The translations under genes were made by a program, and so were the position numbers. A DNA stretch of 63,939 bases, the filler included, from Lenisia limosa (Eukaryota > Protista > Breviatea), in assembly GCA_001655205.1 (NCBI GenBank). It is 10 parts of 10 records of this genome, joined end to end, with 100 filler letters (N's around TTAATTAATTAA, not from the genome) between each part and the next. Parts side by side here need not be neighbours in the genome. Positions count along the whole stretch, not along the records: positions 24,357 to 33,682 come from LPNZ01003350.1; 9 more parts are not named here. The stretch is one strand, 5' to 3'. Positions 1 to 63,939 of this stretch are shown here, piece after piece (position 1 is the stretch's first letter; each line of letters opens with the position of its first letter). The notes under the pieces are model-generated. The model searched no databases and was not told the origin of the DNA. It saw nothing but the letters and a program-made list of their open reading frames with translations.

Positions 1-3000
1 CCACGATTCATCCTGCTCCCCCCGCTCATTCTTTCCCTAACATCCCTCTCATTCTTTATAACTCCCCAGGAAAAGCCTCAGCAGAGACGTTTTCGAGGGC
101 TGTGTGGAGGACTTCAACTCCAGGATCCAGGAAATCATAAAACTTCACGACAGTCACCCAAAGTGGGAAGGGCAACCTGTTTTGCGTGGGATGTGGTGCC
201 ATGTGTGTATTCCTCACTCTTCTTAAGTGCTACCTTGTTGTAGCAACTTTTTAGGAAGGGATATTCCAAGATCATATGAATGGGTCGTCAGCATGGATCT
301 TATAGTATAATACTAATCCACCCATCATTTGCGCGCCTTCCCATATCTTTTTTTTATGTTATCTGACGAAAAGACCTGTCTTAAAGCAACCCGCTAAACC
401 AAAATGAAAACTCGGAGTGTCAGGATTTTTCTTGGATTTGGTGTTCAGATTTTGGCATTTTTAATAAACAACTTAATTGGTTTCTGTTAGAATGCCGTAA
501 TGGATCTGATTTGGAGAGCTGCTTTAATGCTAATTTTCCAGGCAAAAGTTTGCGCGCTGCCTCTCCCAGGAAAAGGGCCATTTTAGACTTCCCAGTTACC
601 CTGGTGTATTTGCCCACTACGGTTAGTTGTTTCCCAGTCAGTTTCTTATGTCCAATTTTAGAGTTCGTGGGTGCTGTTTACGTGGCGATATTTGAGGCTT
701 CGGGGCCGACTGGAGGTGGCTATGCTGCACATGAGTGTGCTGCCTACTTGTGCAGGTATGAGACAGCGTCTTTTGTTTTGCCATGATCTACTGATTTTTC
801 TCAGTGTTGTGAACGGTTTTCCCCATTTCATATGATATCAAGTGTAAAAATAAACTATCAACAGGTTTGATTATGGGTGTTTTGTTTCAATACCCCCCCC
901 CCTCACTATTTTTACCGAAATTTCCTTAGTTTCCGTGTTACCCCCTCCCCCCCAGGTATCTGAATACGCTTTGTAAAGGACATCCACCAAGTAGAAAGTT
1001 CTTCATAAAGCACAAATGTTGGTTGCTGCAATAAAAGCCAGCTTTGGTTATCAATATGCCCGAGTTTTGTTTTTAACTGCTTTGTTTCACCTCATCTCTT
1101 CAGCGAAGAGATTAAGAGCCCTTTCGACATTTAATTTAACCACCTTCAATGGAGTGGTAGGAGGGAAGGCTTTGTGCCTCCTTCATNNNNNNNNNNNNNN
1201 NNNNNNNNNNNNNNNNNNNNNNNNNNNNNNNNNNNNNNNNNNNNNNNNNNNNNNNNNNNNNNNNNNNNNNNNNNNNNNNNNNNNNNNNTATTCTTATCTA
1301 ATCAACGTGGCCATAACCGAAGTAGCCGACAAATGAAGAGCAGTCCCTGGAACATTCGGAGGAAAATCAGGATCTCGTTGCTTCAGACCAGTAGGTGGGG
1401 GTCAAAGGTTCAACAGATTTTTTGACAAGAAAATACATTATAATCAAAAGGTCAGAATATTTGATCAATCCTTGATAATTATTGATATTTTCCGTTTCGT
1501 TCTCGAGCAGAATGAAGCTCTTGGAATGGGCCTACTTCTTCTAAGTTTACTGACTATACACATATTGGTACTTTCTTCTTGTTCTGACCACGACTGATGA
1601 TATTCAGGAAGTTGGCGAAGAATTGGAACGCAGGGCAGCAAATCAGCTCCGTTCGGGGCCAGTTGACGTCAGGGTTGGCTATAGTAGTCAAATAGACCAG
1701 ATTATTATATTGTGGATGATTTGAGGGTGTGTTTCATCTTTCCACACTATTTGCTTAAATTTCAAATTTTTCAACCTAATCCCCGAAGAACATTTACGCC
1801 AATGTCGATGACGCCGATTATCCCCGAGGAAGCCCCTATTCGGCCTTCAAGAACGCCGTCCCCGCCGCCAGCCGTTAACCAGGTCTGAGTGACTAAAATC
1901 ATACAACATGGGAAATACATGTAATATTATGATATATTTATGTGTCGTTAACCAGGTCTGAGTGACTAGTTTTCTACAGAACATCATCATGGTAGCTACC
2001 AGGTGTTACTATATTTTTTGAATCGTTGTTGAAATACTGGAAGCGTTGTAACCGTAAATTTCATGAACAGGAACATTTGGCGCCCATCACGGTTGCAGGT
2101 TCCTATTGAAGCCCTTTCAATTGCTCATAAGTCTCCTGCTCCACCTGCCCCCACCACCCTTACAGCCCCCTCATCGCCACCACAAATTAGACGGCTTCTG
2201 CCCCAACCCCCGCAGAAACAGGTTTGATTCGTAATCCATTTTAAGAACAAGGGAATGCGTAAAATTAATCTAGGAATACAAATTATTAATACCAAACTAC
2301 CCAACCAAAACACATTTGCGATTTCCTAAGCCTTGTACTGTATCTTATATGATCTAGATTTTTTATGCATGTATTATACCGGCTTCATGTTGATAACAGT
2401 TCAATCGGAATCGTCCTGCGGATGTCAAAATAACATAACTCCTATTTCATTTGGTTCTAGTTTACTGTCATGCGTGATTTTTGTAGTTGCATCCTGAACC
2501 ATACCAGCCACCCCCAAGCCAGCTCATCCCACAGATTATCCCATCTCCACGATCACCAGCTTCGCCAAGGTAGGGTTTGCTTAATGGTATTCCAGGGCTT
2601 GTTATCACATGAGTTGCAGTAATAATTAGAAGAAATGCAGGTGTAAGAACAGGGAAATTTCAAATGAACAAATCTAGCGCTCTTGTTTAACATGTTCGTC
2701 GTCCTCCCCCCCCCCCCNNNNNNNNNNNNNNNNNNNNNNNNNNNNNNNNNNNNNNNNNNNNNNNNNNNNNNNNNNNNNNNNNNNNNNNNNNNACTCCAAG
2801 CCCCGAGTATTACTGAAAAAGTGAGCATCATGTATCATGCAGTAGTATGTTAGATCATAAGATTGAGGGTTTCACTAGATCTATTCCTCATACATATTGA
2901 GATTATTGGCAGAATATACTGTAAAACCCACCCATCTGAGTTTGCAATGCAATCCTCAGTCATGTTTTTTCAATGCAAAGTTGGAGGAAATGCAAAATTC

Positions 3001-3199
3001 CTACTATAATTGGTACACCTAAATATGCGTCTAATTTGTTTTCAACAAAAAAGTGTTAATAGTGGTATTTTTATTAACATAATTTTCAAAATAAAAGGTT
3101 AATTTTCGCAATTTCAGGTGTTAATTTTTTAACAAAAATGCCTCAATTTTAGACAAGCCCCAAATATCAGGCACAGGTTATTTTATTTTACCCCTGAAG

Positions 3200-5300
3200 G
3201 TCTCATCACCTGCGGACTATGACCTTGTTATTGAGGTGCTGGAAACGGTTCATGTTCTTTCCAAACCCGAAGAAACTAAAATCGCCTTAAATGGTAAGGG
3301 AGGGGACCACATCACCCAACACGTGACGTATGATGTTGTATTCTGTCCAATTTAGCTGTGATCTTTGCTTAACGTATCAGGTGAAATTCGACTTGCCCTC
3401 CGAGCGAAAAATGGTGTACCATCAACGCAGGCCCTGGATACTCCACTTGCGTTATCCGGAAATGCTGATCTGTTATTGTCATGCTTTGTTAATAAGGTGT
3501 GTTTGTTTATTGTCCTCTTATTCGATTAACCCAGCAGGACCTTGCTCCCAACCCTTCTTCTCTCAAGCTGCCATTTACCATTCCACTCAAAATGCCTGTT
3601 ACTGGAATGCGAACATCGGCCGTGAAATACAAGGTTTGCCTTTTGTCATGGATATCTGTGTTGCATAATTGTTATGGCTTCAGTCGGATATAACCTTGTT
3701 TTTCTCATTTCTTCGTAAGCATTTTTGGAAGGCCAATTTGGATGAATAATATTACTTGAATTGATGGAGGATTGGCTTGTTTTGTTTGAGTTTCAGAATT
3801 ACTGACACCCAAATTGTGATAGGAAAAGGTTATGATGTGTTCAGAGTGGTTTTTACTTCAATGTTTTCTAAGAATCTGTTGCACTCCCTCCTGCTTTTAT
3901 ATTTCCTCAAATTGGGTTTGTACAATTATCTAACTCTTCTTCAGACATCACCAACCCAAGCAGACCTCCCTTTCTGGGTAACTTTAATGCACCAGAAAGA
4001 TGTGGACTGCATTGTCCTTGATTTGATCATTGAGAAAGGTGAGTAGTCATTAGGCTTACGCTCTCCATTTTTTTTTTATTGTTTGCATTCAGTGTGACTG
4101 AATTTGAATGTCCTATCGCATCTTTGCAAATTGTGATAGACAATACAGTGTGAAAGAGCTGATATATATAATTATATGCATAAGTATCTATAAGTTACTC
4201 ATGCAGAAAACAGTGCACATATTCAAAGCAAATGATTGGGTGAATTTATTGCATTCTATAATATCCCATAGTGTGATGGTCTGTGGTCGGCTTCGACCAG
4301 ATATTCCCTTATTTTATGTCATTAATACACATCAGATACTCACTTAGGTCGAAGATTAAACAGTTTTTCCAGTTTCTCCATCACAGTATTTTCTCTCCAA
4401 TTTACGCGTTACAGGCCAAGCCAATTCCTCGGCTATGATTGTTGTCGATGTTCCTGGGGCTACGCATATCGAGGCAATTGACGGAGCGGTGAGGGTGGTT
4501 CGCCAGTATTAATGATATGATAGTTTGTAAATTGATATGCTTTCACTAGAGATATCGTTGTGTGAAAAACTTCAGTCTATACTTCGTTACTGTTCATTTT
4601 TAATGGATTTTGAAGAATATATCACATATTATACCATAAATAGCTCGTGTCTTAGTTGAGATTTACTGTGGTAAAAATGATCAAACATAATCTGTTGACG
4701 TTAATTGCTTAACAAACATTCACCTGGGATAAGTCTTGCTTGACTTATTTTCCTTGGGAAATCGTATAGCGAATAGGTCAAGACTTATCCCGGTCCCTGT
4801 ATATACTTCAATCAATTTCGTTTATTTTCGTGATGGTGGAGCTTCGTCTCGAGTCTTCCTTTGGCATTTCTCACTTCGATACCTAGACCCCACAACACTC
4901 TGTAGCTCATGGCAAATTGGCCTTCAAATTGGCTTCTCCTCTCTCAGGCGGTAGGCGATCGGTATTTTAATATCTAGATTACCGATGATCATTATCAGAG
5001 GCATTATCATCATCATAACCACCTCCACCACCACCACCATCATCTTCATCGTTATCGTCGTCATCTTCTCCTTCATAATCCCATCATCTTCATCCCATCA
5101 TCTTCGTCTTCAAAGACTTTACCATTGTGACATGACAGAGTCGCACTCTTGCAAGGTCTTTGGAGGTACAGTTGGGCAGGCTACCGTGACTCTGAACCTC
5201 CAAAAACCCGCTTCCGGCCTATTTGCAGAAGTGAACAAGTCAGCAACTTTTGAACCACCTATAGATTTGAGAAATCTTACATTTGCCTTTACTATTACAT
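3200..5300 (+). CDS. Multi-exon gene, possible mu-homology-domain (adaptor mu/muniscin-like) protein; boundaries approximate
   Basis: GT-AG exons read VSSPADYDLVIEVLETVHVLSKPEETKIALN-GEIRLALRAK, DLAPNPSSLKLPFTIPLK and QKPASGLFAEV. These resemble the MHD patterns 'DviE.vn....GeI.l' and 'SGl.V'. Confidence 0.33.
4719..4799. mobile_element. Tc1-type MITE (family T) copy
   Basis: Hairpin GGATAAGTCTTG...CAAGACTTATCCCGGTCCCTG followed by TA. Confidence 0.7.
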
Positions 5301-5981
5301 CAAAAATAGCATTTTGCACGTTTACTTACGTATTATTATCCCCCCCCCCCCCNNNNNNNNNNNNNNNNNNNNNNNNNNNNNNNNNNNNNNNNNNNNNNNN
5401 NNNNNNNNNNNNNNNNNNNNNNNNNNNNNNNNNNNNNNNNNNNNNNNNNNNNNNNNNTTGCAACGTGATTTTGAAAACAATTACCGAATCTGGCGTATGG
5501 CAAGTAACACCTCTTGAGATGATGTAGCAATACGCGTCTCTTATTTATCCACATGTATAGTTGTGCATTGTGTTGTCTTTTTGTTTGTTTGGGTGATGCC
5601 CAGATACAGTTTCTTTATCAAGGCGAAACGACAGCAAATAATATTGATGTGATGCAATACTGGAATTAAGGGTGAAAATGTGTTTTTGTTTTGTTTTAGC
5701 TTTTTGGTTTTTGCAAGCTTTTTGACAGATTTAATCTTTGAATTGGCTGTGAATCGGCGCATCCGCGGCGCATTTAACACATAATCACTCAACCATGGGT
5801 TCAAAGGAAGGTGGGGAGATCACCATGATCTATTCCCTTTTTCCAAAACTTCCACCACTTCCACCCAGCTTCCTCCGTTCCCACTGCCTATTTCAATTAA
5901 TATCATTCTTGGTTTGGTGTGATCTCTGGTGGTGTGAAGTGGGCAGAAAAGCCTCAAAACGGCCCCAACCACACGAACAAC

Positions 5982-6542
5982 ATGAGTCCAAAGCCATCTG
6001 TGCCGATCGAATGGATTCCTTTTGCTGAAACGTTTGAAGAGCTGCCAAATGGAAAAGTGAGGGGTGATCACTGTTCTGGAATTCTTGATGATAGCGTTCC
6101 TTATTCCTTGCAAACGATCTCTACACATCTCAAGGTTTCTTTTTGATTGTTGTTTTTGCTGTGCCCGATACGTCTTTAATACCACAATATCATTTTAACC
6201 TCTGAATAGCTCAAGGCTTTAAACTCTTCATATATAAAACGGACAGTCCTACTTTTATGACGATACAGCAATGCTATTCAATACTAAGATTAAGTGGTCG
6301 CTTTTCATTGAGGTTATGTCTTTTCGCATTCGAAAGCCAATATGCTCCTATTGCATTCCAACATACCAAGAGACTACACAGCATAAAACGGCGGAATTTT
6401 TGAAATGCTACTCCTCTCAGATGAACATCCAGCCCAAGTTTACCCATGACCCTCCAGATGAGATGCCAGCTGACTGGGCATGAGACCACAAAAGTCAAGG
6501 AGTACATTGAAGGTCCAAAGTTTCGCCGCGAGGTTGCTGGGG
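5982..6542 (+). CDS. Spliced gene fragment, possibly SURF2-like
   Basis: FEELPNGKVR...SLQTISTHLK and MRCQLTGHETTKVKEYIEGPKFRR resemble SURF2 'KVRC.LTGHE...GKKY'. Exon phases not fully resolved. Confidence 0.28.
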
Positions 6543-7499
6543 GGTATATTTGAGGAATAGGTAACTTGTTTTATTTCCCTGTGTTTATTGCTTCACTTTC
6601 AATGGTGACCTCCGTATTAGAATTTCATAAATTTTCCAATTTTACCTCCCCCCCTCTATTATTGTCAAACCCGATGCCATTTACCCGAACAGGTGGATTG
6701 GCTCTACCTGCAAGCAGACGACCTTTCTCCCTTCATCATTCCATCTAATCAAAAGTTTGTGGCAGGACTTTTGTTGTGTTGTGTTTAGTGGGAAGGGGTG
6801 ATAAGGTTTCGCTTTTGTAATACAATATTGGTCTTGAAAATGGCTTAGAACATTGATTAAAATGGCAGCATTGAGAACAACGCTTCCAATATGAATCCCA
6901 TTAAGTAATTAATATGTCACTATTGAAAATATCTCTTTATGTGGTAGTTAGTGTGCACGGCTTCAGCTTGATAAACCTTTTTATTTCTCATTTCTACCCC
7001 TTACGTTATTATTTATACTCGTTATTCTGGAGAAGCACAAGTGTAAATGTATTCAGTTGAACCCATTGTTTACTCACTGATTATTTGCTCACAAATCAGG
7101 AGTCATGTTTATTGCCCTTTGACCCACACTCGATTGAACGCAATTTCCAGCGAGGTGGGCCTTTGTGCTTTCTTCATTTACATACATACATCACTTAGCA
7201 AGTTCGGTTTGGGTTTCATTTGTGTCATAACCCCGAGTGAGGGAATGAGTGTTGCAGAAGTGACTGGCCTGGGCTTTGTTTGGTGTTGTCAGAGTTGATT
7301 TTGGGCTTTCTTTTTGATTCAAAAATATTCTAAATTTAGTCCTCTCCGGGGTTTTCCCTCTTAAGTTTGCCTTTTTTTTCAACAGTTTTACAAGCCGTGC
7401 TAATTCATTATCAATAAACTTCAAAGATTTTCTCATTAGGAGAGGAGACAGAAGGTGAAGGTGAAGCGGTAGTTTGAGGGGTAGGAGGAGAAGGGGAGG

Positions 7500-8412
7500 C
7501 AACTTGGGAAGGCTAGATGATTACTGAATAATAGAAGAAGAAGCCGATGGAGCAGAAAAGATGGGGGCATTTGAAGAAGTGGGTGGGGGATGGACACCAA
7601 AAGGTTGATAATGAACCTGTTGGGAAGCTCCAACCACGTAAACATAAACCACCTCTGGCTTCATTCTCGGATAATCCTGTTTTCATGAAGTCATTACGAA
7701 TAATCTCATACATGGCTCTGGTTCGAAGTATACTCCCAAATGGCCATTCAAAAAGAGCACGGTGGGTGTTCTTGACGTTTGCCTTCGTGCTCGGATAATT
7801 GGCCAATAGCCCTAACCGGGCACAAATCCCGTTTCTTTGTAAAGGCTGAAACGAAGGAAATGCCATTCTTCTTTCTCGAAACAGACTCCAATGGTGGACC
7901 TCTTTCCCAAGCCTTGCAGTTAGGAGGGAGGAAATCTCCCATCCTTGCCACTCCAAAGAAAGCAGCCAAATACACTACTCTTATCAAGATGTTCACCTCA
8001 TCGGTCGCAGGTCTTGTTTTAATAAGGGCTTTAAACAGTGGAATATTCATGTGACGAGGCTGTTTGTTCTCATGAGTCTTTCTTAGCTCTTGCTGGAGGT
8101 TCTTGACCATTGAAGTTGGACCGAAACGGTTCTTTGTTGGATGCTCTTCTTGTCCATTCTCAAGAGCGTATCTCGTCAAAGATGAAACATATCCAGCGAT
8201 AGTTTGAGGGCTCTTGGTCGTTGTAGAGACTTCTATCCAGAGCTCAATCTCGGAGTATTAGGTTTCTGAATAAGGTCCTTATCTCATTATATCCCAGGGT
8301 CGAACAGACATCTTTATACATCCTGACGGCAGTTCCATATGTCTTTTTGGTGGTTTGTCGAACACCCATGAGTTTGATTTACTGGCGTCTCTGTTCCAAT
8401 TTGTCGGCATAG
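7500..8412 (-). mobile_element. Degenerate tyrosine recombinase of a DIRS-like element
   Basis: N-terminal TTKKTYGTAVRMY, then LAAFFGVARMGDFL and DLCPVRAI. The C-terminal RALFEWPFGSILRTRAMYEIIRNDFMKTGLSENE matches the YR at 17060-17250. Stops and frameshifts present. Confidence 0.8.
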
Positions 8413-9819
8413 TAAGTCGTGGACTAAAGTTTTCTTTTTGTTTCCGATGCAACTAAACCATTTTTAATTTCAAAAACGGCATTTTGTAGCTGATATACCC
8501 CGTTTTATGATTCTGTAAAAAAACTGGGTGAAAAAAAGTTAAGTTCAATGTAAAAACATTAAAAATGCCGACGGCACACGAAAAAACGACCTCTTTTTGG
8601 CCATGTAATCACTATATTGATTGAAAAAACATTCATAAGTATTTGGTGGGACCTCCACGAGCCTTGATAACGGCTTCTACACGTCTTGGCATTGAATCAA
8701 TAAGAAGACATAACTCTTTTTTGGTGATCCGAGCACATGCAGAGCGGAGACATGTCATCATTGCGGTGCATTATCTTGCTGGAAAACAGCTTCATCAAGC
8801 TTCAGACCAGTAATGAGTGAATTTCTAACATGTGGAACAAGAATTGTACGGTGATAGTCAATAGCCTTGAACCTTCCATTCATTTTTATACGGCACTCCA
8901 ACTCCTTTTGGGCCAATAGCACCCCAAATCATAACAGAGCTACCACCATGCTTAAAAGTAGGGACAATATGCTTCAACATCAGAGCATTTTCTGCACCAC
9001 GATTACGGACGACAAGTCGCGCTTTGTTGGCTCGGAAGAGTTGGAATTTGGACTCATTTGACCAGCAAATCTTATGCCAGTCACTGAGTGTCCAATGACG
9101 ACGCGCAAGACACCAAGCAAGTTTGTGTTCGCGGTTCTTGGTGTTAATGAGAGGCTTCTTGCGTGCTTTGAAGATGCAATAGCCACTTTCCTTCAGACGT
9201 TTGAGAATAACATCAACTCTGACATCAATCCCACGTTTGGCAAGTCTTCCTTGGTGGTGCTTGATGGGTGTCATAGGCTTCTTAAGGACAGTTAAGACGA
9301 TAACAGCGTCGTCATCCTTGGTAGTAGACCTTGGTCGACCTGGAATTGGCTTGCTAATGATACTTTCGCCTTTTTTCAGCTTGTTGACCCATCTCCAGAT
9401 GTGGTCTTAGGCACTTCTGCACCACTACGCTGGATAATAGCGACATTACTCAAACTATCATTGTACATCTGCAGAACTCTGCCTTGAAGTAAATATTTTT
9501 CTGACAAAATCATTATTAATTTATAAAAGGCTCTAAAAAATGTTTTCCACTCATAAGAATAGCATTTTTTTTTCATTAATATACAAAAAAGTGAGTATTA
9601 GAAAGTGCAGTTAGAATTTTAATAAACTTCATAGTAAAAAGAGGTCGTTTTTTCGTGTGCCGTCGCATTTTTAATTTTTTTTATATTGAACTGCCAGTTT
9701 TTTACAGAATCATAAAACGGGGTATAACAGCTACAAAATGCCGTTTTTGAAATTAAAAAGGTTTAAGTTGCTTCGGAAACAAAAAGAAAACTTTAGTCCA
9801 CGACTTATCCGTTTGACTG
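8413..9819 (-). mobile_element. Defective Tc1/mariner DNA transposon with ~190-bp terminal inverted repeats
   Basis: 8413-~8600 is the inverted copy of ~9635-9819. The right end reads ...CGACTTATCCGTTTGACTG|TA. The left end lacks the outer ~12 bp. Confidence 0.9.
8633..9420 (-). pseudogene. Tc1 transposase pseudogene
   Basis: GRPRSTT, WSNESKF (catalytic D changed to N), KHGGSSVMIWG, FQQDNAP and SMPRRVEAVIKARGGPTKY. Frameshifts; SPDLNPIE segment missing. Confidence 0.9.
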
Positions 9820-9821
9820 TA

Positions 9822-10083
9822 TTAAGCATGAATTTTCAACTCACTCACCAGAGATTCTCGGGATCCTCTCTTAAGAAGGAGAGGAACTTCTTCAACCTCT
9901 TTGAGATCATCATCGTCATCGTCAAAGTCAGTGGTAGCCTTCTCCTCAGCCTCAGGTGCAGCAGCCTTCTTATTCTGGGTCTTCTGGGTCTTCTTGTTCT
10001 TCTTGGTCTTGGCAGCAGGCTACGGTTATGGGGCCGTGGATGGTGAGCGGGCGGGCACGCTTGTTACGTCTTGTTGACACCAT
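9822..10083 (-). mobile_element. 5' basic/acidic (gag-like) head of the DIRS-like element interrupted by the Tc1
   Basis: MVSTRRNKRARP...KTKKNKKTQK...DDDDDLKEVEE parallels MVNTRRNKH at 15601. Both ATGs are preceded by TTTTGAGCTA. One frameshift. Confidence 0.65.
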
Positions 10084-11259
10084 GATAGCTCAAAAGTTTG
10101 ACGATAGAGGTTCTTAAAGTGAATGTATAAGTATAAATCAAAACAGGGTGACTTGGATAGTCCGTGAATTCTTTTTCTTTCGAAATAAGGGTAATCCTTA
10201 TTCCTTATTATTTTGTTATTTCTGAAATAACACCGTTGTTAAACACACTTCTGAATTTATAACTTTATTTTATTTTTTTAACTAGAGACGCTGCCACCCC
10301 CTTTTTAGATAAGCCCCAATGTCAGTTTGACCAAAATTAGATAATTGTACATGGGTAATCAGTAATTAAAAATAATCACGGACCTGCTTCAAGACACTGA
10401 TATTCTTAGAAAGCTTGGCAAGTTTCACACCATCAGCACTGGTGAATTGAATTACGCTTTGTACTTCAAATCCTTGGTTATAGAGGAAACAAAAACCGTT
10501 TTTAAGAGCAGTGCAAGACTCAAAAAAAAAACATCAATAGGAAAATTAGAGGAGTTGAAGTGTAATCAGTGAATACCAGTACAATCTGAGATGCAACATT
10601 GAAGAAGCTATTGCGGGGGTTGTAGAGGGAAAAGATGAACTCGATACAAACACGCAAAAATCTCGCTTGCTTAGCAGCATTATTTTGAATCGTTTTTATT
10701 CTGCAATTATATTTTTGAATAATTACACAACCACTTGAACTTTCTTTGTTGATGTGTAAGCTCACCTGATTTATTAGTATGGATTAAATAAAATTATTAA
10801 CGTACGCAAATGATAGTATGCTTCCCTTCAATTTGTACTCTTCATTTTTCGAAATATGTATCACATACATGTACTATTTGATGTTCTCCTCTACTTCCAA
10901 AACCCCCATTTTGTCGTTTCACATTTCAGATAGCAGTTCACGCCATGGGGAAACAGTTTCAGCGATGCCTGATGGGAAGTCTTGAACAGGGTTTCCAGAA
11001 CACGTTGGCTGAATTCGGGATCAGAAGGTGACCCCCCCCCTCCTCCATCATCTCCCTCCATCCACTACTTAAGAACCCTCAAGCCAGTTTTATGGATCCT
11101 CTGGGCATACTGAGCTGATTTAACTGTTATTTATGTTTTTTTTGTGAATAAAATTCCACAACCTTTTTCAAAAAGAGATATAATAAATAATATTATCATA
11201 CTTATCATACATATAATTAGCATCAGTAGAGTGATAGACTAAGTCATGGCGATGACATG

Positions 11260-14200
11260 TTTTGACGTTGCCAGAGCTGAAGAAAACACCCCACTCATTC
11301 CAGTGACTTCAGTAAGCTACAGCATGAGTTGTCGAAAGCTTTCAAAACGAAGGGATCACGAAATAAAATACAGAGTTATCAAAAAACCTTGATACAACCG
11401 AATAGACAACAATATGATATTTGTTTCACCGCCAAGCGCAAATAATCTCAGCCCACCTTATTATCCTCGGACGAAGATGATCTGCAAAGCTGGTCACCAC
11501 TGCCGACAACCATGATTGAAGGGCAACCTGGGGGGGGGAGGATAAGGTGGTTTTTATGCAAAAAGGGCCTACTTCCGTAAAAGGCAAATCCATTCAAAGT
11601 GGAAGAGATCTAAAGGATCAGGTTCAATGTGAACAGCATCTCTATCCCTGATTTTGTTTAATTTATGTTCCGTTTCATGGCCGCGTACAGACCGACCTGT
11701 TTTTGCGTACCTTGTAAAATTTCCAGCACCCCTTATCTTCAAAAGTCATAAGTGCACCAACTTCATACCCTTTCCCTCTTGGTGCCAGTAGGGCAACCGC
11801 TATTGATGGACGCTGTCACTTCAGTCTAAATGTCAGAATGCGGAAAAAACAAGTCTGCATGTCAAATAATGAAGCCAAAACAGGTTAGTATTTTGTCAAA
11901 TAAGGAAGGCAAAACAGGTCATAAAAATAAAACTCATCATAAAGAATAAATTTACAGTGGCTATGGTATAAGTCTTGACCACCAGAAGAATCAGGAAGAT
12001 TACAGTCAAATTGGTCAAGACTCCTCCACCATCTGTATGCATATTTTTCTAGATGATACCTTCACCCACTGGAGTGCTAGTCGCAGCTTGAGTTGTTCCA
12101 TCATAGTTGTAAGTTGTGTCTGAACAGAGGAAAATCCTCCCCTCGCCTAAAGAGTGATCTTCAAAACTACAAAATGATATGAACTCATTATTCATCTATT
12201 TTTTTCAAAACACAGTTCTGTTATATTGATTATATGATTAAAATTTTATCATACAACATTCACTCAGAAAATTTAAAAAAACTCCACTTGGCGTCCCTCT
12301 CAAGAAATCCACTTCCCCCTACTTGTCAGGAAAACGCTTTGAGAGTATTTGATGTAGAAATCAACAATCTTGCCTGTCAGTCCTGTGACACCGCTATCAA
12401 TCTGCGAGATGATGGGCTATAATAATCTGTTCTCCTTTGAGGACGTTATCAATATTTACGATAACATTTTTCTTTAAAGCCTTTGACGTATGCAATTCTA
12501 ACTCTCTGGCACCTCCTGAATCTGTGACATAAGACGGATTTAGGAGGNNNNNNNNNNNNNNNNNNNNNNNNNNNNNNNNNNNNNNNNNNNNNNNNNNNNN
12601 NNNNNNNNNNNNNNNNNNNNNNNNNNNNNNNNNNNNNNNNNNNNNNNNNNNGGTATGAAGGAGCTCAATTTTGGGTTTATTCAATGTGACAAAAAATTGC
12701 TCTTTACGCAAACACATCAAATATTGATTTGTTGACAACTCTTCGATGGAGATAATGGGCTAACAGTAGTGGACAATATAGATGTTCAATGGTTATTCAA
12801 AAACCAGGTTGTTTTTTTAAAAAAACTATGTAATACAATAATAGATTGTACAGCTTTAGAACACTGAATTCTTAGTTTGTTTCAAATGCAGTCCAACAAT
12901 TCACGGAAATCTCCCCCACCCTACCTGCTGGAATCCAGTATTGGCAGCAGCAAGGCAGAAGTGACGGAATTTGGAGTAGTTTGACCTGGCAAAAGCGTTT
13001 CCTTCTTCTATATGGGGTCAAAATGGAGCGATATCTCACATAATACATCAAGTGATCGTATTTTGCCTTTCCCACAGTGATCACCATTACCCACCTGTGA
13101 TCACCATTGCGCCATCGTGATGAGGGTGGTACTTTTTGAGGGTACCCAACTGTATTAATGTGAGGATGGCATGTTCAACATATCGTAACACACTATACTC
13201 CACTAAAATACACTTTGAGCTGCAGATAGAAAGAATATCTATCCCAGATAACAAGTAGGCTATGGTACACAGAATAAAGTCACCCAGAGAAAGTAAAATG
13301 GTTGAAAATCAACAGCTGGTATACATATCGATGTATTCTGAAAAAACGTCCCACTTACAACCCCAGAGCTATTAGGCACCCCTGTGTAACTGTTAACAGC
13401 GGGAGTGGTGAGGGCAAGGTAAGGACTGTAACCTCCAGACTGCCAAGTCCCATCAACTATTGGAGTAAAATTGATGAAACAAAAAAAGCTCAAAATCACC
13501 TCTATTAGATTAACATTTGACAAAAACACGAGGGTTAAAAAACAACAAAAAAGCCCAGTCAGTGTCTTCTAATATGAGCTAGAATAATGTGGGAAACAGA
13601 CCGATATTACCATTGATGTAGGGAAAAGGGATAACTGAGATAGAGGTAACTAATCAGCGAGAAGAAAACAGTCAATATTGTTTTATAAAAAAATAGAAAA
13701 TTAATAATAAACCTTTTTTGTAGACTGTCGCATAATCACCAGCAAAGACAGCTTGTATTGGATCATTTGAAATCTGTGGGAGTCATATTTCCAAAAGAAA
13801 AAAAAGGTCAGTAGTAACTGATAGAGGAGAAATCTATCCACAACATCACGTTACTAATACCTTGTGGTCCAATATTCACAAAAAATCAACAAATCCTCGA
13901 TGAAGAGAGTTTACCCACCAATGTGGGGGTTCCAACAGTCGTTCCTGCTGAGTGGCAAAGCTGGCCGTACGCGTTGTAGCCCCAGGTATATAACCTGGAG
14001 TTTGCTGGGGGGGGGGGAGTAAAATGGGGAATTTGGAGGAGTTTGTTTGGAGTACAGGGCTATCGAATGATTATGAACGGAGTTTTGGGCAATTTCTTGT
14101 ATTTCAAGATAGCATAAAATACAAAAAAAAAAAATATGGAAGAGCCAAACAGGAATACAATGTGAAGTTCCCACCTATGACAGCGTAAAAGTAATTTCCA

Positions 14201-14260
14201 GCCTCAAATGCAGTAATTGTCTTGCCAACAAAGCCATTGTAGGTGACCGGCCTTGAGAGT
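11260..14260 (-). CDS. Multi-exon gene with RCC1-like repeats; approximate
   Basis: Exon peptides TWGYNAYGQLCHSAGTTVGTPTL, GTWQSGGYSPYL, GEGRIFLCSDTTYNYDGT and ITAFEAGNYFYAVI, bounded by GT/AG. Confidence 0.4.
11955..12035. mobile_element. Tc1-type MITE (family T) copy
   Basis: TA|CAGTGGCTATGGTATAAGTCTTGACC...GGTCAAGACT...CTG|TA. Confidence 0.65.
13468..13570 (-). repeat. Dispersed intronic repeat R3 ending at a splice acceptor
   Basis: On the minus strand ...GATTTTGAGCTTTTTTTGTTTCATCAATTTTACTCCAATAG| abuts an exon. Same motif as other R3 copies. Confidence 0.6.
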
Positions 14261-14439
14261 AAAGAAATGTAACTGTATTGCAGAAAACCCAATCCCCAGA
14301 ATGAGGCTTTTCAGTCCCTTGAAAAAAAAAACGCAATGATATATTCTATTTAAAGTAGAATCTTCTGCAAAAGTAATTTGTGTCAGATACAAAATAACAC
14401 AATATTGTTTTGGACGATTTGGTTACCAAAATTTACATA

Positions 14440-14517
14440 CAGTGACCAGGATAAGTCTTGACAGATTTCCTATGTTATATCCCATGGAAAATTGGTCAAG
14501 ACTTATCGCGCTCACTC
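14440..14517. mobile_element. Tc1-type MITE (family T) copy
   Basis: TA|CAGTGACCAGGATAAGTCTTGAC...GGTCAAGACTTATCGCGCTCACTC|TA. Confidence 0.75.
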
Positions 14518-15600
14518 TATATTATCTTGCCTCCTTACGATGTCACCGGATTTGCTGAGCTCCCAGGTGTAGTGCCGAATGAGTTCGCACCCATACACTT
14601 CATGGTACTGTCTATAGAAAAAGAATATTTAAGAAGTCGATTTGTAAATTGGAATGATGGTAAACTCTTCTTATTTGAAAATTGATTCTAAAATGATGTA
14701 ATTATCAAGTGATGCCTTTCTTATTATAGTGTTGCATGCAGTAATACGATGAACTAAATTGTCATATAGTATATTATACTGCATATATAAAGGTACAATT
14801 GTGCACTATATATGATATTAATATCATATATAGTGCATATTGTTTGTGATTAAATGTATAGCATGCAAACACTACAAACTTTTATATTTCACATGCATGA
14901 AAATGATATAATGTAGTCAAACCAATGCACAGTCATATTTATGATCCTAGTTCAATACAGACTTTATTGGATCAGCCTACCTCCGAGGATAATACAGATG
15001 CCGTCATTAATAACCTGTATTGCGGAGGCTTGGGTATCAGCCCAGAGAATTTCGTAATTGTCCCCGTCCATATGTTTAACTCCAGCGGGGTCCTTTGGGG
15101 TAAAGAGGACGGTATGGTGAGACAAGCAGCACAATTAGTAGGTTATATCAGGTTGAAGATATCAATATATGTATCATATCGTGAAAGAAAACTGACACAA
15201 TACACTGCTTCTCCTTTTCACCACAAAAACGTTCTTATTAGCTCACTCCAGCTCCATAATTAGCAATGCCACATGACCAGATTCTTCGTTCTACGTTGTG
15301 AGGCTTCCATACAAGGATAGAGATTGTAATTTGTAGAGTAATGGAAGGAACGGGGGAAAACGGATAACGAAAGAACAACAAAAAGCGGAATAAAATAATC
15401 TTAAATGCAGCAGTGTGTTTAATGATAGTTTTATTTCAGGTAAAGAGGGATGCACACAATGATAGCAGCAACATATTAAATAATCACACAATTGTAATAT
15501 CGTAAAAATGTTCAGAGACTATTTCAGTTCATCTGAGATTTAACAAAAAATTTGAATAACATTTCCTCTTTTGAAATATTTTTGAGCTACTTGTGCACAA

Positions 15601-17252
15601 ATGGTGAATACAAGAAGGAATAAGCATGCTGCACCCCCCTCTCCCCCTCCTCAAGAAGAAAAGGCCAAGAAGAAGACTCCCAAGGCCAAGAAGAAGGTCG
15701 CTAAGCGTACCAAGGAGGTCAGCGAGGTCGCTCAAGAAGAAGAAGTAGCTCAAGAAGAAGATTCCGCTTCAGAACCCGTCGACTCTGACGTTGAGGCTCT
15801 TCCTCAGGCTCCCAGAAGGTTCCAGAAGATCCCTCGCCACTCCGGTAAGAACTTGTTTTGATTCGATGTGNNNNNNNNNNCATGCCAAATGCGATGTTCA
15901 TCCTTCCTAAGTGTTGGTAAGTCGCCGGTACATCTTTCATTAAAAGGTGTTGACTTAATTGTCCTCCCAAACCTTCACTTAGTACTCCATTGAGGAGGAA
16001 TTGTGGTTAAAAGCTTGTCTCAGACACTATCTTGGATATTGTTCACTGTACAGACTCCGCTTCCGCTTCCGTGGCTTTGTCCACCCAGCCCCTCTTCCTG
16101 TCCGCCCAACAAGTCAAGATTGGCTCTGCTGTAAATTGCCAGACGGGAAGCATTATCGGTACAATTACCTCCCATTTGGGTTCCAAAACTTCCTGTCCTC
16201 TTTGATGCTGTCTTTCGCGCAACTCTTGAAATCAAAAAGAGGGGGTCAAAGAGGGCGTAATTCTTCGTCAGATTCTATGATTTCAGAAGAGATGTGCTAT
16301 ATTTCAATTTACTTTGACGACGTTTTTGGCACAGCCAAAACTGAAATTTTGGTCGCTACATACTCGCGTCAATTCTCATTTTCTGGACCCTTGTCGGCAT
16401 CCCCTACGGAGAGGACAAGGTGACCTTGCCAGCGCACAACATGACGGTTCTGGGGGTAGAAATTGACACCCCGACTATGACCGCTCGTCTCCACAAGGGC
16501 AAGATTGCCGCATATCTCCATCACATTAACATTGCCACCCATGCTCCCCAGTCTGTCAAATCCCTCTAGTCCCTTGCGGGCAAATTGGCCTGGGCTGGTC
16601 GGGTTATCCCAGTTGGCCGTCGTTTGACAAAGGCACTTCACAATGAGATTGGCCTTTTCCCACACTCCCCTGCACTCAACACGTGTCCCATCACGCTAGG
16701 ACCGCCCTAGATTCGTGGGCTGACCTCCTGACCCTGGACCCTCCCCGCCGGGTCACAAGCCAAGATGAGCCACTTTGGTGCACGGATGCATCATCCACTG
16801 GTATCGGTGGTTTTTTTCCGTCGCAGAAGCTGTACTTCACCGCCCACGTACCGGAACATGCCAAAGTACTCCATATTAACCTGCTCGAATTGTTTGCGGT
16901 TCGAGTGGGTTTGGCCGTCTTCAGCAGTCCGGATTCTTCTATCCTCGCGGGTTGTGACAATCACGTATTGTGTTTTGTCATGTTGCAGTTTTGTGCTTGT
17001 TACTGTTTCTCAATGGTTGTAAACGTAACCTCTTTTATATCCACAAACAAGAACGTGCATCATGCCTTGTTCGTTTGGCCATCCGGTAGCCTGCTGAGAG
17101 TTCGAGCAATGTATGATATTCTCCGGTTTGACTTGGTCAAAACTGGTCTGTCTGAGGAAAAAGACTTCCTTTTCACCGTCCATTCTTTCCGCCACACCAG
17201 CACGACCAATATAACTGGTACAGAGGAGGAGAAGATGAAAAGTGGAGGATGA
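15601..17252 (+). mobile_element. Internally deleted DIRS-like retroelement (gag head, RT, RNase H, YR C-terminus)
   Basis: RT: YRYNYLPFG and IYFDDVF. DIRS-type RNase H: TDASSTGIGG, HINLLELFAV, GCDN. YR: TVHSFRH. Frameshifted. Confidence 0.85.
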
Positions 17253-17949
17253 AAGTCCATTAGGATGCTTAGGAAGTATGATCATTGATCGAATAAATAT
17301 ATTATGTGCTTTCTTTGATTTTGTGTGGATTTTTGGGTAGGTGTTAAGGGTTCTAACCCTATACACAACCGTGTTACATGGTTGTCCTCCTGACACTGCA
17401 ATCTTGGCTTTCAATATACCGACCTCAATATCCTTACACTATCATAGTCGAATAAGAAAGGAAGTGATAGTTTCAATAGGAGAAATAAACAATCCATCTC
17501 TTACACTTCCATCACGACACCAACACTCCGCTTACCTAAATAGTGAGAGATGATCACAAGTTTTCAAAATAATCAATGTTTTGAACTAACAACACGTCAT
17601 CAGTTGCAAAACTTTAATAATCAGTGGCATAAAACACATTTATTAATATAATTGTTCTTACAAAATCTACGAACAAAGATATTATGATATACTAATAGAT
17701 GATATATAATATGAATATTAATACATAATAATAAATAATTTAGTATTAAATCGTCTGAGTATGAAAAATATATTAATAAAATAATACATGTTTAATATTG
17801 ATATTAATTGCCCGGAGCTGTAGTAATTAGTGATGAGGAATCCAGCACAATAGGGAGAGAGGGGGTAGAATAGCAATTTTGGTGACAAAGAACGCCCAGA
17901 TTAACTCTGCTGACTTTGAAAAATGAGAATTATGAAAAAATGAAACATG

Positions 17950-19420
17950 AATTGGCTTCCCACCGCAGGTAAAGTCGGTTTGGAAGGTGCCAGTGCAGGT
18001 AGCCAGCGGAGTACCTAAGAAATAAGGGAGGCATCACGAATGCTTCATTTTAAGGTACCCAAAACCCTTCTTCCACGGAGTATGGACAATGTACGTTACA
18101 GTCTTTCTTCTTTTTTAATAGTATGAGCTAACTTCAATTCACCCAGTTGGTTACCCCTCCTCATTGAAAGCAGTTGTAACTCCTCATATTTTTATACCTA
18201 TCATATATCATACCTACGGTCCCAAAAAAGACAGAATTTCTCGATAAATACCCGATTAGTATCGATATTTTACTGGTCTGTTCGGACTGAAGGGAACCCT
18301 GACCCCCCCCCCNNNNNNNNNNNNNNNNNNNNNNNNNNNNNNNNNNNNNNNNNNNNNNNNNNNNNNNNNNNNCCATAGTCAAGACCTGAGCGGTTAGTTT
18401 CATGAGGAATGCGTATCTGATCGAAAAGCCCTGAAGATAAGAGGTAATAATGGTGGTATAAGAGGCTATAACGGTGGTATCAGGCCGAAGCCATTCACAC
18501 CTTCACGTAATAACTATACCTGACATGCGCAATGATAATTATGAGACAAGGGAGGTTTAATCCAAGAACTGTATGGTTTTACCCATGGAATGATGAACAT
18601 CAGACCCCCACCATTAGTGCAGTTTGACGTCATAGACGCGGCAAAGTTGGCATTGCAAGTAACTAAAGAGGTTAAATGAGGATTAAACACAAGACATTCT
18701 TTATGTCACCCCCCTCCCTTCCCTAAGCTAGTACCCAAATAACTTTTCTTGTAAAAGAACCCCCATGTTCTGTTAAGCCAATAATATCTCTATTTTACAT
18801 AATACATGTATCTTGAACAATTCTCAATGAACCCGAAGCTTCCTCTAATACACCCCTTAATCACAGCTTAAACAACTTTTCGCAACAGCTTTCAAAAGCA
18901 CTAGTGGTTACACGGCCTTTCCCTGATCAAACAAAACACCCCTCACTGGGCTGGCAAGTTGGGATATTAGTCCACCCAGATGCGTAGGAACATGAAGCGG
19001 TTCCGCTGGTTTGACTCAGCTCAAGGCCAGTAGGACAGGACCCCTGTGGGAGGTAAAAAGCTAATATATTATGCATGTAGGTCCCCTATGAAGTTTGATT
19101 TTGGGAAAGGGTCCATATTAAATGAAGGTGATGACTACATGTGGTGATGGTGATGAAAAGAGGCAAGCTGTCTGTGGTGGTGATGGAGTGCATCACTAAT
19201 TTATGCATAATTATATCTGATTTCTTACCCTTTGTGTTTCCAAAACTCTAATAAATACTTTTGAAGCATTAGCGTGACAAAATGGCTTGCCACGAAAGTG
19301 GAGCGAGAAATACTAGCACGCTCATAACCCGTACAGTAGCAGTGTAATCAGCAGTGAAAGTAGTGGCCGAAGCCCTTGTTCGTGTGTTAATTGTGACTAT
19401 GACGTTCTCATAAACAAAAG
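17950..19420 (-). CDS. Small Cys/Thr-rich exons of an unidentified gene (may be 5' part of the RCC1-like gene)
   Basis: GT-AG bounded exons GSCPTGLELSQTSGTASCSYASG, TCNANFAASMTSNCTN and TPLATCTGTFQTDFTC. Confidence 0.35.
18213..18301. mobile_element. hAT-type MITE (family H) copy
   Basis: CCTACGGTCCCAAAAAAGAC...GGTCTGTTCGGACTGAAGGGAACCCT inverted termini. Confidence 0.65.
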
Positions 19421-20999
19421 GCGCGTCAATGAGGCATGATACTCCTGGGCAAATGAGGGGAAAGAGACATGACACTCCTGTAAATAAAGGAAAATGTGAT
19501 ACTCCTATAAATATGGAAAAATGAGCCATCCTACTCCGAGGCTACCATTAGGGGATGAGCCTCAGGTTGAATCTACCCATCAAAAATAGTGACAAAAAAT
19601 GTTTATTATCAAATATATATTTAGCATCACTGATTGTTTACTTTGACGTAAATGAGAAAAGAATACACTACTATGTGTTTTCTATCACTAATCTGCTCGG
19701 ATCCCTCACCCACGGTTACTCAGCTCGTCAAATTCACCCTAAGAAGGTTAAAGTGGTATTTCATGGGGGGGGGGGGTGNNNNNNNNNNNNNNNNNNNNNN
19801 NNNNNNNNNNNNNNNNNNNNNNNNNNNNNNNNNNNNNNNNNNNNNNNNNNNNNNNNNNNNNNNNNNNNNNNNNNNNNNNNNNNNNNNNACCTTTGAAATG
19901 GCATGGCTCTCGAGAGAGGCAGGAAACAACTCGAGCTGGACTTTACCTGATTTGTCTTCAACTCTGCACGATGGGGAGTGGTGAGAGTGTTTTTAATTGG
20001 TTTCTACACGGGGTGGGGAGCGAAGACGTGTCCGAAAACCACCGAACACAGTCCGAATATAACAACCCGCGACTATACATCTCTCATACAACTGGATATG
20101 TTAAAAAATCAGTAGAAAATAGCAGTGAACATATCCACAAATATACTTTTAAAAGTGACGTGATTACTTGTTTCACGCGCAACCTCATACAGTATGGAGA
20201 AGACACTGGCCACAAGCAAGAGGTAAATGAAAGCACTACGCATCGTAATAGCTCTCTTCTTCTCTGGGAGGAGCTGAGTAAATTATACTGTCGCTATCGT
20301 GTAGGGTAACCCCCCCCCCCCCCCCNNNNNNNNNNNNNNNNNNNNNNNNNNNNNNNNNNNNNNNNNNNNNNNNNNNNNNNNNNNNNNNNNNNNNNNNNNT
20401 TGTTTTATATTTTGTTTTCTAATAATAAACTAACAACACCATTAAAAAAAACTGTTTAAAAAGCATTATAGGGCACCAGCCACAGATGACAGAGATAAAT
20501 AGATCGTAGATCTATTGAAGTCTGTTTCTTTACTGTACCTTTTCACTTTACATTAAAACTTTATTAATATTATATTATTTAAGGGCGAAATTCATCGACT
20601 TGAAGCCTTAGTTGAGCCTTAGTTAATTTCGTGAACTACTAACATGAGATTCACTAAATTCTTAGTTGCTCGCCAGCTTTCCCCTCACTCCCTGTGTATT
20701 TTTTTTTTATTTTCATTTGTTTTTTTAAATGATTTCTGCGGTTTTGCCCTGTCACTGTGCTTCTCTTCATTCTCCTGCTAGCTATACCCAAAAAGTATCT
20801 TCAGATAGGTTAGTAACTTAATTGTTTATGATCTACTTGGGTAATTACTGGGTAATTGTATATTGATTGAGCTTTTTACAGAACATGGCATATTTTCAGT
20901 TATATTATTATTGTGCATTTTTTATGTAGGCACGCAGAAAGCTGTATACACAAAGTTGAAACAAATAATTTAGTGAATTATTATTGTACAATCATCCGA

Positions 21000-21072
21000 T
21001 ATCTCTTATTAGTGCTGGTCTGGACGGCCTCGGTCAGATACAACCTTATTGTTTTATTTCTCATTGCTATAT
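21000..21072 (+). repeat. Dispersed repeat R5 (~70 bp)
   Basis: GGCCTCGGTCAGATACAACCTTATTGTTTTATTTCTCATTGC. Related copies near 3677, 6932, 37148 (minus) and 45543. Confidence 0.6.
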
Positions 21073-21314
21073 GATATATACTGTATGTATCCATTTTGAA
21101 GAGGGAGGTCTAAGCGAAGCAACAACCCGCATTGATTTTTGGTGAAATGATTAGAGACTTTAGTTTTGTTTCCATACACTTTTTGCAGCATTGATTACAT
21201 TGATGAATGTGTATGATACGCTGTTCCAAAAAAATATCGCTAAATATTAATATTTTTTTTATTTATCGAGAACAATTTTATTGAAGCATAGGGAAGCTTC
21301 AACGTAATCATGAA

Positions 21315-21392
21315 AGTGCCGCAGAGCGTGGTCACTTGCATATTGTTGCAACTTATTGAGAAGGGTTCAGGCATTAACACAGCTGATGTTGA
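21315..21392 (+). pseudogene. Frameshifted ankyrin-repeat fragment
   Basis: AAERGHLHIV.. / LIEKGSGINTADVE needs a frameshift. Followed by a GTAGG donor. Confidence 0.45.
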
Positions 21393-21726
21393 GGTAGGAT
21401 GAGGGGGTAAACTCTTTATTCTAGAACTGTAAGCATGCTTTAATTAATAACATTTTGGTCTGAACCGTACAGAGGCGCCTTTTATGTGTTGTGCTGCCAT
21501 ACAATTGGAGCGGATACATGAGGCACTCAGAATCTGGTGTCACTATGTCACACTTGTACACAGCTCTGGATTTGATCCTCACTACTCCAGGATGATGCAC
21601 AAAAGACTATCCCGTTGAAAGACCATTAAACCATTTATTAAAACAAAAACAGTCAACACCATATTACATTGAGACATCTTCTCTTTCTGAGCCTCGGTGT
21701 GAAATCAGTTTGGGTGGATAAGACGC

Positions 21727-23908
21727 TTAGTCTTTTTTCTTCTTTTCTTTCTTTTCCTTTTTCTCTTTCTTTTCCTTTTTCTCTTTCTTTTCCTTTTTCT
21801 CTTTCTTCTCTTTCTTTTCCTTTTTCTCTTTCTTTTCCTTTTTCTCCTTCTTTTCCTTCTCCTTTCCTTCCGACACAACCTCTTCTTCTGTTGCCTTGAC
21901 CTCTTCCTCCTGCTCTTCAGTCTCCTTTTCATCATCATCCTCAGCCTCATCATTATCATCACCCTCACTCTGTATCCTCTCGTCTTCCTCCTCCTCCTTC
22001 CTGGACTTCTTCTTTCCTTCCTCATCCTCCTCATCATCGTTCCTGGCTCTCTTGAGGTTGTTGTCGTCCTTGCGTGGACGCTTGGCGCTCTTGAGTGTCT
22101 TCACATCGTCTGTCTTGACTTCAGCTGAGAGCCGTGCCGCGAGAGTGTTTGATTGGTCGGTGGGGATTCCCCAGTTGGATTGTAAGACCAGTACCATAGA
22201 CTTCAGGCCTTCTTCGGTACTATGGGGGGGGGGGGGNNNNNNNNNNNNNNNNNNNNNNNNNNNNNNNNNNNNNNNNNNNNNNNNNNNNNNNNNNNNNNNN
22301 NNNNNNNNNNNNNNNNNNNNNNTTAATTCACTTTGTATGATAAATAAATTTACAACAGAACGCTCACACACATACAGACAATAAAGCCATGGGGGAAGAT
22401 AATACCAATGGAAAGCATTGTATATTTTTTAGAAAATAACACGAGCATCATCGAAAGGTACCAGTGCAGCATTGATAATACAACATGGATGGACAATTAT
22501 TGTGGCTTCAACTTGGTCAAATTCTTAATAATCCTCGAGTCGATATTTTATCGGTCTTGTTCGGACTGAAATGAAGCCAGTATCTGAGGTAATTTTCTGT
22601 TTTCAAGTATACACTCACGGTGGAGTAAGACTGAGGTAAGGCTGGGGCAGCAGGGGGAGGCCTTCATCATCTAAGGGGGCGCAGAGAGGCGCAGTTGGAG
22701 GCAATAGGCTGGCCTGTGGTGTAAGTATGTTAATATTTTTGCCTTTTATGTGACAAAGAACAATTATTAAGGACGCCAAGCATTGTTCATATTGTACTAA
22801 AATAAAAAGAAGACGGGGATTGAAATGACTTAAACATTCCCCTGTAACTTTTTCTCTTTCAGTCACGATTCTCAAACAGTTCAGAGCAGCCTAAGTAGGG
22901 TAAAAAATGGAGACAATAAAGCATCCAGATAATACATATGAAATAGTATACACTATTAGATAATTATCGTAATGATAGTGGTGTATGAGAGCATTGTTAT
23001 AAATGTTATAAATATAGTAATACACATAAAATAATTACATATGCATATGATACATCTGACTTATCAATAATGATTTAACAAGTTGCGAAGAGAGGCTGGG
23101 AAGTCACCCTCAATACCTGGAAATGGGGTTTCCAGTTAACAAGCTCGGATTCGTAGATGCGAACCTGAAGAGGTTAGGACAAAAAATAAGTCAGAACAAG
23201 AGCTACGATTTCTTTTCAAAACAAACAGTAGAGGAAGCGACAAGTTGTAACCACCAACCTCGCTGAGTTTGGAACCCGTAATTTCACGCATGATCTTCTT
23301 CAGGTACCCTACCTGTGACGTTAGTTCGAGTCATAAAGTGAGAATAAGAAAACTAGCAGTTGCGTCGAAATGTGAAATAGTGGTATCTGGCCAAAGCCGT
23401 CCATATCGTCATGCTTTTAAAGAGAGAGAGAGAGAGAGATATAGATATATAATATAGTATATGACATTTACTAAGGTAGTAAATATTATGATATTTATCA
23501 AATAATAATAGATACTATGATTACTGAGGTCATATACCGAATCATTATTCCCCACAAATACTTCATACTCTGCGCACCCTTGCCAACACCCCCTCCCACC
23601 TCCTGCCTGACAGCAAGGGTAACAGCCAACCCTGACCGTTCTGCACGAGCCGTACGACCAACTCTGTGGACATAGGTTTTGGTGTGGCCCTGAATTGGTG
23701 AATAATGCAGCAAATGTGTATTAAACTGAATAGCTTCACTTATGGGTTCAAAATACGTGGAAAATTTCGTTATTTATCAGTTTTTCAAAAGAAGTTCCCC
23801 ATTAGGTAACTTCCCCAAAAGGCAGGTCTTACCGGCGTGTCGTAGTTGATAACGAGGTCGACTGAGGGAATATCCATACCACGTGCCATCACATCTGAGC
23901 ACACCATG
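21727..23908 (-). CDS. DEAD-box RNA helicase, DDX51/Dbp6-like, 3' half with K/E-rich tail
   Basis: Exons 23833-23908 (VCSDVMARGMDIPSVDLVINYDTP) and 23600-23689 (TYVHRVGRTARAERSGLAVTL), then further phase-compatible exons down to the (KKE)n tail ending at 21727. The 5' part is lost at the scaffold end. Confidence 0.85.
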
Positions 23909-23968
23909 CTAAAGAGGATAAAAACAGTGAATAGAAAAACGGGAGTTGACAGTTAGCTATGTGACCAG

Positions 23969-24069
23969 TGGGGTTTCACTTCGGTTCAAAAAAGACCTGG
24001 AAATTATCGATAGTTTTCGAAGATTTATCAAGATATTCAGTCTTTTTTTCGAACCGAAGTGAAGCCCTA
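23969..24069. mobile_element. hAT-type MITE (family H) with 8-bp TSD
   Basis: TIR TGGGGTTTCACTTCGGTTCAAAAAAGAC / GTCTTTTTTTCGAACCGAAGTGAAGCCCTA. Flanks GTGACCAG / GCGACCAG (7/8). Confidence 0.85.
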
Positions 24070-24132
24070 GCGACCAGTAAGAACAATTGAGCCAAGGTAC
24101 GATTTGGTGAGGAACGCCTTATTTGAGCGTTA

Positions 24133-24256
24133 GTTGCTCGTGTTTGTTATTGCTTGTTTTTTTTGTGTTTTGTTTTGTTTGGAGTTTCATACTATTCGGT
24201 TCGTGATTAGTACCTTACGCTTATTCATCGAAATTTACTTCGTTTTACCCCCCCCC
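24133..24256 (+). repeat. Dispersed intronic repeat R4
   Basis: GTTGCTCGTGTTTGTTATTGCTTG...GGAGTTTCA...TTCGGTTCGTGATTAGTACC...TTTTACCCCCC. Also near 46737, 53177, 56152 (minus) and 59140. Confidence 0.7.
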
Positions 24257-24300
24257 NNNNNNNNNNNNNNNNNNNNNNNNNNNNNNNNNNNNNNNNNNNN

Positions 24301-24312
24301 TTAATTAATTAA
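24301..24312. other. Artificial six-frame-stop linker (first of nine)
   Basis: TTAATTAATTAA centred in N runs. Others start at 33727, 37753, 41594, 52016, 54202, 55727, 59961 and 62882. Confidence 0.95.
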
Positions 24313-24530
24313 NNNNNNNNNNNNNNNNNNNNNNNNNNNNNNNNNNNNNNNNNNNNTCCCCCAGGTTTATCATATTGACCCCTGTCATTTTTGTGGCCCG
24401 CCCGGCACCAGGGTCATGACCCATGTCATTTCCCAATTCCCCAAATAAGCCATTTTTTATACTGGTCCAAGGTCCTCTATATGGGGGGGTCAGTCCTGGC
24501 TCAAATCTAGGTTGAATCTGGGAGTTTGGG

Positions 24531-27500
24531 ATGCCTCGCGAAATAGTTAGTGTTCATGTTGGGCAATGTGGAAGTCAAAGTTTTTTTTCTCTCCAATAAT
24601 ATAGTTGGAGTATCATTTTGGGATGCTTTATTAAATGAATTCAATATATCTCCTGATGGGTCTATTCATGACTCTGAAAAAGGATTTGATGAAGTTTTTT
24701 TTTCTGCAGTTTGTTTTTATTTGTAAATTGTCAAATGAGAAGCAGGTGTTGGCAAGATCCATTTTCTTAGATTTAGAGCCAAGAGTTCTGCAATCAATTC
24801 AAAAAGGTCCATTTAGGCAATTGTTTAAATCTGAGAATTATTTTACTGGGGATAGTGGAGGTGGAGCTGGTAACGTATGGGCAAATGGGTTTTTCTCTGG
24901 CCAACAGTCTGAAGAAATTATTTTAGAAATGCTTCAGAGAGAGGTTGAGTCTGCTGATTCAATGGACGGTTTCTTCCTTTCACATTCAGTTGCAGGTGGC
25001 ACAGGGTCTGGATTGGTTTATTGGTCTCTGTTATCCAAGGGTTCGAAAGTGTTAGAGGTGATATCCTCCTATTTTGCTAAATCTGCTGTTTTGGCAAATT
25101 CTGTTTTCCCAAATCATGGTAATTGATGAATACTCATCAGAAAATTTTTCTGATGTTGTGGTACAGCCTTATAATTCGGTACTCACTTTAAGAAGATTGA
25201 TTGAGCACACTGATGCTGTTGTATGCTTTTTAATGAATTAACTCTCAAGTGTATTCTTGATAACCAGTCTCTTAACAAATTGGCCTTGGAAAAAAATGGA
25301 GGGCATACTCCAACATTTGAAGACGTTAACTCTATAGTTTGCTCAACTCTTTTACTATTTACTAGATTATGAAGGGGGGGGGGGTTTTGACGAGAGAAAT
25401 AAAATACAGTAGAAAAGTATTTTATCTTTTTTTTTGAAAAAATATGTATTGAATCAAAGACAAAGGAAACAAAATCAAATTAGGACCAAATGTCTGGGGA
25501 AGCATCTTGAAGCGTGTTTGGTCCTCTTCCTCTTCGAGAAGATACAGGTAGCGAACACTATGTCGAGACCACCCTTGGACGAACAAGGGGAGGAAGTTCG
25601 TCAATTACAGAGAAGTGGGTGTTATTTTGGTGTTGTGGACCAGCGTGTACAATGAACATATTATGTATCTTTATATTTATATATGATATACTAAACCTAT
25701 CACATTTCAAATTAATACTATGTGGTAATAGCTTGGAATGGTACTGATAGACTGCATATCTGGGGGTGAAATAAAAAAGTTGTAGAAGCAGAAGTGTGTT
25801 TTAACACTTTTATTTCAATACTGATGTGCATTCAAAATATTAAACCATAACATACTTATTGAGTTTGTTAACTCGTAATAACAAATACTGCATTTAGTCC
25901 TGCCTTATTTTAGCCAAAAAATTCAAACTATTGAGCATATTTATGAAGCTCAAAAACGAAGGCTATTCATAATTCAATACTTTGAAGAATCACGAACGTT
26001 CTTGTGACATTTCGTAGGACGCAAAAATATCACTTTCAGCGTGGGTTGACTAACTGAGAAATCCACAATGGTCAGGGTTGATTACATTAGAGGCACCAGA
26101 AAGAGTCACAGACCAAGATCAGCCGATCTGGTGTACAGACTTCTCCTCCACGAGGATTGGGGGTTCTTGTTCGCTCTCTGGTACTTTCTTTTCCGCCCCT
26201 TTTCCCCCGAGGTTGTCTAGTTTACATATCAACGTACTCGAATTGATTGCAGTACGTGTGCCAACAACTTGTCAACCCGGATTTCGGCAAAAAATAACAT
26301 CACTTCTCGCAGGATGTGATAATCGTTCGCCATCTCATGGTTCGATAAAGGAGGCGCTTCTCCGAAGATTGAGATGTTATTGTAAACAAGATTTGCAGAT
26401 CATAAATCTTGGTGACATCCCACTGGGGATAACAAGTTTGCTGATGCAGCTAGCCGCAACGATGTCACTGCATTGTCTGAGCTTAAAAAGGGTTGATGTG
26501 CCTAAAGCTCTTTGGCCAATTTTGATCTGAAGGTTTTGTTTGTTCATATTTGATTCTGCTGACCGAAATGCGTGATTACATTATTCATATAATCTAGATA
26601 TTGTTATTAGCCTATTACTATTAGACTATGCTGCTAAGCTTGATGTGCAACGTCAAAAGATTAAAAGAATGTGTGTTAGAAATACGACAATGCAAACTAA
26701 TGGCACGGCTATGAAGACTTATAAAGAGATGGGCCATGATATATTATATATGCGGCCATTCTGGTTTTTTTCGCTAATTCTGATTTTTTTCTTGTTTATG
26801 TTTTGNNNNNNNNNNNNNNNNNNNNNNNNNNNNNNNNNNNNNNNNNNNNNNNNNNNNNNNNNNNNNNNNNNNNNNNNNNNNNNNNNNNNNNNNNNNNNNN
26901 NNNNNNNGAAGTCAAGATAATTTTACTGTGCGTTAAATAGACATTGAAATGACGTTGCGACCGAAGTCGTGACGTCTACTATCAAGATATACAACGTTAC
27001 CCTCCCTGGTTTTTTCTAGTGACATGAGAAAGCCCAAAACACTCTCGTAAAATGGATTAAGGCCCATCAAACCCTCGAAAGCCCCGAAGCTATAGGCAAC
27101 GAAATCGCCGATAAACTCGCTTAAAGAGAGGCCTCCAGACCGCTTTCCCAATTCCTCCATTTCTTAGTTTCCCTCATAGCTCAATTTGTTACTTATTAGA
27201 GAAGAACTCCCGCTCGAACCCCCCGCCAACAGAACCCCAGACACCCAAACTCTTCTCGGGAACTTCCATAAAGCCCGACTAACAAACCTTGCGTCATCCT
27301 CTGCATTGTAGAACCCCACATTCGCCTGGCCTCCGTGAATTCACTCCAGGTTCGGAATGTAACAACAAAAATTCCTCCAATCAGCTCTCGAACAATTCAG
27401 GCTCCACGTAATCTCAAACACTCTGTCCACACGCTCGCGGTTCGCACAATTTGAAAGAACAAGCCCACTATGCACCTCACCCAGAATCGTTCCATCATCA

Positions 27501-28808
27501 TGTCGCTTGAATGCCTTCACCTCGGCCTTGTTTGAATAACGTGAGAATTAGACGGACTGAGGGGGTCTATTCCTAGGGTATCCAGTCATTCTTGCTAACT
27601 GTCGTTGAAACAAACTATGGTAATATACGGTTGATTTTAGCACCAAACAACCCTAATGGGTCTTACCTAGTCCCTTGCAAAGAATTTTAACGCCGGCGTT
27701 TGAATAACGTGAGAATTAGACTTTAGCCACCGCGTTTACCTTACCCATGACTACGACATCCTTTAGCCCCATTGAGATCATTACCTTAGTGATTGGTACT
27801 TCTCCAGTGTNNNNNNNNNNNNNNNNNNNNNNNNNNNNNNNNNNNNNNNNNNNNNNNNNNNNNNNNNNNNNNNNNNNNNAAAAACAAAGAAAGTACTATT
27901 TAAAGAATTTTAAGTGAGCCAAACATGGGTTTGAATGATAGAAGCAATATTTTCTCTCTTTCCTCGATGACTAAACGGCCGAGAAGAACTCGCGAGGTAG
28001 GTATTCCGATTTAACTTATACTCCGCCCACAATATACTCCAAAAACCATTCAAAATTCACTAAAATGTTATATCATATATTCTGATGTGTACCAGTTTTT
28101 ATTGAACTTTTTTTAGATTTCTTCAATATTGGCGTCAGTATCATTCCAGTTCAGTCAAAATTGCTTCATGAATTATGACCTGAAATGTTTCATTGCATCT
28201 CTTGTTCCAGTTCCATCCTCTCATTTTCTTTTACCAAGTATATCTTTTGTTTCCAGAGTTTGTTGTTTCTTTTTAATTTGCGTCAGACCTCTCTTACTGA
28301 GACTATTAGGCGATTAGTTCAACCAAGGAACATTTTGAGTTCTTTCTCCACAAGATCAGGAGTTTTTGTATCCTTTTGTGCAATTGTCAGTGGCATTATT
28401 AATGGAATGCAGTTAAACCAGTCTCTTCAGGTTTTGTTTTCCTTTTTATTTGAATTTAAAGGAAAGGAAAGCCATTCAATCAATTCCATGGGGACCTCTA
28501 TCAATTCAACTTGGCTGTTCTCCTTTTAGGAACAACTTTTCTGTCCTTTTAGCAAATCATACTTCTACCCACTTGGTATTTTTTAAAAGAAATTATTTTT
28601 TGGGGTTCTCTAATATTATCCAACAATTTGATAAATTGTGGAGTAGAGGCGCGTTTTTAGAACAGTATAAACAAAACTCTTTGTTTGGGGAAGATTTATT
28701 TGATTTTGAACAATCAAGGTAATTTTTTATTGTTGATTCTGAGATACTGTTCTTGGAGTTTTGGAAGAGTATAAAGAGCAAGAGTCTCCGAATTTTCTGA
28801 ATAAATAA
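24531..28808 (+). CDS. TUBG: Divergent gamma-tubulin, 11 exons
   Basis: MPREIVSVHVGQCGSQIG, DLEPRV, GAGNVWANG, HSVAGGTGSGLG, DVVVQPYNS, MNYDL, IPWGP, LLANHTS, FDKLWSRGAFLEQY. Introns: 24580-24604, 24709-24730, 25016-25039, 25119-25140, 25221-25249, 25337-28116, 28258-28280, 28431-28452, 28576-28602, 28719-28741. Stop ends at 28808. Confidence 0.92.
26030..26460 (+). mobile_element. DIRS-like RNase H relic inside gamma-tubulin intron 6
   Basis: WCTDFSSTRIGG, HINVLELIAV, LAGCDN and NKFADAASR. Homologous to 16690-16960. Confidence 0.8.
26990..27140 (+). mobile_element. RNase H relic, probably from a non-LTR retrotransposon, inside gamma-tubulin intron 6
   Basis: VKWIKAHQTLESPEAIGNEIADKLA* matches the RNase H C-terminal 'WvkaH...GNE.AD.LA' motif. 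In-frame stops present. Confidence 0.65.
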
Positions 28809-31800
28809 TTAATAGATGAGACTATGAGACTATAATAAAAATTTGTCATAGATATTGGCCTTAGATATGACTCTCGGTCAGAAGCAGTAACAAGAGGATC
28901 AAATTAAGGTTCATGGAAAACAATGTCGTATTTCAAAATACTTCAAAGTAAATACACTGAAAAAGCACTTTTTTTACTTTGTACAATTAAGCTGGGTGGT
29001 CTTAGATGCCAGCTCGGATTCTAAGACGTATTTTCGATGATTTTCGAGAGGGTTTCTCACCAGGAGCGTCACATCCCCGGCGTCACGCCTTCCTGCCGTT
29101 CTCACCCGCTCGTTTTGTCTTATTTTTCTTTTTAATAGCATACCTTAGTTTCCGATTTGGAAGAGGCTGGCTTATCTTCATAGTGAGGTTAAGGTTTTTT
29201 GGTGCCCTCGCCGAAACTAAAACATCATTAGTGTGAATTTGAACGCTAAAAAATTAAGCAAGATTGTAAAATGATTGACAAAAGGTTGTACAGGCATACA
29301 TAAACGTTTGTTTAAAAGTAGAAACATGAAGGCATTAGATTGCGTGCGGGGAGTCCTTGTCATTCACAAGGTCGCCTTCTCCACTCTTCGCGTGCAGGAA
29401 CTACGCAATGCCCTTATACCGATGCTGTCCACAAGGGATAGATTGAAGGGATGGTATTCTTGAACCACAAAAAAAAAAGCCTGGCCGGGTTAGAAAATAG
29501 AAAGAAAACAGTAAATGTAAGATTTAGAGAAGGGCTTGAAGGACGGGTGCGGAAGTCTTGGAAACCCAATGGTGGACCAATTCTCGGACGGAGAGGATAA
29601 CTGGAGGCTTGGGCCGACAAGGAACGCAGCAGGCATGGCGCAAATTCTTGAGGGCCATGTCGACTTGTTGTTGCACTTGTAGCGCTGAAATGCTTGTTGT
29701 CATACCCAGAACGTAAAAGTTAACAGCGGTTTTTGTGGTCGGTCATTAATCCCCGGTAAACTTCTGCTTGTCGGCAATTTCGGCTCCGTTGGCCGAGTGG
29801 TGGCGAATCTAAGAAGGTCAAGTGAATGTGTGTAGTTTATTACTAGGTCCAGAATCAGGAGCATAATATCATTAATGAAGAAGTGTTTCTGAAAACGAAA
29901 AGAAAACCAGCTAAAATCAACATGGGTACAGGACTTCTTCTTGGCCATCCAGACAACAACGTGGTTCTTGGGGTCTTCAGTATCGACAAAGACGTGAAGC
30001 TGTTGCCGAGTTGTGAAGGAATGGAGCTGTGGCAGTTAAATAAAAGGAAAAACGACAAGAACCAGTTTGTTGCAGATAAGTCCAACTAACCTCGGTGGAA
30101 CTTCTGTCAAGCCGATAGACAGCAAGCAAAAATGTTGGCACGGACAAGTTTTTGGGAGAGACCTGTCGACAAGAGTTTCAATCAACAAGTGAGACGGGCG
30201 GCCTTCGATGGACTCAAAAGTTCTTAATTGGCGCGCGCTAACTGCTTTAAGTCGTTGATTTGGCACCTTTCATTGTCGAGCTCCCACAGGAAATCATTGG
30301 TATGTGATTCGATATACTTCGCTTATTCTCCTAAACTGCCACTTGCTCCAAGATGTGTAATCATATAATTCAATCTTTTCAAAATGATATTGAACAATTT
30401 ATTCGAAGAGTGCAGTTTGAATATTGATGTTGAGCTGTTATTTCTCAATTTGCAAAGATGCGGGGTGAATATAGTATATCAGTTTTTGTCATCTTTTCCA
30501 GGAGTCTAAGGAAGATAATGAATATACACCATTAGTCTTCTTCTCAAAAAAACTGAGTAAAGGGGAATGAACTGAATCGATTTTTTTAAGAGACTATTCT
30601 AGAATTTTCTAGAATTTTAATTTTGTTTTTGAAAATCCCCCAAAAACGGTCTAAAAGTCTTCAAAAAAGCTCAATAATTGGAGGTTTTCCTGAAATAAGC
30701 TATGAAATGCACAAATGAAGCGCTCGCGTTTTCGGTAGTCCTCGTGTTTTTCACCCCATAAACTTGTTTATATTTCTACCTCTAGGTCGTACCTTTGCTG
30801 GAGAGTTAAGGACAACGTTTTCTCTGCTATAAAGTTAGAATTTGAAGCACACCCAGACTTAAGATACATTCACTGGAAAGATGCTCGGAAGCCAACCCTT
30901 TTAGCCGTTGTGGTGTTACTGGTTGGGCGGCGAGAACGTCGTGAGCGGGCATGTCAGCTGTTACACTTGGTGTAGAGGCGCTACAGAGTAAGGAAAGAGG
31001 GATTACCTTTTTTTTTACAGTGGGCTGGGGGGATACAAGAAGATGTGTACATTTAATGTCTAACCCACAAAAGGTGATGATTGGACATCAAGATCTGAGC
31101 CTTGCGGCAGTGACCAGAAGACTGTGAGGAAAGAAAGCCTTCACAGCATCCAACAGTTTTCCAAGAGTGCACCAAAATTCGGTCCAGACCAGGGTAAATG
31201 ACCTGACACAGGCATAACGGTAGCAATGGTTAATGACAGACGAAGGAAACAAGCAATCAACGAACCATATCCATGAAATCATAAATTAGGATGAATTAGG
31301 ATACTAAAATACTATAAAAAAGAAAGAGAAGAGCAGAAGATAGAAGAAGATATGTCTGTGGCAAAGTCTTACTTGTAAAGCCGCTGAGCTGCTCTAAGCC
31401 TTGGTTTGACATGTTGAGCAAACCCTCAACACAGATTCAAGCTGTGATCCCTTCAGTGACATCAAAGGACAGTACCTTTTTCCAAGAGAGTCTTGCCTTG
31501 GATGGATGACGAAATGCGGTGGGAAAGGTCGGGAAAGCGGTCAGTGGCCAGTGCAATAGGGAAAGAATTCCGTAAAAGTGGCTCTTGTACCTTTTTTTTT
31601 GTGAGGATAAAAAGAAGCAAGATAGGTGTACAAGTTGGAAACTACACAACAGATATATTTCATCAGGAACAAACCCCCACAAAAACCATTATCTTTTTTA
31701 AGCTACCAATCATACTGATATACTGACGAAGCGACAAAGATACAGGAAATAAAAGGACTGAAGGGGAGAACATAACGGAATGATCACAGAAGAGGTTTGA

Positions 31801-32116
31801 TCACAGTGTTGTGCTCTGTTTTGATGAACTAAGAAACTAAAAAAACTAAATAAAAAAGGCACCAATTAAAGAAAAAACTGGAGAAAAAGAAGGAGGAGGT
31901 GAAGGAGCTGGAAGGAGTAAACTTGCAGCAAACTTGCAATTCCTGTAATGCAAGTTTATATCCATTTTGCATTTTTTGGACTAGTAGGTAGTCAGGGTTG
32001 GGAGAGGGTGAGGACTGTGAGGACAGCAGGAACTCCGGTGGAGGAATTTACTACTANNNNNNNNNNNNNNNNNNNNNNNNNNNNNNNNNNNNNNNNNNNN
32101 NNNNNNNNNNNNNNNN

Positions 32117-32783
32117 TAAAGTTCGATACCAAAGTTGTGTTCTTATTTCTGCTCCTAATGTTTTTAAATGTACTTTACGTCATTCAAAAGAAATAGTTGT
32201 TTTGAAAATCTCACAGCGTTCAAAGTTATTTTCACTATTTATTTGGCAGTCAAACTTTCTACCTATAATTAGCGAAATTAGTTGGCTGCCAGTGGAACAG
32301 TATCACTATTGGACTGAAAAACCATATTTGTTCCTTGAAATGGAGTTAGGGTTATCATTCCCTGAATCAGTCTTTTTGGATGGGTTTTTCCCGTCATTTT
32401 TTCAGAGCCTACTCTTGTCAGGTCTACAAATAGAGACGTTTGGTATTCAACATCATGATATTAAACCGACAAATATCCTTATTTCTTCAAACAATGAAAT
32501 TATCTTAGGAGACTATGATTTTGCCTCAATGAGTGTTGAAATTGGAGACAGCAGGTATGCTCCTTTTGAAAAAACAAAAGCAATGGAATATGACAAGTTC
32601 TCCACAGCGTTAGGTTCTGTAGTATTGCATTTTGGAAGAGCTTCTCCAAGTTTTAAGAAATTTTATTGGTTTTTATTTTCAATAATTAGTAATAATTCAT
32701 ATCGGTTCCACACATTGGAACTACTTTTTAGTATTATTTCTTTATGTCTTGACAATGAACAATCTGTGTTGGATATGATATAA
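32117..32783 (+). CDS. Divergent protein kinase (5' end in gap), no introns seen
   Basis: IVVLKI, YLFLEME, HHDIKPTNILIS and ILGDYDFAS (DFG changed to DYD). Confidence 0.75.
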
Positions 32784-33781
32784 CTCTGCGGTTGTCAATA
32801 ATTCGCCGTGTGGCTGGGTTTTTATGTGTTTTTCTTTACTTTTTCTAATTCACTACGAGAAAGTTTTTTGATGGTGCCACCCTTTTTGAAAAGGAGCTTG
32901 AAACTACTACTACAACAAGGAGTTTCTTTAATGTAGTTAAAGTTGGTTGTTGTCGTATGCAAGAGAAAAGCCGTAAAAGAACTAGTAGCGAGAGGTCTTA
33001 CACAAGACTTACATTCGCCTATGTCAGATGCCAAACTGCTTTCAAGGTTTTATCACCAACGTTGGTTGGGTCAAATAACTTCTGAGCCATGATTGATGTT
33101 ATATTGGGCACATTGAAAGTTCTTAAACCTAAATGAAATAAATGGTATTTGACAGGTGAGAGATATACTAAGGCTGCTTTTGATGTCAAAGAATTCTTCA
33201 GAATTAAAGATTTTGTCTTAAGATTTTGCTTTCGATGTAGTAAAAACCTGTTCGATGTTCACTAGCCGGAAAGCTTTCCATTATAACAATAAAAACCTTT
33301 TTCTTCTCCCACTCTCCTCCTCTTTTAAATATTCGTTAAATATAATGAAAAAGAAAGAATTACTTTACTGATGGCAACGAACTTGGTTGCACATGCGGTC
33401 GGAGGAGCGCGTTGAAAGCCTCGAAGGGCATACAGAAAAGCCTGAGGAACTGGGGCATATCCTTAACATTGACACTGGTGTCACCTCAAGGCTAAGATGC
33501 TTGCCGCCAAGGAGTTAGGCATTGAGTTCAACGCACCCGAGAGAGTGAGGCGGCGGGCGGGGGTATTTTGCACGTTTAATCTATAGTAGATATATCTATA
33601 TGATATAATACTCTACATAAAGAGAGAAAAAGTGGGGCGGCGGCGGAGGGAGGGGGTATATCATACATGTATAATATATTGCNNNNNNNNNNNNNNNNNN
33701 NNNNNNNNNNNNNNNNNNNNNNNNNNTTAATTAATTAANNNNNNNNNNNNNNNNNNNNNNNNNNNNNNNNNNNNNNNNNNN

Positions 33782-34022
33782 NGGGGGGGGGGGTAAAACT
33801 GGAAAATATATGTATATGTATGAAACAAAAAAGCTCAAAATCAACTCGGCTTGGGCTTCACTTCGGTTCAAAAAAGACCGGTACAATATCGATGGTTTTC
33901 GATGATTTATCGAGAAATTCAGTCTTTTTTCGACCGAAGTGAAGCCTCACAACACACAAGGGTGATTAATAACAACAAAACAAACAAAGCACAAGCCAGT
34001 CACTTCTGCAGCACCGCATCCC
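33782..34022 (-). repeat. R3 repeat with a nested family H MITE (33851-33949)
   Basis: R3 halves AAAATCAACTCGG and CAACACACAAGGG...GCCAGTCACTTCTGCAGCACCGCATCCC are split by a complete MITE. Confidence 0.75.
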
Positions 34023-34939
34023 ACATTCATGAAACAAGACAACACCTAGTGAAAAACTGAGACAATATTATTGGGGTGGAGGTAGAAGAACGATTGAACC
34101 ACCGAGATAACAGAATATCCCCCCAAACGGTGATAACGGGCAGAATGGTTTGGGTTGAGACGTAGAGCAAGAGAGGAGCAGACAAAGAAGGCAGCATTGA
34201 GAACACGGACTCAAGGAGACGGCTGATGGAGACGGAGTAGCGATCAAGCGGCTCAGTCTTCAACATTTCGGCAATAACATCCTAGGGGGGTTACTATCCT
34301 AAACCATACTGATGCAGAGCAAAAATTATAACAAAAAGTGGCTGGGCAAACAGAAAGCACAAAACAAAACAAAACAAACACACATACAGCAAACATTGAA
34401 ATCGAAACAACAACATAAAACACAAAAAAGGGGGGCACAAGTCAAAGGTTTTAAAAACATTAAGCTGACGGGAATAATAGCACTAGGGCTTTAAAAAAGC
34501 TCCCTAGTGAAGATAAGGCGGGTGAAAAAGCGGATTCAGCAACGATAACAAACAATGGCAATGGTGATATAAACGACTTAAGCTGAAAAACAGACAAGTT
34601 TAAGCTGAAAAACAGGCAAATATCAAACTTTTCACTTTTTACGGATCGGCTGCGGCCTTTACTTCCGATTTTCCAAGAGTCAAGGACGCCCTGGTATTTC
34701 CAGACTACAGAATTGCCAACAGATTTACAATGGGTTGACCATGATTGAATGAATAATCAGGGCAGACACTCACCCAATAGGCAGCTTTCTCCTTATCTTG
34801 GGCACTTGGCCCACGTGCACAATAAGTTAAAAGTTGGAGATGTTTTTTTGGTACACAGACAGCGAAGAGAGATCAATATTAATTGAGAACCATAGGGAAG
34901 CCCTCACTGTTACTCTCCAAGCTACGTCCCATTCACCAA

Positions 34940-35160
34940 GACCTTGTGGCCCAATATGATGCAAAAGTTCCTCAAGTTTGCTGAGAATATATTGATACCG
35001 GTGCCCCCATACACTCACAGCTTTAGCACAATGGACGAACTCCGGCATTACGAGCAAAACCTGAAGGCTTCCGTACCTGCACAGTTTTGGGTGTACTTTG
35101 AGCGAACCTGGATCAGGCAGTATCCGTACCACCATTGGACCCGCGTCTTTTATGCCTGGT
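34940..35160 (+). mobile_element. Possible MULE (Mutator-like) transposase relic
   Basis: FWVYFERTWIRQYPYHHW resembles the MULE 'F..YF..TW....P...W' motif. No TIRs identified. Confidence 0.42.
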
Positions 35161-35795
35161 TACATGGTATTTGGTGGCATTTATACACCGCAGCTATTTG
35201 GTCAAATAATGATTACGCATTGCGTAATAGTGTTACTTTCACTCAATTTATAAAACAAGATTATATTGGCCGTCTCAGCAATTTGCCCGCAAAAGGGCGC
35301 CCATCAGACTCAGCGATTTGCCTGCTAAAGGGATCAGTTGCCCTCCCTTCAACAACGAGCCCTTTGAGATCTTCCAAAAGGCTATATTGCTCCAACCCGA
35401 TGATATCACCAGGGGCCATCGTACTGTCACCAGTAAGATGTACTATTACGTTGGTGGCGCTTTATTCGCACTGGGGTTCGCCATCCCGGTGTGGAACTTT
35501 CTCCTCCACCAGGCTTCAATTGAGGTTTTCGGATTATCCACATACGCCAACCTCACGCCGTGTGTGAATGTGTGAAAGAGAATTTGCATATGAGCGTGCA
35601 ACACACGACCTGTTACGTGTTGTCTGTGGCCCCGTGAGGCATGTGGCTTTGAGAGTTTGTTGACCAAATGTGGAAACAAAACTGATATATAGGAGGATTT
35701 TGATGGAAGCCAACTGTTTGGGTTTGAAACTCTGTTGCCTCCAATGTTCAAGGCATTGCGACCCGACTCCACTTTCTCCTCCAAAAAGATACATA

Positions 35796-35869
35796 CAGTG
35801 ATTGGGATAGTTTTGACCAATTTTCCTTGAAATCACATAGCGAATCGGTCAAGACTTACCCCGGTCGCT
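35796..35869. mobile_element. Tc1-type MITE (family T) copy
   Basis: TA|CAGTGATTGGGATAGTTTTGACC...GGTCAAGACTTACCCCGGTCGCTG. Confidence 0.7.
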
Positions 35870-36049
35870 GTGTCTGCATATTAGGCCTTTCACACAACTT
35901 CAGAACTCCAGCTGTATCCACAAGCACTACCCAGCCAATGAGGACCGAGTGCGTGCGTGGGCACCTCTTCACAGTGGTCTCGAAGAGGGGTAGTTAGAGC
36001 AGTCGATAGGTGACAGGACCTTATTCTTTGAAAATGTAACAACTGTTCT

Positions 36050-37600
36050 CTTCAATATTGAAGAAGATTTTTCAGACTAGTACATCGAGTAGGATCATCT
36101 CGGCTATGTTCGTTTCAAGTGCTGAGTCCACCCTCCTACTTCTCCACTTCTTGCAGCATTGCATCGGTCCCAGTAGGAATGGGACTGTTACTCTTGTTAT
36201 TACCCCCATTATTTCCGTATTTAATCATTGCTCTCAGAGTCGGAAGTGACTTGGGAAAATTGAGTAAAATTGCGGAAAGTTGTTACTCAGAAAAAATGTA
36301 ACACTCACGAACAAAATAATAATTACACAAAAAAATCAAATAAGAAAATCAGAAAGAGAAAGACAGAGAAATGTAACAAAAAGTGGGGAGAACGGATGTA
36401 AATCATCTAGAAAGCTAAGAACACCAAGAAAACAGTAACCGATGCAAAGGGCAAGTTAGACAGGATAAATGGTATAATATGATTGTATTATTTTGACTTT
36501 ATTATACATATATATATTGATTGCCACTAACAAAAAACAAGACAAGACAAAACAACAAGTGTGGCAACTGGAAGAACTCGAGAATTTTTACAAGAAGAGG
36601 GGTGAATACTGTACAAAGAAATATACGTTGTTGTATCCGGCTGAAGTCGTACATACCATCACGCTGATAGGAGATATTAGATTATAGTATGATTATAAGA
36701 TGAGAGGGACATAGATTGTACCAAGAAGCCAACATATTCATCTTCATTCATTTCCTGGCGGTCTTCTTGTTCGTTAAGTGTGGCCCTTGGATCGAGTAAT
36801 GACTAAAATCGTCAATTGGAATGGAATTAGTTCGATACAAAAGTGAATGTGATGCATTCGAAATAAAAACGCTGGGTTGGGGCGAAATTTATAAATCAAA
36901 GGAAGAGAATATTATTCTGTGTAGCCCCCTCTCCCCACTTGGAAGAGGCAATTGAGAACTCGTGGCAGCTTGTCGGAGATGGAGCCTCCGACGTGGTTGA
37001 TGGTGGTATCAAGACATGCCATCGCTGCCAAAGCCACAGCCGTATTCTGGGAGTCAGAAGAAGGTAATATATACAATGATGACCGGGGAAAGTCTTTACC
37101 TATTCTCCCTGGGAAATTACACAACAATTCGGTCAAGACTTACTGAAATAAAACAAGGTTGTATCTGACCGAAAGCGAGGAATAATGCTACATGTAATAT
37201 CTATTATGATAGCAAGGCTTCACTTCGATCCGAAAAAAGACTCATGCTAGTTCAAAAGTTATCGAGGTTTTATCTTTTGGGACCAAACGAATTCTAAATA
37301 TGATAACAAATAATCATATTTAGGGGCCCCAAAAAAAAACCGAATGTCTTAATTAATCCACGGAGGAAAAAAATCGATATTTAAACGGTCTTTTTCGGAC
37401 CATAGGGAAGCCCTAGTCATATCATTTCCAATGTATCCTAGTTTGATACGTACAAATCCCGAGAACTATCGATATTGTCCCGGTATTTTTTGAACCGAAG
37501 TGAGGCCCTAGTACTACGACAGACTCTGCACTTGGCGCTCACCTTGCTCATGAGGTGAAGAAGAAGACAGTCCACAAGGTCGGGCAGCATCATTCTGAGA
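36050..37600 (-). CDS. Multi-exon alpha-helical (HEAT-like) protein fragment
   Basis: Exon peptides AVALAAMACLDTTINHVGGSISDKLPRVLNCLFQ and MMLPDLVDCLLLHLMSK with GT/AG boundaries. Confidence 0.3.
37074..37147. mobile_element. Tc1-type MITE (family T), degenerate
   Basis: GACCGGGGAAAGTCTTTACC...TCGGTCAAGACTTAC. Confidence 0.55.
37215..37509. repeat. Cluster of three partial family H MITE ends
   Basis: AGGCTTCACTTCGATCCGAAAAAAGACT, GGTCTTTTTCGGACCATAGGGAAGCCCTAG and TTTTTTGAACCGAAGTGAGGCCCTAG. Confidence 0.65.
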
Positions 37601-38021
37601 GGTCAGCAAAAGGATATACTAATAAAAAAATACCTTTAATAATTTAGTTAGAAGAGGTTGAATAATGTAGTATTTTCATGGCATTCGGGACCTTAAATCT
37701 GTGTCCTTNNNNNNNNNNNNNNNNNNNNNNNNNNNNNNNNNNNNNNNNNNNNTTAATTAATTAANNNNNNNNNNNNNNNNNNNNNNNNNNNNNNNNNNNN
37801 NNNNNNNNATATATGAAAAACTACCCTGCGGAACCCGAGGGGTCATTTTGAAAAACTGCACGCACAGTTCCACTTGATTTGCCGAAATAAACAACGACTG
37901 AACCACCTTAAAGGCTTCACCGATCCACTCGTTATCAGTATTTTTTTCACCAGCACGTTTATCAAAGCTCGACCTTGCCTGAAACAGGATTTTTTTTTTT
38001 GACCATACAGGCTCCCCGTCC

Positions 38022-39688
38022 AGCTTTAGTCTGAATCCTGGCGGACCAAGCTTCATGTTGACGCCGTCTTACGCACCGGTCCCCACCCCGCCGTCATCAC
38101 TTCCGGCGTCATCTCCGAGTGGGTCATTTGGGGATGGTTTGGTGGATGGTTTGGTGTACGTTATGATGCCCTGACGTTTTCTTTTTCTCTTGGTATTAAA
38201 ACAGACACGTCTTTTGCGCTTTAGAATTATTATTTTAGGAGTTACTGAGAAAACCTGACCATTTAGTGATGGAAGCCCCCCAAGTCGTGGCCTATATCGA
38301 ATTCAACACCCCCGAAGACGCGATTCTTGCTGCAGCGGAGCATACCGGAGCCGACTGCGAGGGCAATCTGATCGTTTGTCACGTTAGAGCGCCACTCCCG
38401 GCCGCAGTGGGTGGATGGATACATCCTTCTTTTTGGGAACTGAAGAACAATATGCGTTTCTTGTGGTCTATTCCCGTACATATTTTCACTTTTTTAAAAT
38501 GACAGGAACATATGTTCTACTAACTTTGTTAGGACAAGTCCTCCCCCCGCCCTCCCCATAATCGCTCCCCCCCTCTTGGAGCGTCGCCTCCGTCAGTGCT
38601 TATCACTCCCAACATGGGGCACCAAGCACCCCCTGAAAGGAGATCCCCGGTGAGTATAAATGCTACCTGCTGAAACGCAAAAAATCAGTGTCGCTGTTAT
38701 TTGTATTCCTCGCGGGAGTGTTTTATGTCTGATACTGCATACATCCTATTTCAACCAATGATTTCATTTTGGATGTTTCTATATTGTAAGCTTCCATTCT
38801 GCTTACCCCTCCCCCCTCAGCCCCATGGCCAGCAACAGTCTCTTCTTGGAGGACCACGCGGGGTGGCCCCTCATTATTGCGGCTCCTATGACTCACGTGT
38901 CACCCCGGATAAGCCACATAAGAACCACAATCGCAGAACCCCACAGGTTGGGTGATGTAAAATTCTTGATGCGCTCTTTCTTTGCTGTTCTAATGATATC
39001 AAAATCATGTAAAAAGGGACTGGGCTTTGTTAGAGGTATAATATCGATATTTTTCCGTTGACTCCTATTTTAACACATTAGAGCGGTGCCAAGGCCTACG
39101 CTGGATCGCCGAAGCATTCCCCGGGTGCCCATAGTCTTCCCGGTCGCGTTCGCGCCAAATCCGATGCCAAACCACCAAAGGCTGGCTCGTCACCGCAGGT
39201 AGGCTTGGGCATCAATATTTGCCTGGGGGGGGGGGGNNNNNNNNNNNNNNNNNNNNNNNNNNNNNNNNNNNNNNNNNNNNNNNNNNNNNNNNNNNNNNNN
39301 NNNNNNNNNTTCTTTACCAGTTCAAAATATGATATTGGTATCTTTGGCAGGTACCAGATCGGGATAAGGTTGTAAAGTTCTCCTATTAACTCTTTAGGCC
39401 CATTCACCCGGCCTGGTATCGGGCTTTGCTTCCCCCTCAGAGCCTTCAACCCGACCCAGAAGGCTCTCATTTGGCAGGTGAGTTGTCATTTCGTTTACTT
39501 CGTCACTAAAACTCTGAAATTTCTCTTAACCGGTTTTTTCCCTGGCCAAAAATGGCTCCTTCCCTTTGTTGCTGACTCCACCCAGGGGCAAGACGGCCGG
39601 GCCTAAAGTCGGCCGCCAACCCTTAGGTCCCGAGGGCGGCGGGTTTGGAAGGGGTCGAGGCAAGCCAATGTCTTCTCGAGAGCCTTGA
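38022..39688 (+). CDS. Multi-exon protein with an RRM-like domain and Pro/Gly-rich tail
   Basis: VAYIEFNTPEDAILAAAEHTGADCEGNLIVCHV fits RNP1 and the helix-2 pattern. Later exons are low-complexity. Confidence 0.45.
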
Positions 39689-39887
39689 AGGTACTGTTTT
39701 ATTTTTGTACTTTTTCTTGGTTTTCGTTCCCTTCTCACCACTTAGGTCGTTGTAGTTTTTTGTGTGTTTTTTTCTTGGGAGTTTTAATTATTGTTTACGC
39801 TGTGTACATTATTCTAATCTGACAATGGAGGTATTTGTTTATTTTCAAAAAGTGACCATGTCATATTCGATGTACCGCGCTGGTGTG

Positions 39888-40022
39888 ACGGGATGCGGTG
39901 CTGCAGGAGCGTGGCCTGTACTTTGTGTTTTGTTGTTATCAACCCTTGTGTGTTGTCAGCCAACCGAGTTGATTGGCTTTTTGCTTCATCAATTTTCCAG
40001 TTTTACTCCCCCCCCCCCCCCC
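39888..40022 (+). repeat. R3 repeat, near full length
   Basis: GGGATGCGGTGCTGCAGGAGCG...TATCAACCCTTGTGTGTTGTCAGCCAACCGAGTTGATT...TTTTCCAGTTTTACTCCCCCC. Confidence 0.75.
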
Positions 40023-40149
40023 NNNNNNNNNNNNNNNNNNNNNNNNNNNNNNNNNNNNNNNNNNNNNNNNNNNNATAAGAAAAACTAATTGTAGAAAATT
40101 GGAGGGGGCTGGGGGTAGCGCTGATGTTCGGGGTGGTGGATGAACCTGG

Positions 40150-40743
40150 GATTGTCAGCATTGTGAATTAAAACCTACGGTGGAGTTTGGGGAGCAAGTC
40201 CACGGGACTGCATCATCATGATAAGATCGTGATCCTAATTGGTCAGGTTTGGACAGTCAAGTACATGGAATAAACACGTTCAAGCTGTCAAAGCACCGTG
40301 GTGAATTGTAACAGGCGAATAATGACCTGGCTTCACCCAATCTTGCGCCTTGCAACTCCGAGCATTTACCTTAGCTGTGAGGGCTGCCTGTAGTCTAATG
40401 CACTCCTCATAAACACGGGTCATTTTGGCGTTAGCGGTGTTGAGCTGCGTTTGCAGAGACAGGAAGGAGTCAAGTTGAGTCCTCGAAATTTGGACATACT
40501 AAAAGAATCAAATCATCGTTGAACACAATAATATGATTCTTAGGTATGATGATCCCACCTCCCCCGCTCTCACATCAGATGACGTTTCTTCTTGCGTCTC
40601 TTCTGCTTCCTCTTCGAGTTCTTCCTCGCATTCTTCCTCCACTTCCTCCTCTACTTCTTCGTCAACATTTGCATCATCTTCGACTTCTGCCTTAGCTTCA
40701 CTCTGGACCGCTTCCGTCTCAGCTGCCTCTGCTGCTTGCTCCT
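40150..40743 (-). CDS. Exons of an acidic/coiled-coil protein of unknown function
   Basis: AG|EQAAEAAETEAVQSEAK...EEEVEEE and YVQISRTQLDSFLSLQTQLNTANAKMTRVYEECIRLQAALTAK|GT. Confidence 0.4.
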
Positions 40744-42179
40744 GAGAGGTCAGGAAAAGTGGAAATGTGGAAATTAAATCAAGCCAAAGCTGTCCACTCC
40801 TTTACGTATGAAAGTGTAATACTCATATAGCTCCTTCATTTATCAGAAAAAGTTTTTAAAAAACTGAATTTTCCTTATTATATCCCAAGATCATTCTTTC
40901 AAAAAATAAAAAAGAAAGCGCAGCGCCCACCTCAACACTGGGCTCTTCCTTCTTGGGCTCTCCTGACGGTCTGGAGTGGTCAGCCAAAAGTAATATAATT
41001 AGTATTCTCATCACAATCCTTTGACTAGCCCGTGATTAAAGCATACAAATCGTTCTCCTTTATAAAGGACACCTGGGGGCCCGAAGCCGCCGCTCGAGTG
41101 AGAATGGATGAGGTGGTGGGGGTCGTCTGGGGGGTAATGGATTTAGGGGGGCAAAGAACATATCCAGTTGAGGCTGGCAACATTATTTGGAGATCCTTTC
41201 CCTTCCTTATACTTCATTTTGATGGGGGGAGGGGGCGATACCTAATAAACAACCCACTTTTCTCCAGGGACGTTCAGTTCGTTCAGCGTCAGTGGGCTTC
41301 TGCGAGGTCAGGGACTATTAATAATCACACCAAACTAATGAACTTTCAGTATGCAACACGAGAGTAGTTTAGAGAATGAACATATCTGATATTATGGCAC
41401 CGCAACAAATTCATATATCTATCACTATCCCATAATCTAAATTCTAGAGTTCTCTAATTATATACATACATACAATCATATAAATTTTAAAAAAAAAGCA
41501 TCGAAAACAAGCAGACCTTCTTTGTGTACACGCGGCCATAACCCTCGAGNNNNNNNNNNNNNNNNNNNNNNNNNNNNNNNNNNNNNNNNNNNNTTAATTA
41601 ATTAANNNNNNNNNNNNNNNNNNNNNNNNNNNNNNNNNNNNNNNNNNNNATGGAGATCCGGCGGTTGACTGTACAAAAAGAAAAACTTGTTGATCCCTTG
41701 TAGAAGAAGCAACACCAAAGCATGTGGATGTTTGTGAAGAAGGCAACAAAATCCGGCCAACTGCTTGTGACCATCCCGTCCCTGGAGGTGTCGTTTGAAA
41801 GAGGAGATGTGGGGTATTTTAAGTAAGAAAAATTCATGAAATACACAAGGATACATGGGGTACTAATTCGCCAAGTGTTCTACTGGTGGATAAAACCCCT
41901 TAACCCCAATTCAAAAACCACAAGTGTTTCTGACCCAGTTAGGTTGACATGGACCTGAGCAAGTGGGTAGAGGAAATGCCGACCCCCGAAACGCATGGCG
42001 AATTTGAATTCGAAGATGTCCATCTGTACAAGGTCTTGTAACTAGTGTATCTAATGCTGGTCTCTATGGTAATCTAAGGTTGTTTGGTTTTTTTTCGTGA
42101 TTCTGTTGATACAAGTTTTTTGTCGGTATAGCTTGTCCGATAGCATTAAAACTTGTCACAGAGTAGTAATATGTGATGT

Positions 42180-43140
42180 AATTCAAAAGAATAAACCAAC
42201 TATTTCGCACGTATCAATACATGCTGCACCCTTCTCAATGAGGTACTCCAAGTTACAAAGTTACCACTCTCAGCGGCAAGGGATAGTATGCTGTGCCACT
42301 GAAGAGTTTAATATCATGCTGATAAAATGGTTTCAAATTTGTCGCTGAGAGATATCATACGCCACACATCATATTCTCAACAACTATACATACATTCCCA
42401 ACACATTTATACGGTCACTTTGGTACGAAACCAAGGCTGTACCAAAAGTACATCTAATGACCAAGAATACTCCTTAGTATCAAAAATTTATTATCAATAT
42501 AGTATAGTAAATGCAACTTTTTACAACTGAATAATTTGCTTATAGTAACTTAGATTCTTCATAAGTGCTAAATTTTAGAACAGACCTTTTTTGATGTAAT
42601 ATTTGATTATAAAATAAATTTAAATAATTAAACATCAATCAAGGTTTCCCGGTTGGTAGCGGAAAAGATTTCTTGAATTTTCTCCCCTTCTATTCAGTCA
42701 AAAAAAAGTATTTGAGAAGTATCATTCATATTGTAGTTACATAGTACGAGCTTATGTTTCCAGTTTTTACCAAATGGTTTTTAAAAATCATAATATTTAT
42801 TCAATCATTATAAGATTTATTGAAAACTCAACACAACACATGATCCTTTGTTAAACAGTACCCATTAACTGAAAGTTCGGTGACGAAAAAATGATGATCA
42901 CTAACAACAGGGACATTGACGATATCTTCATCAAACTCAAGCACAGTTTCAAAATGGCCTTGTTTGCATGCCAAGGCTAAGGGATTATTCACGTCATCTA
43001 TTGGAAAACAAATCGAAACTCAGCAATATCTCGGCAACTGCTCCAACACCTTTGAAGCAAGACCAAGCAAGAGGAAAACGCACTCTGGACCTCACACGGG
43101 GACTCGGGTGGGTGAGGAAAACGGAAACCAAGGAAACTAA
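42180..43140 (-). CDS. Ankyrin-repeat protein (one apparent frameshift near 42250), head-to-head with the PfkB gene
   Basis: PLAWSCFKGVGAVAEILL, a 22-nt GT-AG intron at 42998-43019, NNPLALACKQGHFETVL and SILSLAAESGN..LEYLIEKG. Confidence 0.6.
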
Positions 43141-43249
43141 AAGATGACAGATATAAAATCAGTGAATTTAATGTGAACCTTTGTCATCAACACACGGGGG
43201 GTTAAAATCAAAAATTTGAAATTTTTTTCCTCTCCTCTTATTGACAGAA

Positions 43250-46103
43250 ATGCCGCCTCATGTTGTCTGTTTAGGAGTCTCAACAGTGGATGTGGTCGCT
43301 GCAGTACCGGTGTTCCCCTCACCAGATTCTAAGGTTGGCAATCGTGGCGCCTCTTGCTTCTTCTCACAAATAGATTCGCACAAATGGGCCGCTGAAGGTG
43401 TCTGGAGGGGGAAATGCCTCGAATGTTGCTGTGAACCTTTCACGTTGGCGGGGTTTTTTTGTCGGGATCTTCCAGTTGATTATTATATGAAAGCTGAATA
43501 GTTGCTTAAAATTTGAGTGAGTTAGATTTAGCTTTCGTACTCTTTTCTCTTTTAAGCTGGCAGGAAAAGGGGTGTTATGGGCTTACTTATTCTGTAGGAC
43601 AGTTTCTTTTTCAAGTAAGAGAGTTGTCTCACTATCTGAAGCACACATTTATTGATAACCTTTGCCTCTTCCATGCCTTTTTCAATTTGATTTGCAAAAC
43701 TATAATAATAAACATATATCACTCCAACGAGGGCCAATTCTTCAACAGTTTCCGAGAAAATTATCCGACTTAAACCATGCTTCAATCACATCTTTAAGTC
43801 AAAACGTATTTGTCTTCTGAGCTTTTGAGCCATTTCTTCTCATTCCGCAGGTGCCGGATGTAGGGTTTCGCTGGTTTCCCAAGTTGGTCTTGATCCCTGG
43901 GGCAAGTTTGCTCTTGAAGACATGAAAAAGGTGGGGGGGGGGTGACTGGAAATATAATTGAGAGNNNNNNNNNNNNNNNNNNNNNNNNNNNNNNNNNNNN
44001 NNNNNNNNNNNNNNNNNNNNATAGGAGAGGGGTGGGTGAGTTTGTAAGCAAGATGAGGTCCAAGCAAAGTTGGAGCCAACACCCCCACCACAGTCACTTC
44101 GGTTCGAAAAAAAGACAATTCTCGATAAATCCTTGAAAACTCGATATTTTACAAGTCTTTTTCGAACCGAAGTGAATCCCTAGTGAAGATACTATAGTAC
44201 GTAGAGTTATTTTGGGAGCTGAGATTCAATGAACGTTTGGTATTTATCCTACATTAACTCTTGGATTTCCCTTATAATTATCCTCAGGCAGGAGTCAACG
44301 TTGACAATGTGATTGAAAAGGGCTCCACTGCGTTTAGTTACGTCATTTCAGAGGAGGTGCGCATGGGGAAAGGGTAATGTCAGAAGGATTTTTTGGGATT
44401 TCCTCTCTTTTCGGAAGTTATAGTTACCTCATATTGTTTCTCCACACAAAAAGTTGGTATTATTATGTCATTACTCTTTTCAAGAAATGAGGGGTAGCAT
44501 TTTGAAGCTGTTTATAACTATAACAGAAGGCCGACTCCAGAACATGTATCCACACCCCCGGAGATGAGTTAGAGTTGGGTGGGATGGACTGCATTGGGGG
44601 TGTTGATGACTTGGAGCGAAACAATATGAATCACCCCCCCCGCACCACCCCCATTTTCTATTTCTTACAAGTTATATTTTTCCAGTAACATTAGATTTAT
44701 ACGATCAAGAATAACCCTATTTCCTCCAGCGTATCGATAACAGATGGCGTGGAACTTCTTGGCGCCGACGCGCTCTATTTGGACTGTCGACACCCAAAAG
44801 CGGCAATACGACTCGCACAACGAGCTGTGGTATGCTGGGGTTTGCCTGTGGTTGCGGTGGTATGTTGGAATTGTGTAGGTTGTTGTAACATGCTGGGGTT
44901 TGCGTGTGGTTGTGTGGACACAATCACCCTCATTCTCAAATAGAGCAGAAATAGCATATCAATGTTTTCCTTATTTTTATCTTTCTGTTACTTATCATTT
45001 CAACGATTTCTATAACTCTTTGTTTTTTTTTTTGGGGGGAGGGGAGATTAAACGTGAAGGTCTTTTCACAGAATTATTCCAATTTTGGTGAATATCACTC
45101 ACGTTTTAGGCCATGGAGATTCCCATCTTCCTCGATGTGGAGAAGCCACGTGAAGGTTAGCAGTTCACTTCTCCACAAAATTGGTAGTAGAAATTCTAAC
45201 TGTGGATGGGTGAAAGGAAGAAACTTACTTCATTCATCTATCGTAACCTTTTTTCTTTGTCGCAGACCATATCCCCACTTTCTTTCAACATCTCAGCAGT
45301 TCTCATTTTTAGGTCTGTCCACTCTGTTAGCTATGGCAGATATGGTGCAATTTTCAGCTGAATACCTCGAAATGAGATTTAACGGTAGGGGGGTACTATT
45401 CTATGGGTGCGGTATTGAACCTTACGATCACTCAATCGAAACCATCTTTTTCATCTATTTATCGTGTGTTCGTGGAGTCCTCCTGTTTCTGTCGTATTCT
45501 GTGGGTGTTTTTTTGTAGTCAACCGCTGGATCTCTCAGTTTCAATATCTCTAATAAGCGTGATGGTGTGGATGGCTTCGGCTATATACAACCTTATTTTT
45601 TATTTCTCATTGCTATATATTTAGCCAACTTAACTACTACCATTAACCAGCTTTTCTGTCCAATATTATTTCGCTTACATTACATTATTTTTACCTAATT
45701 TTAACACCTTTCATTAACCTTTACATTTCCACCAACTTTGCTGCCAACCCACTCCAATTTTTTTGTGAAACCAGTATTAAACAGGGTTTCACTTTCGATT
45801 CCAGACAAAGACTGAATCCTCGATAAATCCTCAAAACTTCCTCGATAAATATCCATATTTTGTCAGTTTTTTGGAACCGAAAGTGAAGCTCTCATATTAA
45901 GCAACCTTTGTTTGTTTTGTTGTTATGAATCGTAATATTAATAGTATTTGGTTTTGTTTTTGTTTCATAGATTTTCCAATTTCACCCCCCCCCCCACAGA
46001 TGACATCACCAATTTGGCCAACGCCCTGGTCATGGCAACGCCCTCAACGGCGCGATGGGGAGTGGCCACTCTTGGGGACGAAGGCGCCTTGTTGTATGTT
46101 AAG
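43250..46103 (+). CDS. PfkB-family carbohydrate kinase (ketohexokinase/sulfofructokinase-like), 3' end not recovered
   Basis: Nine exons give MPPHVVCLGVSTVDVVAAVPVFPSPDSK, GGGNASNVAVNLSR, LVSQVGLDPWG, TAFSYVI, SRTCIHTPG, LYLDCRHPKAA, IPIFLDVEKPRE, ADMVQFSAEY and VATLGDEGALL. Confidence 0.88.
44094..44182. mobile_element. Family H MITE in a PfkB intron
   Basis: TCACTTCGGTTCGAAAAAAAGAC...GTCTTTTTCGAACCGAAGTGAATCCCTA. Confidence 0.8.
45782..45893. mobile_element. Family H MITE with degenerate 8-bp TSD
   Basis: CAGGGTTTCACTTTCG...CCGAAAGTGAAGCTCTC. Flanks GTATTAAA / ATATTAAG (6/8). Confidence 0.75.
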
Positions 46104-49100
46104 GTAGGCGCGATGGGGAGTGGGGATTTTGGTTCAGTACATGTTCAGAGAGAGGGGCGGTTAAGATTTTGATTCTGATGTAAATGAGACCCCCTTGGGG
46201 TATTATTGTGTACTTAATCTCTTTATTGGGATTTTATGGCCTATTTTTTGTGAATCTGGGTAATTTACTTAATATTTTTGATGGACTGTTTTCTACAATG
46301 GGGGTGCCTTTTTGTATGTCAAGATTGTAGTCCCAAGTTAGTTGATTTTGATTCTTTTTTTTTGCTCCAATAATTATCCATGTCATCACCGCCCCGCCCC
46401 GCCCCNNNNNNNNNNNNNNNNNNNNNNNNNNNNNNNNNNNNNNNNNNNNNNNNNNNNNNNNNNNNNNNNNNNNNNNNNNNNNNNNNNNNNNNNNNNNNNN
46501 NNNNNNNNNNNNNNNNNNNNNNNNNNNNNNNNNNNNNNNNNNNNNNNNNNNNNNNNNNNNNNNNNNNNNTTTTTGTTTGTTTTTTAAATTATCCAATTTT
46601 ACTCCCCCCACCCCCAGCAAACCTCTTTCGACCCGCTGTCGCCCTCCGTTCTCAATGCCGACACCATACCCTCCCCTGACACTGTACCACCTATGCCTTT
46701 TCTCCCCGGTTAGCTCATATCCCACACACACACATCGTTTGTTATTGCTTGTTTTTTTTTTGTTTGAGTTTTAGATTATTCGGTTCGTGATCAATAATTT
46801 CTCCATTAGAGTTGCCCCCCCCCCTCTTTGTTTCATTAGTTTTNNNNNNNNNNNNNNNNNNNNNNNNNNNNNNNNNNNNNNNNNNNNNNNNNNNNNNNNN
46901 NNNNNNNNNNNNNATTCCTTGCCAAAAAGTCCTACGAGTTTTCCGGGGCCTTCATGAAGAGCATTTCCTCTGGACAGCAGTTCACACCAAGCTTCCTAAC
47001 TTCACAGGTGGGTGGATTCGATTCAAAACTGGTCATGATAATTAATAATGAGTCTCAAATAACAGTCGAAAATGGCAAAAATACATGGGTACACCTTGTT
47101 TGCGACATATGCTATGCAGTAATAATTAATAATATATATTGGAATTCCATTGAAGTTGTTTTTACCTCGCATTTCTTCCGTAACATGGAAACCTAACCCT
47201 CTGTTTTTCGCAAAAACAAGAAGAATTGATTTCCTCCAGAAAGTGTAATTTTTCCGTTCTCAGATTATCTTCAAAATCTCAAAATACCAGCATGCACTGT
47301 ATCACCTTCCAGCTCCAGCATCACTACACAATATTTCACTAACTCAAACACAAACATTTATCTGTTTCGGTCTTTGCTAGAATTTTTGTATTCCTAGATT
47401 TTGTCGACCACGAAATTCTTAACTTGTCAGATTTTCTCGAATATCACGACGTGGACGCTCAATGGCGCCAATTGGCACGAATGCAAGCAGCCGAAGCCCT
47501 CTAAGCCCGCCGCCGCACCTCAATCGTTTGCGTGGTTCTTTTTAAGTTACTTGGTCGTATTTTTAGCATCAAACCTTCTTAGCTGTCAAACTTTTCATAT
47601 ATCTTCTACATATCGATATATAATATATTCTATAAATTGTGATAGCAGTTGCAGATTAGTTGATCTTGTACAATAATAGTGTATCCAGCGCCCCCCTAAT
47701 TTTTACAAAATTAGATCCCCGTCATCCCCCCTACGCTCAGCCAACCCCTTCGCGTCAATGATGGCGTCGTCGCCAACTGCCAAGCCACGAAGGGCCTCCT
47801 TGAGAGATGTCACCCCCACTTCTAGACGTGAGAGGGGGGGCAATTCAAGAAGAAAATAAACAGGGGATTTGTTAATTAAGGTGACTCAGTCCTTTTTTAC
47901 TTGCGCCATTTTTCAATATTTTTTTAGCAAAATAAAAAAAGGACTGAACCACATTTTAGAAGAAAATTGACGGGGGGAAGGGGGATGAAAAGCATGATTT
48001 GCATCAAACAAACATCACCTCCTCAGNNNNNNNNNNNNNNNNNNNNNNNNNNNNNNNNNNNNNNNNNNNNNNNNNNNNNNNNNNNNNNNNNNNNNNNNNN
48101 NNNNNNNNNNNNNNNNGGAAGATTCTTTTTTTCTCTTTGTTTCTGTTTTTCATATTTAACTTTACTCCCTCAGCCTCAACCCCCACAAAAACGAAGAAAA
48201 CTGCGCTGCCCTCTTGGCGTATTCACCATATCCCAGCCGCCCATCCAAAAGAGGTTAGTAAAGTGGATACATTATATATTTTTCCTTTTGGTTTATTTCT
48301 GATCTCTGCATACTTGTCAGAGAATAGGGTCGTAAAATAATATCAATTTGTTTAACGCTTTCGTTTCCAAGACATATGAGTTATCGAAAATTTTCGCGGG
48401 TTTCTTGAACAACCAGACTTCTTATGGAGTCTACCGCGAATGGAAGAACCGGGCAATGTGATTATAACCAACCTCTTCACGGTCAATGGATCAAAGTGAT
48501 CAATTAGAATTCTAACACCAAAAAATGAACAACAATGACAATCTTCTAAATTTAAATTTGATATGGTATGTTCTTTTCCAACCATTCTCTGTAGTGGTCA
48601 AAGCGTGGTAGACCCTTTACACATTCCAGTGTGGTGTTACGGCAAAAGGGCCTAGAAAAATTAAAGGAAGTATATGCAACAAAAAACAGATCTATAAAGT
48701 TTAAATATAGTGGAGTCCGATTGAGGAAGCTTGCTGTTCTAAACAACATTATAACGGAAGTGAAGCTCTGGTTTTTTTAAAACCTTTTCATTTTTTATCT
48801 TGTCACAAATTATCTCACCTTCTTTTGGTATTATCTTGCTACTTGTTTTCCCGAAGAAAGGCGGACCACCAAGTTGTCATGTTGCACAATACCATCACCC
48901 TCTCCCTCTAAATTTATTCATATTTACCGTGGTACTGTTTATCCCAACCTTAGGTGAACGGGTCTGTTGGCGCTGGTGACGTGTTCTTTGCCTGTGAGAG
49001 GAGGGGTTATTTCATTCTACCAAAAAAAAAATGGTTTTGCTGATATTTATTCCATTTTTTTTTATCCAGGGTGGTCATTGCCTGTAGGGGGGGGGGTGAC

Positions 49101-50591
49101 TAAAAGAAAGGGAGAGGTTATGAACAAGAAAAACAAAATGGGGTGGGTAATGTCAATATTGCTCTAAAACACAAAATTGTAGGCTTACACATTCCAGATC
49201 TTCTTGCTGGTATTTGCGGCTCCTTCCCCCCAGTCTCTGACGGCGTTGACCAAGAGACCAGTTTAAGTGGGTGGTGGTGGGTGGCATTCATAGCACTTTT
49301 TTCGAAGTCGTACTCAGCTATACTCGGTGTGATGCATCTGTTCATTCCTAATCGAAAGTTAGCAGTTTGATCATACCTTTTGTGGATATAGCGCACCAGT
49401 TCGACTTAAAAGGCAGAATACCCCCCCCCCCCTTTTTTTTTTNNNNNNNNNNNNNNNNNNNNNNNNNNNNNNNNNNNNNNNNNNNNNNNNNNNNNNNNNN
49501 NNNNNNNNNNNNNNNNNNNNNNNNNNNNNNNNNNNTTTGACCCCCTTGTTTGATTGTCCAGCGGCTTTGACACCAGCTGAATCGTCTGCCTACGCTGCCA
49601 TGGCTGGTTCATGCCATGTTGCCTCAGATATGGTAGGCATATGAGGGAATGTCAAGGATATGGAATGGTGGGCATCATATATGATGGTTATTTTTGGGAT
49701 GCATATGATGGGTATTTGAGAGGGAATATCAAGGATACGGGTATTGAATGGATTGGTGAGAAGTTTATGGAAGCTCATGTTGCCTCGTATATTATGGGTG
49801 TTTAAGGATACATTGTGAGTACTTAACGTTAATCTGAAGGATATGGTGGTCATGTCCTGCTGTCTCGGATATGTTAAGGATGATTAGGGGACATGGTGGT
49901 GGTTATATGTACGATTTAAGAGAAACTGTGAGAGAAAATGAGTCGGTTCTTTTGAAAAACTTACCTAATCAGGTGCGCGGTGCAGCACCACGGAGTTGTG
50001 ATATCACAAAAACGCTCAAATACGAGATAGCGGAGGTTTACTAATTGTTTTGTGCATTATTATGGTTTTGGTTTATGTTTTGTTTGTATTATTAACTGTT
50101 TCTGATGTTCATTGAGGTAATATCAGACAGTTGGCAGTTCTCCTAAAATTACGAAAGATATACGCCCGCCCGGCCACGTGGGGTGGTGGTAGGAATATGC
50201 CGGGGCGCGCAGAACGATTCGGGTAGATATTATTAATATGGGGTTATCTAATATCTAAATATTTTTGGCTTCGGCAACCTTGTTTTTTCCATTGCATAGA
50301 GCATTGACTTGGGATTCTGTTGAAGAATTCCTTTTTCAATTATGGGAAATCGGGTCAATGCGCCGCAGTGTTTGAAATATCTCTACATATTACCAAATCT
50401 GTGGATGGTCGGGGTGTGGATACGGGTGTGGACCCATGAAGGAGTATCCATCCTTAGAGGAAACACTAATTCTTCACTGTAAGAGAAAAAAAAAAAAAAA
50501 CGTAACAAAAATTCCTTTTCACCAAAATTCCTAGAAANNNNNNNNNNNNNNNNNNNNNNNNNNNNNNNNNNNNNNNNNNNNNNNNNNNNNN

Positions 50592-50710
50592 TAACGCGCG
50601 GGCCTTCGGTGTCACGTCATCAATCTTCCATATATGGCAAGTCCATTCCCTGCTGTTTCCAAGAGGGGAGGCTTCTGGAGATGGTGGATTTCGCGAGGCC
50701 ATCTGAGCAT
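50592..50710 (-). CDS. Possible N-terminal exon of a MATH-domain protein
   Basis: MASRNPPSPEASPLGNSREWTCHIWKIDDV resembles the MATH 'h.W.I..f' start. Runs into a gap. Confidence 0.22.
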
Positions 50711-51130
50711 GACAAGTTGTTGATTTTGGAACATAAAAAATAAAATCTGAGATATGCAAAGCTTAGATCTGAGCCGTAGCAGCGGTCTTTGGATATAATG
50801 CCTCCTCTCCGACAGAAAACAATACTCAGTTTAACCACCCCTCCAACCGACACTGCCGCGTAACACGCCAGGAAACGGCCACACAGCGCCTCTACTGAAA
50901 GTCCTGGTGGGTGGGTGTAAAAAAAACGAAAAAAAAGTGTATCCCCCCCCCCCCCNNNNNNNNNNNNNNNNNNNNNNNNNNNNNNNNNNNNNNNNNNNNN
51001 NNNNNNNNNNNNNNNNNNNNNNNNNNNNNNNNNNNNNNNNNNNNNNNNNNNNNNNNNNNNNNNNGAGTGATCATTTGGGCTATGACGTCACTTTCAAGAG
51101 TCTCCGTTTCAAGAAGCAATGATGCTGCCT

Positions 51131-51262
51131 TGGGGGGAGGGGGTAAAATTGGAAAATATATGAAACAAAAAAAAAACAAACCCAAATCAACTCTGTTTAC
51201 TGACAACACACAAGGGTTGATAACAACAAAGCAGACAAAGCTCAAGCCAGTCGCTTCTGCAG
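51131..51262 (-). repeat. R3 repeat ending at a candidate acceptor
   Basis: Full R3 core. The minus strand ends in a pyrimidine/C-rich tract followed by AAG. Confidence 0.7.
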
Positions 51263-51534
51263 ATCAAATTGAATATCGTAGAGGTTATCTTCCTATCCAT
51301 GGTTTATGGGCACATTTCAAATTATCATTGAAAATCACCCCTCGGCCCCCACCTTGGCGTAAGACAGGGGTTCAGGGACAGCGTCTTGATTGCGGTGGTG
51401 TTTTCGTCGGACAGGGAAAATGGCGCGAATGGCTTCAACCTTTTTTGGTCTAAAGTATTGGAAAAGCAGAGATGGAAATGCATTCAAAAAATCCACAAAA
51501 CCCCCCATTTGCCAACCAGACTCCCTCTCACCAC

Positions 51535-51606
51535 TTGGGCTTCACTTAATTTCACGATAAATTATCGATATTTCACGGGGCTTTTTCAAACTGAAGTGAA
51601 GCCCAA
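51535..51606. mobile_element. Family H MITE, internally deleted
   Basis: TTGGGCTTCACTT...CTGAAGTGAAGCCCAA. Confidence 0.7.
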
Positions 51607-52467
51607 TTTCCCACAATAGTAATTCTCCCCTGCATGTCTCAATACCCCCCCACAGCAACAAAAGGCCCAGACTATGGTACCATGCCGGCTGGCTGATTTG
51701 GGCTCGGAGAGATAGAATTTGCCGGTGTTGGTCACCCTCAGTTTCAGATAATAATACCTGGGGGAAGGGGGGGGGATAAAAATAGACAATTTTTGAAAAT
51801 AAAACAAAACATAGAAGTAACTGAGTGAAAGGGGGGATTGAAATATTTGTAAAATAAAAGGCAACAATGTGGGCCATTCCCTACAGTTCCCAATTTATCC
51901 ACAAAAAGACCATCGTTCACCCCCTCCCCCCCCAACCGAAGCCCCCAGAAGATGGCATGCTGCCATGAGTCNNNNNNNNNNNNNNNNNNNNNNNNNNNNN
52001 NNNNNNNNNNNNNNNTTAATTAATTAANNNNNNNNNNNNNNNNNNNNNNNNNNNNNNNNNNNNNNNNNNNNCACCACTCCACACAGTATTCTTTATCGAT
52101 ATTTCGTTTACCAGCCAACTTGAGTTGATTTTGGGCTTTTTTTTTTTTTCTTCCCATTTACCCCCCTTTTTTTTTATTCATAATTTGCCAATTTTTCCAG
52201 TGATGGGATGAAATGCTGTGAGTTTTGTTTGTTTTCAACTCTCGTGTGTTGACAGAGTTGTTTTTTNNNNNNNNNNNNNNNNNNNNNNNNNNNNNNNNNN
52301 NNNNNNNNNNNNNNNNNNNNNNNNNNNNNNNNNNNNNNNNNNNNNNNNNNNNNNNNNNNNNNNNNNNNNNNNNNNNNNNNNNNNNNNNNNNNNNNNNNNN
52401 NNNNNNNNNNNNNNNNNNNNNNNNNNTTATTAACGCCCATCTCTCAGGTGCGAATCTAGGGTTCTAC

Positions 52468-52566
52468 TTGGGCTTCCCTACGTCCCAAAAAAGACTGAAT
52501 TTCTCGATAAATCCTCGATAAGTATCGATATTATAATGGTCTTTTTCGGACCGTAGGGAAGCCCTA
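52468..52566. mobile_element. Family H MITE (GGGCTTCCCTAC subfamily)
   Basis: TTGGGCTTCCCTACGTCCCAAAAAAGAC...GTCTTTTTCGGACCGTAGGGAAGCCCTA. Confidence 0.8.
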
Positions 52567-52896
52567 GGTACATTGAATACATTATGAGTGCCTCATCCAC
52601 GCCCACCTCTCAGGTGCGAATATGGGGCACATTACATACCATATGATATGATATAGTCTTATGTGCGAATAGGAAGTAAAAAATATAGCATCTTATTTGA
52701 GAATACTAAATACAATCATTTTGCTCATAAAAAGTATAAAAATGTAATCTATAAAAAGTATTATAATATAACCTAGGGGATATATAAGTTTCACATACTT
52801 TGATATTTATATCGATATGATATGATATAATCCAGGGATGTCAACACGCAGTATATTTTGTTGGTTTTATAAATTTTCCGTTTTTACTCCCCCCAG

Positions 52897-53957
52897 GCCC
52901 CTCTCTTGCCGACCCGAAGCAATCAAGCTACACCCTGCCATCCTTCCTTGTCCACGAGGGTGGACTCAACTCCGGCTTCATGATGATCCAATGCACCGCC
53001 GCCGCACTCGTCTCCGAGAATAAGGGTGGGGAGGTATAGGTGGGGTGTTTAGAGGTGTTTTGCTAACAGATTTAATTCACTCCGCCTCCTAGTGTTGAAC
53101 TACGTTTCCTCACCCACTCACTACATCATAGTCGTCCTTCTTTACTATCATCTGGTTTTTGTCTTGTTTTTGCGTTGGTTGCTCGTGTTTGTTATTGCTT
53201 GTTTTTTGTTGGGAGTTTCAGATTTTCGGTTCGTGATTTGTACCTTTCCGCCACCAATATTCTTCATCTTAATTTCCTTCATTTTACTCCGTCACCCCCG
53301 TAGTCCTTGTGCACCCTGCCGCCTCCGACTCTATCTCCACTTCTTGCGCCCAGGTTGGGGGGGGGGGGGGNNNNNNNNNNNNNNNNNNNNNNNNNNNNNN
53401 NNNNNNNNNNNNNNNNNNNNNNNNNNNNNNNNNNNNNNNNNNNNNNNNNNNNNNNNNNNNNNNNNNNNNNNNNNNNNNNNNNNATAATTGACCTGTTAAA
53501 ATTATTCTTCATACAAATCCAATTTTACTGGGATTTTTTGTTTCATTAATTTTCGAATTTCACCCCCCAGGAGGACCACGTCTCCATGGGAGGCTGGGCT
53601 GCACGCAAGTGCCACAATGTCCTTTCCAATGTTGAGAACTGCATTGCAATCGAGCTCATTTCCGCTATGCAAGTCCGGGGGAATTGATGAGAACCGTGAA
53701 GTGATAGAGGGGTTGAAGGAGGATTAAGTAGGAGTAATTTTAACCCTAAGCCACACATTAACCCTGGGCTTTGTCTTTGTCTGTTTTGATGTTCTCAGCC
53801 CTCAGTGAGTTGCTAACCAATAGAGTTGATTTTGGGTTTGTTTTGTTTTATATTTCTCCATTTTTAGTTCTCCCACTAACCCCTGTAGGCTCTGTGGTTT
53901 GTCAAGGAGAAGACTGGTGACCTCAAGACCTCCCCTGCTCTCGAGGCTGTCTACAAC
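52897..53957 (+). CDS. HAL: Histidine ammonia-lyase, internal/C-terminal exons
   Basis: Exons 52897-53025, 53304-53353, 53571-53672 and 53889-53957 give [60 protein letters not shown]...[10 protein letters not shown]. Confidence 0.92.
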
Positions 53958-54297
53958 GTAAGGGGGAGTGGGGGGAGGGGTTCGGATTGTTTTTTCATTT
54001 TCTTTTCAGTCCCCTTCTCCCACAGCTTCAGCCAGACATGGGTTTTTGTTAGTTCATGAATTGACCTTTCCTCACCCCTCACTCCCTAGTTTTTTTTTTC
54101 ATAAATTATCCCTCTCAATGTCAGCCAACAGAGTTGATTTTGGGCTTTTTTTTTTTTNNNNNNNNNNNNNNNNNNNNNNNNNNNNNNNNNNNNNNNNNNN
54201 NTTAATTAATTAANNNNNNNNNNNNNNNNNNNNNNNNNNNNNNNNNNNNNNNNNNNNAACTAATTTTATACCTAATATTCCAAATTAACTGATTTAG

Positions 54298-55436
54298 AGT
54301 GGGATCTCAAAAGACGATTTGCTTCGATATTTCCAACCAAGGTCTCCTCGGAGTACCCTTCAAAATCACAACTTCGTCACCGTTTTACGCCGTCGACCCT
54401 GATTCCGGCGTTCTTAAGGGGAAATCTAGCAGGACCGTTGCAGTGCAGTTTGACTCGGCAGGACCTCAGCTCTGCCCCTCCACTATCAAGGTGAGAGAGA
54501 AGGAGTATTTGAAGAAACAGTTAATCAAAGGAGAGGGAGAGGAAGGGGGGGGGGGGATNNNNNNNNNNNNNNNNNNNNNNNNNNNNNNNNNNNNNNNNNN
54601 NNNNNNNNNNNNNNNNNNNNNNNNNNNNNNNNNNNNNNNNNNNNNNNNNNNNNNNNNNNNNNNTAATTCCCTAACTTCTCCCCATATTTTCAATTGTACT
54701 TAATATATTTCGAATTCTTCTCAGTTTTTTCCCATTCTTAATATTCCAGATTTCTTGGGGGACCACGCGACCTGCACCGCAAATAACGCTGGCGGTTTCA
54801 GGAGGGGGCGGATACCCCTCGCTGTCGGTAATCACAAGGGCAATCAACTTCGCTACTGCCCTTCTTCACAGTGACAATGTCGTCCAAATTCAGTGGGTGG
54901 CCGTATTTACTCCTTCAGTTAACTCGGATTAAAGAGAACCGTTCATAATGGGGNNNNNNNNNNNNNNNNNNNNNNNNNNNNNNNNNNNNNNNNNNNNNNN
55001 NNNNNNNNNNNNNNNNNNNNNNNNNNNTCTGCTGGGATTAAGGTGTACTGTCGGGTACTATAGCTTTCCAAAGATCCGTAAAAGAACGATAAAATATCGA
55101 TATTTTTATCGAAAATTATTCAAGAATTCAGTCTTTTTTTGGAACCGCAGGGAAGCTCTAGGTTTTAACCTGATTAAGGAGTATCTTTCAGTTGGGGTTA
55201 TAAGCAGGTCTCCAATCCAGATTCATTTTGTAATCTTAACTAAGGCCGAAATGAATAAGGGGGCATTCCTATTACATTAAAGACCCTCAATTAAACTACA
55301 AAATCGCCATAACCTTCTCTCCCTTAGACTACGAAACACTGGTTCAGCGGAGGCCCATGCCAACGTTCTTCTTCCCTCCAACTCAAACCTCCGGATAGAC
55401 CCTGAGGAAGGCGTAATTGTACCACCCCAGTCTGAG
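54298..55436 (+). CDS. ASH (ASPM-SPD2-Hydin)/Ig-like repeat protein fragment
   Basis: FDISNQGLLGVPFKI...FYAVDPDSGVLKGKSSRTVAVQF, SGGGGYPSLSV...INF and IQLRNTGSAEAH...IDPEEGVIVP. Confidence 0.7.
55059..55160. mobile_element. Family H MITE, degenerate
   Basis: Right end TTCAGTCTTTTTTTGGAACCGCAGGGAAGCTCTA with a family H core. Confidence 0.7.
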
Positions 55437-55790
55437 GTTAATCTTGGTAGGTTATTATAGGAAAGTTCTTATTGGGAACAATAATGTTAAAATCTCATAA
55501 AGCGGGTTTTAACCTGCTTTTATTGAGAAACTGGGTATTAAAAGAAAGAAAAATGAAAGTAATTCACATTATGCACTGAAGGGGGTCAATACTCTCATTC
55601 TTCATAGAAATTCCCATTGCTGAGTATTTCCATTTTACCGATGGAATGCGGTGCTGCAGAAGCGACTAGCCTGGGCTTTGTTNNNNNNNNNNNNNNNNNN
55701 NNNNNNNNNNNNNNNNNNNNNNNNNNTTAATTAATTAANNNNNNNNNNNNNNNNNNNNNNNNNNNNNNNNNNNNNNNNNNNNCCCCCTAC

Positions 55791-58147
55791 CGTACACTGG
55801 AGGCAGACATCAACCTGCTTCTGAATGGCAATAATGTCTCTGTGCAGCTTGCAGTCGGGCTCATTAAGGGTGGCCTTCCATCTACAAAGTCAGGGGTGAT
55901 TAGGGCTCGGAAAAATATCGACAATTTTCGAGGAGTTATCGAGAAATTGTCAATATCCCATTTACCCAAGTCTTCTTCATATCATATACTATACACCATA
56001 CGTGTTCTCCATGGAGTCGCCGTATCGGCACGGGTCACTTCCGATGAGGTCGGCAGTGAAGGCCTTCTCCTCAAGGTACGCCGCATAGCGTCGGATGAAG
56101 AGGCACTTCTCCCACGAGTTTGTGTCGTTGTGGTCCGTGAAGTTCCTGGGGAGTAAAACGAAGGAAATTTGAAGAATATTGGTATCGCCAACCAAATAAT
56201 CTGAAACTCTAAACAAACAAGCAATAACAAACAACACGAGCAACCAAGTTCCTGTGGAGTAAAACTGGACAATTTATGAAACAAAAAAAAGAGCTCAAAA
56301 ATACGAAACTTCACACCATATGGTTTATTCCTATGGTCTCCAAAAAAAAGGCTGAATTATGCGAATATCCTCGATGACAATCGGAAGTAATATGAATCAG
56401 AGTAATTGGAGGTAGTAATATGGGTTGCAATAGATCCGAACGGTCCTGCATTTATGAAGGGGTTAAAACTATCTGTGCAGTAGGCTTTACTCTGGTACGA
56501 AAATGATCAATGAAATGTCGAAAATGGTCAACAAAATATCGAGAAATTCATTTCTTTTCTGGGTCAGAGTGAAACCATATGGTGCTAAACAAAAAGTAAT
56601 CAGAGGCCTCTGAAAATGTAGCACTATGAGACAAGCAAGAAGTACTGCATTACCTCCCCACCCTTCACCCTATGTCCTTATGGTATCCCTTGAAAATTTA
56701 GTTATTTCCCAAGATTTTATTCTTAACATTCTTGCTCTCCCCCCACCTTAAATTGAAGCTCTGTTTGTTTTCTCGCACAACTCGAAGGAAAGACTCGCCA
56801 CCCTCCTGCAGCAGCCTGTGCACCACTATCAACGTCTTCAGTACAATCTAGACAAGGTGAGGTTGTTTTATCATTAAAATCAGAACCTTATCTGGTAAAA
56901 ATATAAGTAGATTTCTTGATAATCCCCGAAAAAAATCGAGAGTAAAGTAAACCCCTAATCAAATGAACTGACAGCATTCTGTGCAAGGCAAGAAAAAGCA
57001 CAGTCAGATGATTCCATTCATGATAATTGACTCTTAATGATATGACTTGGAAACGAAATCATCAACAGGCCCTAAAACTACTATACCAGACCCCCAAAGA
57101 CCCTTAAACTTCAACAAAAGACAAACTCATTGATTTGATATCCAAATTTGATGAGCAAAAGAAGGAATCTTTGTTCTATGGTCTCATTATTACGGATTCC
57201 CTGCGGTCCGAAAAAGAACAGTAAAACATCCATATTTATCGAGGATTTATTGAGTAAGTCTCCTGTGGGACCGATGTACAGTATCGCTATAATCAATGCT
57301 CTCAAAGAAGACCCCTTCCCTTCGAGATTTAGATGTTGTAACCCAATCTTCATCATTACATTAATAACATCACTTACCAGCCATTCATCCTTCCGAAAAT
57401 TGGCTTCGAGTTTGAGCCAAATCTGTGAAATTGGGTGTGTGTAGTCTCTTGAGAATCGGATCAAACCTGAAGGATAATAAGAAAACTGAGAAATGAGAAA
57501 TGAGGTAGATTCAGAGTCAAACAAATCAAAACACCTACACACATATACAAAACAGAAATTCTTTCCTAGAATGCTATTCCGAATGACGATGGAAAGCTCA
57601 GTCTGATGATTTATTGATCCAGCCCAGCCTGCTCCCACTTGTAGTTTATTATGATCAACAAATAGACCTATTATCCGAAAAATAAATATGTTCTTTTTCA
57701 TACATACACACCCTTTCTGGACCCTTTCAGATTGGTCTGAGTTTTTCCACGAAAAACAGGCCCATTTATCATTGTTCATAAACCGTACAGAATTCAAGAA
57801 AACTGGTTTTGTGTTGTTATTCATGAAGATGGACACTATGAAGAGAAGTTTTAAGGCGGCCTTATATTCATAAATTGAGACGAATAGAAAAACAGAAGAG
57901 GCGAAGGAACACGGAAGGAAAGTTTCAAAAGTGGCATTTTCCCGTGTTAAACTCACTTTGAACATGCTTTTCTTTTGGGGGAACCTCGTCGCGGTTAGTT
58001 GCCTACGGAATCAGAAGAGAAACAGCCTGGATCCCAAAGATGCTCAAATCAAACCTTTACAATTGCCTTGTCTCTGTCATTAAACGCAACTTTAGCCACA
58101 TTTACACGATCTCTCGTTTTGGACCATATTCCTGTGTTTTTATCCAT
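55791..58147 (-). CDS. ANTH-domain clathrin assembly protein (AP180/CALM-like), N-terminal part
   Basis: Exons 58147-58055, 58002-57957 and four more give DKAIVKATNRDEVPPKEKHVQ, KDEWLIVLKTLIVVHRLLQEG, FIRRYAAYLEEK and IQKQVDVCL. Truncated at the scaffold end. Confidence 0.88.
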
Positions 58148-61100
58148 ATTTTTGAAAACCTAATGCAACAATGTCTAATTATCCAGAGTTACTGAATCAA
58201 TCTTTAGAGCTTTTGACAAAAAAAGGGCTCTTTCTGGCGGTTTCACCAGTTTTTAACAAAAAGAGAACTGAACTTCCGATCACTTCCGATATACTGCTTT
58301 TCTAAGGCCTTTCTTCACTGCTAATTAAATAAGTCATTAGGTCAGTTATTCAGTTTATTATTATTCCACAAATAAAAGATTACCCCATCAAACCTACTCA
58401 GAACCCTCGTCACATTCCTCCGACTCCGACTGTATTTTATTCTCCTGAACAAACGCCGCCAACCCCATGATGCCCCATTTCATTATCTTTATTTTGCTCC
58501 TATGGTGGGTGCAGTATTCGGGGGCAGGGTTGAATTCCACCCGTCGTTCCCCAATTTGTGCACTTATTTGATATATTAGGTCAACTTTGGCACTCGTTCA
58601 ACAACTTCCTAACGGGAAAACTACTGTGGGTAGCTTGTCTGCTGAGAAGGTTGAAACAGACTCGCTCTTTCTTAACGGTAGGCACTCGCGTGTTCTGTTG
58701 TCAGAAGGTTGTTTGAGATTCGACTCGACAAATATTTATCAACGAGGCAGTACTTTGAAAATTATCAAAAAAAAATAATAGTTTATGATAGTATATAATA
58801 TTCCTTGAAGCCAAAAAATGGCATCTTAATATATTATTAACACAAAATATTATATCATATTAATAAAACAAAAAACATATTTATAAAGTCAAGTAAAATT
58901 ACATTAAATACCATTATACAAAGGAATACATAGGGATACCATACAAGTTACCCATTTGTGTTTTTGTGCTTTTTATACAAAATCTGTTTTGACGATGACC
59001 CAACGGAACTCGTCAACTTGCGAGAGTAGCATCAGTGCGACCCTCTTGCGATCTTTCACTCATAAACACAGACTTCATTCACACAATAGTAAAATTTAAT
59101 TTCATATGATATACAACTAATGTTACAGTTGTTTTATTTTTTTTGAGTTTGGAGTTTAGGTAATTTGGTTTGTGATTAGTACCTTTACACCAATAATCTG
59201 TCTCAACATTTCCTTCGACAGGCGCGGATATTGCAAACTCATTACCGCGTTCGGTGGTTATCTCCCAGACAGGCTATTCTGCTGTAGTGCAAAACAGTGG
59301 GGGGGGGGGGGNNNNNNNNNNNNNNNNNNNNNNNNNNNNNNNNNNNNNNNNNNNNNNNNNNNNNNNNNNNNNNNNNNNNNNNNNNNNNNNNNNNNNNTAA
59401 ATCTTCGAAAACTATCGATATTATTCCTGACTTTTTTGAACCGAAGTGAAGCTCTAATTGCAATACTCCCTCCTCTTGTAATATCAGAGGACCCTGTGCA
59501 ATTAAAATTTATCAATGAAATTCCATTCACCCTTAGATGAGGTCGGATTGTTTCATCTCTAGCGATTCCCCTGCAAAAAAGACTGAATTTCGCGATATTT
59601 TTTTAACAAGAAAAATAATATATGATATACATTAGAAATCTTGGGAAACAAATAAATACATAGGGATACCATAAACAAATTACCATGCCTCCACGCCCTC
59701 GATAGTCCTCAATAAATAGTATAAATATTTTGCAGGTCTTGGTGGTCCGTTGGAAAGCCCTAATCACTCCCTTCACCCTTTAGATGAGGTGAGTGAAATT
59801 CAAATCAGCGAGCCTGTCGTCTCGATAAACACTATCGAGGAGTTTGCTGTTCTGCTGAAGGCTGGACTTCCCTTTAGCCTTGGAATGGTTTGTGGATAAT
59901 CCTGGAAGTGGGACAANNNNNNNNNNNNNNNNNNNNNNNNNNNNNNNNNNNNNNNNNNNNTTAATTAATTAANNNNNNNNNNNNNNNNNNNNNNNNNNNN
60001 NNNNNNNNNNNNNNNNGCAGCACCGCATCGGGGGAGGGGAAATAATAATAGCATAAAGGTAAGTTAAACGGAACCCAAAATTAACTGTTAAAATGGAGGG
60101 CCCTCTCCCCATTCACGTTGATTTTTGGGGGTTTCTCGTAAAAATTTCTATTTTTACTGAACCGCACCCATAACACATCGCAAACAAATCCCAGCCGCTT
60201 CTGCAACACCGTTAATTGGGAGGGGGAGGGGGGTAGAACAAGAAAAAAAAACCCAAAATCGGGTTAAGCAGGAAAATTTGTGAAATAGAAAAATTACAAA
60301 ACCATATCACCACTCTGGTTAAAATTTTCAAAACACCTGATACAATAATCCAATATCTCTTGAGACTGATGGTCTTTGAAATTTCTCAGATTACTTTCAA
60401 AATTAATTTACAAAGTATTCATTTTAAATACTCTCAGATGAATGGTCTCGGCCTCGGCTTTGTTTTTGTTGCTATTTTCACCTCTCGTGAAGAAGCCGTC
60501 CACATCATGTATATAAGGTATATTAAGAAGAAGAAAAAAATAGGAAAGAAAAGAAAAGAAGCGAACAGAACATGGCAATTAAAGTGATGATTCTCAGGAA
60601 TAAATAAATTCAATCAACACTACGTCTTCATGTTTTACAAATAGTCCAAGTTATATATATGAATTCAATTCAATTGCAAAACCCGAAATTAGGTTCAACC
60701 AAACCAAATGAAAATCAGAACAAGGGTCGGAACCTTCCTATTCCAACAAGAGGAAACTGGAATCCATCTGAGCACCCCCCCCCCACTGCATCGTCATAAT
60801 CAGGAACAACACTGCCGAGATCCTTGCTTTTTAGCTTCTTGCCGAGTTTATGCAAGTGATGGCAGACATGAGTCGGCCTCAGCGGGTTATTTGCTGCGGA
60901 CCTCGTTGAGATAGGGAGCTTGGTCATGGTGAACCTCTTTTTCGATAATTTCCTTTGCTCTTATTGTTTTACTGGTATAATAGATAAATCTTATTTGGAA
61001 AAGAGGACGAAAGAAGCTGAAATTTGTTTTAGAAAGCGGGCGAGCTATTGCATTAATTACAGGAGTTACATGTTTTGTTTTAATCGGAAAAAATAAAAAA

Positions 61101-61298
61101 AATCAAACTATTCAACTGTTTTGTTTGGTTTCATTGTGATCAGTACTGTAGAATAGAGGCAGTAAGAGGATTATTATTGAAGCCGAAGCAGAACTATTCT
61201 ATTTTATTTTTCTGAAGGCGAACGCTTGGATTAGCCGTTGTTAAAAATAGTTTTTTAAGATAGTGGAGCCGAAAGGCTGAACAGAATAACCTGACAAT

Positions 61299-62837
61299 AT
61301 GGTAAGTCCCCTTTTTTACACTGATAACTTTTTGTAGCCGGTTGTTATGGTTGGAAAAGTGTTTCTCACACTGATTGTGCTTGAAACTATCCTACTTCTG
61401 GGATTGAATACTCCTAGTGTCCTCGATAATGACAATCCAAAGACTCAGTTCTTTGCAGGACTGCTGATGGTTTCCTTGCTGTTTATTAACTACTTTGCTT
61501 GGGATGGGGTAAGCCTTTTGTCTTGAATGGCACTCTATTGTTTCACTAAATTCATTCTCCAGATTCTCCGAGAAAACATTATTCAGGTCATGGCCTGTGT
61601 TGGATTAACTGGTGTGGTCGCGTTTTATGGTATTTTTCAGTTCATCGTGGTCAAAAATGTTGATTTTGTAATCAAGGTCGTTCAGGTGAGCTTAATCCCC
61701 CAATTTACGTTGCTGTCATCATCTTTAACCTCCCACAGCTTGGTGTGGTCATCACATTCTTCGTATTGTGCATTATTTTCGGCTGGAAGGTTTACCTTGA
61801 GTTTGGATGGAGGATCTACCGTAAAATTGGAGCTGATACGAATATGAGAGGTTAGTTCCGGTTCTTCGCCGTACTTTTTGACTTGGAGCGCCTTTGCTTA
61901 TCTCCCCAGCGATGTACCGCGTCTACCAGATCCTTCTCACCATGCTAAAGCTGGATTGGGCTATGATGGTCATCCTGGCGGCCATGGTGTCGGTCTTCGT
62001 CTTCAAGCCTGACGACTATGAGATCATTGTCGTGATCGTCTCCGTCATTGTCATGATTGGCTGGGTCTGGCTCGGCTTTTTTTCGGTTGGTTTGGCTGGG
62101 AAAGAGATAGTTGCAAATGTTTCAGGGCGTTGTAATGAGATATATAAATATATTTAATCTCATATTGAATAAGTCTTTAGCTATTTTCCTTGAGAAATCA
62201 TCAAGCAAGTCGGCCAAGTTCGTATTTCAATATCATTTTAGTCCGTTTTTTTTAACTGGTCTTTCATTCTGATTAACCTGACGACTTCTTCAGATCCTCC
62301 CGAAAACCTTCTTATTGAGAAAAACTTTCCTGATAAAACTTAGATATTGTGCTTTTTATAAAATAGAGTATAATAATGTATCAATTAAAGAATAAGGCAA
62401 ATACAAGTAATACGCATCACGCCTCCATCTATATTCTAACTGATCTTTGATCCTAACTTTCTTGATTCTAATGGATCGTAACTGAACTTTGATCATATTC
62501 CGACTCTATGTACCCAGTGTATCTCGACAGTCTATCCCACTCCTCACTGAACATATACAGTGACCTGTAAGTCTTCTTGACCGATTTTCCTTGGACAATC
62601 ATTGATCAAATCGGTCAAGACTTATTTTAATTTTCTTTTACTGTTATTGCGCCTGCGTTTCCAGCGCTAATTGATCATAGATCCTCTAACTGATCATAGA
62701 TCCGCACCGAAAACCTCCGCGGCTGCTACGTCTTCTCCCTCATTTCCCTCTCCGTCCCCCTCTACATCCTCTTCCGCATCTACCGATTCTTTGAGAAACC
62801 CGGCAAGTACGAGCACGTTGACATATCAATGATGATT
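61299..62837 (+). CDS. Multi-pass membrane protein, UPF0658-like
   Basis: ATG|GTAAGT start. EFGWRIYRKIGADTNMRAMYRVYQILLTMLKLD matches the remembered UPF0658 motif. Hydrophobic exons; 3' end in gap. Confidence 0.7.
62558..62626. mobile_element. Tc1-type MITE (family T) copy
   Basis: TA|CAGTGACCTGTAAGTC..TTGACCGATT...AATCGGTCAAGACTTA. Confidence 0.65.
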
Positions 62838-63021
62838 NNNNNNNNNNNNNNNNNNNNNNNNNNNNNNNNNNNNNNNNNNNNTTAATTAATTAANNNNNNN
62901 NNNNNNNNNNNNNNNNNNNNNNNNNNNNNNNNNNNNNAGCGACACAGATACTGTTGATGAATTTGTTTGTTCGTTACTTCAGCCAACCCTATTTCCTTAC
63001 CCCTCCCCAATTTTCACCTAT

Positions 63022-63086
63022 TTCTTCAGACTCCTTTTTTGAATTTCTTCAGACTCCTTTTTTGAATTTCTTCAGACTCCTTTTTT
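63022..63086 (+). repeat. Short tandem repeat (~23-bp unit x3)
   Basis: ATTTCTTCAGACTCCTTTTTTG repeated. Confidence 0.8.
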
Positions 63087-63191
63087 TAAACTCATTTCTC
63101 CAGATGGCCCCAAGGCAGCCATTCTAGCGAGTGACAGAGTTGGTGGCGATGATTTGTTTTTGAATAATGATTACCTAACATGCAGTATTAT

Positions 63192-63290
63192 TAGGGCTTC
63201 CCTTCGGTCGAAAAACACCGTCAAAATATCGATATTAATCGAGGATATATCGGGAAATTCAGTCTATTTTGGGACGGTTGGGAAGCCCAA
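63192..63290. mobile_element. Family H MITE with degenerate 8-bp TSD
   Basis: TAGGGCTTCCCTTCGG...GGTTGGGAAGCCCAA. Flanks AGTATTAT / AGTATCAC (6/8). Confidence 0.8.
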
Positions 63291-63514
63291 AGTATCACAT
63301 TCATCAATGCGATTATCGATATTCATTCCAATTAGCCCTAGATATTTCCTCTCAACTATGGTGTTGCTTGCCACCCAATTGTTATACACAGTATTATTGT
63401 GATACTTCTCATCTATCCAATTTTTCACTTTCATATGGCAACAAATAATTTCCTCTCTTTCAGTTGTTACTTGTCCAGATATTTTCCTCTTATCCACTCA
63501 GTTTTCTCTTATTT

Positions 63515-63597
63515 AAAAGACCGTCAAAATGAATGTCGATAGTTTTCGAGGATTTTCCCAGATATTCAGTCTTTTTTCGAACCGAAGTGAAGCCCTC
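63515..63597. mobile_element. Family H MITE, left end truncated
   Basis: AAAAGACCGTCAAAAT...TTCAGTCTTTTTTCGAACCGAAGTGAAGCCC. Confidence 0.75.
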
Positions 63598-63715
63598 TTT
63601 TTTTCCCTCACCCATCCAGCGGCGGGAACTAGCCGTTGAATTGGCAGCGGTATCGGATGAATTCGACCGGGTTATCGCAGATGTTGAAGCCAAGAAGTGG
63701 GTGGATAAAGAGAGA

Positions 63716-63744
63716 TAGAGAGATGAAGAGAGATAGAGAGATAA

Positions 63745-63797
<53 letters not shown>
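63716..63797 (+). repeat. (GA)n-rich microsatellite
   Basis: Direct inspection. Confidence 0.9.
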
Positions 63798-63801
<4 letters not shown>

Positions 63802-63939
63802 ATTTCGGTCGTCTTTCTGCATAGTACTGCCCTTTTCTTATGTCACATTTCTCATTTGTTCTAGGACTGAAATTGGAGCGCCTGCTGTAACTAAGGTGAG
63901 CCCCCCCCCCTCCCAATTGATATTATAATACTGTGCTAT

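Follow-up and report, generated by a model that had tools for sequence, protein, structure and literature searches.

The window, a stretch of 63,939 nucleotides of Lenisia limosa DNA joined from ten parts of assembly GCA_001655205.1, carries a gamma-tubulin gene with 11 exons and 10 introns, five of which are candidate GT-TG introns (numbered #1 to #5) in the model that we favor:

24531..28808, plus strand: gamma-tubulin gene, start codon ATG at 24531, stop codon TAA at 28806-28808
24580..24604, plus strand: intron 1, 25 nt, GT-AG, phase 1, matching mammalian TUBG1 intron 1 (after residue 16) in both position and phase
24709..24730, plus strand: intron 2 (#1), 22 nt, candidate GT-TG, phase 0, corresponding to mammalian intron 2 (after residue 54)
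25016..25039, plus strand: intron 3, 24 nt, GT-AG, in frame and stop-free, newly recognized, concealed in a long genomic open reading frame
25119..25140, plus strand: intron 4, 22 nt, GT-AG, phase 1
25221..25249, plus strand: intron 5, 29 nt, GT-AG, phase 0, at the position of mammalian intron 6 (after residue 202)
25337..28116, plus strand: intron 6, long, GT-AG, at the position of mammalian intron 7 (after residue 231)
28258..28280, plus strand: intron 7 (#2), 23 nt as GT-TG, or 29 nt as GT-AG ending at 28286, probably corresponding to mammalian intron 8
28431..28452, plus strand: intron 8 (#3), 22 nt, candidate GT-TG, phase 0
28576..28602, plus strand: intron 9 (#4), 27 nt, candidate GT-TG, phase 0, in frame and stop-free, corresponding to mammalian intron 10 (after residue 386)
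28719..28741, plus strand: intron 10 (#5), 23 nt, candidate GT-TG, phase 2

With TG ends at all five segments the gene encodes 426 amino acids without an in-frame stop, and neither stop codon nor frameshift interrupts its 1281 coding bases. Both the GTPase domain and full-length similarity place the product among the gamma-tubulins: exon 3 matches Pfam Tubulin (PF00091, the tubulin GTPase domain), the all-TG protein scores 457.3 bits against an HMM built from 21 gamma-tubulins, and its top BLASTP matches are gamma-tubulins at ~42% identity over their full length. Contig L001 (NODE_1515 of ENA assembly ERZ3820729) is 100% identical to all non-N stretches and replaces the gaps by real sequence, of 192, 72 and 37 bases. 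It spans both N gaps of the gene at that identity, so the gene is continuous; because both gaps fall inside the long intron 6, the reading frame is untouched by them. A contig from the DNA run provides a second bridge, crossing 27811-27879 with 72 letters. Intron 6, which also holds repeated DNA visible as depth peaks, occupies 2780 places of the window and ~2873 nt in the gap-free contig.

The initial annotation had asked for a check against a dropped A (TAG read as TG). DNA-run contigs show no difference from the gene, at a word depth of ~36-38 and without variant letters. Both assemblies and the DNA run may share one read set, so these sources are not fully independent, a point in favor of an artefact; even so, the loss of one identical base at each of five intron ends, with no such loss in the coding bases, is unlike either error or decay. 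The alternative that the gene is a decaying copy, with a working gene elsewhere, must likewise contend with intact exons, with representation of the gene in the RNA run and with the absence of a second gamma-tubulin copy from all protein searches made. We regard artefact or a dead gene as very improbable. The representative protein search gave a sole 100% match, the genomic open reading frame of exon 3 (P0001; next best 51%), whose cluster has a single member; exons 8-9 as query gave no match, the profile search returned distant gamma-tubulins only, and the neighboring kinase as protein query matched only itself. Representative, cluster and profile searches of protein collections found no transcript-derived protein of this organism. 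A metagenome contig scan found no relatives, Pfam had no match to seven non-genic open reading frames, of which four lie within intron 6 and three past the end of the gene, and Rfam and repeat searches over the piece that holds the gene were likewise empty.

Nine of the ten introns measure 22-29 nt. Mini-introns 1, 4 and 5 confirm the statement of the initial annotation that the gene has canonical GT-AG introns of this size, and intron 3 can now be added. It showed up because it puts 8 extra residues into a window that is otherwise invariant in the family; with it excised the HMM score is 457.3 bits, up from 442.3. It also serves as a positive control, in that the spacing test applied below flagged one insertion there, with limits falling exactly at GT...AG (25016-25039).

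The five further segments proposed in the initial annotation are confirmed at their places, each starting with GT and ending in TTG or CTG. Their T content is 56-73%, versus 35% for exons (#4 is 89% A+T), they begin GTTTGT, GTTTGT, GTTTTG, GTATTT and GTAATT in order, and A residues are present within the last 13 bases of each. Thus 5 of 5 have the GT of U2-type introns, while the boundaries demanded by frame and homology end in TG rather than AG. U12-type (minor) introns resemble these in having a 3' terminal dinucleotide not fixed to AG, but their defining 5' motif, RTATCCTT, is missing from all five, and we rejected that class. Excision at the DNA level was rejected as well, the DNA run containing no joint that lacks the segments.

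An AG lies within 13 nt of every one of the TG ends (nearest at +9, +6, +9, -13 and +2 nt for #1 to #5). Those downstream of #1, #2 and #3, at 24739, 28286 and 28461, are in frame, as had been pointed out in the initial annotation; their use would give introns of 29-31 nt with an ordinary look and would drop three residues at each of #1 and #3. At #4 the lone AG, at intron base 14, shifts the frame. At #5 the AG at 28742-28743, 2 nt on, throws the reading out of frame so that the conserved C-terminus is replaced, and no later AG restores the frame. Because the nearby AGs cause frameshifts at #4 and #5, TG would, judging from the reading frame, be the sole productive site at these two. Segment #4 could also stay in the mRNA as nine extra residues.

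Two of the segments have exact counterparts elsewhere: #1 and #4 share position and phase with mammalian TUBG1 introns 2 and 10, as three GT-AG introns of the gene do with other mammalian introns, and five or six positions are common to this gene and a mammal. This comparison of gene structures shows #1 and #4 to lie at ancient intron positions. No counterpart of #3 or #5 was found among the introns of mammalian or Klebsormidium genes, and the Klebsormidium gene structure has none of the non-mammalian positions in common with this one.

We measured the spacing in 135 gamma-tubulins and found it near-invariant around #1, #3, #4 and #5. The interval F52-R63, which contains #1, is 12 aa in 133 of the 135 members; TG splicing gives 12 and AG splicing 9. 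Around #3, 118 of the 135 have 15 aa in the interval L337-W351, with 15 obtained by TG and 12 by AG; around #4, 133 have 16 aa in the interval H381-D396, with 16 obtained by TG and 25 by retention. The interval S424-Y435 at #5 is 12 aa in all 135, a length reached by TG only. At #2 the adjoining loop is of variable length across the family. By HMM score, the cost of using AG was 11.9 bits at #1, 2.9 at #2, 9.0 at #3 and 16.2 at #5, and that of retaining #4 was 9.9 bits. The initial annotation had claimed that TG splicing restores the alignment at every junction; positions, spacing and HMM scores bear this out for #1, #3, #4 and #5, whereas the AG at 28286 serves #2 equally well, which leaves its acceptor between TG and AG. 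The protein does deviate from the family beside variable loops in otherwise invariant windows; small deletions are therefore not impossible.

When frame-preserving excisions were enumerated blind to their end letters, the best lengths for #1, #3, #4 and #5 were 22, 22, 27 and 23 nt, and given a GT start the end was TG in 4 of 4. With the chance of TG as a given end dinucleotide estimated at ~0.07-0.1, the pattern of TG ends is beyond chance. Other local readings were tried and rejected. If a GT-AG intron of 16 nt immediately before #1 is removed instead, the near-invariant window keeps, as judged by eye, six residues too many, and this excision falls outside the top-scoring ones; reading #4 as a GT-AG intron of 14 nt leads out of frame to a stop. 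For #5, two readings, GG-AG (26 nt) and AA-AG (23 nt), require a 5' end other than GT, the former also shortening an invariant spacing at a cost of 6.6 bits, and ribosomal frameshifting after AG splicing still leaves the spacing one residue short.

If splicing were instead strictly canonical, with AG at 24739, 28286, 28461 and 28743 and with 28576-28602 translated as nine residues, the product would be an aberrant protein with a replaced C-terminus. In favor of this, U2-type introns as a rule end in AG, AG is the 3' signal in published surveys of ultra-short animal introns (PMC13644364), and this gamma-tubulin is very divergent, at ~42% identity. Yet the all-canonical model scores 407.5 bits, a loss of 49.8 from the all-TG model. 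Splicing #5 at TG opens a frame whose C-terminus has the spacing kept throughout the family and which then reaches a stop codon, while the AG frame leads to an unrelated tail and a protein 12 residues shorter. This alternative further needs chance to have put a TG, five times over, just where the alignment is restored, and would translate #4, an A+T-rich segment at an ancient intron position. We therefore hold it to be improbable.

The RNA run also bears on whether the segments are removed. The shares of the gene's 31-mers present in it were 0.62 and 0.65, where 0.58-0.68 is expected with all mini-introns removed, although patchy coverage could likewise lower such shares. They reject transcripts left unspliced (P < 1e-10) and transcripts that keep both #4 and #5 (P ≤ 0.0014). 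Intron 31-mers thus appear to be lost from the RNA run, in shares that fit mini-intron removal.

We conclude that these are probably, though by no means certainly, true spliceosomal mini-introns in a functional gamma-tubulin gene, with at least four of them (#1, #3, #4 and #5) spliced at TG. As far as the gene's own letters can tell, a normal protein from it would need TG ends in four or five of the ten introns. The suggestion in the initial annotation that the 3' end is set by length takes the form here of a simple distance rule that fits all nine mini-introns: "first AG or TG at least 18 nt from the 5' GT" predicts 9 of 9 ends. Both the rule and the exact RNA junctions at TG are inferred. 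Mechanistically, the second catalytic step in these introns of 22-29 nt may take the earliest G that has an A or T before it at a distance of ~18-22 nt or more from the 5' GT; the intron-final G would be retained as a requirement, and the base before it could be either A or T. Budding yeast offers a partial likeness, in that the choice of acceptor comes late and falls on the first suitable site past the branch point, and proofreading factors count less when the distance from branch to acceptor is very short; the difference is that yeast still uses YAG and that UUG acceptors work poorly. It is conceivable, if somewhat doubtful, that such a relaxed 3' rule for mini-introns extends genome-wide, with TG constitutive in a large share of T-rich introns.

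In 36 human genes, experiments have verified TG as a 3' splice site (Szafranski et al. 2007, PMC2374985). The phenomenon, which the initial annotation could not confirm to be undescribed, is thus not wholly so, and obligatory, frequent use alone would be new. The human acceptors are minor or alternative and never the sole site, with ~0.01% of candidate TGs used, and human AG-to-TG mutants activate other AGs (PMC2374985). Like the segments here, human TG sites end GT...TG introns with ordinary 5' sites, have a pyrimidine at -3 and an AG close by (within a human limit of 28 nt, inside which all five segments fall). They differ in that TG appears obligatory here at #4 and #5, judged by the reading frame, and would serve four or five of the ten introns of one gene.

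This likeness is one reason to consider mixed use, in which TG would serve only at #4 and #5 or as the partner of AG in a tandem, and #1 to #3 would be spliced mainly at the downstream AG, shortening the protein by 2-3 residues per site. Human TG sites are always in tandem with an AG at ≤ 28 nt (PMC2374985), and all five TGs here have one at ≤ 13 nt; splicing of #1 to #3 at their in-frame AGs, which lie 9, 6 and 9 nt further on, would yield introns resembling the canonical one of 29 nt, and at #2 the change costs little. Against this, AG at #1 and #3 breaks spacings kept in nearly all members at the former and most at the latter, with the higher HMM costs given above, and the first-AG-or-TG rule gives TG at #1, #2 and #3. 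Mixed use is in our judgment unlikely, though a serious contender, and we retain TG splicing of at least four segments as the preferred reading.

The architecture of the gene recalls the ultra-short introns of Dicyema and the myxobolid myxozoans (PMC13644364, PMC6543705, PMC2222250), in having introns of 22-29 nt with a weak 5' signal (GT, with A or T often next) and without a real polypyrimidine tract, in the retention of introns at positions conserved in animals and in a fast-evolving protein. The difference is that those studies give AG as the 3' signal, with TG ends unmentioned. If the relaxed 3' rule does extend genome-wide, gene finders that accept only GT-AG introns would get the models of such genes systematically wrong, and this might be one cause of the low completeness scores that have been reported where introns are ultra-short.

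The 3' AG is among the most constant signals of eukaryotic gene expression, and the only accepted TG acceptors we know of are rare human alternatives dependent on an adjoining AG. Should TG splicing hold here, with several introns of an essential gene having no productive acceptor but TG in this lineage, the second step of splicing could evidently run on distance and a terminal G, annotation of genomes with ultra-short introns would need to allow non-canonical acceptors, and Lenisia limosa would offer a natural system in which to study 3' site choice.

The five GT...TG segments that the initial annotation had described in the gamma-tubulin gene are real: all lie exactly where it placed them, start with GT and end in TTG or CTG, with a T content of 56-73% vs 35% in exons. 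The canonical GT-AG mini-introns that it reported from the same gene were likewise recovered (24580-24604, 25119-25140 and 25221-25249), and a fourth emerged from the analysis below.

Introns of the gamma-tubulin gene (plus strand), with counterparts in mammalian TUBG1
24580-24604, plus: GT-AG mini-intron, intron 1; after residue 16, phase 1
24709-24730, plus: GT...TG segment #1, intron 2; after residue 54, phase 0
25016-25039, plus: hidden GT-AG intron, 24 nt, in frame, stop-free, inside the long exon-3 ORF
25119-25140, plus: GT-AG mini-intron
25221-25249, plus: GT-AG mini-intron, 29 nt; after residue 202
25337-28116, plus: long GT-AG intron, ~2.9 kb (1184-4056 of contig L001); after residue 231
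28258-28280, plus: segment #2, intron 7; probably after residue 281
28431-28452, plus: segment #3, intron 8
28576-28602, plus: segment #4, intron 9; after residue 386, phase 0
28719-28741, plus: segment #5, intron 10

The gene (plus strand, ATG at 24531, TAA at 28806-28808) lies within the piece 24357-33682. Its exon 3 matches Pfam Tubulin, and the assembled model scores 457 bits with an HMM from 21 gamma-tubulins at ~42% identity to typical members; we therefore regard it as a genuine gamma-tubulin that evolves fast. An independent contig (L001; SPAdes, from an ENA assembly) matches the four non-N stretches of the piece at 100% identity and, being gap-free, reveals three N gaps as mis-sized: 26806-26907 (102 in the window vs 192 bases), 27811-27879 (69 vs 72, also spanned by a DNA-run contig with 72 letters) and 32057-32116 (60 vs 37). 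Both gaps inside 24709-28741 fall in the long intron; thus the gene halves are contiguous and the question of frame does not arise. No difference from the gene was listed for the DNA-run contigs, at a word depth of ~36-38. Sequence error or pseudogene status is accordingly very improbable: the exons are intact, and five identical changes would have to be confined to intron ends.

As the initial annotation had cautioned, an in-frame AG follows three of the segments, at 9 nt (#1), 6 nt (#2) and 9 nt (#3). At #4 the first AG sits at intron base 14, and its use would lead out of frame to a stop; no further AG occurs in the 46 nt inspected from the 5' end of the intron. At #5 an AG 2 nt downstream shifts the frame, which no later AG restores. 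We compared the alternatives with 135 aligned gamma-tubulins sampled across the eukaryotes, among which spacing around four of the five junctions is almost invariant, and by the loss in bits relative to a model with all five introns ending at TG.

Spacing and bit cost at the five junctions
#1, F52-R63: 12 aa in 133/135; TG gives 12, AG 9; AG costs 11.9 bits
#2, adjoining a variable loop, where spacing does not discriminate TG from AG; AG costs 2.9 bits
#3, L337-W351: 15 aa in 118/135; TG gives 15, AG 12; AG costs 9.0 bits
#4, H381-D396: 16 aa in 133/135; TG gives 16, retention 25; retention costs 9.9 bits
#5, S424-Y435: 12 aa in 135/135; TG gives 12, AG a frameshift, GG-AG 11; AG costs 16.2 bits
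All canonical: 49.8 bits

When all frame-preserving excisions were enumerated with end letters ignored, the best lengths for #1 to #5 were 22, 17-23, 22, 27 and 23 nt. For #1, #3, #4 and #5 the TG interpretation is well supported, if indirectly; between TG and AG at #2 the evidence is undecided. Canonical splicing throughout is improbable, since the protein would break four near-invariant spacings and lose its conserved C-terminus.

As calibration, the model deviates at three places among 254 family-invariant 12-residue windows. Two adjoin variable loops; the third is an insertion of eight residues, encoded by DNA (25016-25039) that starts precisely at a GT and ends precisely at an AG; taking it out adds 15 bits. 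Because this insertion is a hidden canonical intron, the spacing test does detect true introns in this gene, in-frame, stop-free introns like #4 do occur in it, and the database ORF of exon 3 (P0001) carries eight spurious residues (VYWSLLSK).

Introns of mammalian TUBG1, mapped exactly at a camel locus, follow residues 16 (phase 1), 54, 110, 133, 159 (phase 2), 202, 231, 281, 332 and 386, the others being in phase 0. The matching positions of #1 and #4 mark these as ancient spliceosomal introns, not coding insertions; #2 probably corresponds to the intron after residue 281, with a deletion in the loop there. The single ~2.9 kb intron, amid nine of 22-29 nt, sits at the conserved position of mammalian intron 7. 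It contains repeated DNA (DNA-run depth ~180 at 26710-26863 and 110-120 at 27480-27787, vs ~36 elsewhere), and Pfam found no recognisable protein domain in four ORFs from it.

A poly(A) RNA run belonging to the same study contained 0.62 and 0.65 of the 31-mers sampled from the respective gene halves, against an expectation of 0.58-0.68 with every mini-intron removed and 0.89-0.98 with none removed; such shares cannot place junctions, and patchy coverage would lower them too. They reject absence of splicing (P < 1e-10), make joint retention of #4 and #5 unlikely (P <= 0.0014) and weakly disfavour retention of single introns (P 0.03-0.4). No transcript-derived protein of the source organism was found in protein collections.

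A list of all AG and TG dinucleotides that follow the 5' GT of the mini-introns yielded a single distance rule: in 9/9 mini-introns (four AG, five TG) the 3' end is the first AG or TG at least 18 nt from the GT, all earlier such dinucleotides lying at <=17 nt. A rule restricted to AG does not account for #4 and #5. The main alternative is mixed use, with TG at #4 and #5 only and the in-frame AGs, perhaps in tandem with TG, serving the first three segments; we consider this rather unlikely. We lean towards these being spliceosomal mini-introns of which no fewer than four (#1, #3, #4 and #5) are cut at TG; the spliceosome would then pick its acceptor by distance plus a terminal G.

TG-ending introns are also T-richer than the AG-ending mini-introns (32-52%), and three of them are built on a GTTT(T)G...TTTA(A)TTTG-like plan, as though belonging to a class of their own. 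Two further observations concern flanking DNA. A stretch of about 60 bases directly 5' of the gene (24434-24496) is present, with two letters changed, in a second DNA-run contig (bin depth of 95 vs ~36, loose ends listed at both edges), which looks like a short dispersed repeat on the promoter side. An intron-free 270 aa ORF at 31998-32783 (7888-8700 of L001) weakly matches protein kinase (28.6 bits, short of the Pfam cut-off of 31.7) and has, among 5.8 billion proteins, no relative besides itself.

In humans, TG acceptors have been verified in 36 genes, where each had an AG no more than 28 nt away and served as an alternative to it, never on its own (PMC2374985). Each of the five TGs in this gene likewise lies no more than 13 nt from an AG, which at #4 and #5, however, would be unproductive. 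Among animals, only Dicyema and myxobolid myxozoans are known to have introns of 22-29 nt (PMC13644364, PMC6543705, PMC2222250); AG is the reported 3' signal of ultra-short introns (PMC13644364), and TG ends are not mentioned for those of animals (PMC13644364, PMC6543705, PMC2222250). Our search of the literature on GT-TG and non-canonical splicing in these lineages found no such report. The present sequence resembles them in intron sizes, intron positions common to mammal and ~37% G+C, a likeness only. Should RNA confirm the use of TG, a known rarity would gain a new form, one that matters for the mechanism of splicing and for how such genomes are annotated.

Follow-up and report, generated by a model that had tools for sequence, protein, structure and literature searches.

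The window that was analysed is a 63,939-nucleotide stretch of DNA from the breviate Lenisia limosa (GCA_001655205.1), composed of 10 parts from 10 records of this genome. On the piece of the window between 24357 and 33682 (LPNZ01003350.1), a divergent gamma-tubulin gene was found on the plus strand, and the following features were assigned to it.

24531–28808, plus strand: divergent gamma-tubulin gene, with 11 exons, 10 introns and 424 codons plus TAA
24531 (ATG; protein start MPREIVSVHVGQCG) and 28806–28808 (TAA), plus strand: ends of the gene, on the piece 24357–33682
24580–24604, plus strand: intron 1, 25 nt, GT..AG, giving GQCGSQIG; top of the scan
24709–24730, plus strand: intron 2, 22 nt, GT..TG; top of the scan and gap-free against the profile
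25016–25039, plus strand: intron 3, 24 nt, GT..AG, in frame; top of the scan
25119–25140, plus strand: intron 4, 22 nt, GT..AG; no more than 0.2 bits from the best placement
25221–25249, plus strand: intron 5, 29 nt, GT..AG; placed by the scan
25337–28116, plus strand: intron 6, 2780 nt in the window with two N gaps, GT..AG; boundaries placed by the scan
28258–28286, plus strand: intron 7, tentatively 29 nt, GT..AG
28431–28452, plus strand: intron 8, 22 nt, GT..TG; top of the scan
28576–28602, plus strand: intron 9, 27 nt, GT..TG, 89% A+T; within 2.6 bits of the scan top
28719–28741, plus strand: intron 10, 23 nt (gtaattttttattgttgattctg), GT..TG; directly adjoined by the AG at 28742–28743
28742–28808, plus strand: last exon, (R)DTVLGVLEEYKEQESPNFLNK plus TAA

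The nature of the gene was examined with a profile made of 22 full-length gamma-tubulins, taken from an exhaustive protein search. The spliced model scored 459.8 bits against this profile, and profile positions 1–440 of 443 were aligned end to end, with gaps only in three loops. The motifs GQCGSQIG, AGGTGSG, LLANHTS and EEY are present in the model, exon pieces matched gamma-tubulin chains in PDB (exons 9–10 at E 5e-9), and PF00091 (Pfam) is on record for the called ORF. The exhaustive protein search with the largest exon gave tubulins at about 43–52% identity and none closer, apart from the genomic ORF P0001. Given the PDB matches and this level of identity at best, the predicted protein is a real but fast-evolving gamma-tubulin and, judged from its sequence, a member of this family. 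The preliminary description of this DNA had taken the gene for gamma-tubulin and the intron at 28719 for its last one; both assignments hold, the profile match being full-length and the intron being the tenth of ten. The end of the gene is compact, as the poly(A) signal AATAAA at 28800–28805 is formed by the last two codons (AAT AAA) before the TAA.

For the placement of introns, every in-frame excision was scored at each junction, at any start position and with any length that preserves the phase. All 10 introns begin with GT; nine are short, between 22 and 29 nt, and one is 2.8 kb long. As a control, the canonical GT–AG form was regained at introns 1, 3, 4, 5 and 6, either at the top of the scan or no more than 2 bits below it. 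Hand-built ends CA, TA or AT, which had been considered for introns 1 and 2, were ruled out by the exhaustive scan. Once the TG sites are used, the exons of the whole model contain neither stop nor frameshift. Intron 3 is itself free of stop codons and ORF callers translate through it (P0001 has VYWSLLSK in its product); its excision raises the score against the profile by 15 bits. At intron 7, an in-frame TG at 28279–28280 gives an intron of 23 nt, which adds RQ to the protein and scores 2.2 bits above the AG form.

The long intron 6 includes stop-free ORFs at 26078–26530 (plus strand) and 26933–27520 (minus strand) together with homopolymer runs of G and C. Short segments of it recur on other contigs, and no Pfam match was detected within it. 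This intron looks like an inserted repeat or the remains of a transposon. Its two N gaps are spanned by an ENA contig with 192 and 72 real bases, and since this contig fills both gaps, the gene halves on either side do belong together. When further contigs of the assembly were sought via the repeat ORF, the same contig only was returned.

Exon 10 (...FDFEQSR) ends with gaa caa tca ag; next comes g taa, and the unspliced frame is closed by the TAA at 28720–28722, as had been read earlier (TCA AGG TAA). Removal of 25 nt from the GT at 28719 to the AG ending at 28743 gave SRYCSWSFGRV*; the tail given earlier for this AG was thereby reproduced, and the C-terminal helix was lost. Removal of 23 nt from the same GT to the TG ending at 28741 gave SRDTVLGVLEEYKEQESPNFLNK*, in agreement with the conserved last helix proposed by the preliminary description. 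This TG-spliced tail gained 18.1 bits against the gamma-tubulin profile and aligned without gap to the profile consensus desrevveelieeYeaaeeeeyle. The gain was compared with that of 1000 shuffled tails: in 500 the residues were shuffled, and 500 were translated without a stop from shuffled DNA. None of these scored as high, the maximum being 11.6 bits and the mean gain 2–3 bits. The 21-residue tail alone, too short as a query, found no match in PDB. The peptides predicted for the TG-spliced form are DTVLGVLEEYK and one that spans THLGFSNIIQQFDK.

At intron 10, excisions of 17–35 nt were enumerated. The best protein was obtained, with identical sequence, by three of them, 28718–28740 (GG..CT), 28719–28741 (GT..TG) and 28720–28742 (TA..GA), and a GT start is found only in 28719–28741. 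The GT start of canonical introns is thus present and the AG end is not: the sole excision that starts with GT and yields the conserved protein ends with TG. Since frame 0 is shut by TGA at 28734–28736 and again at 28740–28742, the frame of the helix is not open before 28743. Downstream of intron 10, no AG of the right phase was detected in the enumeration of in-frame deletions. As to other donors, the sole upstream GT in phase 1 (tgg a/gt) was rejected, as its use would remove the conserved AFLEQY block. An excision with GG..AG ends from 28718 to 28743 stays in frame (...EQSNTVLG...) and scores 7.1 bits below the TG form. The earlier claim that no canonical rescue exists is borne out, as no GT–AG combination reached the helix frame in the full enumeration. 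A ciliate code and Euplotes-type +1 frameshifting at AGG TAA were also considered and rejected: exons read with the standard code are stop-free, two TGA precede 28743, and a +1 shift at this site lands in the wrong frame. Intron 10 starts with GTAATT, is rich in T and carries A at position 18.

In addition to intron 10, introns 2, 8 and 9 fitted best with a TG end, so that all four non-AG ends of the gene model carry the same dinucleotide. The frequency of TG in the gene is 0.076, and agreement of four out of four by chance would have a probability of about 3e-5, apart from a slight correction for the choice of placement. For intron 2, use of the AG up to 24739 makes an in-frame intron of 31 nt, 9 nt longer, drops SNE from the protein and scores 11.7 bits lower; for intron 8, use of the AG up to 28461 likewise makes an in-frame intron of 31 nt, again 9 nt longer, drops NLK and scores 9.2 bits lower. 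The support for TG at these two introns comes chiefly from gap penalties, and intron 2 is located in a region of variable length. For intron 9, no usable AG was found: one AG is internal at position 13–14, and the next gives an out-of-frame excision of 68 nt at a loss of 56 bits. Retention of intron 9 puts VFFKRNYFL into helix H11 and lowers the score by 10.8 bits. Cutting it at TG brings ANHTS and FDKL to the same spacing as in the profile. The sequence of intron 9 therefore argues for TG as its sole acceptor. Intron 10 had been put forward as the best single test case; the lack of a canonical rescue there stands, but intron 9 (28576–28602) is equally strict. A model of the whole gene in which only AG is allowed loses 49 bits and helix H12, and gains 9 residues in H11. 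The three further GT..TG introns in the same gene strengthen the TG reading of intron 10.

The short introns share a common geometry. The rule of taking the first AG or TG located no less than about 20 nt past the GT gives the boundaries of eight of the nine (introns 1–5 and 8–10); at intron 7, it picks the in-frame 23-nt form with TG. All nine carry A at position 17 or 18, for which the chance expectation is about 2e-4. This A is a candidate branch point and is only 4–12 nt apart from the 3′ end. Relative to the TG, AG is located at +2 nt in intron 10, at +9 in introns 2 and 8, and at −13 in intron 9. The TG contexts are cTG/a for intron 10, tTG/a for intron 8 and tTG/g for intron 9, and the context tTG/t of intron 2 follows the rule of a pyrimidine at −3 only.

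The letters of the DNA were compared with two further assemblies of public reads, both possibly made from the same reads as the assembly of the window. Over 27880–28900, a Logan contig built from a public run at depth 38 showed zero differences, and the ENA SPAdes contig NODE_1515 (coverage 42) was identical over all three non-N segments, with zero differences over 27880–30033. The preliminary description had named CTAG in place of CTG as the reading that would speak against it; in both assemblies the acceptor of intron 10 reads CTGAG, with CTG unchanged. RNA was examined in a run of poly(A) RNA from the same study. This run contained a share of 0.69 of the sampled 31-mers of 28118–28830, and nothing downstream of the gene. 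The share expected is 0.68 with all four introns removed, 0.66 with AG used at introns 8 and 10 and intron 9 removed, 0.74 with intron 9 retained and 1.0 for DNA, so that the observed 0.69 cannot separate the use of TG from that of AG. Because the RNA share is 0.69 as against 1.0 for DNA, the gamma-tubulin gene appears to be expressed, and the share is compatible with splicing of its transcript. A search of JGI metagenome contigs with a junction pattern of variable gap gave 0 matches, and among the transcript-derived proteins in protein collections none was found for exon 8 (63–200 aa) or exons 9–10.

The G+C content is about 0.31–0.48 when counted per 500 nt, and an Rfam scan of the piece gave no matches. 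An ORF at 31948–32783 (L002 2279–3091, minus strand of the locus) is stop-free for 270 codons once an N gap is filled. Its kinase-like product contains HHDIKPTN, and DYDFAS at the usual position of DFG, and matches Pfam Pkinase at E 2e-6, below the gathering score. As judged from these motifs, the predicted product is a very divergent protein kinase. Among the other genes of the piece on which the TG rule might be tested, this ORF was the only one found, and it is too divergent for placement of junctions.

TG is the sole non-AG dinucleotide known to act as a U2-type 3′ splice site, always near an AG (PMC2374985). In human, such TG sites were identified in 36 genes, each with an AG within 28 nt, as alternative and never as sole acceptors (Szafranski et al. 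2007; PMC2374985). Human mutations from AG to TG activate neighbouring AGs, and not the TG (PMC2374985). The four introns modelled here with TG ends resemble the human TG–AG tandems in that they start with GT, would end with TG and have an ordinary 5′ splice site, and also in the pyrimidine at −3, the mostly purine +1 and the presence of AG within 13 nt of all four TGs. They differ in length, being 22–27 nt, and in that intron 9 has no AG downstream. Human TG sites are rare, minor or alternative, and belong to introns of normal length; in contrast, TG would here be the sole productive site in 4 of the 10 introns of an essential gene.

Among animals, introns of 22–29 nt with a GT(a) donor are known only in dicyemids and myxobolid myxozoans (PMC13644364, PMC6543705, PMC6736024, PMC2222250). 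In such ultra-short introns, the spacing between A residues and the 5′ end is preserved; the splice logos of these animals contain AG only as the 3′ signal, TG being unmentioned (PMC13644364). The annotation pipelines behind these logos probably admit only canonical sites. The introns of the gamma-tubulin gene are similar to those of dicyemids and myxobolids with respect to the length of 22–29 nt, the GT(A/T/C) donors, the lack of a real polypyrimidine tract, the constant spacing between an A and the 5′ end, the fast-evolving proteins and the presence of some long introns bearing repeats. In its G+C content and its repeat-bearing intron, the sequence is also compatible with the values of Dicyema japonicum (36.7% G+C, 49% repeats). 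The difference is in the 3′ signal, reported as AG there and best fitted as TG in four introns here. With NAGNAG and other tandem acceptors, intron 10 shares the presence of two candidate sites a few bases apart, with the second step of splicing deciding between them; unlike NAGNAG, the spacing of 2 nt shifts the frame and the upstream site is not AG. U12-type introns also tolerate a non-AG 3′ dinucleotide and set the 3′ site by the distance from the branch point. Intron 10 was rejected as a U12-type intron: its 5′ end GTAATTTT (GTAATT) is not (A/G)TATCCTT and no branch box like TCCTTAAC is contained in the 23 nt. It is also far below the known sizes of U12-type introns.

From the protein frame and the recurrence along the gene, TG is probably a functional 3′ splice site at this locus, possibly with some use of AG. 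We infer that the spliceosome joins 28718 to 28742. Intron 10 would then be a genuine ultra-short U2-type intron, of which the productive 3′ site is the TG at 28740–28741 and not the AG that ends 2 nt later, and introns 2, 8 and 9 would behave in the same way. The branch adenosine may be located at a fixed distance, about 17–18 nt, from the 5′ end of these 22–29 nt introns, and the second catalytic step may take the first A/T–G dinucleotide a few bases downstream of the branch A, such that the 3′ end would be set by geometry and not by the identity of the base at −2. As a wider and more tentative proposal, to which we give somewhat less than an even chance, the 3′ rule may have been relaxed from AG to (A/T)G throughout the genome, ultra-short introns constitutively using the first AG or TG past a branch A at about 17–18 nt.

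The most serious alternative, improbable as it is, assumes a spliceosome that accepts AG only. The mRNA would then be joined from 28718 to 28744 and the protein would end with ...FDFEQSRYCSWSFGRV, devoid of H12; the helix-like frame would be left over from a CAG-to-CTG mutation of recent date, either in a strain-specific allele or in a gene copy that is redundant or decaying. An AG such as the one located 2 nt downstream is preferred by every known spliceosome, and the shift of human AG-to-TG mutants to neighbouring AGs (PMC2374985) agrees with this view, as does the tail of the AG product, which is open for 11 codons. CTG is one base from CAG, so that a recent mutation is conceivable for intron 10. 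For the whole gene, however, four independent A-to-T changes at −2 would be needed, in introns 2, 8, 9 and 10, without any exon being disabled; intron 9 would be left without any acceptor, the gene appears to be expressed, and H12 matches better than would be expected of a decaying relic. Slightly less probable still is the use of both sites as a TG–AG tandem, in which the functional protein would come from the TG form and the AG form would be an unproductive side product. The adjacent positions of TG and AG in intron 10 are in line with the human TG sites, which are always alternative with AG within 28 nt, but intron 9, with no reachable downstream AG, would have to use TG as its sole site.

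Two other explanations are far less probable. A donor shifted by one base would produce a GG..AG intron of 26 nt (28718–28743) and the sequence ...FDFEQSNTVLGVLEEYK..., in frame and with the AG kept. The deficit of 7.1 bits relative to the TG form, the destruction of the conserved SR(D/E) motif and the neglect of the good GTAAT donor all oppose this, and intron 9 would stay unexplained, so that we consider it very unlikely. The lowest probability of all is given to an error of assembly or sequencing, the true acceptor being CAG or CTAG. Three assemblies that agree may all come from one read set, which leaves room for such an error; against it, zero differences were found in the Logan (depth 38) and SPAdes (coverage 42) contigs and the site is outside of any homopolymer. 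As the same fault would be needed at four non-homopolymer acceptors, a sequence error is not credible.

Few signals of eukaryotic gene expression vary as little as the AG that closes U2-type introns, and to our knowledge a TG acceptor is known only as a rare and always alternative site of vertebrates. If TG is obligatory in several introns of an essential gene, recognition of the base at −2 would be dispensable when the geometry fixes the 3′ end, and Lenisia limosa would offer a natural system for the choice of 3′ sites at the second catalytic step. Gene models with ultra-short introns would then be systematically truncated, or would carry false small deletions, wherever AG is demanded. Under a rule relaxed throughout the genome, TG would close a large share of introns, as it would 4 of the 10 in this gene, and annotations that admit AG only would mis-model many genes.
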